From the NCBI GenBank assembly GCA_019828565.1, contig JAHDYR010000013.1:62001-126000 (forward strand): a stretch of DNA of 64,000 nt, read 5' to 3'. How positions within the stretch are numbered: the stretch's first letter is position 1; every line of letters begins with the position of its first letter. The notes under the pieces were generated by a model, which made no database searches, had not been told where the DNA came from, and worked only from the letters and a program-made list of their open reading frames with translations. Made by a program: the position numbers and the translations under genes. The DNA comes from Carpediemonas membranifera BICM. Its lineage: Eukaryota; Protista; Fornicata. Positions 1 through 64,000 of this stretch are shown piece after piece.

Positions 1-816
1 AACATGTCGCACATCATCACGGTAGCCCTGCCCGAGCCCCAACACCTGGCCGAGGTCGAGGGCAAGGGCTGGGCTGCCGCGGCGTACAGACTCAGCCTGG
101 GTCTGGACGGCGGGGCCACCGCCATCCAGCTCGAGTCCCGGCAGTTCAACACCAGGGCCGTCGCCGAGGGCTGGCTGGTGTCACTGGCCGGCAACCCCCT
201 CTACGTCCCGGCGGACGGCGTCTTCGACATCTCCGTCGAATCCTACTTCGCCCTCCCCGACGCCATCCGTGCCGAGCTCAAGGCCGTCATCGCCCCCGAG
301 CTCTCCTTCCACGGCCGGGCCGACCCCGCCGTCCCCGTCCACCCATACGTCGTCGGGGCCTGGCTCGGGGCCGCCTGGGACGACACCATGCCCGAGGACA
401 CCCCCGCCGCCGTCCTCGAGGCCATCGAGGAGCTCCTCCCCAACCGCGACCCTGTCGAGGCCATGCGTCCGAACGGCAAGCGCGTTCCCCCAGCCATCAA
501 GTACGGGCCCGCCGAGGCCCGGCGCCAGTGTCTGGCCGGCCTGGTCGACACCAACGGCTACCAGTCCGGCTCCAGGGGTCTGGTCGACGACGCCGCCTTC
601 ATGGCCCGCTCCTTGGGTCTGATAGTGACCAAGTCTGGCGAGATCACGGGCGACCTGACCCGCCTTCCTCTGCGGGTTGAGTCCAGTCGCCCCCAGCCTG
701 ACCACCACCGCCAGGCCTTCACGGTCGAGCGGCTGCCGGTGGACGACTACTACGGCTTCACCATCGACGGCAACAGACGGTTCGTCATCAACCACGAGAT
801 GGTCGTCACCCACAAC
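1..816 (+). mobile_element. Intein (C-terminal part) with degenerate LAGLIDADG homing endonuclease
   Basis: Block B-like NMSHIITV at 1-24, block C-like PYVVGAWLGAA, block E LAGLVDTNG, block H DAAFMARSLG, block F DYYGFTIDGNRRFV and block G VVTHN (Asn ends at 816), followed by Thr+1 at 817. Confidence 0.92.
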
Positions 817-2007
817 ACCGGCGCATTTGTGCTCCCGATGCTGGACAAGTTCATCGCCAACCCCGACCGCCCCAGCTTCTACTCGCTCGTGCTCGTCTCC
901 ACCAAGGAGCTCGCCGCCCAGATCGCTGGGGTCATCACCAGCGTCAGTAAGATCGTGGGGGAGCGGGTGAACGTCCTGACGCTGACCAGCGGTAAGCACC
1001 AGGGCAAGCCGTGCTTCATCGATCTCTCGGATAGGCCGCACTTTATCGTGGCGACGCCCGGCAAGCTGCTCGCTGAGTTCACAGGCCCCAACGGTGCCCT
1101 GATCAAGACGTACTTCAACAACCTGCAGTATCTGGTGCTCGACGAGGCTGACCAGCTTTTGAATAAGTCGTTCCTGGAGCAGATTCGGGAGATTATTTCC
1201 CAGATTCCGAGATCGGAGAACAGGGTGACCGCCCTCTTCAGCGCCACCATCGACGAGAAGGTTGCTCATCTGAGGAACATGGTCCTTGGCGAAGAGAAGT
1301 GGACGCTCGTCGAGGTCGACAAGGGCACCGTCGACACGCTGCGGCAGAGCAGGATTATGATCAGACGGAAGCACGAGGGCCTGCAGGATGTGATCCTCAT
1401 CCATCTCATGATGCTGAACGCCGGCCATAAGCACATCGTGTTCGTACCGACGAAGGAGGAGGCCGTCCGTGTGGCGCTGCTCGTCAACGCCTTCTGGGGC
1501 GAGGGCGCGTCCATGAAGGCCGTGCCTCTCTGCTCCCTGCTGGACAGAGACACGCGCATGGAGTACCTCAACCGCTTCGCCAACGGCACTGCCAATGTCC
1601 TGGTCGCGACGGACGTGGCCAGCAGAGGCCTCGACATCCCTTTCGTTGAGGTCGTCATCCAGTGCGACGTGCCCCTCAACCCCGAGCTGTACGTCCACAA
1701 GGTCGGCCGGACAGCGAGGGCGGGCAGGACGGGCAACGCCTTCCTGCTGGTGAAGGAGAGCCAGCTCGAGGACTTTGCCGTGCTGGAGCAGAGCTCGACC
1801 AAGCTCAATCTCAGGGAGAATCTCAAGCCCATGAAGATCTCAATAGATTCGATCCCCGCTGAGATTCAGAACAGGGTGAAGATCGCGGCAAAGATGGCCA
1901 AAGAAGCGGACGAGGAGCAGCAGACCACCGTCGTCAGCAAGGCCGTGGTTCATTACACCATGCGGGGCGTCAAGAGGGGGAAGCGTGTTCATAAGAAGAA
2001 GAAGTGA
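1..2007 (+). CDS. DDX47: DEAD-box RNA helicase (DDX47/Rrp3-like), intein-containing, 5'-truncated by window edge
   Basis: After the intein the frame reads TGAFVLPML..YSLVLVSTKELAAQI, VATPGKL, LVLDEAD, LFSAT, VATDVASRGLDIP, YVHKVGRTARAGR. The (GK)TGAF context resembles Rrp3/DDX47. The Q motif and GSGK are missing and must lie upstream of base 1. Confidence 0.8.
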   Translation, partial: NMSHIITVALPEPQHLAEVEGKGWAAAAYRLSLGLDGGATAIQLESRQFNTRAVAEGWLVSLAGNPLYVPADGVFDISVESYFALPDAIRAELKAVIAPELSFHGRADPAVPVHPYVVGAWLGAAWDDTMPEDTPAAVLEAIEELLPNRDPVEAMRPNGKRVPPAIKYGPAEARRQCLAGLVDTNGYQSGSRGLVDDAAFMARSLGLIVTKSGEITGDLTRLPLRVESSRPQPDHHRQAFTVERLPVDDYYGFTIDGNRRFVINHEMVVTHNTGAFVLPMLDKFIANPDRPSFYSLVLVSTKELAAQIAGVITSVSKIVGERVNVLTLTSGKHQGKPCFIDLSDRPHFIVATPGKLLAEFTGPNGALIKTYFNNLQYLVLDEADQLLNKSFLEQIREIISQIPRSENRVTALFSATIDEKVAHLRNMVLGEEKWTLVEVDKGTVDTLRQSRIMIRRKHEGLQDVILIHLMMLNAGHKHIVFVPTKEEAVRVALLVNAFWGEGASMKAVPLCSLLDRDTRMEYLNRFANGTANVLVATDVASRGLDIPFVEVVIQCDVPLNPELYVHKVGRTARAGRTGNAFLLVKESQLEDFAVLEQSSTKLNLRENLKPMKISIDSIPAEIQNRVKIAAKMAKEADEEQQTTVVSKAVVHYTMRGVKRGKRVHKKKK

Positions 2008-2271
2008 GTTAAATTATTGCGGATACGGACGTCATAAATGGTTGGGGTGGATCGATGAGCATCTCCGGCATACAATCTAGCTCCTTGATCTCGTTGCCCT
2101 ATTATTGCCAGTCCGGGGGTGCTGCCAGTGTGCTTACCCCATGGCATATCACATTATGATGCTGTGGGTCCAATTGCAGGCTGTACTTGACCCAGCTCGC
2201 TCTTGATCCGCTGAAGAGCGATTTGACGAGATCATTTCCCTGGCCACAAATCACTGTAGCCAGAAGTGTTG

Positions 2272-3828
2272 ATGGCCAGGCTTATCCACCTGCTCATTGC
2301 TCTCATGCTCGTCTCTTCCGTGGTTTGCACTGATAGCTTCCCCCATATCTTCGAGCTCAGCGCCCGTCCTTGGCTGTACCAGCTTGGCCTGAAGTATCAC
2401 AAGCACATGATGCTTGAGGACGTTCCCGACAGCGAGATCAAGTACTACGCTGATCGTGGCATCACCCACATCTACCTCCTTGGCGTGTGGAGCATCGGAG
2501 CCTATGGTTTGAACCATGACAGGACCGACGCCGGTCTCCTTGCTGACTATAAGAACATCCTGCCCGATTTCACCACTGCAGACATCATCGGCTCCCCATT
2601 CGCCGTCACGAAGTACACTATCAACCCTCAGATCGGCACAACCTCCGACCTCAAGAACTTCCGCGATCGTCTGAACTCCTTTGGGATGAAGCTCATCCTC
2701 GACTTCGTTCCCAACCACTCGGCCATCGATGCCCCCACCGCCACGTCCAGCATCGACCTGTACGTCCACAACACCCCCTCCCAGTCGGCCCCCTTCGACC
2801 GCTCGATCATGACAGAGAGCGGCATCTACTACGGCAAGGACAAGTACGGCTACGTCTGGACAGACACCGCTCAGTTCAACTACTTCAACGCCGACACTGT
2901 CAAGGCCCGCACGGCCGACCTGTTCGCGGTTGCCGCCCTTGCTGACGGTATCCGCTGCGACATGGCGATGCTCGCCGTGAACGAGATCTTCAGCGGGATC
3001 TGGGGCTCGACCGTCTCCACTCGCGGATACACCCAGCCCTCCACTGAGTTCTGGCAGACTGCTATCGCTGCGATCAAGTCCCGCAACCCCGACACGATCT
3101 TCATGGCCGAGCAATACTGGGGCATGGGCGACAAGCTCCTCTCCCTCGGGTTCGACTACGTCTACGACAAGGAGGGACTTTACGACACTCTGTCTGGCCT
3201 CAGCGGCCGCGACGAGAGCTCCTACATCTGGGGCATCAAGAACTACGTGAAGAACACCCTCGCGAGCGGCTTCCTTGACCATGGCGCGCACTTTATCGCC
3301 AACCACGACCAGGACCGGGCTGTGTACCACTGGGGTGTCGACTGGCGCGCCGACCTCGCGGGCATGGTGACCTTCACCGTACCCGGCCTCCGCTTCCACT
3401 GGATGGGCCAGTGGGAGGGCTACAGGAACAAGCTCGACATCCACCTCCGCCGCCAGAAGACCGAGGCCGCCGACGAGGTGTGTGTGTCCTTCTACGACAA
3501 CTTCTTGCCCATCCTCCGCGACCACGAGGTGTTCCACGCCAAGGACGCCCGCATTGAGTACGTTGAGGGGTCCGACAACGACGCCTGGAAGATCCTCGCC
3601 CTCCGCATGGAGCACGCGTCCGAGGGTGTCCTCGTCGCCATCAACCTGTCCAAGGAGAGCGCCTCGGCCTCAATCCCCCTGCCCCACGTCTCCGGCGCCG
3701 GTAACGTTACCGTGAAGGAGCTCGTGAGTGGCACTGCATACTACAGAGACGCTGACACGCTGAGAAACCAGGGCTTGTTCGTCAAGGTCAACTCAAACTA
3801 CCTCCAGGTATTTTCATACCCAGTATAA
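2272..3828 (+). CDS. Secreted GH13 alpha-amylase family protein
   Basis: Signal peptide; GH13 motifs LDFVPNH, DGIRCDMAM (nucleophile), FMAEQYW (acid/base), FIANHD. Confidence 0.88.
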   Translation: MARLIHLLIALMLVSSVVCTDSFPHIFELSARPWLYQLGLKYHKHMMLEDVPDSEIKYYADRGITHIYLLGVWSIGAYGLNHDRTDAGLLADYKNILPDFTTADIIGSPFAVTKYTINPQIGTTSDLKNFRDRLNSFGMKLILDFVPNHSAIDAPTATSSIDLYVHNTPSQSAPFDRSIMTESGIYYGKDKYGYVWTDTAQFNYFNADTVKARTADLFAVAALADGIRCDMAMLAVNEIFSGIWGSTVSTRGYTQPSTEFWQTAIAAIKSRNPDTIFMAEQYWGMGDKLLSLGFDYVYDKEGLYDTLSGLSGRDESSYIWGIKNYVKNTLASGFLDHGAHFIANHDQDRAVYHWGVDWRADLAGMVTFTVPGLRFHWMGQWEGYRNKLDIHLRRQKTEAADEVCVSFYDNFLPILRDHEVFHAKDARIEYVEGSDNDAWKILALRMEHASEGVLVAINLSKESASASIPLPHVSGAGNVTVKELVSGTAYYRDADTLRNQGLFVKVNSNYLQVFSYPV

Positions 3829-3916
3829 ATAGTATTGTGGCCATCTCGGGGCGGCGTGATGCCTCCGGCTCCCCTCAGCTGAGGCTCGCGATCGGCGACT
3901 GTGGCGGAGTCAGAAT

Positions 3917-4330
3917 ATGCCCGGACCATTTCCTCTTCGTACGCCACGCCCAGAGTTCGGAAATGTGTCCCAAAGAATCCCGTTAGGTCTCACAGACATG
4001 CAAACGCCAGGGTTTAACCAAGCTCTGAAGACACCGTTCCAAACGAACCACCAAGCGACCCAAAAGCCGGTTGTAGAGGTTGAAAAGCCAAAAACAGAAC
4101 CGGACTATATTCCCGGTGCACCTATGAACGTCCAATATGATCATCCAGCCTTTATCCCTGATCCCTGGGGCGGAGAAGAGACTTTGGCGCGAATTCGCTC
4201 GATCCTCCATGACGACGACTCCGACGCCCGTGTGCCAGGCCCCGATGACGAGGATACGAAGCAGTTCGAGCGGGACACCGAGGAGCTCTACCGCGAGGCC
4301 CTGGTCGTGTCCCGGGGCAGGCACCAGTAG
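3917..4330 (+). CDS. Small disordered protein with D-box-like motifs
   Basis: 137 aa ORF with RPEFGNVSQ and RIPLG near the N-terminus and an acidic C-terminus. Confidence 0.5.
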   Translation: MPGPFPLRTPRPEFGNVSQRIPLGLTDMQTPGFNQALKTPFQTNHQATQKPVVEVEKPKTEPDYIPGAPMNVQYDHPAFIPDPWGGEETLARIRSILHDDDSDARVPGPDDEDTKQFERDTEELYREALVVSRGRHQ

Positions 4331-4464
4331 TCCTGAGGGGGCGGCACATCTTAAGCACATCTTAATCCTTTATAAAGCAGGCAATCTCCAGTCAGCATGG
4401 CAGCGCCAGCCCCCGGATGTGTCAACGACGGTCTTCGTAGAATTCGGGCAATTCCGGAACAAAC

Positions 4465-5244
4465 ATGCTTGGATTGATACCCTGGCGCAATAGAGGCACT
4501 GTAGACATTGCCTCCATCATTGGGCCATCAGTAGATCTCTCTTTAGGGCTTGCGGGCATCCACGAGCTTTCCTGCGCTGTTGGCCTTGCTGCCACGAGCG
4601 TCTGGGAAACCAAGAAGCACAACTACCTTGCCAAGCACTTAGACGACCTTCATTACAACCTTGGCGTGAGTGCAAACTTCCACAAGCATGAGAGGGAGCA
4701 TAAGGAGGAGATTCCCCGACCCCCCTCCCGCTGGTGGCACTTCGGCCGCAAGCAGCAAGCTCACGACGAAGAGGACGAGGAGCCCACCACAGAGGCCCTT
4801 ATAGAGAGTGTAGAGAAGCTCATTGCCGAGCTGGAGGCCCAAGGTCTGAAGCCAGTGCCGAGTGGCGACCTGCACAGGATCATGGGCGGCCGCACCAGAG
4901 CACAGCTCGTCAGCGGCATAGCAGTGGCCAGCAGGGTGCGTATCCTGCTCGACACCGCGCTTGACTCTGCCAGGGGGGACTACAGTGCCTGCTGCGAGGC
5001 TCTGGACGCCGCCCGGGCCACTGACAGGGCCTACGTAGCCATACGGCAGAAGGTCACTGTGGTCACCCGCAGCCCGATCAGGGGGAAGATGGGGGCGGGG
5101 CTGCTGTCCCGGGTGGGCACTCTCGAGGCCCAGGTGCCTGTGCTTGAGGACCGCATGGCGAGGATTGAGGCGCTGCAGCGGTACATGCAGCGGGCCACGG
5201 ATGCCCTGGAGCTGTGTGTGACCCTGGTGGACTCTAAACGGTGA
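4465..5244 (+). CDS. Hypothetical protein
   Basis: 259 aa ORF with host-like codon usage and GTAAA shortly after the stop; start uncertain. Confidence 0.6.
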   Translation: MLGLIPWRNRGTVDIASIIGPSVDLSLGLAGIHELSCAVGLAATSVWETKKHNYLAKHLDDLHYNLGVSANFHKHEREHKEEIPRPPSRWWHFGRKQQAHDEEDEEPTTEALIESVEKLIAELEAQGLKPVPSGDLHRIMGGRTRAQLVSGIAVASRVRILLDTALDSARGDYSACCEALDAARATDRAYVAIRQKVTVVTRSPIRGKMGAGLLSRVGTLEAQVPVLEDRMARIEALQRYMQRATDALELCVTLVDSKR

Positions 5245-5452
5245 GATAAATGTAAATGTCGGTATGGAGGAGGGGGTTTATGGTCTGAGGTCTGCTACTC
5301 TCTACAGTCGCAGTGTCCGGCAGTCCGGCAAGGGGCGAGCATATTTATGAATTTACTCGATTGTATGTAACATGATGTGATTCCGCGCTTCAACCAGTTT
5401 TCATGGGTCGATATGTAACACGTAAAGGGACATTCTAACGAGACTGCTGGCG

Positions 5453-5677
5453 ATGTTCTTCAACCTCTCCGACCTGTTGATTGCAATCACCCTGTTTGTG
5501 AATGCAGGTGCGATCCTCAACTTCAAATTCATGAGACAGCGCGCCATGCGCAGCGAGGATAGCGTGATTGCGAAGATCCTCAATTTCTTCCACGTTCTCC
5601 ACTACTTGAGAGTTGTTATCCTCTTCTGGAATGTTCTAATGGTCTTTATATTGCTTGTCGTGTTCGTGATATTCTGA
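5453..5677 (+). CDS. SMIM7: Small integral membrane protein 7-like
   Basis: TLFVNAGAILNFKF and LHYLRVVILFWNVLM match remembered SMIM7 family motifs; two hydrophobic segments. Confidence 0.8.
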   Translation: MFFNLSDLLIAITLFVNAGAILNFKFMRQRAMRSEDSVIAKILNFFHVLHYLRVVILFWNVLMVFILLVVFVIF

Positions 5678-6113
5678 AGCTGTCATCCTCGATCCCTCCA
5701 CCCAATCGACGACCAATGGACTGAAACATCATCCGCCGCGCATGTCGTAGGCCATCCAGACCACAATGCTTGTATCCGGCAGCCGTCACTGTACGTCATT
5801 GAATCCAGTCCTCCACACGCCTCCACGAGATCCCGGTGTAGCAGGCGTCGGTGCGCCGGGCATACAAGATGGACACAACGAAGTATAAGCATCATGGACG
5901 GTTTGCCGTACGGTTTCTCGTGATGTGTGGTGCAGGTGACGCTGGTCAGATCATGTTGGCAGCTGTGGCCCTAATGGCAGAAGGGTTACACATATTGCCC
6001 GCTCGTGAGCTCCCTGTATGCTGTAGTCGTTTCTACTAATGAGCTTGTCGTCAGGGCTTCGTTAAATTCCTGCTTAAATTTGTCTGAACGAAACGATCAC
6101 CGACGCAGTGTCA

Positions 6114-8306
6114 ATGCAAAAGCCGTTGGCCGCGCCAATTTTTGAGCTAGAAGAACCCGCAGTTCCACAACAAGCAAGCGCACATGTTCCACAGCCGCAG
6201 CCGATGGCTGACATGTCCACACTGGGCTACACCTCCAGAGTAGAGATCAAATCATGCGGTGACGCTCTGAGATCCACATGTGAGTCCATAGTTTCCTCTC
6301 CTGCTGTCTTTGATCGTTGGAGTATCCCCTTTGGCGTCGTTTGCCAGCCCCTTGCTGAGTATGAGAACTTGTCGGTCGTTGACTTCGGCCCAACGAAACC
6401 CATTCGCTGCCTCGAGTGCCGCAGCTACATCTCCTGCTATAACCAGGTAGTCTCCCAGAATCGCCAGTGGCGGTGCCTCATGTGCGGCCGAGTGAACGGC
6501 TTCCCCGACGGGTACCAGCCCAGTGAGGCCCACCCTGAACTGTCTGAACCCGTTTATGAGATCGAAGCGCCTTCTGAGTACACATCTCGCCCACCCCCGC
6601 CCGCAGCCTTCTGTTTTGTGTTCGACTGCAGCGATCATGCGGTCGCCACAGGCGTCCTCTCTTCATCGTGCAAGGCGGCCGCCCATTCCCTGAAGCACCT
6701 CCGCCGCCACCCAGGGGCACGCGTGTCCATCCTCACATTTGACGAATCAGTCACTTTCTGGCAGGTTACAGGCGGCACCCCCCAGGAGGTTGTCATCCCA
6801 CTGGTTGCCGGGGAGCCGTTCATCCCAACACCAAATGGCCTCGTAATCGACCTTAAGGACCACTACGAGAAGGTCGAACGGCTCCTCCACGCCCTCCCCG
6901 ACCGCTACAGCCAGAGATCAGCCCCGCCAGGAGCCCTGGGCGCCGCCCTCCTCGCCTCATGCAAGCTAATCGCGAGTACGGGCGGTAAAGTGAGTGCATT
7001 CGCCGCCACTCTGCCCACCATCGGGCAGGGTCGGCTGACCGACCGGGCTCGGGCAAACAAGCTCGACGTCGAGTCCAAGGGTGTATTCACACCAGCCGGG
7101 GAGTTCTACCGAGCCCTCGCGATCGAGGCGACGCAGACCCACACCAGCGTCGATCTCTACTGTATGGCCTCTGCATACATGGACGTGGCGACACTCTCAG
7201 CCCTGCCTCGGCTGACGGGCGGAGACCTTAGCTACTATCCGGGGTTCAGAGACGCGAGAGACGGGGTCAAGCTCAGCGCTGACCTCGAAGCCAAGCTCTC
7301 GAGTGAGCTGGGGCTCGAGGCTGTTTTCAGGGCAAGGGCGTCTAACGGGCTGGAGATCTCGCGGTACTATGGCAACTTCTTCATTCGGCAGGCCAACCTG
7401 CTCTCACTGTGCAACGTTGACACGAGCAGCACTATCGGTATCGAGATGAAGCTCCTAACGACACAAGATAGGCCCGAGGCCTTCATACAGACGGCACTGC
7501 TCTACAGCACGCCGGGGATGAAACGGCGGTGCAGGGTAGCCACACTGCCCGTGATGACGACGCCGAAGATTGGGGACATGTTCGCCACAGCCTCACTGGA
7601 GACGACCGTCGCCCTCATGGCGAAGAAGGCTGCCATGGCGCTGACAGACGGGGGGAAGATCGAGGACGTTCGCCGCACAGTTCATCAGAGTACTGTCGCC
7701 GGGCTCGCGGAGTTCCGGTCCCTGGAGAACGTCGCCCCCGGCAGCATGGTCCTCCCCGAGAAACTCCGTCTGCTCCCGCTGCTCACGCTGGCCCTGCTGA
7801 AGACCCACCCCCTTCGAATGACAGAGACGACGACGTGGGATCACAGGGCATACGTGCTCTCGCGGCTGCTGCGGGACAACAGGGATGCCATCAGGTTCAC
7901 ACTATACCCACGGTGTTACGCGGTGTCCTGGGGCGACGAGAAGCCATTCGCCATCCAGAGGCTGTTGTACACGAACCTCAGCCCTACCGGCGTCTACGTG
8001 GCCGAGGACCTGCATGCAGTTTATGTCTGGGTCGGTCGTGACGTCGCCCCGGAGGTCAGGCTCAGCCTCCTCCCTTCCACACAGGCCCTGACCCTCCGCA
8101 GTGACACTCCCCACGCCGCCAGGGTGCTTGAGACAGTCCGGCTGGTGATGCTGAGGCGGCACACGACGCTGCCGTACTTTGTCGTTCACCAGGGAGACCC
8201 GACTGAGCGGCAGTTTATGGACCTCATGATCGACGGGGCCGTGCACGGTCAGGCGTACCAGGGATACCTCAATGGGCTCCATAATGAGGTTACCCGGCAT
8301 GTATAG
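6114..8306 (+). CDS. SEC24: COPII coat protein Sec24
   Basis: Zinc finger RCLECRSYI..WRCLMC, trunk FVFDCS, EAVFRARAS, IQTALLYS, LRLLPLLTLALLK and a gelsolin-like C-terminus. Confidence 0.93.
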   Translation: MQKPLAAPIFELEEPAVPQQASAHVPQPQPMADMSTLGYTSRVEIKSCGDALRSTCESIVSSPAVFDRWSIPFGVVCQPLAEYENLSVVDFGPTKPIRCLECRSYISCYNQVVSQNRQWRCLMCGRVNGFPDGYQPSEAHPELSEPVYEIEAPSEYTSRPPPPAAFCFVFDCSDHAVATGVLSSSCKAAAHSLKHLRRHPGARVSILTFDESVTFWQVTGGTPQEVVIPLVAGEPFIPTPNGLVIDLKDHYEKVERLLHALPDRYSQRSAPPGALGAALLASCKLIASTGGKVSAFAATLPTIGQGRLTDRARANKLDVESKGVFTPAGEFYRALAIEATQTHTSVDLYCMASAYMDVATLSALPRLTGGDLSYYPGFRDARDGVKLSADLEAKLSSELGLEAVFRARASNGLEISRYYGNFFIRQANLLSLCNVDTSSTIGIEMKLLTTQDRPEAFIQTALLYSTPGMKRRCRVATLPVMTTPKIGDMFATASLETTVALMAKKAAMALTDGGKIEDVRRTVHQSTVAGLAEFRSLENVAPGSMVLPEKLRLLPLLTLALLKTHPLRMTETTTWDHRAYVLSRLLRDNRDAIRFTLYPRCYAVSWGDEKPFAIQRLLYTNLSPTGVYVAEDLHAVYVWVGRDVAPEVRLSLLPSTQALTLRSDTPHAARVLETVRLVMLRRHTTLPYFVVHQGDPTERQFMDLMIDGAVHGQAYQGYLNGLHNEVTRHV

Positions 8307-8478
8307 GGTGTAGCATGACAGTAAACTGTTCATTGGAAAAATGGGTGCGCGATGGATGAAGCAAGATGGAACGCTCGACGTGATGTCCCGCAAATGCAAA
8401 CCGGATTATGTCTGTGAAGAACAGGCTCTGAGGACATCGGGGAGGCTGCACAAGTCAGCGTGAGGACGTCGGCGTGGC

Positions 8479-10158
8479 ATGGCAGAGCGTCCGGAAGTCG
8501 ATGTGCAGTTTAACCCCGGAATCGCTCTTCTGGCCTTATTCATGGCAAAGACGCAGGAGGAAGTTCAAGCCGATTATGATAATTGGATGAAGAGCAATAA
8601 GGATCCCAAGAAGCGGAAGGAAATGAAGTCTCTGATGAAGGAGGAGAAGTATGATGAGATTTACTTCAAGCTCAACAAGAAGGCCGCCACCAAACGTAAG
8701 GCTGCCTTCAAGTCTTCTTCTTCCAGTTCTTCAAGCTCCTCCAGCTCCTCCAGCTCCAGCTCCGACTCGAGCTCTGATTCGAGCTCCGACTCTGATTCCG
8801 ACGAGGAGATGCCCGCGAAGCTTATCACTCAGCCCGCCGCGAAGCCCGCGCCGAAGGCCGCTTCCTCCAGCTCCTCCAGCTCCAGCTCCGACTCGAGCTC
8901 CGACTCTGATTCCGACGAGGAGATGCCCGCGAAGCTTATCACTCAGCCCGCCGCGAAGCCCGCGCCGAAGGCCGCTTCCTCCAGCTCCTCCAGCTCCAGC
9001 TCCGACTCGAGCTCCGACTCTGATTCCGACGAGGAGATGCCCGCGAAGCTTATCACTCAGCCCGCCGCGAAGCCCGCGCCGAAGGCCGCTTCCTCCAGCT
9101 CCTCCAGCTCCAGCTCCGACTCGAGCTCCGACTCTGATTCCGACGAGGAGATGCCCGCGAAGCTTATCACTCAGCCCGCCGCGAAGCCCGCGCCGAAGGC
9201 CGCTTCCTCCAGCTCCTCCAGCTCCAGCTCCGACTCGAGCTCCGACTCGAGCTCCGACTCTGATTCCGACGAGGAGATGCCCGCGAAGCTTATCACTCAG
9301 CCCGCCGCGAAGCCCGCGCCGAAGGCCGCTTCCTCCAGCTCCTCCAGCTCCAGCTCCGACTCGAGCTCTGACTCGAGCTCCGACTCTGATTCCGACGAGG
9401 AGATGCCCGCGAAGCTTATCACTCAGCCCGCCGCGAAGCCCGCGCCGAAGGCCGCTTCCTCCAGCTCCTCCAGCTCCAGCTCCGACTCGAGCTCCGACTC
9501 TGATTCCGACGAGGAGATGCCCGCGAAGCTTATCACTCAGCCCGCCGCGAAGCCCGCGCCGAAGGCCGCTTCCTCCAGCTCCTCCAGCTCCAGCTCCGAC
9601 TCGAGCTCTGACTCGAGCTCCGACTCTGATTCCGACGAGGAGATGCCCGCGAAGCTTATCACTCAGCCCGCCGCGAAGCCCGCGCCGAAGGCCGCTTCCT
9701 CCAGCTCCTCCAGCTCCAGCTCCGACTCGAGCTCCGACTCTGACTCTGACTCTGACTCTGAGGAGGATACCGGCAAGCGGGCCCGTGTGGAGGATTCGGA
9801 CTCCGAGCCTGACCCCCAGCCCAGGATGACGTTCGCCAAGACACCCGCCCCCAAGCGGTCCTCTGCCCAGTACGACCTGCCCCAGCCCCAATCGATGCCT
9901 CCAGCTGGTCGGGCGGGCACGAGATTCAACCAGACCCGGCGAAACACGCCCAAGATGAGTCGGATCGATGTGGACAGGTACAAAGTGGAGGACAACTCGT
10001 ACGAGGGCCTCCGCGGCAATGATACGTACGGCCGGGTGGCCAACCGCGACTTCAGCGGGACCAGCGGCAAGAGCTTCAGGGCTGCGAAGACTAAGAAGAA
10101 GCGCGGCTCGTACGCTGGCGGTCGGATCGACCAGACGGTGCGGTCTATTCCCCTATAG
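8479..10158 (+). CDS. NOLC1: Nucleolar phosphoprotein Nopp140/Srp40-like
   Basis: Alternating Ser/Asp-rich and Lys/Pro/Ala-rich repeats; SRP40 C-terminal domain DNSY..GKSFRAAKTKKKRGSYAGGRID. Confidence 0.88.
   Translation: MAERPEVDVQFNPGIALLALFMAKTQEEVQADYDNWMKSNKDPKKRKEMKSLMKEEKYDEIYFKLNKKAATKRKAAFKSSSSSSSSSSSSSSSSSDSSSDSSSDSDSDEEMPAKLITQPAAKPAPKAASSSSSSSSSDSSSDSDSDEEMPAKLITQPAAKPAPKAASSSSSSSSSDSSSDSDSDEEMPAKLITQPAAKPAPKAASSSSSSSSSDSSSDSDSDEEMPAKLITQPAAKPAPKAASSSSSSSSSDSSSDSSSDSDSDEEMPAKLITQPAAKPAPKAASSSSSSSSSDSSSDSSSDSDSDEEMPAKLITQPAAKPAPKAASSSSSSSSSDSSSDSDSDEEMPAKLITQPAAKPAPKAASSSSSSSSSDSSSDSSSDSDSDEEMPAKLITQPAAKPAPKAASSSSSSSSSDSSSDSDSDSDSEEDTGKRARVEDSDSEPDPQPRMTFAKTPAPKRSSAQYDLPQPQSMPPAGRAGTRFNQTRRNTPKMSRIDVDRYKVEDNSYEGLRGNDTYGRVANRDFSGTSGKSFRAAKTKKKRGSYAGGRIDQTVRSIPL
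8730..9760 (+). repeat. Coding tandem repeat, 8 units of 114 or 126 bp
   Basis: ATGCCCGCGAAG recurs at 8809, 8923, 9037, 9151, 9277, 9403, 9517 and 9643; units differ mainly by a 12-bp SSSD module. Confidence 0.95.
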
Positions 10159-10429
10159 ACGGCCCATGAGTAAACGGAATGAACGGTGGCGGTGGTTGGT
10201 TGGATAAGTGGGAAGAGGGCGAGTTTGGTCCCAATCTAGGGACATTCGTGTGCTGAATGCAGGCTACTCGTTGACCTTGACTTGAAGATAGTGTGCCGCG
10301 CAGGATTAGAATTGTTGTCTGTGGTATTTGGAGGTTTATGTGTAGGATTCATGTAAAGGTGACTTAAGCTGTCGACCCCCCGGGATGAACTCCGGAGGAC
10401 TGAACAGGTTCAGTCTGACTTTTTATTTA

Positions 10430-10720
10430 GACTCACTGTCATTATACTGTCACTAGTACTGTCACACTATACTGTATTACCACACTATACTGTAGACTCA
10501 CACTACCTCCACCCACTTCAGCCCTCGTCTGTGCCATCGGTCTGTCGTGCTTTCAGTCGTCGGTCTGCACGAAAAGATGCGTCGTCTGTCGTCCATCGTC
10601 TGTGTCGAACGCTGCTGTCTTATTTCGCGTCTGTGCTCGTCTGTTACGCGCTCATCTGTCGTCCATTGCCGGCGTCTGAAGCTCATGTCGTCGTCGTCTT
10701 CGTCATCTTCGTCTGTTGTG
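10430..10720 (+). repeat. Subterminal low-complexity repeats (ACTGTC/ACTATACTGT then TCGTC/TCTGT)
   Basis: Short degenerate repeats directly inside the left inverted repeat. Confidence 0.7.
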
Positions 10721-10865
10721 AGAGACACTAGTGGTGGAAAGCGGTTGTAGCTAGTAGTAAAGACGCTTTGTGTTGTATGATGCTGGTTTCTTGTGTTTTG
10801 AGGGATGCTGCCAGCTGATGAACCCTGAAAAGAAATGATCGATGCAGGCAGCTCAATAGACTCCG

Positions 10866-12166
10866 ATGCCTTCCAAGATATACACGGTGAAGGCTTCCGT
10901 TAACAAGGCCATTGGCGAGATTAACGGTGGAGGCGATAACAACGCGCCGCGGCGAGGAAACCTTGAACCCGGCATGCGTTCTTTCACGCAGGCTAAGTAC
11001 ACATTCACTTGCCTGCTTGCGTGCGTCTCTGCATCTGCGCACGCGTTGACCCCACCGAGGACGGTCAACCTGTTCGACCAGGAGGTCCTCAAGCAGATCG
11101 TCAGCATTGCTCAGCAAAAGGTGTCGAAGGCAAAGGCAGCGGATCGGTGCAGGTGGATTGGCGATGTGGAGGGACCCTGACATAATCCCACTCGTCCGGG
11201 ACTTCAGGGAAGCCTACGTTGGAATTGCATTTCCATTTCAGCGCTGGTTGGGTGAGTACTCCACAGCCACCCGGGTCTGGCTCTCGCGCGCGTCACCCGG
11301 GTACCTGACCCGTCTTCGTACTGGATTAGAACGGGTGCGTCCGCTCCTCCATGATCGGCCGGGTGTTCGACAGGATTTTCTCGACACACTAGGCGAGCTC
11401 GACACTGAGGTTGCCGCCATAGCCGCCGATCATGGCATGCATCATCGTCAAATGCATGCATTGCCCGAGGAGCAACGGGTGGGTCGCACTGGTACCGTGG
11501 CCGAGGCCCTCGTCGGCGTGCTGTCGTGCGTCACGCGCATGAGTGCTGCAGTGACCAAGCTGGTCACACTCACTCGTGCCGTGAACCTCGAGCTCAGTCA
11601 GGCCCTGCCAGAGCCGAAGCTCGTTCCGTTCGTGCCGATGGCACCGGTCAGGCCTGGGTTCATGACCATCGAGCGCGGTTATATGTCGCTCACCCCAGCG
11701 ATGAAGAGGCGCCTGCGTGTGCACGTGAATTGGTCAGCATCTCGAAGTCGCGTATGGGGCTGCACTGTTTTGTTCCGCCGGCACTCCCTCCTGTGCTCCG
11801 TACCGCCACTTTGCTCGAGCACTTCCTGGCATCATGCTCCGGCACAACGTCGTCGTGAGTGTCACGATGGTCTCCGAATTCCGCACTTCCATCGTGTGCC
11901 CATACTGCAAAGCACACTTCAGACGTGTGGTGCAAACACACCGCACCATGATATGCCAGAATCCCGCGTGCGAGGGAGCTCCATGGCGCGTTGAACGGCT
12001 ACGTCGGCATCCCGAGCAGAGAGAGATACTTCTCAATCTCTCTCACTGAGATAAGAGCGCCAGCGAGAACATCCTTTGGTGCACCTTCGATGCAACTTCA
12101 GATCAGATAGAGCAATCTCCTTTCCACTACGACTCCCAGAGAGGTGCTCTTCCTCGCTATCATTAA
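10866..12166 (+). pseudogene. Fanzor1-type (eukaryotic TnpB-like) RNA-guided nuclease remnant
   Basis: Three frames give YTVKASV.., then KLVPFVPMAPVRPGFMTIE, then LEVAYGAALF.SAG..APYRHFARAL..VTMVSEFRTSIVCPYC..RTMICQNPAC..H*DKSASENIL. TGA at 12047 sits where the Arg of the RuvC-III RD..A..NI motif belongs. RuvC-I is absent. Confidence 0.85.
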
Positions 12167-12713
12167 CTTGCTAAGTTGAGCAAACACAGCGCGCGTGATA
12201 TGCAGCGCACGATTGATAGAGTATGATGAACCACACTGCGATCCTGATGCTGCTTGGATCACTGTGTGTTTTGGACTCAATAATTCTAATCCTGCGCGGC
12301 ACATATAGCGCAACCCTTGGACTGCACGTTTAAGTCAATAGTTGTTCAAAGCTACTCACATCTGATGACATGTCGGCCATTGCCATTCCGCAAATTCTGC
12401 ACACCAACCCAGATCAATATCAGACGACGATCCGAAGAACGGCTATCATCACTCCCGATGGGAACACGCCTGCCCTTCGGTCTGACAAGCGCGTCCGCAT
12501 ATTTGGCCATGGTTTCAGCCTTCATCATTCGAGACACCTGACTCTGGTTGACTTGGTCATGTGACATAAACTGCGAAATGAAGAGAACCTCTTTTCGGGA
12601 TCTATGCCTAATTGAAACGATGTTGATGCCTCATTGCACTCATTTCCTCTTTATATCTTGTCCCTGAGGCTTTTAGCAGAGTACGAACTCCTCCCACTTC
12701 GCATGGCCAGACA

Positions 12714-14258
12714 ATGCAGTCCCAATGGATAGAGGGAATGGAGATCCTTAAGCAGGTCTCCATGACGATACCAGAATACGATGGCCCGTCTATTGACGAG
12801 CTGGAGCTTGAGGAGGACTGCTTCGAGAACGCCACGCCCCCGAGCGACTCCGACTCCGAAGAGCAGGACGAGGACACAATCTCTGACATCAGCCAGGAGA
12901 GCATCAACAGATTCTTTGCCAGGTACAGCATCAACATGGGCACCACCCCTGCGATGGGCGGCGTACTCCCCCTCGAGGCCCCACTGAGTCCCGCTGACTC
13001 TGATTCAGTGGCAGACTCAGAAGCACGCCCAGAGTCGCCCGTCACTGGGTTCAGGGAGAGGCTGGCGACGAAGCAGGTGCTTATGGATGAGTGCCACGCG
13101 GACTACGCTTCTGTGCTTGGGGAATTGGACAGGCTGGCCGGCCTGAACGAGGCGCTGACAATCGAACTGGACGAATACAGGCAGCGGTACGGCCACGTAA
13201 ACATCCAGGACGGGGCCACCGAGGACGACATCGCGGCGCGCCTGTACCAAGGGCGGCGGACGTGCCTCTGCCACATCACCGGCGTCACTGCGGCCAGAGA
13301 TCTTCTCATCACAGTCACACGACTGGGGGTGGGTCCCGCGCTCACATATGCTGTGTTGAAGATCAGGAAGGTGCTGAACAGACGGGTGTTTGAGGACTTG
13401 ATGAGGGAGGACGCGGACTGGGCTGCCACAGCGAATATGATCCTCCGCTACTACTGCGAGCCGACGATACCGACGACGGACACCGCTCTGGACACCTTAG
13501 ACGAACTCGAGCGACAGGTCAGGATGGGCTATGCGAGCGGTGACCTGGAAGAGAGGCTATGTGCCTGTGCCCAGCTGGCTGGCCGGTGTCGGTTCACCAA
13601 GGCGGCGGCCCAGTCGTTCATGCTCTGGGAGAAGACCATCGAGACCGCCAGTGACCTTTACGCCAGTGAGGGGAAGCTCCTTGTCCCCGCGAAGATTCCC
13701 CCAGTCAGTCTCATTGAGAAGGCCGCCCAGCACAGTCTGGCCGGAGACCCAACCTGGCCTGACCGCCTCAGCGCGGTCACCCTCAGGGCCGAGTTCAACC
13801 TCAGTCAGAGTGTGTGGGAGTGGTTGTGGATTCGAGTCAGCTGCGAGGCGGCCACAGAGCAGTGGGACCGTGTTTTTGATGGATTCAAACGGGGCAAGCG
13901 GGTTGGGACCCAGGGGACACGCGTGTTGGATGTGTACAAGAGCAAGCTGGACTCGAGCCATGTTGTCGCCTACCTCCTTGCCCATAACGCCCCAGACAAG
14001 ACTATTAAGGTCTTCCTCAGCAGGCTGACTGGGGAGGCCAAGCTCCGGGTGATGACGCAGGTCGACGTCATGATCGAGCGACCCTGCCTTGCTTTTAAGA
14101 CGGTGCAGCACATTCGCGGGAACAACCGGCCGCTTGCCATTGAGTTCTTCCAGGTTGGGATGAGGGCCGTGCGACGCCGAGCAAAGGTGGAGCCGACTAT
14201 TAAGAACCAGGACGCCCTGACGCTGCTCGAGGGTTTGCTCGCGGTCCAGCCGCTTTAG
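12714..14258 (+). CDS. Protein with weak Vps16 C-terminal/VIPAS39-like similarity, inside the TIR element
   Basis: Intact 514 aa ORF with an acidic N-terminus and a coiled coil. LRAEFNLSQSVWEWLWIR..EQWDRVF resembles the Vps16-C helical region (by eye only). Confidence 0.5.
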   Translation: MQSQWIEGMEILKQVSMTIPEYDGPSIDELELEEDCFENATPPSDSDSEEQDEDTISDISQESINRFFARYSINMGTTPAMGGVLPLEAPLSPADSDSVADSEARPESPVTGFRERLATKQVLMDECHADYASVLGELDRLAGLNEALTIELDEYRQRYGHVNIQDGATEDDIAARLYQGRRTCLCHITGVTAARDLLITVTRLGVGPALTYAVLKIRKVLNRRVFEDLMREDADWAATANMILRYYCEPTIPTTDTALDTLDELERQVRMGYASGDLEERLCACAQLAGRCRFTKAAAQSFMLWEKTIETASDLYASEGKLLVPAKIPPVSLIEKAAQHSLAGDPTWPDRLSAVTLRAEFNLSQSVWEWLWIRVSCEAATEQWDRVFDGFKRGKRVGTQGTRVLDVYKSKLDSSHVVAYLLAHNAPDKTIKVFLSRLTGEAKLRVMTQVDVMIERPCLAFKTVQHIRGNNRPLAIEFFQVGMRAVRRRAKVEPTIKNQDALTLLEGLLAVQPL

Positions 14259-14649
14259 CCGACTATTTAAACTGCAGAAATCGCAGAATTGGTGTCTGGA
14301 ATGCCATGGGGGGTGACGGGGACCCATTATGGCTCGTGGGAGACGATAATTGCTGGTATCATTCAAAACACTGGCCTCTGTCCGAGGACCAGGGCGTCTG
14401 AGCCGATTAGTATCAGGATAGATGAGGAGAGAAAGAAGAGAAATGCGGAATGTGCCGCGCAGGATAAGAATACTTGAGTCTAAAGGTGGGCAGTCCCAAA
14501 AGGTAGGCTGAACCTGTTTAGTCCCCTGGAGTTCATCCCGGGGGGGTTGACAGCCTAAGCCTTCTTCACATGAACCCCCAGTAAACATCTCTAAACGCTA
14601 CACGGAAGAGAGCATAACCTGCGAATCCCCGAAGGAGAATCGCCGCGAA

Positions 14650-15241
14650 ATGGGGACAACGAGCAGCACTCTTCACCAGGAAGAGCTTGAGGAGATTCAA
14701 ATGGCGTCAAATTGTTCGTTCTCTTCCGCATTTCTCACGCAGTCACTCAGAAGGAGATCAAGCGCCTGTACAAGCGTTTCAAGAAGCTTGACAAGGACTC
14801 GTCCGGTACCATCACTGCCGATGAGTTCCTAATGATTCCTGAGCTCGCTATGAACCCTCTTGGCCAGCGTATTATTTCTATCTTCGACGAGAACAAGGAC
14901 GATAACGTCAACTTCCGCGAGTACATCAAGGCTCTGAGTGTGTTCTCCGCCCGCAGCGATAAGACGGATAAGCTCAAGTGTACGCCCCTTTCCATTCCTT
15001 TTACCCAGTCGCCTTCAAGATCTACGACCTCGACAACGACGGCTTCATCAGCAACGGCGAGCTCTTCCAGGTTCTCAAGATGATGGTCGGGAACAACCTC
15101 AGCGACACACAGCTCCAGCAGATTGTCGACAAGACGATCCTCGAGGCCGACACCGACGGCACTGGCCGCATCTCCTTTGAGGAGTTCGCTAAGGTCCTCC
15201 AGCCGACCGACATCGAGGCCAAGATGAGCCTGCGGTTCTAG
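14650..15241 (+). CDS. CNB1: Calcineurin B regulatory subunit (2 introns)
   Basis: MG myristoylation start and four EF hands; frame restored by 29-nt GT-AG introns at 14714-14742 and 14980-15008. Confidence 0.95.
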
Positions 15242-15417
15242 GTCACCGTAGCCGGCTCAGCTGTGTAAATAGTATTCCAGATCACTGTTGATCTGAGGCA
15301 TGGAGAGGGAGAAAGAGAGAGGCGGCTCAGTCGAATGGCAACAGGGCTCAGCTTGCCTCTCTGCCGGTCACCCCTGACCCTGCTTCCGTGGTGCGACTCT
15401 GGTGGAGTTGACAATGA

Positions 15418-16193
15418 ATGGAGGGTGTACATAACACAGTCAATTTCCACCCTTTGGTGCTGCTTCATGCATCAGCAAACAATAACAGAAGCATGTTGTC
15501 CATTTATGGTCTTACATAGACGCATCAAAAGCTGCATTGTTCTCTGTGCTCATTGGCACAATTTCACATGGCTACATCGACGTTCTGTCTTCTTCAGACA
15601 TCATAGAAAAGAAAGAAGGTGGCTTTGATACCGCATATACGGCTAAGAAGCTTTCACACCACAAAGAAACCATCGGCCGTGCTCGCATTGTCGGTTTCTG
15701 CACCGCCCGGGCTTCCTCGGAGACCGTCGCTGCACTTTTCCACGCCCACAATGACATGCTCCCACCAAATCCCCTCTGGCTGCAGTACAACCCAGGGTCG
15801 AACGAAGAGCTTTTCGCCTGCTATGCCGGGCCACAGGGGGGAGCTGTGCCCTTCACCACTGCAGCCAAGCCCATCGAGCGAATTGCAGTGGACCATGTTC
15901 AACTGCAGTCGGGCGGGGACGTAGTGGCCGTGCATACGAACGCCTTGACGTCTGCCATCAGCGAGCTGAAGAAGACTCTCGAGGACGCCCGAAGGGTTCT
16001 CGTATCACCGGCCAAGACTGTGGAAGAGACTGCCCGGGCCCGCAGGATTGTGGCGGCGGCGCTGTTCATCGGGAAGCCCCACATCCTCACGGGCAGGACG
16101 GACTACGAGACCGTGCTGCAGGGGGCCAGCCTCGTACCGGCGGCACAGGAGGTGATGACGAAGGTGAAGCTTGCGTGGGCGGGTAAAGACTAG
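15418..16193 (+). CDS. Inactive-MPN protein, CSN6-like (1 GC-AG intron)
   Basis: Exon 1 MEGVHNTVNFHPLVLLH joins the 15537 ORF through a 29-nt intron GCATGT..CTTACATAG (15491-15519). FDTAYTAKK, IVGF and IERIAVDHV fit CSN6/Rpn8-type MPN proteins. Confidence 0.75.
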
Positions 16194-17122
16194 ATGGGAC
16201 TTGTGTGTTTGGTGATATCCTCTGTCACATGGGCCAAGCAATGGCCGGACCCCAGCGCCCTGTCCAGTGCTTGGACCGGGCACGTGCACGTCCCTGGTGA
16301 GTGTCAGGTGTAGTGTGAGATAAACTGCACCCTGTGTGGTTTGGAAGAGAAAGAGTTTACGAGTAAAAAGAGGTTTGGACCCTCCCAGGGATATTGGTAG
16401 ATATTAATACTGACTACACTTCCCCCCCATGGCCAAGCAGTCGCGCGGCCATCACCACAACCAACATCTGGTATTACGTGGGGCTAGAGCCACCAATCGA
16501 ACTTGGGATTACGCTCGCTCATGCCGAACCACTATTGGAATTATCGACGGGATAACGACAACCAACTTCTGGGATTACGTCTTATTGCAACCTCCAGGTG
16601 AGGTATTATGCGTAGTAAGGTGTGACCGAAAGATTCGAGGATGATATCAAAAAGATTCGGAAAAGATCTATGCAGCGCTGCTAATTAAGATATGGGTTCA
16701 GGAGCTCCTGTATAAGTATAAAAAGGACGTACCACAGCCCCGCCCCCCTCGCGGGCACTCTGGGGCTCGCGCTCGACTCGGGAATTCTGGCCCCGAGCAT
16801 TTTTAGGCATTTCGCCATCGCTCATACAGAAAGTTCTGGTACGTTGGGCTGATCCGCCCCATTCTTACACAGTGCCCGAAAAAGGGGTTTTCGAGCCCCA
16901 ATTCGGCTTCGTTGGCGAGTTCTGACTCTTTTTGTTCTGCGCTGTACCGAAAGTTAACCAACATCATAAGCACTGCTCCACGGACGGTAGAAGTCTCGTG
17001 GACTGTGTTTGAGATATAAATATTGTGAATAGTCCGTCATGGGGATCACTATGGGCACTTCCATTCGTCATTTGGGAAAAGTGCAGGATATGTCGCTTTT
17101 TCCTGAGGAAAAGCGGCCAAAC

Positions 17123-18210
17123 ATGGCGGATACGCGTGCGCTCGACCAAATTCGTGAGCTTTCGATGGAGTTAACTGATGACGATTATCGCAAGGTGCTC
17201 GAAAATGCCCTTGCGACGATTGCTCGGACGCAACGCTATAAGGCCCGCACGATGAGCGCCCTGCAGAAGAGGGCCATCCGCAAGAGCGGCGGGAATGCCT
17301 CCCAGATGCCCATGATGCGGTTTGTGCGCCTCTATTCTTCTTACCTAGGATCTTCACCGTGCCGGCAACTTCCGCTCGGGAGCTCTGCCGTGTGCCGGTG
17401 GGGGGTGTGATGGAGGGGTGCTTCACGAAGCAGGCAGACCAGCTCGCCGATGTGGTTCGACGGTGCTTGGCTGGCTACGTTAACTTCGTTGAGGTGCCCC
17501 TCGAGGGGATCTTCGATCACCTCTCCACCGGCACGCTGTGGAGCAAGGACGCAGGCGGCTTGCTCGATCTGTCAGCCGGCCTGCTGGTCCAGCTCCAGCG
17601 AGAGCATCGTGCGCTCCGCTTCCTGCGGGAGGCGTCTCGCAGCCGTGCCGAAACCGACTCCGGCATAGTCCGCGACGCCGTTGACGCCGGCGTTTTCGAT
17701 CTCAAGGGCAACGGCTCAAACAGGTACGTCACCCCGGAGACCCTGTTCTCGCTCTCCCGCGCTCTCGGCTGCGGCCAGAGCCTGGCCCGCCGCACCCTGT
17801 ACCGGGTCGCCGTCTTGGCCCTCGCCCCAGACTACTACCGCTTGTTCCTCCACGGGGAGCGTAGCGAGAACGTCTCAGTCACCGCCACTCACTGGGCCGC
17901 CCTGGTCGCTAACCTCCGCGCCATGGACGAGCTTCCGTCCCTGCCGGAGCGGCTCGGTCTGGCCATGCAGGTCTCTGACCCTGAGCGCGAGTACGAGGTC
18001 CTTGACGTGCTGGGTCACGAGATCCTGACGGCTGGATCCGACCGCCGACTCATTCTTCACGTTCAGTACGCGGGCTACACTGCCCCTACCTGCACTGGTC
18101 TGGACGAGACCCTCGCTGCCGTCAGCGTGGCTCGCGAGTATCTGATCGACTTTGAGCTCGAGGACTGGATCAAGGGCCCTGACGACGAGTCCGATGACGA
18201 CTACCAATAA
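17123..18210 (+). CDS. Antisense accessory gene of element B with C-terminal chromodomain-like region (1 intron)
   Basis: Two ORFs are joined in frame by a 29-nt intron GTTTGT..CTTACCTAG (17320-17348); C-terminus YEVLDVLGH..LHVQYAGY. Start could be 17090 or 17123. Confidence 0.75.
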
Positions 18211-18229
18211 ATCTTGATTGAGAATCCGT

Positions 18230-21200
18230 TTACTGCCTGGAGTGCGCAGCACGGTGTAGTTCTCTCTGCTCAAGAAAGTCCTCAAACTTGTCACAGCCAT
18301 CGACATTCTCGAATGGCTCCCACGAAGCTTCGTCCGGCTCATAGCCCAGCCACTCAACCAAGTATTCGCGATTCTCGACCGGACCGGAGTCGGGCCGGGA
18401 CTTCACAATCTTGCTCGGTATATACTCGGCCGCAACAGTGTTAGCCAAGCGAGTAACTTGCTCCACGGACATGTCGCCGTGATCGAACGGGAGGACCCGG
18501 GAAGCGTCGACCCTGAACTGCTTCAGAGATTCAAGGTCACGCACAGTATAGGCAACAACCTTGTTGTACTCCTGGTGCACCGACACTAGTGCCATTGGGC
18601 CACGCAGGCCGGCGGCGAATTTGTCGGGTGGTCGATCGGGGTAAGCCACCAGGACGTATGGAGTCGAAACCGTGGCACGGGCGTCCGGCCTGTACTGCTG
18701 TAGGAGCCGCTTGCTCTTAATGCGCTCGGCAGCCATGAGCCGGTACGCCTTGGCCTCGGACAGCCAGTCCTCTTGCTGGTCAACGATATACGTCTCACCC
18801 GGCGCGATAACGGTAATGTCCTTTGGCACTCGCATCTCGGTGCCATACAGGATCTCGGCTGGGGAGAGTCGAGTAGGGACTCGAGGGGTCGAGTTAACAA
18901 GGTATTGGGCAATCGGTAAGCTGTGGACCCAATCATTGGATCTAAACTGGTAACGACGTGCTGTCAGGATGGACTTAACCGACACATTCGCTCGCTCTAC
19001 TAACCCATTCGACTGGGGATGATGAGCCGTCGTCTTTCTCGTTGTAAACCCGAGTCGGGCACTCAGGTCGTTAAAGACTGCGTTGACGAACTGGGATCCT
19101 CCATCCGTCTGCAGTACCTTCGGTACGCCGTATCGGAGGACCCAGTTATTGACAAACGCCCTGGACGTCTCGACCGCTCGGGTAGTCTGGAGCGGGACAA
19201 GCTCAGTCCAACGTGAGCACATGTCTATTACAACGAGGATATACTTATAGGTCGTGCCGTCGACCGTGCACGAGGTAGCGGACATAGTGTCCATGGCCAC
19301 TCGGTCGAAGGGGTGCTCGACCGCGGTGTGCAAACCCGCATCGGAAGAGGCCGGGGGCTTACGCCTTAACTGGCATATTGGGCACTTGGCGATATAGTCG
19401 TCCACGTCCTTCTGGCGGACACGTACGCCCCAGTCTCGAAGAAGGTTCTTGGTCGCCCAGGCGGACAAGTGAGCCCCGGCGAAGTGATGCGCCTTCTGCA
19501 GCCTGTCCGCGACTTGGGTATCGAGGGTGTTAGCGAACACGCGAGAAAGGCCATCTGCTGCCCCGTTGTCAACACCCGGAACGTGACGTATGGTGAAATC
19601 GAGGTCAGCTAGTTGGTCGTACCATCTACGGACCTTGGGGTTGATGGACTTGGCCATGAACAGCAGGTTGCGGTGATCAGTACGGATGGTAAAGTGCGTC
19701 CACGAGAGGAATTTCCGCCAACGCTGGACGGCCAGGATGATTGCGTAGGCTTCCTGCTCTGTGGTACTCCACCTAGTCTGAACCGCGGAGAATGCGTGGG
19801 ACATGAAAGCGATCGGCTGCCCGTCCTGTAGTAATACGGCGCCGCATCCCACGTCTGAGGCATCGGTCATGAGGACATGTGTCGCGTCCGTCTTGAAGTG
19901 AACGAGGGAGACCCGCTTAAGGAGCTCGGCGATAACGTCGCCCAGGGCCGCTTGCTGACCCGGCCCACCGGGTTCGGCCTTGCCAGCCGACACCTGCAAC
20001 AGAGGATGAGCTCGGGACGCGAAGTTGGGCACGAAGTCACGGAAATAATTGAGGAAACCGACGAGTGCCTGTGCGGACCGCTTGCTGGTCGGTAGTTTCA
20101 GCTTCTTAATGTCGTCGATGCGGTCTTCGGCAATCCTCACGGTGTCTCCGGACACGAGTCGACCCAGGAACTCGACCTCAGCCGCGGCGAAGACGCACTT
20201 ATCGCGACCTAGGTGTAGGTCATACTCTTGGCAACGTTTCAGGACGTCCCATAGGTTCCTTATGTAGGAAGGCTCGTCCCGACCCATGACAATAATGTCA
20301 TCGATGTAAATAAGGCACTTCCCTGCCGAGATCAGGTCGGAGAAAGCCTGCTCCATGGCCCACTGGAAATGAGAACCAGCGTTACGCAGACCAAAGGGCA
20401 TAGTCGTGTACTCAAACCGTCCAAGGGGGAGTCCCGAAGGCGGTCAGAGGACGAGAACGGTCCGTCAGTGCCACCTGATGGTAGCCGGCCTTGCAGTCGA
20501 GCGTAGCAAAGATGGTATTACCCCTGAGCTTAGCTAGACAATCCTCTATGATCGGGATAGGGTAGTTGAACGGGGGAGTCTTCGCGTTGACCAAACGGAA
20601 GTCGATAACGAACCGGGTACGGTCCTTCCCCTTTGGGACCAAGAATGCCGGTGAGGAGTAAGCCGATGCTGATGGCTGGATGAAGCCATGTCGGGACAGG
20701 TCGTCAAGGTGTTCCTGGAGAAGTGTCTTCTTCTCCGGCGGCATGAAGAACTCGCGGCTAAAGACGGGTTCATCATCAGACAAGACTAGATCGTAAGGGA
20801 TGAGCTTACTCGGACGCCCTACTCTGTCCTCGAACAGGCCGACAAACCGCGCGAGCAGTCTGTCCTGAAGGGAAGACGACTTGTCAGACAAGGTGAATAG
20901 GCTCAACTTCTGGGGAGTAATGACCGTTGAGACGTCTTCAGCCTGCTCGGCGTCATTGGCGTCAGACTCCTCGCAGTCGTCAATCTGAGGAAGGATCCCC
21001 AGGGTGACCATATCAGGGTACCCAATGATTAGATCGTACTCTGAGGGTAGGAGGTACGCACGAGTAGTAAAGGTGCACCCACGGGGGACCAGAGCTGATT
21101 TGGCAAAGGTTACTTCGGTGGAAATAGTCTGGTCGACTGTGATGACTCCAGCCGGTGTCGTCACCTCGACCGGGTCACAATGCAGGATCTTTTCGCCGGA

Positions 21201-22270
21201 CCTCTCGGCCACTTGCGGCGATATGAAGGTTGCTGACGCGCCACAGTCGAACAACATCGACTCTGCGCTGGTCCTGTATATGGATCCTGACACAATCGGA
21301 AGAGCCTGCGCTCTGCGTTTGCTAGACGCCGCGAAACAAGACAAATAAGAATAGTTCTGGACCTTTATACGGTCACAGAACTCTCTCTTATGGCCCTCGC
21401 GCCCGCACTTCTCACACTTGGACTTGGGCTTCCGGCACTCGGGGCTGAAATGGCCCTTGCCCCCGCAGTTGTAACAGGTTGGGGTCGTGCTGGTAGGGCG
21501 AGCCCGATCGCGGGACCGCTTGTCCGGGCGGTGATGGTCATGCGGGCGGTCACGACGGTCGTAGGGGCGGTCTCGGCGGTCATCTCGGCGGTCACGACGG
21601 TCGCGCTGGTTACGGCTCTGGCCGCGTTGCGGATGGGCGCCTGGCACGGGCGCTGTCGGACGGCGCGACTGATCGGAGCGGATCGCCTCGGTGAACGGAG
21701 CAAGGTACTCAGCCGACTCGGCTACGTCGCGTGCCGTCTTCATGGTGTATTGCTGGGTCTCCGCCAGTGAGCAACCCTCAGTCTGCTCCTTCAGTCTGTA
21801 GTAGAGGGATTGGCCCTTCACAGCAAAGGCCCGCAAGTAGGCTTCACGAATGGTGTCATCCTCGTCCATGTTAAGGCACTCCAACAAGGTGTTGAACTGC
21901 GAGTTGAGCTTCGACACCTCGAGCGGCGTGAACGCCGCGATGCGCAGCCTGATAAGGTTCAGGCATTGTTCCTTTCTGGTGGGCGCAAGGCAGCGGCGAG
22001 TCGCTGCATGATGATCTTCTCTCTGAGCTTGCGTGATGAAGTGGAAGGTTCGTCGTCATGTTGGTCACCCTGAGGAAGCGGAACCTCCTCTAGGGTCTCT
22101 AAGCCTAGCACTTGTGATGCATAGGACTGGATCTCCGGGCTTATAAGCTTGCGGAGCTTCGCCTTACCTCCTCTAGCCTTAAAGTCACGCAGTGACGTCG
22201 TAAAAGCTACGAAAGCGCTGAATGTTGCCTCTTTCAGGAGCGGCGCTTGTTTTTTCTGTTCTCTACCCAT
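18230..22270 (-). CDS. Gag-Pol of element B, broken by two single-base frameshifts
   Basis: Two CCHC knuckles, protease LFDCGA, RT YIDD, RNase H MTDASD, HHCC plus DDE integrase and chromodomain EYLVEWLGY. Frameshifts fall in short homopolymers near 21973 and 20427. Confidence 0.92.
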
Positions 22271-22423
22271 AGGTAAGTACTAGTACTGTGGTTTGGAAGA
22301 GAAAGAGTTTACGAGTAAAAAGAGGTTTGGACCCTCCCAGGGATATTGGTAGATATTAATACTGACTACACCTGTTCACATCAGTCCATTGTGGCGACAG
22401 AAGCTTCTACTGCTATTAAGAAC

Positions 22424-25400
22424 ATGGACATATCAGCTTTGAAGGATCCCCCTAACAAACGGGATTATGCTGCATGGAATCACTGGATCCTCCTACTGAA
22501 AAATCACAATCTCAGTGATAACAAGAACGTGCTGACACTTGGGAAGGTTCTATCGAACGCACCCGCATTGGCTTTCTTAGCCACCATTCATGACCCCACG
22601 GCGGAGCTGAAGGTTCTGCCCAATTCCTACTCTTCATCAACACGAAAGTTCACCTCTGCTACTGAACTCGTGTCGTATTTGGCCCAAGAGATAGAGCCAT
22701 ACCTCTCATCGAAGATGTATAACGGTTCATCTGACCGTTTCACGAAGCTCTCTCGAACAGTAACCATGCTTAAGGAGTATATTACTACTCTTCAGATTGT
22801 TCCCGATGAGGAGACGCCTGATGCTAAGGCTAAGCGTGAAGACAAGCTCTCGAAGGCAAGAGCTAACTATTTGACGACGATGGAGGAGACCATAGAGCAC
22901 TCGCTCGCTCTCCCTAAGGAGACGGCCCTATCCAAGACCGAAGCCCTCGGTAAGCAGGCCGACAATTACCTTGACTACTTGCGTCAGGAACTTAAGATGA
23001 CGGATTCTGATGCTCTAGCTATCTTGGCGGCTGTGTCGCAGGTCAATCACGGAACAAGGCTCGAATCGCTCGAGTCCACCATCACATTCCTATTGGCCTT
23101 CCGCCAGACCCTGGATTCGCTTCAGTGCTCCGATGACCATGGTCTAAGAAGTGAGATTAAGAGGCTCCTCATCGAAGGAGTGCGTGCCCCGAATGACGTC
23201 ACCCTCAACTACCTCTTTGGCACGGGGTACTCTCGGCGCATACTCGATCATACTGTGACTGTTGACACCTTGATTAGCGAGGCTCTCAAGAAGTCCACTG
23301 AGCTTCGCGACTTTCTACGTAGAGTTGATGGAGTCATGGAGGCTGTGACCCCCATCTCCACTCAGTCCAAGCCCTTCTCCCGTACTGTTAAGGGAGACAT
23401 CGCTCCGAGGGCGATGACCGCAGGCCCGAAGAACTCCGGTGGGAAATTCTGTTGCTTCCACCTCGTCGACGACCACGGTAGCAGTGACTGCCACGTCCTA
23501 CAGGCTGCGAATGCAAAGCAGCAAGCCGACATTACTAAGGTCCTTACCATCCCCAAGCTCATGAACCATGTCCGGAGAGCTCAGGATCTCGACAAGCAGC
23601 CTTGTAAGACTGCTTTAGCTGCTATGAAGGCGCACAATGTGACTCTGGAGTCCATCGCTGACCGAGTCAAGACTGAAGGGCGCTCGACACGCAACAAGAA
23701 CTCTTACAATGGTTTTATCCCGAAGGCTGAGCACTCGGGTATCTATGTTGAACCCATGATGACTGAGCTGCCTGAAACCTACGATGACTTCCTCGTCGAG
23801 GTTAGCACACGTCACGGCGGTCCTGTGGTTGTTGCAGAGGCCGACTCTTGTGCCAAGCAGTTTGCCGTTATGATGAGGCCTGAGGCGGCTGAACGCCTGG
23901 GTCTAACAGTTACACCGGCCGAGGGCCACGTCAACAGCTGGAATGGCCAGTGTGGCTGCTATGTTGGTACTACGACGCTGAGCCCTATTGTCTCCATGCC
24001 CGGTTGTTTCCCGGTGCGTGGCCGACAGCTTGATGCTGTTATTATCCCTGACCTACCCACGGCACTCATCCTGGGTAAGACTGCCATGCGTGCAGTAGGA
24101 CTGTCCTTTGGCGTTAATAAGCCAGAGCCGGAGGAGGATAAGACTCCTTCGACAGATCCGGTCAACGACTTTGTTGAGTTAGCTAACCTATATGTCGGCG
24201 GCTACACTCTTCCTACTATCCATGATTCGAACCTCGGTGATCTTGCACCTAAGTTCCATGCACTGTGCGAGAAGCATAGTGAGCTCTTTGGTCCGTTGCA
24301 CCCATCGGGAGCTGATTTGGCAGAGTTTGACATTATCTGGAAGGATGGCATCGTCCCCTCCCAGATCATGAGACCTATCCGGAACAAGGCCCACCTCGAG
24401 GCCATGGATACCTTTATTGAGTCTATGCTTGATAACGGGACCATCGAGAGCACAACTGCTGACCTGAAATGGCTCTCCCCCGTGTTTATGGTTGGTAAGC
24501 CCTCCGCGAACCCACCGTTCAGACCCATTCTCGACTACCGCCATGTTAACGCGGCTACTGAGGTCGAGGAACATCCTATGCCAACTGTGGAAGAGCTTTA
24601 CGAGGCATGTCGAGGCTCCGAGGTGTTTGCCTGCTTCGACCTCCGCTCGGGTTTCCATCAGCTCAATCTGACCGAGCAGGCCTCTATGGCGACAGGCTTT
24701 GAACATCGTGGCGAGAGATATGTCTTCCGTCGTCTGCCCTTTGGCCTCATGAATGGGCCTATGATCTTTCAGTCCAGACTTGATGGTCTGCGTCGCAAGT
24801 ACAAGCTTAAGTGCCTGATCTTTGTTGATGACGTACTCTGCTACGCAGGCTCGGCTGCAGACCTCCTTTCTGTGGTTGAGGAGCTGTTTGACGTCTGCTG
24901 TGATCATCGAATCCGGCTGTCGGGGCCCAAGTCTCACATTGGCTTAACCCAAATTGATTATCTGGGTTCGGTTGTGTCTGGAACGGGGGTCTCGATCCAC
25001 CCATCCAGACTCGACTCATTGACTAATATCCGTGTCCCTCTGAACAAGTCCGAAGCACAACATGTGCTCGGGGTTTTTGGCTTTATCAGAAGATTTATAC
25101 CGGACTACATCGGAAAGGCAGACCCTCTCGAGAGGTTTAAGGCCGGGGAGACGATTTCAGTTGAGCAGAGACGCCACTCCCTTGAGTGTTTGAGAGAGGC
25201 TGCAAGTGAGGCGGTCACACTCTATCATTTCAATCCCAACAAGCCACTCGATCTCTATACTGACGCGAGCAACGTGGGCGTTGGTGCCGTCCTGGTGCAG
25301 GATGGCCACCCTTTGGCATTCTTTTCACGCCGCTTTGACAAACAGCAGTGTGTCTGGAAGACTGTCGAGAAAGAGCAGTGGGCTGTGTTCGCTGCTCTGG

Positions 25401-26962
25401 AGCGCTTCCGTCCTATGCTTATTGGTACGCCCATATCACTCCACACTGACAACTCATGCCTTGTGTCGATGGTTGCATCCTCGACGCCCAAGGTCACTCG
25501 TTGGGCCTTAGAGATGGCCCGCTTCCCCATCTATGAAGTCGTGCATATCCCTGGGCGCGACAACACGGCTGCTGACAGCCTGTCAAGGCTTCCCATCATG
25601 TATATTGGGGAGAACGCTGTTCTGACTGACGACATCAAGCAATCTCGCTTCCAGTCTGTGCACAGCAGGCATCATGCCGGAGTAGACACCACCCTACACC
25701 TCTTGGAGGTTGCCGGACTCAGTTGGACTGGGGCTCGAAAGGACGTGGAGTCTTATGTAGAACGGTGTGTGACATGTCAGCGCTCACACCGTGCTCAACC
25801 AAATGTCATGTACATCGAGCGCCAGCTGCCAGCTGACAGGCCGTTGGCCACGCTCCACGTGGATACTATCGGACCTATAACTCCTGAGGACTCGGGCTAC
25901 CGGTATATCATGACATGCGTTGACGGAGGTTCCCACCTCACCCACCTTATCCCTCTTAAGAGCACTGAGGCTCGCGAGACTATTATGGCAATCCGGTCGA
26001 TCATCATCGCGCGTTGGGCGTGCCCCGACCAGATTGTAACTGACAGTGGTACTCAGTTTTGCAACCATGACTTTAAGACCTTCTGCGCTACCTTCGGCAT
26101 TTACCATCGCGTAACTACGCCTGAAAGGCACGAGGCAAATGGCCTCGTTGAGAGATTTAACCGGGAGGCCAACAAGCACCTTAGGGTCGCTATTGGAACG
26201 TTATCTGATTGTCCGCGCCACCAATGGCGCAATGCTATGTCCCAAGCGGAGATTAACATCAATGCTACCCCCAGTGTGTCACTGGGAGGCGCTACGCCTA
26301 GAGAGGTTGCTCTTTCGGCTGCACTTGTCCATCACGCTGTTAAGAACGGCGAACCTATCACTCCTGACAGATCGCATATCACTGCCGAGACGCAGGAGCG
26401 CGCTAAGAGCGTTATTGCCAAGCTACAGGCAGCTCAGCTTCACCGGAGGAGGTGGAAGGATGAGCATTTCCCTCGATTCGGTTCGAAGCAGCTCAATATC
26501 GGCGATTGGGTCCTGGTTAAGCGTGACCAGCCTGTACCTCGTCTTGAGTTCCACTTGCGCGGACCTTATCTGGTGACAGGAGCCGCTGACGGTCCTGATA
26601 CCTACAGCCTGATGAATCCTGTGACCAAGGTCATCATCAAGCGTCATGCGAACAGACTCGCAAAGCTCCCTCGTAAGCCCTCTGTTGGAGAGGCCAAGGT
26701 TGCGTTCATGTCCGACACTGTCTGGGGTGTCGTAGACTCTATCGTTGGTTGGCGTCTTGAAGCCGACACTCTCGAGCCAGTTCTGACTGTTCACTGGCTT
26801 GGGCATGAATCAGATGAAGACAGCGAGCGGCGTTACACTGAGATCAAGACGCTCTCCGCTCTCACCCACTATCGTTCATCTCACCCTGACCTTGACCGTG
26901 CGATCAAGGCTTTCGAGGCCAAGCCTCAGTCCGGTCACAGACGTGCCAACAGACTGGACTAG
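22424..26962 (+). CDS. Intact single-ORF Gag-Pol of element A
   Basis: Atypical knuckle CCFHLVDDHGSSDC, protease EADSCA, RT FVDD, RNase H LYTDASN, integrase HVDTIG/TDSGTQF/GLVERFN and chromodomain LTVHWLGH. Confidence 0.93.
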   Translation: MDISALKDPPNKRDYAAWNHWILLLKNHNLSDNKNVLTLGKVLSNAPALAFLATIHDPTAELKVLPNSYSSSTRKFTSATELVSYLAQEIEPYLSSKMYNGSSDRFTKLSRTVTMLKEYITTLQIVPDEETPDAKAKREDKLSKARANYLTTMEETIEHSLALPKETALSKTEALGKQADNYLDYLRQELKMTDSDALAILAAVSQVNHGTRLESLESTITFLLAFRQTLDSLQCSDDHGLRSEIKRLLIEGVRAPNDVTLNYLFGTGYSRRILDHTVTVDTLISEALKKSTELRDFLRRVDGVMEAVTPISTQSKPFSRTVKGDIAPRAMTAGPKNSGGKFCCFHLVDDHGSSDCHVLQAANAKQQADITKVLTIPKLMNHVRRAQDLDKQPCKTALAAMKAHNVTLESIADRVKTEGRSTRNKNSYNGFIPKAEHSGIYVEPMMTELPETYDDFLVEVSTRHGGPVVVAEADSCAKQFAVMMRPEAAERLGLTVTPAEGHVNSWNGQCGCYVGTTTLSPIVSMPGCFPVRGRQLDAVIIPDLPTALILGKTAMRAVGLSFGVNKPEPEEDKTPSTDPVNDFVELANLYVGGYTLPTIHDSNLGDLAPKFHALCEKHSELFGPLHPSGADLAEFDIIWKDGIVPSQIMRPIRNKAHLEAMDTFIESMLDNGTIESTTADLKWLSPVFMVGKPSANPPFRPILDYRHVNAATEVEEHPMPTVEELYEACRGSEVFACFDLRSGFHQLNLTEQASMATGFEHRGERYVFRRLPFGLMNGPMIFQSRLDGLRRKYKLKCLIFVDDVLCYAGSAADLLSVVEELFDVCCDHRIRLSGPKSHIGLTQIDYLGSVVSGTGVSIHPSRLDSLTNIRVPLNKSEAQHVLGVFGFIRRFIPDYIGKADPLERFKAGETISVEQRRHSLECLREAASEAVTLYHFNPNKPLDLYTDASNVGVGAVLVQDGHPLAFFSRRFDKQQCVWKTVEKEQWAVFAALERFRPMLIGTPISLHTDNSCLVSMVASSTPKVTRWALEMARFPIYEVVHIPGRDNTAADSLSRLPIMYIGENAVLTDDIKQSRFQSVHSRHHAGVDTTLHLLEVAGLSWTGARKDVESYVERCVTCQRSHRAQPNVMYIERQLPADRPLATLHVDTIGPITPEDSGYRYIMTCVDGGSHLTHLIPLKSTEARETIMAIRSIIIARWACPDQIVTDSGTQFCNHDFKTFCATFGIYHRVTTPERHEANGLVERFNREANKHLRVAIGTLSDCPRHQWRNAMSQAEININATPSVSLGGATPREVALSAALVHHAVKNGEPITPDRSHITAETQERAKSVIAKLQAAQLHRRRWKDEHFPRFGSKQLNIGDWVLVKRDQPVPRLEFHLRGPYLVTGAADGPDTYSLMNPVTKVIIKRHANRLAKLPRKPSVGEAKVAFMSDTVWGVVDSIVGWRLEADTLEPVLTVHWLGHESDEDSERRYTEIKTLSALTHYRSSHPDLDRAIKAFEAKPQSGHRRANRLD

Positions 26963-27122
26963 TTCCTCTGGAGGGGAATGTAGTGTGAGATAAACTGCAC
27001 CCCTGTTCACATCAGTCCATTGTGGCGACAGCTGTCTCAGCAGGTGCAGGATAAGACCTCGAACGAGATCATCGAGACATGACCTTAATCTGCACTTTCA
27101 CCAGTCGTTGCCATACTGACGA

Positions 27123-27462
27123 ATGGAGTCCCGCAGCCAGCAATATTACCGCGATCATGAAGAGGAAGTTCGTTACTTTATCCATCTGAGTGTTACACTA
27201 GCTTAACGAGCTTTCAAACAAGATTGCCATCCTCAAGGATCTCTCTAGCGACCTGGGGACAACAGTTCAGGACCAGGATGACCTCCTCGGCTCAGTAGGT
27301 GATAGCATGTCGACTACTTCCGCTGCGATACACAAGACGGCGGAGAAGGTCTCCTACATGATCCACCACAAGAAGGTCAGCCTCATCTACATCGTCCTGC
27401 TCGTCCTGGTTGTATTCCTCATTGCATACATGCTCATCAGCTATCTTCTGAGGAGCCACTGA
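27123..27462 (+). CDS. Bet1-like Qc-SNARE (1 intron; absent from the ORF track)
   Basis: MESRSQQYYRDHEEE, then a 34-nt intron at 27168-27201, then LNELSNKIAILKDLSSDLGTTVQDQDDLL and a C-terminal TM anchor. Confidence 0.82.
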
Positions 27463-27684
27463 GTTGCCAGCCATGTCCTCCGTTGTTCGACACGGCTTGA
27501 GTCAAGAAGAAGAATGCTGCCGACTAAAGTAGGCTGCACACACTATCCTAGACCCACACAGGTAACCGACGATTGATGTGTTAACGGGCATGTCTGGTGA
27601 GTGATACGGGGGCTGGATGGGTTGTATGCCGGCCAGTGTCCCAGTTGCGGCGAGAAAACTCTGCCAAGTCGATTGCTCAGACAG

Positions 27685-29172
27685 ATGGCCGAACTCGAAC
27701 GCGCGTGGCGTATTTACAGTGCTACTGTGTGGTTTAGCTTGTTCCATGTCGTGCTAATCAGCTGCTACTCGCTATTGCGGTCATTCCACTTCGTTTCCTT
27801 GATTCCAGCATTCATTGCCAGTTGCGCGGCAATCCCGCTTACCTTCACGTTTGTGAAGCTCTTTACGGTCCCCAGCTACCGCATTCGGTGGACTGTTCTC
27901 TGGATCCTCTCTGTTTTCGACCGTGTGACCCTTGTTGCCTTCTCATGCCACATGCTTTGGGCCGCAATCCTCTTCCTCACCGTCGCATCCCACAGTATAA
28001 GCGTCATCCCGCCAGCAGTGGTTACCTCCATCACACTTCTGGCCATGTCGGCCCGAGTCGACGCCATGACGCTGCGGCCTGCCCCCATTCCCACCCGCAT
28101 CTTCGACGCCATCCGGGCACCCCTCCCTGCCTCTGCAATGTACACCACAGTCGTTCCTCTCGCGCCCCTCATTGCCCTGCGCCTCGTCTTCACCTTCCCC
28201 CTCTTCTCTGTGCTCCCGTGCGCCGTCCTGGCGGGCCTGCTCCACGTGTCTGCGATCCACTGCATGCACGCGGTGTTCACCTGCCCCTGCAGATCCGCCA
28301 TGCCCACACCACAGTTATTCATGGACGCGCTCGCCCTCGTCCAGGCCCGCAGACCCCTGCTGCTGTCCCACTACCTCGCTCTCGCGGACATCGAGGCCTT
28401 GGTCGCCACAGGCGGGCTGGACCTCACTGAGTCCCAGCTGGTGTCATCCGAGCCACACCCGGCCGCCATGGCGGGACCTGTAACAGCAATGGTCCCTGCA
28501 CCCACGACTGATAGCCCCGTAGCGCTGTGGGCAGCTGTCCACGCCCTGTGCTCAGTCGTACTCGCGGTCCACCTTGAGGAGATGCTCGACCAGGTTCGGG
28601 CCAGCAACCCCGCCGTACACGACAAGATCGCCACCCGCCTCATCAAGGCCCTCGCGGAGGTGTCCTACTGCGTTGACACCGGTGTCGCCGTTGACCGGCT
28701 CAGACACGAGCTCAGGCCCGAGCCCGTCTCGGCCTGGGCCAAGCGGCTGGACGCCATTGCCCGGACGTACCCTAGCCTGCACACTCTGACTGGTCTGCCC
28801 GGCCTGCTGAGGGCCGCCGCCCTGACCCACGGCGTCGTCTCTGCGGGTCAACTGGTTCACCTCTGTGCGCAGATCGACGAGACCGTGCTCGCGACGGCCG
28901 CCATCCCTGCATCATTCGGCCCCGCCGCCCAGACCCACCTGGCCCTCGTCAGCACGGCGACACAGTGCACCAAGGAGCTCGTCGAACTCACCCGCGGTCG
29001 CCCATATGCTGTGGGAAATGCGGGCATGTCCGTGGCCGCCAGGGCTCGGGCAGCCCGTGCGGTGGGGGGGAGCCGGCTGAGGAACCGGATGCACTACGCC
29101 ATGGCGTCGTACAGGGGCCTGCTCAAGCGGCACAAGGCAAGGTCGAGTCGGATTGTGGCACGGTTCATGTGA
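27685..29172 (+). CDS. Multi-pass membrane protein, Ndc1 nucleoporin-like
   Basis: About six N-terminal TM segments and a soluble C-terminus; HYLALADI and LWAAVHALC resemble Ndc1 motifs. Confidence 0.55.
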   Translation: MAELERAWRIYSATVWFSLFHVVLISCYSLLRSFHFVSLIPAFIASCAAIPLTFTFVKLFTVPSYRIRWTVLWILSVFDRVTLVAFSCHMLWAAILFLTVASHSISVIPPAVVTSITLLAMSARVDAMTLRPAPIPTRIFDAIRAPLPASAMYTTVVPLAPLIALRLVFTFPLFSVLPCAVLAGLLHVSAIHCMHAVFTCPCRSAMPTPQLFMDALALVQARRPLLLSHYLALADIEALVATGGLDLTESQLVSSEPHPAAMAGPVTAMVPAPTTDSPVALWAAVHALCSVVLAVHLEEMLDQVRASNPAVHDKIATRLIKALAEVSYCVDTGVAVDRLRHELRPEPVSAWAKRLDAIARTYPSLHTLTGLPGLLRAAALTHGVVSAGQLVHLCAQIDETVLATAAIPASFGPAAQTHLALVSTATQCTKELVELTRGRPYAVGNAGMSVAARARAARAVGGSRLRNRMHYAMASYRGLLKRHKARSSRIVARFM

Positions 29173-29916
29173 GGGTCGTGCCCAGTTTATGGCGCTCATG
29201 AGAGATAAATCGATGCTTGTTCTTACGGTCATCGGGATGTTGACTGTTGGTTGGATGACCCGGACTGGCCTGGCAGAGCCGCCAGACGACAAAGGCTTAT
29301 AGCCCTACTTCACCAAAGAAGACATGGAGTTGGCCTGCCACTGGTGACTTACAGGGCCGAACACCCAGGTGTGTCGGCAGAGCCACGGTAGTATTCTTGG
29401 CCATGGGGGTGTATTCCTCCCTCCCCTCGATCGAGATGCCCCGACACAGTCGGAGTGAACTTGATGGCTGTCCTGGCGTCAGCCGACACCTCTATCGGGG
29501 CTGGCTGACTAAATTTTTTCGACATGTGTGTCGTGGAGAGCCAATGGAAACTGCCACCCGCCACACCGCTGCAAAGGGAGTTTACAATGGCTTTGACTCT
29601 CAACCAACTGGTTGTGAGGGGCGGGTCCACGATGACTTCGAGCACATCAACCGCCCAGCATGTCAAGCTCAAATTGGATAACACGCACTCGCAAGGGGGA
29701 TGATAATCCGAAAAGGCTGATATCAGTGGTAAAATCGTCGAACGGCCGAGACTGACTCTTCGTCGATGGGTCGGAGTCATCCATGCACTGGTGGTTCAGT
29801 CCATGGCGAAGAAACTCTGCCCGTCTCCACATCTAGCGTGGATACACTTCTCTTCTCATGTCGCTACAGCGGAGGCAGGGGACAACCCTGCTCGGTGCAC
29901 TTTAAGGTCATCGAAA

Positions 29917-31002
29917 ATGGCTTCGCGTCTTTCCAGGCTCCACGGAACCGAGTATGATCGGAGCCACTGTTCATTCTTTCAGAAAACTGGCGCATGTCGC
30001 CACGGAGACAAATGCAGCAAGAGACACATCCGCCCCGTGCTGTCGCAGACGATCAGCATGTTCGGACTGTATCCGACGCCCGAGCACGAGAGTGAGAACC
30101 TTCTCCCGGATGTTTACCTGAAAGAGCACATCGACAAGTACTACGAGGACCTGTTTCTCGAGCTGATGAAGTATGGACAAATCGACGAGCTTCACATCGC
30201 CGCAAACCTTTGCGAACACCTCCTGGGCGGTGTATTTGTCAAGTTCATCGACGAAAATGACGCCGAGAAAGCGCACCAGGATCTGAATCGGCGTTTCTAC
30301 GAGGGCAAGGCTATCGTGGCGCAGTACAGTCCCGTCACGAACTTCAGGGTCGCTCGTTGCCAGCAGTTCGAGGAGGGTGGGTGCAGCAGAGGCGCAGAGT
30401 GCAACTATCTCCATGTACGGCAGCCGTCGCCCGAGCTGGCCGAGTCCCTCTACCGTTTCAACCGGGAGTTCTGGGCGGCCTACAGAAAGGAGCACGGGCT
30501 TCCCGAGCCCGTCATTCGGTCCCAGCCCCAGCGGAGGCGGGCAGAGGGCCGGGACGGCAGGGGGGACCGGCGGGACTTCGGCCGCAGAGACGACAGGTGG
30601 GATCGGAGGGAAAGGAGGGACGACAGAAAAGATGATAGGAGAGACGGCAGAAGAGACGAGAGAAGAGAGGACCGACGCGATGATAACCGTGGATACAGGC
30701 GGGATGACAGAAGAGACGACCGAAGAGAAGATCGCTGGGGAGACCGGAGAGACGACAGACGGGACTACAGACGGGACGATTCTCGTCATGACCGTCCCGA
30801 CTTTAGGCGCGATGATCGTGATCGCGAGGGCCGCTGGGGCTCCCGCGGTTCGTACGACCGGTTTGACCACGGGGACAGGTGGCGCGATGATAGGCGTGAC
30901 GACCGCCCAAGCCACTGGGATGATAACCGCGGCAACAGGCCGGACGACCGGCGGGGATGGGATGACCGGCGGGAGCCTCGGGATAGGCAGGAACGGTGGT
31001 AA
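29917..31002 (+). CDS. U2AF1: Splicing factor U2AF small subunit (U2AF35)
   Basis: CSFFQKTGACRHGDKCS CCCH finger, UHM, SPVTNFR, second CCCH finger and an Arg/Asp-rich tail. Confidence 0.92.
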   Translation: MASRLSRLHGTEYDRSHCSFFQKTGACRHGDKCSKRHIRPVLSQTISMFGLYPTPEHESENLLPDVYLKEHIDKYYEDLFLELMKYGQIDELHIAANLCEHLLGGVFVKFIDENDAEKAHQDLNRRFYEGKAIVAQYSPVTNFRVARCQQFEEGGCSRGAECNYLHVRQPSPELAESLYRFNREFWAAYRKEHGLPEPVIRSQPQRRRAEGRDGRGDRRDFGRRDDRWDRRERRDDRKDDRRDGRRDERREDRRDDNRGYRRDDRRDDRREDRWGDRRDDRRDYRRDDSRHDRPDFRRDDRDREGRWGSRGSYDRFDHGDRWRDDRRDDRPSHWDDNRGNRPDDRRGWDDRREPRDRQERW

Positions 31003-31003
31003 A
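30999..31003 (+). terminator. Example of recurrent GTAAA putative polyadenylation signal
   Basis: GTAAA overlaps or closely follows many stop codons (15265, 30999, 33533, 37651, 46937, 62744). Confidence 0.65.
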
Positions 31004-31085
31004 TGGCCAGTTTATATGGATAATATGTGTACGGTAGACAGTGGGGTGGGTAAAATTGACATTATGTAACACGTAAAGCGGATTC

Positions 31086-33536
31086 ATGCCCAGGACAAAT
31101 AGCGCTATGCAGACACTGCTTCAACAGGCCTGGGCTGCATACAGCAACAGGCAATACAACATCTCACTGAGCTATCTCAGCCAGATCCTTGCTAACTGGC
31201 CTCGTAGCTGCCCTAACGCGGTACGTACAGCGATGGGTCTCTGCATGCTTCAGCTGCAGCCCAAGGACGCGGTCCACTTTGCTGATAGAGCTCTCGAGGT
31301 TCAAAAGGATGATCCGTATGCGCTAATGTTGAAGGCGCTCTGCATCATCGCGACGCCGTGGTATGAGCCCCACTCGATCTCAAAGGCCATCAGCCTCGTC
31401 GGTGCAGCCATTGCAGGCGTCGGTAGCGACATCTCCAACATCGGCAAGCTCCTGGAGACGTCTATGCTCACCCGATGGGGCATCCTGTCGAACTCGTTTG
31501 ACCAGAACGTCGCCTCGTCCCTCCTCGCCATGCTCAAGAACGCCCTCGGCACGACCACCAACCAGGACGCCGACGCATACATTCACTACGTCACCGGCCT
31601 GGCCCACCACATCGCCGGCCGCCCCCAGCAGGCGCTGACGAGCTACTCCCTCGTCGCCAAGAAGCTTCCCTCCCCCACCGACCCGCGCGCCGCCACTGTC
31701 GCCGTGCGGATGGCCCAGTGCTACGTGATCGTCGGCCAGTACCGCCAGGCGTTGGACGCGCTGCCCAAGGAGCGGACCCAGGAGCGCGGCGTTGTCGAGG
31801 CCGTCATCCTCGGCCTCCTCGGGCGGACGGACCCCACTGTACGGGCAAGAGCGAAGGAGGCGCTGGACACCGCCACACACGTCCAGCCCCGGTCGACCCT
31901 GCTTCATCTCGTCCAGGCGACTCTGCTGGTGGAGTCAGACCCCAAGGGTGCGCTTGAGTCGTATCGACTCGCACTGCAGACTAACGACCTCACAGTCAAG
32001 GCGGGGTACACGTCCGCCGAGTTTGACGCGGCGACGTACCACAACATCGGCTGCCTCGAGCTCCACTTCGCACAGGGCCAAAACAAGAGGGCGGCCACAG
32101 ACAGAGCCCGGGCCCTGCTGCTGCGGTCCCTGAGTGTGTGCCTCGGCCAGCCCATCGCCATGGCCGACCTGGCCGAGATTCGGCTGGACGCCCACCTGAG
32201 CACCGTCCCGACGTACTACGCCATCGGGCTCAGCCTCGAGGCCGACCGGCGGCTGAAGGAGGCGCTGGGGCTGTACGGCGCGCTGTTCAGGGCAGTGCCC
32301 GCGCTGTTCGAGGCGCTGGTCCGTATCGCGTTCATCACGCTGGAGACGGGCCAGCCCCGGAAGGCCATGGACATACTGGGGCACGCCGCGGAGTGCGCCA
32401 GACGGGCCGGGCGGAAGGCGTTCCTGCCGATGTACTGCAAGGCCGAGATCGCCGGGCGGAACGGCCTGTGGGAGGAGGCAGAGACCGTCGCAGACGCCCT
32501 GCTGGCCGAGACGGACGCCGAGCACCGGTCGCACGCCATGGTGCTGAAGGGGTGCATCATGTACATGCGGATGTCGTACCAGGAGTTCCCCGAGGCCCTC
32601 GAGGCCAGTGCCCGCCACCACCGCGTTCAGAGGCAGACGACGGCGGACCAGGCGACCCTAGACATCGCCGCACAGCAGTTCCGCGCGGCCAGGGCCAAGG
32701 CTCTCGCCACCGCAGACCAGGCGACGACCCAGTTCCGGCATGTGTTGGAGCAGCTCGACAAGGGCCACATCGCTGCGGCCAACGGCCTCATCATCGACAT
32801 GATGCGGGCGGGTAACTTCGCCCCGCAGCCCCGCGTCGCGACACTCTTCGGAGACCTGTTTGAGGCATCGGGTAGCACCTTTGTCGACGCCCTCCTCAAC
32901 GAGGCGCACACGCGGCTCTGCCTGCCGCACCAGGCGCCCCGGGCCCTCGCCCTCTACCGCCAGGCCCTAGCCCTACCCGGGTGCCGGGTCAGCCGCGGGA
33001 CTCTGCTGCACTGGATCGCGACGGCGTGCTACGACAGCGGGGACCACTCGGGGTGCCATGCGGCGCTGCTGGACGCCCTGCACCTCGAGCCGGAGAATCT
33101 GAACACACAGTTCGACGTCTGCATCAACCTGATGATGCTTGCCAAGGCTGCCGTCCGCGGGCTCCTCCGCGTCGAGATCCGCGTGGAGTTCGCCGAGGTC
33201 GGCGCCCACACCGTGCCAGTGGGCGGGTTCAATGACGTCGAGGCCAACAAGGCCGAGGAGATCCCTGCCCCGCAGGACCTGTTCAAGCTGTCGAGTCTGC
33301 TGGCCCACTCGCTGACGATGCTGGCTGCTATCGAGGCAGAGGTCGCCCTCGAGACCTACACGGGCGCCATCTCCCCTGACGTCATCCAGCGCGTGCGGAA
33401 GCAGGTCGGGAAGTTCCTGGCTAAACTGCGGCCGTGGTCGACGCGGGTGGAGTTCGGGGGCCGGTCGTTCGTCCCGGCCGTGGAGCTCGAGCGGGCCATC
33501 GGGAAGCAGGGCAGGATGCGGAGGCTCAGACTGTAA
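31086..33536 (+). CDS. TPR protein, Ctr9 (Paf1 complex)-like
   Basis: TPR helices; CPNAVRTAMGLC and IAAANGL resemble Ctr9. Start may be 31107. Confidence 0.62.
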   Translation: MPRTNSAMQTLLQQAWAAYSNRQYNISLSYLSQILANWPRSCPNAVRTAMGLCMLQLQPKDAVHFADRALEVQKDDPYALMLKALCIIATPWYEPHSISKAISLVGAAIAGVGSDISNIGKLLETSMLTRWGILSNSFDQNVASSLLAMLKNALGTTTNQDADAYIHYVTGLAHHIAGRPQQALTSYSLVAKKLPSPTDPRAATVAVRMAQCYVIVGQYRQALDALPKERTQERGVVEAVILGLLGRTDPTVRARAKEALDTATHVQPRSTLLHLVQATLLVESDPKGALESYRLALQTNDLTVKAGYTSAEFDAATYHNIGCLELHFAQGQNKRAATDRARALLLRSLSVCLGQPIAMADLAEIRLDAHLSTVPTYYAIGLSLEADRRLKEALGLYGALFRAVPALFEALVRIAFITLETGQPRKAMDILGHAAECARRAGRKAFLPMYCKAEIAGRNGLWEEAETVADALLAETDAEHRSHAMVLKGCIMYMRMSYQEFPEALEASARHHRVQRQTTADQATLDIAAQQFRAARAKALATADQATTQFRHVLEQLDKGHIAAANGLIIDMMRAGNFAPQPRVATLFGDLFEASGSTFVDALLNEAHTRLCLPHQAPRALALYRQALALPGCRVSRGTLLHWIATACYDSGDHSGCHAALLDALHLEPENLNTQFDVCINLMMLAKAAVRGLLRVEIRVEFAEVGAHTVPVGGFNDVEANKAEEIPAPQDLFKLSSLLAHSLTMLAAIEAEVALETYTGAISPDVIQRVRKQVGKFLAKLRPWSTRVEFGGRSFVPAVELERAIGKQGRMRRLRL

Positions 33537-33742
33537 AGTTTGTGTGGTGAAATTGTCGACAAGTTGAGCATGGAGGACTCTACCCGTCAACAATTCCCAG
33601 TGGGTGCAATCTGCAAGGGTTGACTCGAGTAGAGCCGTGGAGAAAATGAAAATGGCCGGGCACAAGCTGCCCAAGCGAAGCTCACACAGGCGTTGGCCAG
33701 CCTGACTACCCCTTCCTGGGATCGGTTGCAAAACCCGCCAAG

Positions 33743-34862
33743 ATGGCCACGATCAAGGTTGCAAGCACCGACGATTGGAAGGATGATGCTTTTGAGCGTC
33801 TCCGTGCCGGTAGGCTTGTTGCATTCGTACGTACCGAGCTCCATTTCTCTCACCCAGCCCACAGAGACCGTATACGGGCTCGGGGCCCATGCAAAGGACG
33901 AGGCTGCTGTCCGTCGCATCTTTGAGTACAAAGGACGCCCTCTTGATGACCCAGTGATCGTTCACGTCCACTCTGTTGCCGCTGCACGAGCCCTTGTGGA
34001 CTTATCAGATGACGAGTCCGTTGTTTTCGAGGCCCTCGCCTCCTCGTGCTGGCCTGGCCCTCTCACTATCGTAAGCACAGCCCAGCCCGACGTACCACTC
34101 GTAGTGCGGGCAGACGGCCCCACTGTGGGCGTCCGGGTCCCCTCGAACTCCACTGCCCGCGCCCTTCTCGAGCACACCAACGTCCCCATCGCCGCCCCGT
34201 CCGCAAACACGTTCGGCCACGTCAGCCCCACCACAGCTGACCATGTTTTCGCGGACCTCGGCAGCCACGACATCCTGATCATCGACGACGGCCCCTGTGA
34301 TGTCGGAGTCGAGTCGACTGTGGCCCGAGTCCACAACAGGGCCGTGACAGTCCTCAGACGCGGGGGGACATCGGTAGAGGCACTCAAGGCGGCAGTGGAG
34401 ACGTGTCCGTGGGCAGTTGAGGTCAGCGTCAAGGTCGGTGTCGGTCCATCGTCGCTGGCACCTGGCCAACACCTCAAGCACTACGCCCCCGGCAACGCTC
34501 CTGCTTTCGTGGTTCGCTCAGAGGCTGAGGTTGAGATCGTAGCGGAGTCTGTGGCCGTACCTCTTGGCGAGTGCGGCGTGCTCGACATTGGAGGGAACCT
34601 CGCCGGACTCCGCGGCAGAGTCAGGCATTACCACGACCTGACTGCCGAGGGCGACACTACTGTGGCTGCTAGAGGTATATATGCCGGACTGCGAGGACTT
34701 GAGGCCCATGCGCTGTCTGCCATCCTCCTGCCAGACGTTAGTGGGCTCGCGAGCTCGCTTCATGGACCCGATTCAAAGTCTCTCGACGACAAGCTGTTCA
34801 GGGCAAGCCAGGGCCGGTATGCTATGATCAGGAGCGGCAGTGCCATCACTGACGTCCAGTAA
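33743..34862 (+). CDS. SUA5: Threonylcarbamoyl-AMP synthase Sua5 (1 intron)
   Basis: LVAF|PTETVYGLGA is joined across a 31-nt intron at 33827-33857; KGRP, WPGPLT, AAPSAN, GVESTV, APGQHLKHYAP. Confidence 0.93.
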
Positions 34863-34924
34863 TAACCCCGGTAAATTTATTTTGAGGGGCGCTTTACCAA
34901 GCGAGGCAAAGGGGATCTGAGTTG

Positions 34925-36697
34925 ATGGATATCCCAGCATCAGGCAGGCTGTGGCGCTGGTTGGGGGATCGGACCAGTGATCTGGAGTCGACGCTCGAGT
35001 CATTATCATCACACACTTCATCACACATGTTACGGCGCCTTTTCGGCGGTGATAGGGTAACGGAGACAACGCTTTTCTCTCTCATTGATGTATATCGCGA
35101 ATCAGTCAGCGCAACAGCTCATATTCCGGGAAATATTCCGTCGATACTCCGCGAAGCCATCTTCACATGCTTGGAGGACGAGTTAGATAGAGATCAAGGG
35201 CGTGTAGGATCAATATCTCACGTGAAGCTGCTTGAAATGCTCGACGGTCTTCCCCGCTTGCCTCGAAACATCCAATCGTACCTCGATCATACAACCGCCA
35301 TCCTCACTAATGGCCCGGAGCTAAGCATGAACGTACCGCTCCAAGACGGCGAGGCTCTCCCCGAACGCTTCCACACGCTGCTCCAGGGGACCATCTGGGC
35401 CGTGTTGATGCAAGCCTCAGCCGACCCTGACCTACTCGATACAGAGGACAAGTCCGGCACGCAGTACGACGTAGAGGACAAGGGGCTCTGGTTTATGTGC
35501 AAGAAGACGTTCTTCTCCCACCAGGTGGCTCAGACTGACGGCCTCGTGTCTCCGGGGGCCGCGGGTACATCGTACATGCGCATGTACGCCGGGAAGCTCT
35601 TTTCCAGATATCCGGATAGCGATCTGGCGGAGTACAGAAGGATGCGGTGCCCCCCAATCATCGATCTTGCCACAAACGACGGAGAAACATGCGTCGCAAT
35701 TACACCAAAGGGCCTCTACGGCGTCGGCTGGAATGAAAACAGGAACCTAGGCTTCGTTGGAGGCGACTCCGACGGCTACGTTCACACGCCGGCCCGACTA
35801 ACCTTCACGCACTGCCCAGAGGTCCAGCGGTTCGAGCAGGGGCTCCCACCCTGGGGAAAGGACAGGCTGGCGGTCAACGTGTGTGTCAGCTTCTTGTCCA
35901 CTCTGATCCAAACTCCTGTGGGCGTGGTTATGGCGGGACTAGACGCCAAGAGGTTTGTGGGGTCCGTCACTGAGCCACTAGCGTTCAATCCACTGCCTCT
36001 GCCTGCCCGTTTTGTACCAGATCACATCATGGCTGATAATGCGGTCGTAATACTCACTTCAGGCAGGACCCAGCTCATTGGGGGACAGAACGGTCGGGGC
36101 CAGCTTGGAGTCGGGTCGACTGACCCCTTCATCCACTTCACCCGTCTGCCGTTCCACGTCGACAGGGTCATTAGCGGCGGGGTCGACCCCGAGACCAATG
36201 GCATGTTCGACGATGATGCCGGTGAGAGCAATTCGAATGTTTTCATTGGCCGCGGCCATCTTTTGTTTGCGGGCGAAGTTCCACCATGCATTGGAGCAGC
36301 AGGTCTCCTCCCCGGCTTCTCAACCCGGGACCTCTGCGACACGGCCCGCCCCCTTGCCATCCGGACGCCAGTGTCAGGCATTGTGTATGACTCGTGGCCC
36401 GGCACTGAGAGTCTCTTCATCTGGATCACGGAGGGCAGGACATACTGCTCGATCAGTGTAGGCGACGAGTGCGCTGTGGCTGTTGCTCCCTTTGAGGCAA
36501 GTGAGATCCAGCTTGTTGACGAGAGGTTCGGGCTGATCGTGCGAGATATGGACGGCGTTTGGTTCCATATGAATAGCACTGTTGTCAACAATGTCAGCAG
36601 ATTCGAAGCCGCGTTTATGATGCCACAGACCCCTGAGCGGGTTGAGTACAACGTGGACCGGTGGAGCAGGGGCACGTACAGTCTTTCGGGGCTCTGA
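34925..36697 (+). CDS. Hypothetical protein with RCC1-like blades
   Basis: GWNENRNLG and GQNGRGQLGVG motifs; GTAAA after the stop. Confidence 0.6.
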   Translation: MDIPASGRLWRWLGDRTSDLESTLESLSSHTSSHMLRRLFGGDRVTETTLFSLIDVYRESVSATAHIPGNIPSILREAIFTCLEDELDRDQGRVGSISHVKLLEMLDGLPRLPRNIQSYLDHTTAILTNGPELSMNVPLQDGEALPERFHTLLQGTIWAVLMQASADPDLLDTEDKSGTQYDVEDKGLWFMCKKTFFSHQVAQTDGLVSPGAAGTSYMRMYAGKLFSRYPDSDLAEYRRMRCPPIIDLATNDGETCVAITPKGLYGVGWNENRNLGFVGGDSDGYVHTPARLTFTHCPEVQRFEQGLPPWGKDRLAVNVCVSFLSTLIQTPVGVVMAGLDAKRFVGSVTEPLAFNPLPLPARFVPDHIMADNAVVILTSGRTQLIGGQNGRGQLGVGSTDPFIHFTRLPFHVDRVISGGVDPETNGMFDDDAGESNSNVFIGRGHLLFAGEVPPCIGAAGLLPGFSTRDLCDTARPLAIRTPVSGIVYDSWPGTESLFIWITEGRTYCSISVGDECAVAVAPFEASEIQLVDERFGLIVRDMDGVWFHMNSTVVNNVSRFEAAFMMPQTPERVEYNVDRWSRGTYSLSGL

Positions 36698-37084
36698 GGG
36701 CGATTGAACGGTAAATAGTCCAGTCAACCCCGCAGTTAACCGCTGCAGACTCAATATTGAGAATGGGGATTCTTAGCTGGTGATCCCGATCCATAAAGCA
36801 TGGTGTCCGAGGGATGGCTTCTGATGGCTGGGGCCCTTGATGGCCACCGGCTCTGTTCTGGCAGTAAATATCTTGCGCGTAGTCATGTCAGGATGTCCAT
36901 TGGTTGTCAGCTACCGATTTGGCCCTTCATTGGCCTCCTTTTAAGTTTTGACCAATTTCGACACGGCAAGCAAAGAACCTCCTTTGGGCCTGTCTTAGTT
37001 CTTGAGTGGATTCATGTTCGTTTCAACAGCACGATAGACTGACGTGGAAGGACGAGCTGCCCTCTGCAATGAGAATCCTCGTGA

Positions 37085-37654
<570 letters not shown>

Positions 37655-37740
37655 ATCAACGGTCGCTGCCGAGTCAGTTTAACTGAGACATATTTAGTAT
37701 CGTATCGTACCGACCAACCGCCTGTCACACGACGTCGGAG

Positions 37741-37968
37741 ATGGCCATAGAGCTCGAATTCATCAGAAAGGGCGAAGAATTCTGCAAGATCACTGTTCCA
37801 GAGTCTTGCTCGTTTCATGTTGCCGTCCGCTTCAATTGTGAAAGCCTGCAACTCGATCATTTGGCCGTGGAGCCCCGGAAATACCAAACGAAGCTTGACG
37901 ATGAAACACGAGTTGGTGACCTTGTTCGCTCTTGCGGCACAAGTTCCTTCGAACTGATCAAGAGATGA
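37741..37968 (+). CDS. Small Ufm1-like ubiquitin-fold protein without C-terminal Gly
   Basis: TVPESCSFHVAVRFNCE and VGDLVRSCG..FELIKR align by eye with Ufm1 SVPESTPFTAVLKFAAE and AGNVFLKHG..LRIIPR. Confidence 0.5.
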   Translation: MAIELEFIRKGEEFCKITVPESCSFHVAVRFNCESLQLDHLAVEPRKYQTKLDDETRVGDLVRSCGTSSFELIKR

Positions 37969-38168
37969 GCTCTTTCCACACGAAGCCCGCCGTCGCCCAA
38001 GTGTGTCGAATTTGGTCAGACTCCCGAATGGAGGTGGAAAAGGCCCAACATGCCGTGAGGCAGGGTAGTGATGCATACTGATGCACCAAAAGTCAAAAAC
38101 AAATCCTATAAAATATTTAGAACACATGAAGAAATCTGGGCAGTTGTGTCTGCCCATTTCGAGTCACC

Positions 38169-38969
38169 CTAACGTATCAACGAGAATACCTTCTTGTCCG
38201 GAAGTCTTGATTCACTCAGTAAGAAGTCATATCCACTCAATCTCGGGGGTGCCTTTGGCAGATGCGGAACCTTAGCCGATCGTCCAATAAACCGCTTCGT
38301 CGTGACAATATCATATCCCCGCTCATACACTGGCACCCATCGCTCAGGCGCCGGGGAGACCACCGAGAATCGACCATGGACGCCCGGGTCGCGAGACGGG
38401 TCGGACCGTGAATGCATCGTGTGGCTCTGGGGGGTGGGCTGCCTCGCTGGACGGGGTGAGGGGCCGTGTCCCGTGGGGTTGGCGATGTTGTAGTGGTTTC
38501 CTTCGGCAGCAGCCATTGTCGGCGGGAGTCTGGAGTGCATATCGCGTTTGATTGACTCGCGCCGAGACTCAGAAAGCCTCTCTGTCCGCTCAGCGTCTGC
38601 CCCCATGAACTCACCACGGGAGGGGTCGAATGACCGGATTTGACGGGCCCGCTGTCTCCGGTCCTCGAGATCTGCCTGGCGCTCAGCCTGGTAGTTCGCC
38701 TCAATCACCTTGGGTGACGGTCTACTGCGCCTCTTCTCCATCTGGCTGCGGGCTCGTGGCGTGGCTGTGGCAATTGGTGGAAGGTAGTAGCTCTCCTCAT
38801 CGTCGGCGACACCGAGAACACGGTACTTGGAATCCTTGTATAGAGAGCACACTGAATGGGTGCGTGCTCCTAGTGGGTCCCTTGATGCATTGTGGAACAT
38901 ATAACCAAGGTTGTCGTGGTTTCTAGCGTGTGATTGGCGCGTTTTGGTAGCCAAAGGTCCCATACGCAA
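38169..38969 (-). CDS. Hypothetical protein (only plausible minus-strand host gene)
   Basis: 266 aa ORF filling a gap with no long + strand ORF; short YNI/YDI motifs; start uncertain. Confidence 0.55.
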   Translation of the reverse strand: MRMGPLATKTRQSHARNHDNLGYMFHNASRDPLGARTHSVCSLYKDSKYRVLGVADDEESYYLPPIATATPRARSQMEKRRSRPSPKVIEANYQAERQADLEDRRQRARQIRSFDPSRGEFMGADAERTERLSESRRESIKRDMHSRLPPTMAAAEGNHYNIANPTGHGPSPRPARQPTPQSHTMHSRSDPSRDPGVHGRFSVVSPAPERWVPVYERGYDIVTTKRFIGRSAKVPHLPKAPPRLSGYDFLLSESRLPDKKVFSLIR

Positions 38970-39174
38970 ACGAGTTGGTGTTTATGGTCAATTCAAGGTG
39001 TTCCAAGGTTGGTGCAGTTTATGTAAACGACGGCAGGACGTGTGCGGACACCAGCAGGCCCTCGCCCTCGCCCTGTATTGCCCTGACCATCCTTGCTCGT
39101 CCAGCATGAAAAGAAAATAACTCTTCGCAGAGTTGGCAAAACTCCACACAAAACGGCCGAACGCACTGTCCACA

Positions 39175-42100
39175 ATGTCCGATTCAGATTGGGATTTTGA
39201 CAGTGAAAGTGACGGAGGAACCAGTAATATACCGCTGCAAAGCCATATCCGCATGACGGACGGTGATGAGAAATTCGTTATGCCAAAAGATCATCGTTTT
39301 CAGAGCTCCAAGACGGCTGCAATCAACCGGATCAACTATCCCATGTCCTCTGTGATGAAAAGCCTTCCTGAGCCTTCAGGCAGCAACTCAAAAGGCCAGC
39401 TTGAGCTGGAACGCTGGCTCACCGACATTGTAGCCAAGCACTCGAATCTCACGTCCCTAGAACTGATAACGTCGTGGAGCACTCAGTACAACATCCAATA
39501 CTCCCCCGCCTGGTGTGAGTTGTACCTCCAGTACATATACTCACACTACATCCGGGGAAAACACTCGGCGGCAGGGGGCAAGCTGCTGGATTTCTTCCTC
39601 TCAAAGGATAGTATCAAGACACTGCGGCCCTACGACGACCCCAGCGACGTGCTAGACACTGAAGAGCGTCGTCTGCTATTTGTATCCACGAATTCGATTC
39701 TCAACATCGCCGCCCGCCTCTGGATCCCCGGCGAGTGGAGCCGTTTCAACACCATGCTAACCCTAGCAGCCGAGCGTATTGTCCCAGGCGTGCACCGCTA
39801 CCTCTACCTCGTCCAGCTGGCGACCCTCGCCCATCACGTTGGCGCACTGAGGTCTGCCGGCCTTATGAGCGGGGTCCTCCCCGCTATCGTCCGCATGGCG
39901 GAGTACTATACGATATCTGCCCGCCAATACCTCGAGACGCACACAAAGACGGCCGACGCAACTGAGCTTGACTCGCACGACGACTTTGAATCATCCGATG
40001 AGCTGGATTGGGAAACAGACAGCAACGAGGGCAACGACAAGACGGCAGAGAGGAACATATACGCCTCCCCCTTCCACCAGGTCGAGGACGAGGCAGTGGA
40101 GATCGGCCTTGGTCTCTTCATCCTTCTCTCCCTCCTACAGGACGTATCACCCCTCACATGCGACCCCATGCCCTCCCACGAGGACGATGAGAGCGACACG
40201 GAGACCGGCGACGGGGCCAGCACCTTTGGAGACGCCGACCCCCTGCCCCTCTACCTCACTGATGACGAGCTCGCCCAGCACATGAACGCCGAGGTCCTGG
40301 CAGAGGTCGACGAGAGACTCCGGGCCCCATGCTACGACCCTCTGGCCGATGACGTCACGCAGACCCAGCTCGCGGTCCTGGGCAGTATTTACGATCACAT
40401 GCCGCCGTGCGAGGTCAAGTCCAAGGTCGCCATGCTCCTCGGACGCATCGCCGTGGCCGAGCACCAGCCGACTGTGGCCGAGTCGTACTACTACGAGGGC
40501 CTGGTCGTGCTGGACGCCATCCCCCACGGCCCAATGGCGCCCATCCTCACGGAGCTCGGGCTGAGACTGCTCATGGGTTATGCAGAGGTCACTGCCGCAC
40601 TGCAGAAGTACAAGTACAGCGTCGTGGCGTATGAGTCGGCGGCCATGCTGCTCCACATACGGCAACAGCTCTCGGGCGAGCTGGACGACAACGTTGAACT
40701 CGATCGCCTCCACCGCGAGCTCGCAGCGATGTGCCGTGGGGCCAACGACGTCCCCCGCGCCACTCGGTACTACGCCCACGTCCTGGCCAAGGCGGAGTCA
40801 GAGGGGCGGTTCATTGTCGCGGGCTGCACTGCTGACATCCTCTCAGACATCTTCAGGGACAAGAGCGACTTCACCACTGCCGAGCAGTACCTGAGGCTGG
40901 CAGTAAGGTTCCTAGGGTCAACGCTGCTCGAGGAGCCGGACGAGGCGAGCACCAAGGCCCGCGACGACATCTCCCGGTCGTCGGGGTCGTCCCGGTCGTC
41001 TAGGACAGATTCCTTGGTCCGGACTCGGTCGAGGAGGGCCCACAGACTGTCGCTGTCCTCAGACTCTAGCGCTAGTGGGGCTGTGATCGTCCATAAGACG
41101 TCTGGCCTCTCCTCGCAGCAGCAGAGCGCCTACATCAAGCTCGCACACCTGCAACTCGACTCCCTTAAGTTCCACAAGGGCCTCACACAGCTGTTCGCAC
41201 TCGCCAAGCAGCCCCTTCCTACCACACAGCTCCTATCGATCCATTTCCAACAAGCTGAGGGTTACCTTAAAGTGCGGGATATGACACGTGCCCGGACGAT
41301 GCTGATGCGGATCGACGGGTCGCTGAAGCTGAGGACGAACAACGTCTCGCAGACAGTGGGGGCTACGGCCACCCAGTCACAGCGGAGCAGGGCTGGTGCG
41401 AGTGCCGACTCGGTTACGAGCAGGAACAAGGTGCGGTTTAACCTGCTGTGTGCTAAGTACTTCAGACTGAACGGTCGGGCAGCGGAAGCGTTGACTTTTG
41501 TTGACTACACGTATGATGAGGCCGAGGCTCAGCCTGGTGTGCTTGCCTATAAGCGGGCCAAGATCCTCGGAGACGTGCTCGTCAACAACACTAGCGAGAA
41601 CATCGCGATCAAGCCGCGCTGGATCAGCAACGACCCGGGCCTGCAGTCGTTTGGCTATGACCTCCGGGCCCCGTCGCACTCGACTACGGTGTGCGGGACA
41701 AGGCAGCAGGTCAGGGCAGTGTGTCTCGCAGCGGCCCTGGCGGCAATCAATGAGTTCAGCCACACTGACCACAGCAAGGAGACGGCGGCTACACTGTTTG
41801 CTCTGAATATTGCATTCCCCCTCATCCCAGAGAACCTAAAACTGCCCGACTCAGATGACCCCGTGGTGGACGTCGACCTGACGGCCTTCACCTCAGCCGT
41901 CTACAGCCCGCCGACGCCCCGCCTCGCCATTCCCAGTCCGTTCAGCCGCACCACCCACACCTCCGCCTCCGGGGTGACCGGGCTCAACCCAGACCAACTG
42001 ACCCACGCCGCTCTCAAGGCCCGGTGCAGCAGCACTCTCAGCCGTATCTCCGAGCTCGCCCTGAACCCTCTGGTCCACCTCGAGGCTCTTGAGATGATGG

Positions 42101-44256
42101 CCCGCATCTCCTTCCCTGATCCAGCTATGAAATGGGACAACGAGGATGTCAGGGCCAAGGCGGACGAGGCGTTCAGACAGTACTTCACAGAGGCCAGGGA
42201 TGGCACGTATCGGCTGCTCATGGTCGGGTCGGCAGTTCCTCTCGCCAGCATAGTCTCGCCGGGCTTCAGGGAAAGGATTAGCGCCCACTTCTTCGCGCTG
42301 GTAACCCTGGTGTTCCGAACTAAGGACGCCTCCGCAGTGATGGCCAACCTGCCGCTCATTGACGCCGCCCTCGCACTCGACCCCGGACGGGTCCCCGCGA
42401 CGTACGTAGACAGGGCCCCCACCCGGTGTGACGCCCCCCTGGTACGGTCGATGCTGCCCTCCCTCATGGGGACTGACATCACCAACAGCTACCTCTCGTC
42501 CATTTCCCCCATAGCCCCGCTGCTACGGCGTTACTTCGACTCCCCACGACCCCTGGATGAAATGTCGCCCGGGCCGGAGTTCAGCGACACTCACCACCAT
42601 CTGTTCACACGGTCAGCTACTAATAGCCCAGCCACCTCCCAGTGCATGACCCCAGTGGCTCTGGACGGGCCGATTATCATCAAGGGAGACGACCCCTCAC
42701 CACCTGAGGCGATCTGGGCGATGTCAGTGACGATGAAGTCAAATTACTCGCGATACGTCTCCGGTGCCATCGGTAAGACTGTTCTTGCCGAGGAGAACAA
42801 CGAGCTCAAGCGCCGCATGCTCGCCGTGATGGACGACGAACGCGACAGGATGATCCACCGCCCCCTGAAGGCAGCCATGGGCGGAGACGCGGACCTTATC
42901 ACCGTGGCCAACTCGTACGACGTGTTCAACCAGTATCTGAAACACCAGGTGCACTCTAGGTCGGACAACGGCGCCTTGCTCCTGTTCAGCGTCAAGAACA
43001 CCGCGTTTGCATGCATCACCCGGTCTGGTTTGGTCAAGCAGGTTCCGTTTATATCCGTAGACAACCTTAATCTCCTGATCCAGCAGCAGCGGTTGGAGGA
43101 GGAGGAGTCCGACGCCGACTTTGGGGAAAGCGATGACGCCGACACTATTGTCAATGGCAGCGGAGTGAAGCTCAGCCTTGTTGAGGTCGACGCTGAGGAT
43201 GTTGACGTTGACTTTGATGACTTCGATGACTCGGACACCAATGAGCCGAGCTCTACGATCGCCAACACCACTTCGGTCCCCATCATCCGGCAGGACCAGG
43301 ACCTCCAGCATGGCGACAGTCAGCAGGCCCTCCGTAACAGCGTCGCACAGCACCCTGCCGCCGTCGAGGAGACGGACGACGACGACTGGGATGACTTCGA
43401 CCTCGGCAACGACGCCAACGCCACCAACGGTCAGTCCCAGACGTTCGTCCAGGCCAAGCTCAACAACTGGACCGCCGAGCCCGTCATTGGAGACCTGTTT
43501 GACACTGGAGCGACGATCGCCCAGCAGCTGGCGGGTGTCGGGCATGTCAGCTCGATCCATATCATTGGACCGCCCGTGATGCAGCTGTTCCCGTGGGAGC
43601 GGCACTTACCCGATGTCGCGTGCGTCCGGTGGATCTCCATTGTTGCACTAGCCTGCACCGCCGTCACCCGATTTGAAAGCACCTCACTGGTCCTCCCCAA
43701 GTGCTACGTCTCGCTGCTCCCGCCCGTTCCACACGCAGCACACCTCCACAAGGCCGTCTCATCGTCTAACGAACTCAGGCTCGACCTCCGTGAGGGTGAC
43801 TTGCTGTCTGATAAGCCCAGCTTCGCCCAAAGATTGCTCGGGAAGAAGTCGACTGGCGCCACTCAGGTTATACAGGCTGATGGCCTCGATATCTCATCAT
43901 GTTCGAATCTTTTAGACAATATTGAGGCGGATCTCAGATCTTTTGGCGGGTACAGTGTCGAGGAGTTCCCGCTGATCGCCTTCACCATGGCCGACCTCGC
44001 TGCCGTCCCCGAGATCCTCTCCGCCGTCCTTCTCTTCGCCGATCATCCCGTGGTGTTCGTACCCGCGGACAAGATGAAGCGGTTTGCCGAGCTGCTCAAC
44101 AAGGAGCGGCGACAGATCATACGGGCGTCTAGCAAGAGTTCCAAGCGTGATGATGCGCTCCAAGTGGAGAACCCGTCCCAGTTTGTGGCGCCGTTCCTGG
44201 ACATGGCCCGGAAGAAGCTGCGTGTTCCCCTGTTTGTGTTTAACCTGCTTGGATGA
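39175..44256 (+). CDS. Large hypothetical protein with TPR-like helical region
   Basis: About 1690 aa uninterrupted ORF with helical repeats and acidic DWD/DDFD motifs. Confidence 0.75.
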   Translation: MSDSDWDFDSESDGGTSNIPLQSHIRMTDGDEKFVMPKDHRFQSSKTAAINRINYPMSSVMKSLPEPSGSNSKGQLELERWLTDIVAKHSNLTSLELITSWSTQYNIQYSPAWCELYLQYIYSHYIRGKHSAAGGKLLDFFLSKDSIKTLRPYDDPSDVLDTEERRLLFVSTNSILNIAARLWIPGEWSRFNTMLTLAAERIVPGVHRYLYLVQLATLAHHVGALRSAGLMSGVLPAIVRMAEYYTISARQYLETHTKTADATELDSHDDFESSDELDWETDSNEGNDKTAERNIYASPFHQVEDEAVEIGLGLFILLSLLQDVSPLTCDPMPSHEDDESDTETGDGASTFGDADPLPLYLTDDELAQHMNAEVLAEVDERLRAPCYDPLADDVTQTQLAVLGSIYDHMPPCEVKSKVAMLLGRIAVAEHQPTVAESYYYEGLVVLDAIPHGPMAPILTELGLRLLMGYAEVTAALQKYKYSVVAYESAAMLLHIRQQLSGELDDNVELDRLHRELAAMCRGANDVPRATRYYAHVLAKAESEGRFIVAGCTADILSDIFRDKSDFTTAEQYLRLAVRFLGSTLLEEPDEASTKARDDISRSSGSSRSSRTDSLVRTRSRRAHRLSLSSDSSASGAVIVHKTSGLSSQQQSAYIKLAHLQLDSLKFHKGLTQLFALAKQPLPTTQLLSIHFQQAEGYLKVRDMTRARTMLMRIDGSLKLRTNNVSQTVGATATQSQRSRAGASADSVTSRNKVRFNLLCAKYFRLNGRAAEALTFVDYTYDEAEAQPGVLAYKRAKILGDVLVNNTSENIAIKPRWISNDPGLQSFGYDLRAPSHSTTVCGTRQQVRAVCLAAALAAINEFSHTDHSKETAATLFALNIAFPLIPENLKLPDSDDPVVDVDLTAFTSAVYSPPTPRLAIPSPFSRTTHTSASGVTGLNPDQLTHAALKARCSSTLSRISELALNPLVHLEALEMMARISFPDPAMKWDNEDVRAKADEAFRQYFTEARDGTYRLLMVGSAVPLASIVSPGFRERISAHFFALVTLVFRTKDASAVMANLPLIDAALALDPGRVPATYVDRAPTRCDAPLVRSMLPSLMGTDITNSYLSSISPIAPLLRRYFDSPRPLDEMSPGPEFSDTHHHLFTRSATNSPATSQCMTPVALDGPIIIKGDDPSPPEAIWAMSVTMKSNYSRYVSGAIGKTVLAEENNELKRRMLAVMDDERDRMIHRPLKAAMGGDADLITVANSYDVFNQYLKHQVHSRSDNGALLLFSVKNTAFACITRSGLVKQVPFISVDNLNLLIQQQRLEEEESDADFGESDDADTIVNGSGVKLSLVEVDAEDVDVDFDDFDDSDTNEPSSTIANTTSVPIIRQDQDLQHGDSQQALRNSVAQHPAAVEETDDDDWDDFDLGNDANATNGQSQTFVQAKLNNWTAEPVIGDLFDTGATIAQQLAGVGHVSSIHIIGPPVMQLFPWERHLPDVACVRWISIVALACTAVTRFESTSLVLPKCYVSLLPPVPHAAHLHKAVSSSNELRLDLREGDLLSDKPSFAQRLLGKKSTGATQVIQADGLDISSCSNLLDNIEADLRSFGGYSVEEFPLIAFTMADLAAVPEILSAVLLFADHPVVFVPADKMKRFAELLNKERRQIIRASSKSSKRDDALQVENPSQFVAPFLDMARKKLRVPLFVFNLLG

Positions 44257-44411
44257 GCAGGTTAGGTTTATGCATTAGTTATCCTACTTCTAAATGATTT
44301 TATTGGAGAGTGACGGTGCTTCGACGTGAAGGTTGAGTGTCGTCTTTTTTTCATGAAAAAATATTGAGCGCAGGAAAAAAGCTGTCCCGAGAGATAACCG
44401 CGATTAGCACG

Positions 44412-44955
44412 ATGGTAAGTGTTTGTGCGCATTCGCTACGGTGATTCTCTTTCATTCCTCTCGTGTCTGTCATTTCTGAAAATTGGAGCCTCCACTGGCA
44501 TTTGATGGTTGAGAATCCTCTACTTTCCGCCAGTAGAGTCTTGTATTTGCAAGAATGGCTACACATGCAGACATGTTGAGAAACCGCTGCGAAGTGCGTC
44601 TCCTGACGCCCTTACTCAGTCCAAGGCCACCAAGTTCGTTGTTGACTGCATGCAGCCCATCCGCGATGAGATCTTCGAGATCTCTGACTTCCACCAGTAC
44701 CTCATTGAGCACTTCAAGGTTGGCAAGAACGGCAAGGCCGGCCAGCTCGGTGACGACGTGACGATCAAGATGGAGAAGTACTCCGTCATCATCGTTTCCA
44801 AGGACGCTTTCGCCAAGCGCTACCTCAAGTACCTCGCTGCCAAGTTCCTTAAGAAGAACGACCTCCGCGACTACCTCCGCATCGTTGCTAACGCCAAGAA
44901 CTCCTACCAGCTCCGCTACTACTCTGTTGATGAGGAGACCGAGGAGCAGGAGTAA
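44412..44955 (+). CDS. RPL22: 60S ribosomal protein L22 (eL22), 205-nt intron after the ATG
   Basis: ATG|GTAAGT at 44415 to CTTACTCAG at 44619 gives MSKATKFVVDC; FAKRYLKYL..LRDYLRIVA..YQLRYY. Confidence 0.95.
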
Positions 44956-45179
44956 GCCCTATTCGCTGAGGAGCTCGAGCTTATAAACTCTCTGCCGGCC
45001 ATGTTGTCCGTATTCTGTCTGTCCTCTTGGATGCAGAGACTGGTTGACAAGCGTCGTGTTACCTTGACCGAGGTGAACTATCATGGGTCAGCCATCATGA
45101 GTCGCTGCACTGCCGTCAGTCGACCAGTGACAGTCACGAGTCATGGTGAGTCACGGAGTGCGGCGACGACGCAAAGAAG

Positions 45180-45782
45180 ATGCATTTGCTGAGCGTAAGG
45201 AGCTACGGCCTTGCCGCCTTTATTGTAGGAACCCTCTCATGCGCGGTTCTTCTGGCGCATATGACGTCGTACTTTCAGACCGAGAGCTACACTGTCGCTA
45301 GCTTCTCTACGGCCATCGGAGACTTGTTTGTCCCAAACTATCACAATATCTCACACAGCGAAAGACACAAGTGGAAGATGTATGAGCTTGCGGACCTCTT
45401 TGTCGACTTTGAGGCCCACATTGACGACACGTTCACGTGGGCCGTGAAGATGATCTATGCCTACATCAAGGCGAGCTACACAGACGACCTAGGCCACACA
45501 CACGAGATGATTGTGTGGGATCGCCGCATTTCGAGCAAGGAGGACGCCACGCTCCTTGTTACTTTCGTCAACCGCGATCCGACCGAAATATACCCACTTA
45601 GAAGCCTTCATGTCGGCGAGCTTGCCAACAAGGAGGTACAGCTCTCCCTGGGTTTCAACGTCATCCCCGTGGGTGGCCTCCTCCGCTGGGACGACCTGGG
45701 TACGTTCGTCTCAAAGGTTCTTCCCGCGAAGTACCAAAACGCGGCGACTGCCATGAAAGAAGCGGCGGGCATGAGCATGTAG
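45180..45782 (+). CDS. SPCS3: Signal peptidase complex subunit SPC22/23
   Basis: N-terminal TM; FTWAVKMIYAYIKASY, VWDRRI, YPL and NVIPVGGLL. Confidence 0.85.
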   Translation: MHLLSVRSYGLAAFIVGTLSCAVLLAHMTSYFQTESYTVASFSTAIGDLFVPNYHNISHSERHKWKMYELADLFVDFEAHIDDTFTWAVKMIYAYIKASYTDDLGHTHEMIVWDRRISSKEDATLLVTFVNRDPTEIYPLRSLHVGELANKEVQLSLGFNVIPVGGLLRWDDLGTFVSKVLPAKYQNAATAMKEAAGMSM

Positions 45783-46007
45783 ATACGTAAAGAACGACAG
45801 TCAACCGGGTGGGGAGAGGAAAGTTGGCCCCCTCACCCCTGCAGTGTATCTAGCGGGTATTCTTCTTCTGGCATGTGTGTAGTTTGTGCACCGTGTTATG
45901 ACACTGAGTACAACGGCCGCAGACGCCGCGGCAACTAGTAAGGGCCTGGCTCGACGACGTCTAAAAGTGCGTCGTTTTTTTCGTGAAAAAAAGTTGCAAC
46001 GAAGAAC

Positions 46008-46922
46008 ATGGGTTTCCAGCCTCGTGGTGGTTCTCGCGGCGGTAGCCGCGGCGGTTCTCGTGGTAGAGGCGGTTTCTCGAACGGTGGTGGCCCCCGCGGC
46101 CGCGGTGGCCGTGGTGGCGCTCCCCGTGGACGTGGCGGCGCGCCGCGCGGTCGTGGTGCGCCCCGTGGTGGCCGTGGCGGCCGTGGTGGTGCCCGCGGGC
46201 CCCCCGGCAAGCCCGGCCGCGTCATGGTCGAGCAGCACGAGCGCCATCCCGGCGTGTTCATCATCCGCTCCACTTCGGATTACCTTGCGACAAAGAACCT
46301 CGCGCCCGGCGTGTCTGTGTACTCCGAGAAGCGCTTCCAGGTGGACGAGACGGACAAGAGCCTCGAGTACCGTGAGTGGAACCCCTTCCGCTCCAAGCTC
46401 GGCGCCTCGATCGTCAACGGCATCGCCGACATCTACATGCGCCCCGGCTGCAAGGTCCTGTACCTCGGCGCCGCGTCTGGCACCACTGTTTCCCACGTTT
46501 CCGATCTCGTCGGCCCTGCTGGCCGCGTGTACGCCGTGGAGTTCTCGCACAGGTCCGGCCGTGACCTTCTCGAGGTCGCCAAGAAGCGCCCGAACATCGT
46601 GCCCATCATTGAGGATGCCCGGCACCCCCACAAGTACCGTATGATGGTGCCCATGGTCGACGTGATCTTCTCTGACGTAGCCCAGCCAGACCAGTCCCGT
46701 ATCGTCGCCCACAACGCCGAGAACTTCCTCAAGAACAACGGCGGCTTCATCATCTCGATCAAGGCCTCCTGCGTGGATTCAACGCTCGACCCCTCCGTCG
46801 TCTTCGCGTCGGAAACCGAGGTGCTGAAGCAGAACGACTTCGTCCCCAAGGCGAAGACCACGCTCGAGCCCTACGAGAAGAACCACGCCTGTATCTCGGG
46901 CCTGTATAGAGTCACCAACTAA
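46008..46922 (+). CDS. FBL: Fibrillarin (rRNA 2'-O-methyltransferase), copy 1
   Basis: GAR/RGG domain; [32 protein letters not shown]. Confidence 0.97.
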
Positions 46923-47736
46923 GCGAGGAAGCAGATGTAAACGCGGATTTTTTCATCAGACTGTTGGCGCTTACCGGGGGTGTCAAGACCAGCTTTTGAG
47001 TCCCGGCATGTCATTGGACTGGAGACACAAGTCGGTTGAGTACAGTAGAGTCGGGCCTGACATGCTTATGTGGGGCGATACTGGTGTGACCGCAATTTCC
47101 TCGTGAGTCGCTGTGCAGTTTATGCAGATCGTTTCACCGCGTCTTCTCCACAGGCGACTGATGCAACAATATTCTGTGCCTGATTCGACGGGGCACTGCG
47201 TGTAACTGCGATGAAAATCAGTTTTTTGTGCTCTTCTTCACGATCCTCGGGTCTCCTGGGATGTGATGCAGCCAGACACTGCAAAGCACAGCTTGAAATG
47301 TGACAACAATGAAGTGTCATGCAGATAGTCTTCCTAACTAAGCGCTCCTTCGTTCATGCACCAGAACACTTGCGCAATACCAAGATCGACCTTGACCGCT
47401 GATGTTTTTGAAATGCATTGGACATTTAACCAAACATTCAGACTACCCCGAGGCCTTACAGCCAATACCCGCCATGCCACTTGGTTAATACATCTGCCAC
47501 ATGCCAGTCATGCGCTTGTTACGAATTTATCCATGTTACTACGAAGATTCGACCCAAGCTGGACAAGAACCTCGGTTAACCGCCATTAGGGAGCACTACA
47601 TACTACATTGAGCTGGTATATGACAGTTGGCATTCTTGCAGTCGCCCGATATCCTGGGAGATCACGCAACCGCCATCTCGAAAACTTTTCGTTCATCTTT
47701 TCGTGCAACCATCTTTGGCAATCTATTCACACGCAA

Positions 47737-49482
47737 ATGCCAACCAGTTCAACAAGTCAAGGTTGTTTAAGCACGGTTGCTTCAACAGCCGGTCCAAATA
47801 GCAATGGAAGCGTTCTCTATCGCTTTCTTTCCAAGGTTGAGAAGCTAGCCGTCTTTCAGCTTCATACCGAGCTCTACGCGGTCATTATAGCCATTCCCTC
47901 TATCCTATGGTGCGCGTTCCAGGCTCTTTCACAGCGTCAAATCTTCAATACCGAAGGTTTTGAGACATGGCCGGTTCGAGACATCGTGTTCTATACCATC
48001 GACAGCGTGTGCATCAACGCCTGGGTACTACCCTACTGCTACGTCCCCATCCTACTCGCATACTGGAATAAGAAGGCCGCCCTCATCGGAATCGGGCTCG
48101 CTGCCTTCGACACGATCGTCATCATCTGGTCGTCCCTGGCTTCGTCCTTTCTCCGTCGCTGGGTCCCCCTCGACATCCTACTCGTGCCCCTGTACCTCGG
48201 AGCATTCGTATTCATCGCGTACCTCGCCATCTCATCGCACGTTGCGAAGCTCCTCAAGGCTTGGAAGATTATATTCTGGTATGTCCCATTCGTCATCTGT
48301 CTCTTCTTGATTGACCTCGTCATCCTCAGTCTGTACTTCTCCCAGGACGTCTCGGACACGTCTACCTCGGCCGTGCTTCGTCGGGTTATCGTGCGAGTCT
48401 TCGTTGTGCCAGCATTCACCTTAATTTTCACATTTACGGCACGCACTGTCGCCATCTACATGGATAATGTCCCCAACAACCAGCGCCTCGCCCTCACTGT
48501 CAACTCTACGGCCTTCCGGTCGATGATTGGGCGAATCCTCACGGCCAACACGTCCTCCTACGCCGAGACCCTCCTTATGCTCGTATTGACACTATTCTCG
48601 GATACACTACTCCGAGTAACGTCCATGTGGCGTGATATCATCTTCATTCGTGCCCTGTACTACGTTTTCATCTGGCCGGTCAAGACAATCATGCGTCTAA
48701 TCATGCGCAAGGATGGGAAGAAGCCGGAAGCCGAGCCCGAGGACTTGGCCCATGCCCACCCAAACGACGCACCGCACCATCCACCGCACCATGACGGCGA
48801 TGACGACATCCTGACGATGACCCCGATGCACCACTACCCTCCTGCCATCGCCGAGGAGGTTGAGTCAGGCGACGGGTCGAGCGACTTCGAGGAGGCCCCC
48901 GGGTTCGACGTGGCGGACGAAATCCCGTCACCCATGGTCGACATCGTTGCCTCGCGGTTCCTCAGCCAGAACGACATTGAAAGTGGACGGGGCCGCAGTG
49001 TTTCATTCAGCCAGCAGAGCAAGGAGGGGATCCGATTCTTTGATGATCTCAAGCAGAATGAGATTGCGATGAGTCGCAAGGTCAATCTGAAGCAGCTGTA
49101 CACCGGCTTCATCACTAATGTTAGTACCCAACCCAACCCATCATTTACCCAGGAATCAATCATGGACTCAAGCTGCATCATCTCTGTCACAGTCATGACT
49201 TTTTCGTACCATCTGTTGTACAACAGCGATACCCAGAACGAGCTAGTGAGAGCCTCTATCGTCTGCGCCATGCAAGTCATCTTCGCATTCCTGACCGACG
49301 CACTCACCATCGTGCTCTGGTCATCACCCCAGCTGCTGAGAAACCGTAAGCCGCTGTTTGTCGCAGTCTGGAACCACAAAGCCCATAATATGCTGATCCA
49401 CCTGTTCTGTGCCAACTGGAGCGCGGTGTTGTTCTTCACATATCGCGTGTTCCTTGCAATGAGCGGGAAGTGGCATCAATGA
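47737..49482 (+). CDS. Multi-pass membrane protein of unknown function (probable in-frame intron)
   Basis: Many TM segments. A 33-nt GTTAGT..TTTACCCAG segment at 49120-49152 fits the intron consensus and keeps the frame. Confidence 0.7.
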   Translation: MPTSSTSQGCLSTVASTAGPNSNGSVLYRFLSKVEKLAVFQLHTELYAVIIAIPSILWCAFQALSQRQIFNTEGFETWPVRDIVFYTIDSVCINAWVLPYCYVPILLAYWNKKAALIGIGLAAFDTIVIIWSSLASSFLRRWVPLDILLVPLYLGAFVFIAYLAISSHVAKLLKAWKIIFWYVPFVICLFLIDLVILSLYFSQDVSDTSTSAVLRRVIVRVFVVPAFTLIFTFTARTVAIYMDNVPNNQRLALTVNSTAFRSMIGRILTANTSSYAETLLMLVLTLFSDTLLRVTSMWRDIIFIRALYYVFIWPVKTIMRLIMRKDGKKPEAEPEDLAHAHPNDAPHHPPHHDGDDDILTMTPMHHYPPAIAEEVESGDGSSDFEEAPGFDVADEIPSPMVDIVASRFLSQNDIESGRGRSVSFSQQSKEGIRFFDDLKQNEIAMSRKVNLKQLYTGFITNVSTQPNPSFTQESIMDSSCIISVTVMTFSYHLLYNSDTQNELVRASIVCAMQVIFAFLTDALTIVLWSSPQLLRNRKPLFVAVWNHKAHNMLIHLFCANWSAVLFFTYRVFLAMSGKWHQ

Positions 49483-49880
49483 TGCCAAGGTGGATGGAAG
49501 ACCCGCGGGTGTGACAGTTGGTCTGTGGTTGGCTTCTCTTATATGATGGGCGACTGATAGTGGGCCATATGTAAACGGGTAGAGCCTAGTCCAACGGGAA
49601 TTATGGTCGACACTAGCTTATGAGAATATGCGTGTCATCATGTCACGCTAGATGCGCAGTCAGACGAAGTCGACGCTTGCTCCTATGCGAGCAGACTCTG
49701 TCGATCTATCCCTCTTGCAGTGTACACCAGCGGGTATCTTCTGGCATGTGTGTAGTTTGTGCACCGTGTTATGACACTGAGTACAACGGCCGCAGACGCC
49801 GCGGCAACTAGTAAGGGCCTGGCTCGACGACGTCTAAAAGTGCGTCGTTTTTTTCGTGAAAAAAAGTTGCAACGAAGAAC

Positions 49881-50795
49881 ATGGGTTTCCAGCCTCGTGG
49901 TGGTTCTCGCGGCGGTAGCCGCGGCGGTTCTCGTGGTAGAGGCGGTTTCTCGAACGGTGGTGGCCCCCGCGGCCGCGGTGGCCGTGGTGGCGCTCCCCGT
50001 GGACGTGGCGGCGCGCCGCGCGGTCGTGGTGCGCCCCGTGGTGGCCGTGGCGGCCGTGGTGGTGCCCGCGGGCCCCCCGGCAAGCCCGGCCGCGTCATGG
50101 TCGAGCAGCACGAGCGCCATCCCGGCGTGTTCATCATCCGCTCCACTTCGGATTACCTTGCGACAAAGAACCTCGCGCCCGGCGTGTCTGTGTACTCCGA
50201 GAAGCGCTTCCAGGTGGACGAGACGGACAAGAGCCTCGAGTACCGTGAGTGGAACCCCTTCCGCTCCAAGCTCGGCGCCTCGATCGTCAACGGCATCGCC
50301 GACATCTACATGCGCCCCGGCTGCAAGGTCCTGTACCTCGGCGCCGCGTCTGGCACCACTGTTTCCCACGTTTCCGATCTCGTCGGCCCTGCTGGCCGCG
50401 TGTACGCCGTGGAGTTCTCGCACAGGTCCGGCCGTGACCTTCTCGAGGTCGCCAAGAAGCGCCCGAACATCGTGCCCATCATTGAGGATGCCCGGCACCC
50501 CCACAAGTACCGTATGATGGTGCCCATGGTCGACGTGATCTTCTCTGACGTAGCCCAGCCAGACCAGTCCCGTATCGTCGCCCACAACGCCGAGAACTTC
50601 CTCAAGAACAACGGCGGCTTCATCATCTCGATCAAGGCCTCCTGCGTGGATTCAACGCTCGACCCCTCCGTCGTCTTCGCGTCGGAAACCGAGGTGCTGA
50701 AGCAGAACGACTTCGTCCCCAAGGCGAAGACCACGCTCGAGCCCTACGAGAAGAACCACGCCTGTATCTCGGGCCTGTATAGAGTCACCAACTAA
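49881..50795 (+). CDS. FBL: Fibrillarin, copy 2
   Basis: Protein identical to copy 1. Confidence 0.97.
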
Positions 50796-50980
50796 GCGAG
50801 GAAGCAGATGTAAACGCGGATTTTTTCATCGAGATGTGTTGGCTTGCTGGTAACGACGGTGAATCAGGTTGAGTTGTGATAGGACAGAGATGTTAAGGTG
50901 AAGGATGTTGTCCGACGCGACTTCAGGTTGAGTGGTTCTCCACTAAATTACGCGAAGATTAAATTCTTTCAGTGACGTGA

Positions 50981-52177
50981 ATGGGAGAAACAACGCCTGT
51001 ATACCGAACGAGGACTTCTAAAGCGAAACGCAAGGAAGAACCAAGTAATCTAACCATTCTCCCCGATTTATGTCTTGAGAACTTCGAGCTTATCCGCCTT
51101 TTAGGCAAGGGAGACGTCGGACGAGTCTATATTGCTCGCCATAAGCCTACAGGACGCATAGTCTCGCTTAAGATCTTCAATCGTGAAGAAATGGTAAGAC
51201 GGAACAAGCTCCAGCGCATCTACACCGAGCGCGAGATCCTGGCAACGGCGAAGCACCCCTTCATCGTGACCTGCCACGGCTCTTTCAGCGATGCCGACAA
51301 CATATATGTCACGATGGACTTCTGCCAGGGCGGTGAGTTCTTCTACTACCTTCATTCGAAGATGAATGACCTCAAGGAGGACCAAATAAGAACTATCGTC
51401 TGCGAAATCATCCTCGCCATCGAATACCTCCACTCCCTTGGTGTGATCTACCGTGATCTGAAGCCCGAGAACATCCTGATACACGAGTCCGGCCATATCC
51501 GCATCGCAGACTTCGATCTCTCCAAACGGAGCACGACATGTGCCAGATCCCCCGTCAAGGTCTCAGATTCGACAAAGATGAGCCTCAAGTTCTCCTGGCG
51601 CGACAGGTCTCTCTTTAGCTCGCACGACTACGTGGTCGGCACGAACCTCGATCTCGTCGCCCAGTCTTTCGTCGGCACAGAAGAGTATCTTGCTCCCGAA
51701 GTCATCACCGGCCCCGACTACACCATGGCCGTCGACTGGTGGACGCTGGGCGTGCTGACGTATGAGATGTTCTACGGCTTCACGCCATTTAGGGGCTCAA
51801 CAGCCAATGTGACGTTCGCGAACATTGTCAGGCGCCCCGCAACTTTCCCATCAAAGCCGAAGGTGAAGATGTCGGCTAACGCCAAGGCTTTCATCCAGGC
51901 ACTTCTTGAGCCAGACGCTAACCACCGCCTGGGCGCCGTCTTTGGGGCAAGCGAGGTGAAGCAGCACAAGTGGTTCAAGGGCTTCCAGTGGTCTCTCATC
52001 CCGAAGGACCCGCCCATCCATTTGTCTCTCCACGAGGACGTTGACGGCGTCCCCGACCTGTCCTACTTCCCCCGGCTCAGCGAGCTTGACTCGGACGCTG
52101 AGGACGACGACGAGGTGGAGGTGCTGGGGCAAGCGAGCGTACCAGTGCCGCCACAGTCGGCCCAGGGGCTGGATTGA
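50981..52177 (+). CDS. AGC Ser/Thr kinase, Fpk1/Kin82/Nrc-2 (AGCVIII-like) type
   Basis: LGKGDVGRVY, YRDLKPENIL, diagnostic DFDLS, insert before SFVGTEEYLAPE. Confidence 0.88.
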   Translation: MGETTPVYRTRTSKAKRKEEPSNLTILPDLCLENFELIRLLGKGDVGRVYIARHKPTGRIVSLKIFNREEMVRRNKLQRIYTEREILATAKHPFIVTCHGSFSDADNIYVTMDFCQGGEFFYYLHSKMNDLKEDQIRTIVCEIILAIEYLHSLGVIYRDLKPENILIHESGHIRIADFDLSKRSTTCARSPVKVSDSTKMSLKFSWRDRSLFSSHDYVVGTNLDLVAQSFVGTEEYLAPEVITGPDYTMAVDWWTLGVLTYEMFYGFTPFRGSTANVTFANIVRRPATFPSKPKVKMSANAKAFIQALLEPDANHRLGAVFGASEVKQHKWFKGFQWSLIPKDPPIHLSLHEDVDGVPDLSYFPRLSELDSDAEDDDEVEVLGQASVPVPPQSAQGLD

Positions 52178-52768
52178 GCGTTGGCAGCCCACAGTGGCGG
52201 CATGGGATTAGATATGGACACAGGCCATGCTGTTTCATGATAAAGAACGGCGATCAGTAAGATCCCAGGGCTATCCATAGGAATGGTTGGGGGCCTGTGG
52301 GATCGGCAGCATCACTGTGGGCTGCCGTTGAATATGGAGGAATGCCAGCAGTCGCTCGTAGGCGACCAAGCAGTCAGAAAATGTAAAGCTCGTCCCGTTT
52401 AGGCCAGGTAAGATACTCCATGGTGGTGACGGCGGATGCCGAACCATAAATCTTCAGATTCACTTTCCATTTGGCAGATAATCAAGGGGGTTTGCCAGCA
52501 TGTGGCAATACGAGCCGGATTTGTATGTTTCATGGCGTTATTGAGTGGGCTGTCCAGACAGAGCCTGGGCCAGTTCGGGGTGACTCATTTTGACCACATC
52601 GTCATCGACCACATCGGGATCGACGGTAAATTATGGGCCAAGAATGGTTCGGGCAGCACAGTACACCCACATAAAGGTCGGTCGCAGTTGTCTCATTTTG
52701 AGATTGGTCTCGGTCTCTCCTTGCCGCGATCCCGCACTTTTCCAAGACAATTCTTATCTCGAGCGAGA

Positions 52769-53243
52769 ATGAAGGCTGCTTTCTATCTTGCCATCATTTG
52801 TTCTCTCCTTGTGGTTGCCTATGCAGATACACACTGCCTCGGCACCCCCGGGAGCTGCACGGAGCTCACAGACTCCACTGAGTGCCACGGTCTCCTTGGC
52901 TGCACCTGGTATCCCCATTTCGACTACTGCTCAGGCACTGCCTACAAGTGCGACCAATTCCTTGCTGCTGGTTTGTATTTCTGCCTTTCCAAACGCTCAC
53001 ATAGACACATGCGGCCAGCAAGGCGATTGCTACTGGGATGCCGGGAGCCACAGCGGTGGTGATAGCATCTTCAGCCACATCAGCGGCGTAGGCATTGCGG
53101 TGACCCTCATCATGCTCTGCTGCATCCTGCCCATCGTTGTTATCGCTGGTGTTGGCGCCGTCGCCGGGCTTGGTGCCCTTGGCGCCTTTGTCATCTACAA
53201 CAAGTCGCAGGCGGCTGCCGCTGGTACCTACACGGAGCTCTAA
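52769..53243 (+). CDS. Small cysteine-rich type I membrane protein (1 intron)
   Basis: Signal peptide, Cys-rich ectodomain, 34-nt intron at 52971-53004, long hydrophobic segment and terminal YTEL. Confidence 0.78.
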
Positions 53244-53457
53244 GTGGGAGTAGCTGGTTAGTAAACAAACCTCAGTACACTTGAGTTGAAAGACCCAATC
53301 AGTGTCGATAACTAAGCCCTGCTGGAAGCTCGCCGTGCTCTGGCAGTGGCGGGGCTGACGCTCTACAGGCAGTCTCCTCGGAAGGAAGAGCAAGACAGCC
53401 GTCTTCCGCGCAGTTTATGTTGGTAAACTGCGAAATCGCGACGTTTGCATTTTCTGG

Positions 53458-54660
53458 ATGCAGAGAGCAAGTTCAGGCTCAGTAGTGCCACCACAAGGCT
53501 ATTTTGATGATGAAGAATACGGTGAAACACCACAATTCCAGTCACCTCAGCAGAACCTCGATGAAGCAGCACAGAACTTGAAATCCATGTTAGAAGGCAT
53601 CGATATGAGCGCAATTAAGGACAAGGAAACACTTAGACGTCTTACGAATCAAATTTCTGGCTTTATCGAGACATATGTCGCCTCGAACGGCGACGACATT
53701 CCGAACGGAGGCACCACCGACGTCATCGCGCAACATCTCTCAGGCCTGATGAGCATGCTTGAGACCGGGTCTCCCGCCATGCCCCAGCAGTCCTTCCCGT
53801 CGCCGCAGTCATCGCCATTCAAGTCCCCCCTGCGGCACATGCGGTCCCCACTCAAGCCGAACACACCGCCGCCCAAGACAACCCGCGCCGCCGAGTTGAG
53901 GACGAGCCTGGTCAACGAGAGCCTGGAGAAGAAGCGCCAGGCTGAGGCCCGTGAGGAGCGGATCACTGAGGGCCGCACGATCACCCCTGGAGCAGAGACG
54001 GATCTACTGGACCGCCTCCAGAAGTGGGGGGAGAACCACGAACACAAGATGAAGATTGCGGTGCAGCAGAAGGAGCAGCAGGAAGCGCTTCGAGTCCCAG
54101 CCAAGCCTACGATCAACGAGAAGTCTCGGGCACTGGTCGCCAACATCCCCCGCATCGAGGACAGACAGAGAGACTTCCTCCAGACCCGGGAGCACAAGAT
54201 CGAGCAGCAGCGGAAGGCTTTACTCGCAGAGGAGCAGGCGAAGTTGCACGGGCCACACATTAACCGGAAGTCACGGCAACTTGCGGCCCACGGAACTGAC
54301 ATGGCCAAGTGGAGCGAGCAGCGGGAGAGGAACCTCGAGCGGCTGAAGAAGAAGCGGGAGGAGGAAGAGGCGTGTGAGTTCAAGCCCAAGATCTCGACCC
54401 GGTCGAAGAAGCTCGTCAGCTCCAGGTCTCAGGACAAGAGCGCGTTTGAACGGCTTACTAACTACATGCCCAAGCCAGCAGCACCCGTTGAAGCAGCACC
54501 GGGGAAGCCAGTGATCACGGACCATGCGCGGCGGTTGAAGAGGGAGACGCCGGCATGGCAGAGGTTGTACGAGACCGGGCGCCGTAAGCCGGATGCCGGG
54601 GTTACTGTGCTGGTGGAGGACCTCGAGGCGGACGAGCTCGAGGAGCTGTTCGACTTTTAG
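53458..54660 (+). CDS. Coiled-coil protein with PxIxxxS repeats (possibly cytoskeletal)
   Basis: KPTINEKS, GPHINRKS and FKPKISTRS repeats between charged coils. Confidence 0.65.
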   Translation: MQRASSGSVVPPQGYFDDEEYGETPQFQSPQQNLDEAAQNLKSMLEGIDMSAIKDKETLRRLTNQISGFIETYVASNGDDIPNGGTTDVIAQHLSGLMSMLETGSPAMPQQSFPSPQSSPFKSPLRHMRSPLKPNTPPPKTTRAAELRTSLVNESLEKKRQAEAREERITEGRTITPGAETDLLDRLQKWGENHEHKMKIAVQQKEQQEALRVPAKPTINEKSRALVANIPRIEDRQRDFLQTREHKIEQQRKALLAEEQAKLHGPHINRKSRQLAAHGTDMAKWSEQRERNLERLKKKREEEEACEFKPKISTRSKKLVSSRSQDKSAFERLTNYMPKPAAPVEAAPGKPVITDHARRLKRETPAWQRLYETGRRKPDAGVTVLVEDLEADELEELFDF

Positions 54661-54986
54661 GGAACTGTAGTATAGCTTTCGTTTCAGCCATAAATGTGGT
54701 TACCGCTCGTTGGTCGTTGGGTCTGCCTGGTAAAGTTGCTCGAGCCATACCATCACATGCCGTGATTCGCCACCCTGTAATACTAATCCTGGCGACAATA
54801 CGGGCGTGAGGAAACATGCTCTCAGTTTTTGGTGCATTTTTGCCGACTCAACCCTGCGAGCAATTTGAGCGAGCAAACGGCCCCTGGTCTACCAATGCCC
54901 CGTGCTACACCCATACAGGGGTCAATTCATGAGTATCGCAGACCTTCTTTGGTTCCGCTTCCAAGAGTCGCGGAGTCGATGTTGCG

Positions 54987-57749
54987 ATGCTCGCCGCCTC
55001 ATTCCGGCCGCCTTTCCATCCGGGGATGCAGCCAAAGCAATGGTCGCAAATGGTATTCAACATACCATTTCGCAACACCTTTCAGCGCTTGCCGATGATG
55101 ACTTGCGCCGAGATCGACGAAATTGTCGGTTTGCTGTGGACTGGCTGGACGAACGGCACCGTTATCGCCCTCATGCCCGATATGAGATCGGTATATTGTC
55201 GTTTCTCTGTCGGAAACTCCGTAGTCCGCACGCTAGTCCCGGCATCGGATGGCATCTTGGTTGTAACCCAGAACGCCATCGAGCACTACTCGTTTGGAGG
55301 AGTCGGAGGTAAGTCCATCTCGTGCCCCGGGATCATAGCGTGTACGAGGATTCCAGGGACCCCCACGGTCGTCACGGCGACACTCGGCGAGCTCTGTTCC
55401 TTGATTAACACAGAAACTGGGAAGACCACGATGCGCCTACCCTCCACATACGGTGTCACCAGCCTAGCCTCGACCAGTGAGTACATACTGACAGGCCACA
55501 CCGACGGCAGGGTCACAGTTTTCCCCACAGCAAACCCGAGACCCGTGAGCGGTGCGGTCATCCACCCCGGACCCATAGGTAAGCTCGCAGTTGTCTCAGC
55601 AGCACCGCTGACGTTCGCTGCGACCGGGCAGTTCCCCCACTCGCCAGTACCCGCCCCTCTGGTCCTCATGGGGCAGCTCGTGCAGGGTCAGATCGTCGTA
55701 CTCCCACCAGTACGGACCATGGCGCCACCAGCAGGCCTGGGTAACGTTCACGACGGCCTAGCAGTGCCGTGTGTGGACGGGAGCGTCCTGGTGCTCTCCC
55801 GTCAGCAGCCGCACTCGCCCACCCTCCAGCTGCCCCCCATCATGCCCATGGTCGCCCAGGCGACTGTATCAGCATGCGGGGCCGACCTCATCGCCGTGGC
55901 GTCGCCCGTGACACCCCAGCTGATGCTCTACACAACAGGAGCCATGCGATCCCAGGTACCCACCCCCGCTGCACTCGGTGTCAAGGCTAGGCGGCCAGTA
56001 CAAGCGTCATGGGGTGTCGCTGACCCCATTCCATGCCCACTCAACCCGCTTCCCGAGAGACTTGCGCGCATGCCGCCGCCCAAGAAGGTGGGGACCAAGG
56101 CTTTGTCCCGCACTGTGTGGCGGGGGTCCGTTGGGACGTACCAGGAGCCTAGGGTCGACCGGAGCAAGCAGCCGCCGCCCCACTACAGGCTACAGCTCGC
56201 AGACTTCGACAGGGTTGCGACGGGGGCGTTTGACTTCGACGCCTCGAACCAGACGACACTTTGCGGTCTCGAACGGACTTCAGACACGGCATTCGTCAAC
56301 GCCATCCTGCAGATGCTGTACGCCATCACCCCCCTGCGCCATTCCCTGCACTCACACGGATTGTGCGACACAGAGCTCTGCTTCACCTGCGAGCTGTCCT
56401 GCGCCCTAGACGGGATGGCGACGTGCTCCCATTTCCACTGCTCAAACCTACTGAGAGCTATGCGGCTGCATCCGGCTGCTGACCAGGCAGGCTTTGGGAC
56501 GTCCCATTTCCCCCTGCCCCAGAGAGTGACCTCCTGCCTTCTATTCCTCCTCAATCATGTAGATACAGCTGTAGATTCTATATCAGATCTTCTCGGTATC
56601 CAGTATGATTCGAAGATCACATGTGCGGGATGCGGGACCGTTGTAGACAAGTCTTCGACTGTCAATTCAGTCGAGTTTGATCCTATGAACCCCACCGAGC
56701 TCTCCACGTCGATCCGGACGATCCAGCACGTCTGCCATGTATGCGGCGGTCTCAAGCAGGCAGAGGTGGTCAAGAAGGCGGCCAACCATCCGCCCTTCAT
56801 CCTCCTTACTGTCGGTGAGTGGCAGAAACGCCCTATTCAGCGGACCTTGAGCGTAGCCGGCGAGGAGTACGCCATCCTGGCTTCCGCGAGTGTCGTTCAC
56901 CAGCAGTTCCCGTCGGGCATCATCCCATCACACACCATTGCCCACGTCCTCTCGCCCGACGGCTGGGTCGCGTGTAACGACTTCACGCTCACCAAGGTCA
57001 CCGAGACCGAGGTCCTTCAGGTCGCACCCTGGCGCCAGCCATTCGCGCTGGTCTACCAGCGCCGTAGTACCGATCCTGTCAGCATGCCGTGCTCGCCTCT
57101 GGTCCCGCCCCACCCCGGGCCGGAGCTGGCCTGCATCCCAGCGGGAGCCAACCTCGGCATTGACATGGAGTTCGTCCTGATCGGTGGTGAACTTTCGCAC
57201 TTTAACTCTGATGGTGACAGAGTGATCGATAAGCTCCCGGAGACGGCCCTCGCACGTGTCACAGTGGTCAAGGAAGACGGCACTCCCATCATCGATGACA
57301 AGATCGCAGCGGTCGAGCCCGTTGTCGATTACGTGACGAGATTCTCTGGGATCGTCGCTGGGGATCTACAGGCCGGCAAGCCAGACGTACTCAGTCTCAA
57401 GCAGGTGTTCTCAAAGATCAAGACTCTCCGGGACATGGGTGTCATCTTCATCGGTCACGGACTCGATAGCGACTTCAGAGTACTCAATCTCGGAGTCAGA
57501 TCGGATCAGATTATAGATACGGTCAAGATCGCCCACCTCCCCGGCAAGCGTCGTCTGGCCCTTCGTTACCTCGCCAAGGCACTCCTCGGCCGCGACATCC
57601 AGGTCGGCAACCACGACAGTCTTGAGGACGCAGTGAGTGCGGTCGATGTGTATCACGAGATTGTGCGGTTAAGGGAAGCTGGCGAGTGGGAGAAGCGGCT
57701 TGAGCGGCTCTATGAGGACGGCCCCTCTCAGAGCTGGGGCAAGGTGTGA
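54987..57749 (+). CDS. PAN2: PAN2 deadenylase catalytic subunit
   Basis: WD40-like N-terminus, inactive USP domain (NAILQMLY, CFTCEL) and DEDD nuclease (GIDMEFV, DYVTRFSGI, GHGLDSDF, HDSLEDA). Confidence 0.92.
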   Translation: MLAASFRPPFHPGMQPKQWSQMVFNIPFRNTFQRLPMMTCAEIDEIVGLLWTGWTNGTVIALMPDMRSVYCRFSVGNSVVRTLVPASDGILVVTQNAIEHYSFGGVGGKSISCPGIIACTRIPGTPTVVTATLGELCSLINTETGKTTMRLPSTYGVTSLASTSEYILTGHTDGRVTVFPTANPRPVSGAVIHPGPIGKLAVVSAAPLTFAATGQFPHSPVPAPLVLMGQLVQGQIVVLPPVRTMAPPAGLGNVHDGLAVPCVDGSVLVLSRQQPHSPTLQLPPIMPMVAQATVSACGADLIAVASPVTPQLMLYTTGAMRSQVPTPAALGVKARRPVQASWGVADPIPCPLNPLPERLARMPPPKKVGTKALSRTVWRGSVGTYQEPRVDRSKQPPPHYRLQLADFDRVATGAFDFDASNQTTLCGLERTSDTAFVNAILQMLYAITPLRHSLHSHGLCDTELCFTCELSCALDGMATCSHFHCSNLLRAMRLHPAADQAGFGTSHFPLPQRVTSCLLFLLNHVDTAVDSISDLLGIQYDSKITCAGCGTVVDKSSTVNSVEFDPMNPTELSTSIRTIQHVCHVCGGLKQAEVVKKAANHPPFILLTVGEWQKRPIQRTLSVAGEEYAILASASVVHQQFPSGIIPSHTIAHVLSPDGWVACNDFTLTKVTETEVLQVAPWRQPFALVYQRRSTDPVSMPCSPLVPPHPGPELACIPAGANLGIDMEFVLIGGELSHFNSDGDRVIDKLPETALARVTVVKEDGTPIIDDKIAAVEPVVDYVTRFSGIVAGDLQAGKPDVLSLKQVFSKIKTLRDMGVIFIGHGLDSDFRVLNLGVRSDQIIDTVKIAHLPGKRRLALRYLAKALLGRDIQVGNHDSLEDAVSAVDVYHEIVRLREAGEWEKRLERLYEDGPSQSWGKV

Positions 57750-58028
57750 AAACTTATCTGAATATGGATATACATATGTAAATGCGATAGATACCGACTA
57801 GCTACCTTATCATAGTCTGATTATGCTAATCCCCCGTTGAACGAGATCGATCGAACTCGTTGTGCTGGGTCGCTTTCCCCCAATTCAGGTCACCCAATGG
57901 TGCAATAAAGATTGCCCTGTGACAAGACATTCATGGTTGGGGAGAGGAAGCCGTCCGCGAGTTGAAGGACTGCGCCTGGGCTATCGCTGATTTGATTTAA
58001 TCATTTTGGATGGCTCAGTTGCGTGGGA

Positions 58029-59309
58029 ATGGCCGAAGTGAAGATAGAGGCGCTTTCTGGCTGGGATTCAAGCCGTCCAAGGCGGAACATTGCTATGAAA
58101 GTATCATATGTCGGCGCTACATACGGAGGCTTCAGCCTGCAACCGCACGACGACAATACTGTTGAATACCATCTATTTAAGGCTCTTCGGAGAACAAGAC
58201 TCATGAATATGGTAGAACTCAGTGGATACTGTCGTGCAGGCCGCACAGACCGCGGTGTCTCTGCCGCTGGCAACGTCATCTCGCTGTTTCTCCGCACAAA
58301 CCAAGACCCAGCCCGCGAGTTCGGCGGCAAGGCGCCCTCAGAAGACGCCATGCCGAGCGTATCACCCAACGCTGTTCTTGACCAAGAGGAGGCCCGTGCT
58401 GCCAACCACACTGTGGATGAAACTGAAGATGTCAAGGAGCTCGACTACGCCAACATGCTCAACAACGTCCTCCCCGCGGACATCAGGGTCAAGCAGTGGG
58501 CCCCGGTCCCCGTGACATTCAATGCCCGGTTCTGTGCGACGTGGCGGGAGTACCGGTACTACTTCCTGCCGGGTAACCTGGATCACGGAGAAATGGCCCA
58601 GGCCGCCAAGTACTTCGAGGGCTACCACGACTTCACCGCCTTCTGCAAGATGGACGTCACTCACGTTCACAACTTTTACCGCAAGGTGCTCGAGACTGAA
58701 ATCGTCACCGCGCCGCAGCTGCAGGTTGACGGCCTTGCGTCGCAGCCAAAGGACGGCGCCGGCCTGACCCCCCAGTCGTCCCAGTCGTACTTCCGGGTGC
58801 GGGGCCACGCCTTCCTGTGGCACCAGGTGCGAGCCATGGCGGCGGTGCTCTTCACAGTCGGGCAGGGGCTCGAAGAGCCGGAGGTTGTTCAGCGCATGCT
58901 GGCAAGAGACCCTGGGTTTGATAGGAAGCCGAACTATGCACTGGCTGACGACTTGCCACTCTGCCTGATGGACGTGGGGTTCGATAGCCCCGTGATGTGG
59001 CGTGCCTCTCCCGAATGCCAGTCCAAACTCAGAGCTCAGGTCCTAAAACTGCACAGTGACTTTGCCACCCAAGCTTCTGTGACAGCAGCGATCGTCGAGG
59101 ATGTCACAGGTGAGCCAGTCCAGACCAAGCCATGGTTCCACCCAGCGCTGTTCCCGATGAAGAACGGCAAGCTGGTCTACGTGTCCGACGGCGATAAGAA
59201 GTACGTTCCCCTATCCAAGCGGCAGGGGGAGCCGACGTACGGGGAGAGGATCAAGGCGCTCGAGGCGAGGAAGCGGAAGGCTGGGGAGATGGAGCCGGAG
59301 GAGGACTAG
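58029..59309 (+). CDS. PUS3: tRNA pseudouridine 38/39 synthase (TruA family, Pus3/Deg1)
   Basis: RAGRTDRGVSA, LNNVLPADIRV, FNARF, HDFTAFCK, AFLWHQVR. Confidence 0.9.
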   Translation: MAEVKIEALSGWDSSRPRRNIAMKVSYVGATYGGFSLQPHDDNTVEYHLFKALRRTRLMNMVELSGYCRAGRTDRGVSAAGNVISLFLRTNQDPAREFGGKAPSEDAMPSVSPNAVLDQEEARAANHTVDETEDVKELDYANMLNNVLPADIRVKQWAPVPVTFNARFCATWREYRYYFLPGNLDHGEMAQAAKYFEGYHDFTAFCKMDVTHVHNFYRKVLETEIVTAPQLQVDGLASQPKDGAGLTPQSSQSYFRVRGHAFLWHQVRAMAAVLFTVGQGLEEPEVVQRMLARDPGFDRKPNYALADDLPLCLMDVGFDSPVMWRASPECQSKLRAQVLKLHSDFATQASVTAAIVEDVTGEPVQTKPWFHPALFPMKNGKLVYVSDGDKKYVPLSKRQGEPTYGERIKALEARKRKAGEMEPEED

Positions 59310-59443
59310 GGGGTGTATGCGGCAGTGGATGACATTGACTATTGATTGCCCACTTGAGTGACCCCAGTGAAAGAATGACATCCACCTTAAAATGCTCAAA
59401 ATTTAGCAAATTCCGAGCCGAGTTCGAACATCAGCCAAACTAG

Positions 59444-61387
59444 ATGCCAGGCATCGAAGAACTAGCCAAGGCAGTTTCAGAGCTGCCATATGCCAAGCAA
59501 TTGCCGCAAACAATGCTTCTGAAGATCTGGAAGAGCCATTTCCAGGTTGTTGAAAATGCCCTGAAGCAGGGCAAGGCTATCAGCACTCCTATTGGCCATT
59601 TCACATTCACAGAAGAAAGTCTTGACGTTGGAACTGTTGGTAAGAAGCTCACTCGTAAGCCGTACTTCCAAATCCAGGAGCGTTTCGCCCGCGCCCACAG
59701 CTTTGTTCAAAACCGTAAGCTCAGAGAGGCTCCGGGCATCCCCACCCTCAAGTTTAGCGAGCTCGATGCTGCCACACACGCTGGCGTAACGAGAGATAAG
59801 ATTGCCGACGGACTCACGCACATCAAGGCAATGATGGGGAAGATGGTGCACGCTCATCAGGAACTCAGGCTGAACTGTGGCATCGGCATGCTCACTATCG
59901 GCTCCACCGGCTCCGTCCAGTTCATGTTCAGCCGATCCTTTGCTGAGGCTGTCTCGACATCGCACATTGTCTCAAAGCGTCCTGCAACTGCCGCATCTCT
60001 CGGTCGTAGACAGTATGATCCTCTCTCAGAGACTCGTAAGGAGGGTACCATCCCTTTCCGCAAGGCTGACGGCACCACCCGTCGTCGTCCCGTCTCTGCC
60101 CGGACCGTTTTTGACCAGATTTCGCAGAATAAGCTCGCCGGTACTGCTAAGCCTACCAAGTGCCAGCGCATCTCTGGGCAACTTACAAACCTCTCTGGCC
60201 TAGGCAACAAAAAGCCCCCGATGACCCGCAAGTCGGTCGGCCAGGAGGCATCCGCCCCGAAGCCAGACGCTGGCCTTGGCGGCAGCCTAGTCATGCAGGG
60301 CACAGGTATCTCTGCTGAGCCCAAGCCCTCCAACGCCACTGCGCCCCAGCCCAAGACCAAGACTGTCGAGGAGCAGGTACGTGAGATGGAGGTTGAGGTC
60401 GGTCTCCGTCATCCCGATCACACGGTCGAACGGGAGCCCACGTTCCAGGAGGTTTACCAGAAGAAGCTCGAGGAGGCTCTGGGCGATGAGGCCCCGAAGC
60501 CCAAGATTCGGGTCCACCGCGAGAAGCCCGGAGCTAAACAGATCAAGGAGGACCTCCTCCGCCTGCAGGAAGAGGCGGAGCAGGCCAGACGCCGCGAGAA
60601 GCAGGAGGAGGAAGAGTTCTTGGAGCAGCAGATGGCCGAGGACAACGCCTACCTCGAGAACGCCAAGCAGAAATTCGAGAATTGGCGCGCCCGCGAGCGT
60701 GAGAACGCCCGCCAGAACATGACCAAGGTCCAGCAGGAAGAGGAGGCCCGCCGCCAGGCCAAGATGTCCGGCATCGGCAAGCCCTGGTACACTGAGTGCG
60801 GAGACATCTTCGCCAAGCGGAAGGATCCCCCGTCGTCCAGGGAAAAGAGCGTCGCCATGCTCCACGTGCTTGACGAGCAGATCGCCCAGCAGGAGGAACG
60901 TGCCCGCCGCGAGACGGAGGAGGAGAGGGCCTGGGCGGAGAAGGCAATCTCTGAGGAGCAGCGCGAGATCCAGGAGCTCGCCCGCATCGAGGCTGCGAAG
61001 CGTCGTGCCGCCCAGGCAGCGCAGGCCGAAGTTCTCCAGCGCCAGATGATGTCCTCGTCGAGGGGCGAGCCCCGCACCTATGCATACGGCGAGGGTTGCA
61101 CTGACCCATTCGCCAACCACGGCGACGACACCGCCATTAAGGCCCGTCTCCAGGCAGAGGCTAAAGCTGCTCTCGAAGAAGGCTGGCGCGCCAAGCAAGA
61201 GCGTGACCGGCAAGAGAAGGAGAACGAGCTTGCTCTCGAGGGCATGTACATCAAGAAGATTGAGGCCGACAAGGAGCAGCTTCAGGCTGAGAAGGAGCGC
61301 CGTGCCTTTCAGACGAGGCGGCAGCAGCTGGAGAATAGACGGGTCTGGACCGAACAGATGAGGGAGCGCAGAGCCAACAAGCTCTAG
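59444..61387 (+). CDS. CCDC81-like protein (HU-like N-terminus plus coiled coil)
   Basis: LKQGKAISTPIGHFTF..RKPYFQIQERF and a long charged coiled coil. Confidence 0.65.
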   Translation: MPGIEELAKAVSELPYAKQLPQTMLLKIWKSHFQVVENALKQGKAISTPIGHFTFTEESLDVGTVGKKLTRKPYFQIQERFARAHSFVQNRKLREAPGIPTLKFSELDAATHAGVTRDKIADGLTHIKAMMGKMVHAHQELRLNCGIGMLTIGSTGSVQFMFSRSFAEAVSTSHIVSKRPATAASLGRRQYDPLSETRKEGTIPFRKADGTTRRRPVSARTVFDQISQNKLAGTAKPTKCQRISGQLTNLSGLGNKKPPMTRKSVGQEASAPKPDAGLGGSLVMQGTGISAEPKPSNATAPQPKTKTVEEQVREMEVEVGLRHPDHTVEREPTFQEVYQKKLEEALGDEAPKPKIRVHREKPGAKQIKEDLLRLQEEAEQARRREKQEEEEFLEQQMAEDNAYLENAKQKFENWRARERENARQNMTKVQQEEEARRQAKMSGIGKPWYTECGDIFAKRKDPPSSREKSVAMLHVLDEQIAQQEERARRETEEERAWAEKAISEEQREIQELARIEAAKRRAAQAAQAEVLQRQMMSSSRGEPRTYAYGEGCTDPFANHGDDTAIKARLQAEAKAALEEGWRAKQERDRQEKENELALEGMYIKKIEADKEQLQAEKERRAFQTRRQQLENRRVWTEQMRERRANKL

Positions 61388-61637
61388 GCGATATGATAGA
61401 TGCATGTAAATAGAGTATATGGGTGAGCTGGGACAGTGTGAGAGAGCTGCCTCGTACTGGCCTGTTGAACTTGTGATGGTGGGTCGCCCCGGTGTCCTTG
61501 GCCATGCCGGTGTGTGGCGACAATATGGGGCATGCATATCTCAGTGTAGGACACCTGCATATGATGGCAGATTTACCCTGATTCGTGCTCGGTTCGGAGA
61601 TTGAGTTGATGTGCACTTTAGGGCTCATTTCGACGAT

Positions 61638-62733
61638 ATGTCAAGCATTGAGCAAAAGAAGGTTGAGAGGAAGCTCAAGAAGCTAAGAGAGAAGGTTGAG
61701 AATAAGACTTGCTTTGATTGCACGCAGCCAGCGCCGACGTACGTCTGCATGGACTTCGGAACTTTCGTTTGCACCAAATGCTCTGGAATTCAGTTCGTTG
61801 CCGCCGTTATTCTTATCTAGCCGTGAAAAGAACCGTGTCGTGAAGTCTGTTTCGATGGCACTTTTTACAATGGAGGAAGTTGATGCCATCATTGGCAATG
61901 GCGCCGCCGAACAGAAATGGCTCAAGGCCTGGACGCCCGAGGACCACAAGAAGCCCTCACCCGCCAACCCGGGCCAGGTACGGGAGTTCATGAGGCTGAA
62001 GTACGAGGTCAAGCGCTGGGCCCAAGCCGCCCCGACACAACCGACGCCCCAGCCCGCCCAGCCGAAGCCCACGCAGGTTCAGGAGGTCCCCAAGCTGGAG
62101 CAGAGCGACACAAAACAGGACCTGATGAACCTGTTCGGCGATTCCAAGCCCGCCCCTGCGTCTGAGGACCCATTCGGGTCCTTCTTTGACCAGAAGCCCG
62201 CCCAGCCACAGCCACAGCCCCAGGCCCAGGCCCAGACTCCTCAGAATGATCCGTTCGACGTCTTCGCCAAGCCAGCTTCCGCCGCCCCTGCTCGCACCAT
62301 CGCCCCAGCACCAGCCCCCACCCCGGCACCCAAGCCCGTGGACCCTCTCGCCGACCTCTTCGGCCCGCCAGTCACCCACACACCCGCCCAGCGGCCCCAG
62401 CCCCAGCAGTATCATGCCCCACCCAGACAGACGGACCCCTTCGCCTCTGAGTTCACCCAACCCGCGGCCCCCGCTCCGGCCCCGGCCGCACACGCCCATA
62501 GCTCGACACTCGACGACCTGTTCGCCACCCCCAGCCCTGCCCAGCCCGTGCACCAGCCGGCCGCCCAGCACAACCCCTTCATGCAGGTCCCGACCCAGCC
62601 TGCCTCCACCAACCCCTTCGCCGGCCAGGAGTTTACCTTTGATAACTCCCCCGCACCTGCGGCCCCTCAAGCTAGGGCTACTAACCCTTTCGACGACCTC
62701 TCTGATGCCGTCAACAGCATGATGTTCAACTAA
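61638..62733 (+). CDS. ArfGAP, AGFG/Hrb-like (1 intron)
   Basis: CFDC..FVCTKCSGIH|R across a 28-nt intron at 61793-61820; DPF/NPF-rich tail. Confidence 0.88.
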
Positions 62734-62983
62734 GAAAATAGGTGTAAATTTCGTTTTTTGAGTGGTATTCAGCGTCAGCCGTGGCTATATGACTCTGGAT
62801 GACAGTGACTGTGACTGTGATGTGAGGGTCAGAGTGATTCCGGTGAAGTTTCACGTTGTTGCGCCCATTTGGTAAGTTTATGAGACATTTTGGTGGTCAT
62901 GCAGGCCCGGTCACGCGTCAATGAGCTGTTATATAGCTTCATGTAACGCAACTTTTCAAAAACTGAAGAACCAAGACAAGACA

Positions 62984-64000
62984 ATGGAACCGCTTCAAGA
63001 GCTTGTACGCCTTGTTGTACAGCTAAATGTCGAGTCCAAGGACGACATTATGAGTCTTTGGAATCGTATCAACAACCCTGTCGAGCCCGAGAAGACCGCA
63101 CTCGTCGAGGAGCCCGAAGAGCCCGAGAAGAAGCCTAATGAAGGCGAGGAGAACGAAGAAGAAGAGGAGCAGGAGCAGCCTGAAGAGGAAGAGGACCCCA
63201 CAGAGGTCCCCTTCGACTCTATCATGGACACGCTCAGCATGCTCTCACGCCATGGCGTCCACCTGCCCGAGACCGAGTGCCACCGCATCGCTGTCGCCAT
63301 CCACAAGTTCGTGAAGAGCAAGCCCTGCTCCGATCTGCGGTTCTTCGGCCGCTTGGAAGCGACGTCGAACAAGCCCTACTATGTGCTCGAGGCCAAGCCC
63401 GATGACGACGAACCCGAGGAGGAAGCCGAGGAGGAGGCTGCTGAGGAGGAGGCTGAGCCTGGCGAGTCTGAATCCACCGTCCCGCCCGGTCCCCCGGCCA
63501 AGCAGGTCGGGCCCCGCACCAAGGGCCTCCCAGCTGCCGACGAGCGCGGTACCGGCCTCAATGAGTTCGCATACTTTGTCTCCACTGACCTCGAGACGTG
63601 GACGCGTCTGCCCGACCTGACCCCGCTCATGCTGTGCCAGTCCCGCTACATGGCGTACAGACTCTCGGGCGACCTCGGCCGTAAGCTGCCCATCAACAAG
63701 GGTGAGGCTGGATACATGAGGTGCATTTTAGCCCGCATTGCCTTCAGCACGGTGGTTCACCCCAAGGGAATGTACATGACGGACCCCGAGGCCGAGCCTG
63801 ACGAGCCCGTCGCCCCAGAGCTGGACGAGGAGTGGCTTGGTACTGAGGGCATTGACTCACTCGACTCCTGGGTGCATGTCCGGAACATGATTTATAAGAA
63901 CGGCAAGGTGTCCTCCTTTGAGGAAGAGGAGGAGGAGCCTGAGGAGCCCGAGGAGGAGGAAGAAGATGACGAGGACGACCCCTTCGCCGCTGTGAAGCGT
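62984..64000 (+). CDS. Flagellar radial spoke head protein RSPH4/6-like, 3'-truncated by window edge
   Basis: LRFFGRL, GTGLNEFAYFV, WTRLPDLTP, YMRCILARI..HPKGMY, SWVH. Confidence 0.88.
   Translation, partial: MEPLQELVRLVVQLNVESKDDIMSLWNRINNPVEPEKTALVEEPEEPEKKPNEGEENEEEEEQEQPEEEEDPTEVPFDSIMDTLSMLSRHGVHLPETECHRIAVAIHKFVKSKPCSDLRFFGRLEATSNKPYYVLEAKPDDDEPEEEAEEEAAEEEAEPGESESTVPPGPPAKQVGPRTKGLPAADERGTGLNEFAYFVSTDLETWTRLPDLTPLMLCQSRYMAYRLSGDLGRKLPINKGEAGYMRCILARIAFSTVVHPKGMYMTDPEAEPDEPVAPELDEEWLGTEGIDSLDSWVHVRNMIYKNGKVSSFEEEEEEPEEPEEEEEDDEDDPFAAVKR

Follow-up and report, generated by a model that had tools for sequence, protein, structure and literature searches.

Does the open frame with which a 64,000-nucleotide stretch of Carpediemonas membranifera DNA begins (hereafter the window) encode an intein lodged in the nucleotide-binding loop of a nuclear RNA helicase? 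Nuclear inteins are rare among eukaryotes and known mainly from VMA1, Prp8 and RNA polymerases. An initial annotation, made from the sequence of the window, had proposed that 272 in-frame intein codons precede the Thr+1 of a nuclear DEAD-box RNA helicase and interrupt its Walker A motif. These codons are present as described: open frame 1 of the window (positions 1-2004) reads NMSHIITV (codons 1-8), DDYYGFTIDGNRRF (742-783), VVTHN (802-816) and TGAFVLP (817-837). The annotation had further anticipated that a Q motif and GSGK followed by Cys or Ser would be encountered upstream, and this expectation was borne out. A 52-residue N-extein (L001:1165-1320) carries the Q motif and ends in AKTGSGK (a slash marks the insertion point below, as in GSGK/T), and Cys1 and block A, CLAKDTPVLM, follow directly and in frame; intein residues 1-60, which include both, are encoded by the 180 bases that precede the window. 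Over its 780 codons the precursor frame meets no stop and comprises the N-extein, a 332-residue intein and, from Thr onwards, an entire DEAD-box core, such that GSGK, the intein and T share one open frame (Table 1). An open frame is weak evidence here, because the DNA is GC-rich and ORFs of 227-505 aa run across this region in other frames too. It is homology and fold, rather than the frame, by which the insert is confirmed as a real intein.

Table 1. Features of the intein-bearing helicase gene. Positions are those of the window except where a locus prefix is given.
Feature	Position	Strand	Basis
Whole intein, 332 aa	G000:C14:61821-62816 = L001:1321-2316	+	frame, Pfam, model
Intein residues 61-332	1..816	+	frame; Pfam Hom_end_hint; model
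Splicing block B, N-M-S-H (N61..H64)	1..12	+	N61, H64 invariant in alignment A1
Approximate recombination breakpoint, intein nucleotides ~196-216	16..36	+	variable-site pattern, sliding identity, dS
Degenerate LAGLIDADG motif 1, GAWLGAA vs consensus GLWLGDG; catalytic Asp to Ala	340..384	+	alignment A1
Degenerate LAGLIDADG motif 2, LAGLVDTNG vs consensus LAGLIDSDG; catalytic Asp to Asn	529..558	+	alignment A1
Splicing block F, DDYYGFTIDGNRRF	742..783	+	Y310, G312, F313, G317 invariant or nearly so in alignment A1
Block G, VVTHN, and +1 nucleophile Thr (T of GSGKT)	802..819	+	H331, N332 invariant in alignment A1
C-extein, 396 aa plus stop	817..2007	+	Pfam, PDB matches, DDX47/RRP3 best hits, motif coordinates
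DEAD-box motif Ia, STKELA	898-915	+	
DEAD-box motif Ib, TPGK	1054-1065	+	
DEAD-box motif II, DEAD	1141-1152	+	
DEAD-box motif III, SAT	1240-1248	+	
DEAD-box motif V, LVATDVASRGLD	1600-1635	+	
DEAD-box motif VI, HKVGRTARAGRTG	1696-1734	+	
Gene-sized duplicated segment, part within the window	1..2020	+	blastn of the two loci

The annotation had called for a check with intein profiles. Searched in full, the intein matches Pfam Hom_end_hint (PF05203) over profile positions 1-227 of 228 and scores 71.1 bits (cut-off 32.1); the fragment inside the window scores 16-18 bits by itself. The match to the Pfam DEAD domain comes in two pieces, one on each side of the intein. The AlphaFold model of the whole intein (pLDDT 93.6, pTM 0.90) finds its best PDB matches through Foldseek in PI-SceI (1dfa, 1jva and 1vde; E 1e-19 to 1e-20, TM 0.68-0.72), with the Prp8 and DnaB inteins also among the matches. 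In an alignment of 87 sequences of the intein family (A1), the residues C1, T6, N61, H64, G312, F313, H331 and N332 never vary, and the helicase intein has them all. The combination of Cys1, the block B His, blocks F and G with a His-Asn end, a +1 Thr, a Hint fold and an in-frame position within a conserved motif of the host supports a canonical class-1 intein between the Lys and Thr of Walker A GSGK/T in a nuclear DEAD-box helicase.

PI-SceI, the VMA1 intein of Saccharomyces cerevisiae (PDB 1vde, 1dfa, 1jva, 1lws), has the same fold and belongs to the same Pfam family. Both are nuclear-encoded class-1 inteins that begin with Cys1, finish in His-Asn and interrupt an ATPase in the region of its nucleotide-binding loop. 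They nevertheless share only ~20% identity, and the helicase intein is shorter (332 vs 454 aa), is followed by Thr rather than Cys at +1, lacks both LAGLIDADG catalytic Asp residues as well as a modelled beta-saddle, and resides in a DEAD-box RNA helicase. Relatives outside the genome reach E 1e-52; the best of them start CL[AG]KDTPVLM, end VTHN and are 25-32% identical at full length. Of the best 120 outside relatives, 111 sit between GK and a T or S, and every relative with complete boundaries (111/111) has an HN end before T or S. Metagenomic P-loop inteins (in SF2 helicases, SNF2, AAA+, DnaB and terminases) use the same site as the helicase intein. Most of these retain Hom_end and LAGLIDADG_3 with both Asp, whereas the nucleases of the Carpediemonas and Dysnectes copies, which form a clade of their own (SH-aLRT 96), appear to have decayed. 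Within Carpediemonas, GK/T or GK/S sites are occupied in the helicase, SNF2, the SRP receptor, an AAA ATPase, an SMC-like protein, kinesin and XRCC3. Two database entries, both unpublished, have an intein at the same GSGK/T of a helicase aligning with the DEAD-box core, namely Dysnectes brevis P0421, whose host we take by motif to be DDX41-like, and the ENA metagenome protein P0357. In sequence type, however, these two inteins differ from the helicase intein (that of P0421 starts CFAPGT), and their hosts are other paralogues.

The Q motif PYEVQ and motif I GSGK/T, together with the motifs in Table 1, identify the host as a DEAD-box RNA helicase (SF2). Pfam assigns it DEAD at 108.9 bits and Helicase_C at 81.4 bits, and DEAD-box proteins in the PDB, including CshA, DbpA, DDX54 and Has1, are matched at E 1e-40. 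Its more specific designation as Rrp3/DDX47 in the initial annotation is only partly secured. The N- and C-exteins were searched as separate pieces; all named proteins among the best 120 matches of the C-extein are DDX47/RRP3/RH10 (37-41% identity), and RRP3 is the name of the closest Atlas structure cluster. Against this stands a second DDX47-like paralogue, on contig C19 and here called C19 (its spliced product is the public protein P0240), which has the same best matches. Several Carpediemonas paralogues score equally high in the reciprocal search with a DDX47 protein, and a quick 25-sequence ML tree with very long branches leaves the intein-bearing helicase and C19 unseparated, as does pairwise blastp. 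We therefore speak of a DDX47/Rrp3-like host. The best-scoring intein-free relative, P0349 (GCA_002919055.1), has an intact GSGKT and was considered as an orthologous empty site; it was rejected, being equally distant from the helicase, C19 and the DDX47 references and having no neighbour genes in common with either locus.

The history of the intein is accessible through its copies. The helicase gene is present twice in the genome, with the intein in both: by blastn, C14:61623-64020 corresponds to C4:171288-168892 over 2398 nt at 96.9% identity, from 42 nt upstream of the ATG to 13 nt past the stop. Between these copies dN/dS is 0 and 0.07 for the exteins and 0.35 for the intein. Sister inteins at the GK/T or GK/S of an SNF2 ATPase and of SRP receptor alpha are 96-98% identical to the helicase copy over intein nucleotides 201-996 vs 72% over nucleotides 1-200, while the flanks of the four loci in this nucleotide comparison are unrelated beyond GGCAAG/AC or AG. 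Comparing DEAD-type with SNF2/SRa-type inteins, dS exceeds 3 upstream of the breakpoint and is 0.05-0.09 downstream of it. Across codons 1-66, 35-38 of ~47 synonymous sites differ, with a dN of 0.15 and an omega of ~0.05, which suggests that selection has long kept the N-terminal splicing module in working order; across codons 67-332 dN/dS is 0.25-0.5, which shows relaxed constraint. As codons 1-66 are saturated at synonymous sites, the intein would be a gene-conversion mosaic. NHEJ is reported to be missing from metamonads, which are believed to depend on HR (PMC8516963). The homogenised part has a GC3 of 91% and codons 1-66 one of 74%, a contrast only suggestive of GC-biased conversion because the C-extein also reaches 86%. 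Gene conversion by itself cannot explain the first entry of the intein into the helicase gene.

Several other accounts of the locus deserve consideration. The insert may be an unusual long intron removed at the RNA level, or the gene a pseudogene with an insert that is never processed. Introns do exist in Carpediemonas, two DEAD-box paralogues having one of 31 bases at exactly the same K/T boundary (C19:241152-241182 and C16:319677-319707); long open frames arise easily in the GC-rich DNA of the locus, and RNA evidence at the locus is weak. The sole public run with the locus, X1, was kept as contigs, its RNA status is a guess, and its listed pieces cover only the intein/C-extein one of the two junctions, through which contigs pass without a joint. 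Yet the insert is bounded by AAG/TGC and AAC/ACC, that is, TGC...AAC instead of GT..AG, and measures 996 nt against the 31-32 and ~75 nt of the Carpediemonas introns seen, which have conserved 3' motifs. Intein homology covers its full length, every splicing residue is retained, and the extein dN/dS of 0-0.07 argues for a working gene. The public protein P0001 retains the insert, in an annotation that was RNA-seq-guided (PMC8516963). P-loop inteins related to the helicase intein also occur in transcript-derived Dysnectes brevis proteins (P0123, P0124, P0131, P0421). Removal from the mRNA, which the annotation had named as an outcome that would overturn it, has thus left no sign in the boundaries, the public annotation or the contigs, and we consider intron and pseudogene alike extremely improbable.

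A different alternative concerns mobility: an endonuclease, its own or supplied in trans, may still cut empty GK/T sites, the near-identical copies being products of recent nuclease-driven ectopic homing. Such a reading would accommodate the 96-99% identical copies held by non-homologous genes at the same codon boundary and the full Hom_end and LAGLIDADG_3 domains of metagenome relatives, and promiscuous nucleases are considered by the authors of the Anaeramoeba study (PMC10710043). We nonetheless regard it as unlikely. Neither the catalytic Asp/Glu motifs nor the recognisable domain of an active LAGLIDADG homing endonuclease was found: both catalytic Asp of the two motifs, which are spaced ~63 residues apart, are replaced, the same class of loss affects 9/9 Carpediemonas copies aligned in A1, and the full intein matches neither Pfam Hom_end nor LAGLIDADG_3. 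The predicted model is without the DNA-binding beta-saddle and shows helices only in residues 158-296. On sequence and model, the endonuclease of the helicase intein looks dead. Moreover, the very similar GSGKT of five DEAD-box paralogues in the genome is still uninvaded, and a mosaic whose breakpoint falls within the intein is easier to reconcile with conversion among resident inteins than with insertion of a whole element. We give very little credence to a co-opted conditional switch, whereby redox or stress acting through Cys1 would tune splicing of the helicase and other P-loop enzymes and gate ribosome biogenesis in an anaerobe. An intein in the catalytic loop implies an inactive precursor, it is kept in both gene copies, and conditional splicing is reportedly documented for some prokaryotic inteins, e.g. 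RadA. However, the sequence indicates no sensor, the occurrence of the family in a dozen unrelated genes fits a selfish element, and a preferred target, together with how hard it is to lose an intein precisely, accounts for its P-loop position throughout.

We consider it probable, with good confidence, that the locus encodes a 780-aa DDX47/Rrp3-like precursor with a PI-SceI-type class-1 intein at GSGK/T, which splices itself, has a decayed nuclease and is a mosaic of exchange by homologous recombination. Judging by its intact catalytic residues and purifying selection, the intein most likely removes itself after translation by the standard four-step route, in which an N-S acyl shift at Cys1 would be succeeded by trans-esterification to Thr+1, by cyclisation of Asn332 assisted by His331, and by an O-N shift. 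Joining of the 52-aa N-extein and 396-aa C-extein would restore AKTGSGKTGAF, without which the helicase should not bind ATP. The annotation's proposal that protein splicing rebuilds the GKT motif is in keeping with this scheme, and we infer from the sequence that the helicase needs it. Since its homing endonuclease part appears to have decayed, having lost both catalytic Asp and the beta-saddle, the intein would no longer home by its own nuclease; presumably it survives because inteins are seldom lost precisely and because selection acts on splicing. Exchange with the sister inteins in SNF2 and SRP receptor alpha would proceed via host homologous recombination, and so produce the mosaic of 66 old N-terminal codons and a recently homogenised remainder.

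A similar situation has been described in another metamonad. In Gallot-Lavallee et al. (PNAS 2023, PMC10710043), the nuclear 'cluster 1' inteins of Anaeramoeba all lie in the Walker A motif of non-homologous proteins and are read as the result of intragenomic P-loop-to-P-loop transfer, and introns are noted in paralogues without an intein, at the intein position or close to it. Carpediemonas resembles this picture in the GK/T or GK/S sites in unrelated genes and in the K/T introns of its two DEAD-box paralogues. Carpediemonas, a member of the Fornicata, differs in endonucleases that appear dead throughout and in a conversion mosaic with a mapped breakpoint. The terms 'DEAD' and 'DDX' are absent from the main text of the article, and no Anaeramoeba intein is among the best 120 matches to the helicase intein. 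As to the introns, a strict pattern search for further P-loop introns in the genome returned only the two known cases, and in a small sample of three genera (Hypsibius, Coccomyxa, Polysphondylium) the K/T intron is absent from the DDX47 genes. Looser patterns yield a few more GK+GT... candidate P-loop introns in the genome.

More tentatively, and as a reading we hold less likely than not, we suggest that the endonuclease-dead Carpediemonas inteins spread and were homogenised between unrelated P-loops purely by host recombination, and that the K/T introns are a host counter-move or a footprint. Read as a counter-move, an intron at the target would break DNA homology or the recognition site, and the paralogue would therefore stay intein-free. 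Were this true, the genome would be a natural system for nuclease-independent intein mobility and for the interplay of introns and inteins. Intron/intein exclusion, an idea put forward for Anaeramoeba and Bathycoccus, can be tested in a second lineage thanks to the same-site introns.

While the spread of inteins from P-loop to P-loop is already published (Anaeramoeba, 2023), the helicase host type is new to the literature we found; no paper was found on a DEAD-box RNA helicase with an intein, nor on a Carpediemonas intein in any host. The abutment of saturated codons 1-66 on a 96-98% identical remainder constitutes a clean molecular record of conversion, and indicates that inteins in non-homologous genes exchange sequence by gene conversion even though their own nuclease looks dead. 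With this locus, a helicase of the ribosome-biogenesis type joins the enzymes that should need protein splicing for activity.

The insert in the Walker A loop of the DDX47-like DEAD-box helicase at the start of the window is a real intein. Frame 1 is free of stops over window 1-2004 and holds the in-frame codons with Hint motifs that the initial annotation had reported ahead of TGAFVLP: NMSHIITV opens the frame, DDYYGFTIDGNRRF (742-783) and VVTHN (802-816) follow, and TGAFVLP leads into a complete DEAD-box core. The in-frame helicase N-extein and intein block A on which that annotation had made its reading depend were found upstream, in an ORF of 780 codons. The open frame is by itself weak evidence, since this GC-rich stretch also holds overlapping off-frame ORFs as long as 505 aa, and the case for an intein rests on homology and fold.

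Features of the helicase locus, related inteins and introns at P-loops (the window is C14:62001-126000; L001, C14:60501-64400, includes DNA upstream of it; C1, C3 and the like are contigs of the genome, G000; a slash marks the insertion point)
Feature	Location	Size	Remarks
N-extein	from ATG at L001:1165	52 aa	Q motif PYEVQ; C-terminal end AKTGSGK
Intein	L001:1321-2316 (window -179 to 816)	332 aa	first residues CLAKDTPVLM, last VVTHN
C-extein	after the intein	Thr + 395 residues
Superoxide dismutase gene (Fe/Mn)	L001:251-970 (C14:60751-61470)		just upstream of the window; introns of about 75 nt and 32 nt
Sister intein, SNF2 ATPase	C17, L048:4369-5358		DDMGLGK / TIQ
Sister intein, SRP receptor alpha	C39, L049:4573-5568		GVNGVGK / STSLAK
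More distant sister inteins			AAA ATPase; SMC-like protein; very large ORF on C4; two kinesin loci; XRCC3-like protein
Intron, C19 paralogue	L052:1470-1500 (C19:241152-241182)	31 nt	GT..AG; exactly between GSGK and TGAF
Intron, C16 paralogue	L058:1359-1389 (C16:319677-319707)	31 nt	GSGK/TAAF, same boundary
Candidate GK-intron sites	G000:C1:1581915-1581962; C17:24236-24280; C54:1237553-1237588; C3:137746-137791		Gly-Lys codon pair directly before an intron-like GT...TTACAWAG stretch

In the proposed profile search, the whole insert matched Pfam Hom_end_hint at 71.1 bits (cut-off 32.1) and covered positions 1-227 of the 228 in the profile. The fragment within the window alone scored under the cut-off. 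The Pfam DEAD domain was matched as two stretches on either side of the insert. A protein search scored on the intein region alone returned 323 proteins. Among the best 120 of these, 111 had complete boundaries (Cys first, His-Asn last), starting CL[AG]KDTPVLM and finishing VTHN; almost all of the 120 lay between G-K and a T or S, mostly in the P-loops of SF2 helicases, SNF2, AAA+, DnaB and terminases. The helicase intein has every residue invariant in the 87-sequence family alignment (C1, T6, N61, H64, G312, F313, H331 and N332). An AlphaFold model built on this alignment (pLDDT 93.6, pTM 0.90) matched the yeast VMA1 intein PI-SceI best in the PDB (1dfa, 1jva, 1vde; E 1e-19 to 1e-20, TM 0.68-0.72); Prp8, VMA and DnaB inteins came next, together with hedgehog Hint domains. 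The intein is very probably functional.

Removal of the segment from the mRNA, which the initial annotation had named as the alternative to protein splicing, was not seen. The insert is bounded in the DNA by AAG/TGC and AAC/ACC, whereas the C. membranifera introns encountered here are short (31 nt in each of two paralogues; about 75 nt and 32 nt for the two of the superoxide dismutase gene), start with GT, finish with AG and carry conserved 3' motifs. The public annotation, trained on RNA-seq intron hints (PMC8516963), retains the insert. In the C4 copy and in the SRP-receptor gene, contigs of a public, presumed-RNA sequencing run, in which both helicase intein variants were found, pass from intein into C-extein without a joint, the N-extein junction lying outside the listed pieces. 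Related P-loop inteins are likewise retained in transcript-derived proteins of Dysnectes brevis. The insert is thus very unlikely to be an intron.

The endonuclease part appears degenerate. The LAGLIDADG motifs read GAWLGAA and LAGLVDTNG against family consensuses of GLWLGDG and LAGLIDSDG, and both metal-binding Asp residues, the equivalents of PI-SceI D218 and D326, are therefore lost. The motif-1 Asp is absent from all nine aligned Carpediemonas copies; its motif-2 counterpart is A, S or N, the XRCC3 copy being without motif 2. A Pfam search of the full intein detected no Hom_end or LAGLIDADG_3 domain, and residues 158 to 296 of the model form helices only. From motifs and model we infer that the nuclease is dead.

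The gene is present twice. C14:61623-64020 and C4:171288-168892 share a stretch of 2398 nt (96.9% identity) that begins 42 nt ahead of the ATG, extends 13 nt beyond the stop and lies between unrelated flanks. Both copies keep the intein, and the genome search of C. membranifera found no intein-free copy. Given the dN/dS between them (N-extein 0, C-extein 0.07, intein 0.35), both genes look functional. The duplicated unit (window 1-2020; G000:C4:168892-171288) is almost exactly transcript-sized, with no poly(A) trace; it may have arisen by small segmental or by RNA-mediated duplication.

The sister inteins occupy the same codon boundary as the helicase intein, and the four closest copies (the helicase, SNF2 and SRP-receptor inteins) form a mosaic. 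Over intein nucleotides 1-200 the helicase pair is 72% identical to the SNF2/SRP-receptor pair, itself 99% identical internally; over nucleotides 201-996 all four share 96-98% (SNF2 and SRP-receptor, 96.7%). Synonymous sites are saturated in codons 1-66 (35-38 of about 47 differ; dN 0.15, omega about 0.05), and dS is 0.05-0.09 in codons 67-332. We conclude from these substitution patterns that the helicase has long carried its own intein lineage, that strong purifying selection has acted on the N-terminal splicing module, and that the remainder has been overwritten or homogenised recently by gene conversion between inteins of non-homologous genes. Outside the inteins, the four loci have in common just a 5' GGCAAG and one or two 3' bases (A, AC). 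The homogenised part has a GC3 of 91%, codons 1-66 one of 74%, and GC3 is higher in multi-copy than in single-copy inteins, which is only suggestive of GC-biased conversion. Lacking NHEJ, metamonads are thought to rely on HR (PMC8516963). The SNF2 intein has a 6-nt deletion (intein nucleotides 228-233); it and the SRP-receptor intein, in unrelated genes, are a more complete example of recent copying between non-homologous P-loops.

A quick tree, for which amino-acid composition bias is a possible confounder, places the nine Carpediemonas inteins, three from Dysnectes brevis and two metagenomic proteins in a single clade (SH-aLRT 96). Clade members in the JGI metagenome proteins P0139 (methionine aminopeptidase) and P0151 (Ser/Thr kinase) lie between G-x-K or G-K and an S or T. 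These two hosts, as named, fall outside the usual P-loop NTPase families; a GK/S- or GK/T-like site may therefore suffice for the family. In the metagenomic protein P0391 (1776 aa), a single P-loop holds two inteins with just three residues between them, at about residues 328-335 (VTHN, TGK, then CHAKDT starting the second). An intein C-terminal junction (VTHN or ITHN ahead of S or T) occurs twice in each of P0372, P0406 and P0434, and P0434 additionally has two GK/C starts.

Two helicase paralogues carry introns where the helicase carries its intein. The C19 paralogue, the closest in the genome search (38% identity), has its intron at the very codon boundary the intein occupies; its public protein, P0240 (475 aa), reads ...AETGSGKTGAFMLP... 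there. The C16 paralogue, which by its motifs we take to be DDX3/Ded1-like, has an intron whose internal motifs resemble those of the C19 intron. Since the 32-nt superoxide dismutase intron has CCCATTT and TTTACATAG in common with these P-loop introns, the motifs are ordinary intron signals of C. membranifera. GSGKT is uninterrupted in five other DEAD-box paralogues, and no intron lies at the K/T position in the DDX47 genes of Hypsibius, Coccomyxa and Polysphondylium. Such a coincidence of intron and intein sites, seen here as in Anaeramoeba, has been reported there with the suggestion that introns might block homing (PMC10710043).

The Rrp3/DDX47 identity originally given to the host is partly supported. 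All DEAD-box motifs are present in the C-extein, whose named best matches are exclusively DDX47, RRP3 and plant RH10 (37-41% identity), and the closest Atlas structure cluster is named RRP3. However, the DDX47-like C19 paralogue has the same best matches, and the host tree did not separate the branching of the helicase and its DDX47-like paralogues; PDB sequence matches were generic DEAD-box proteins. The second copy is in the databases as P0001 (780 aa, 'Hom end-associated [Carpediemonas membranifera]'), and the SNF2 and SRP-receptor hosts likewise carry that species name.

Among 1.84 billion representative proteins searched with the whole precursor, only its own cluster paired the present intein with a DEAD-box core. 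P0421 of Dysnectes brevis and the ENA metagenome protein P0357 are helicases aligning with that core and share the GSGK/T site, but their inteins differ. DEAD-box or DDX hosts are unmentioned in the main text of the Anaeramoeba study (PMC10710043) and in a 2018 survey of eukaryotic inteins (PMC5784728), and we found no paper linking inteins to Carpediemonas. P-loop-to-P-loop transfer between non-homologous proteins has been published for Anaeramoeba (PMC10710043). The helicase intein belongs to a family of P-loop inteins in C. membranifera, a second intein-rich metamonad, its added interest lying in the mapped conversion mosaic and in the introns at the same site in paralogues.
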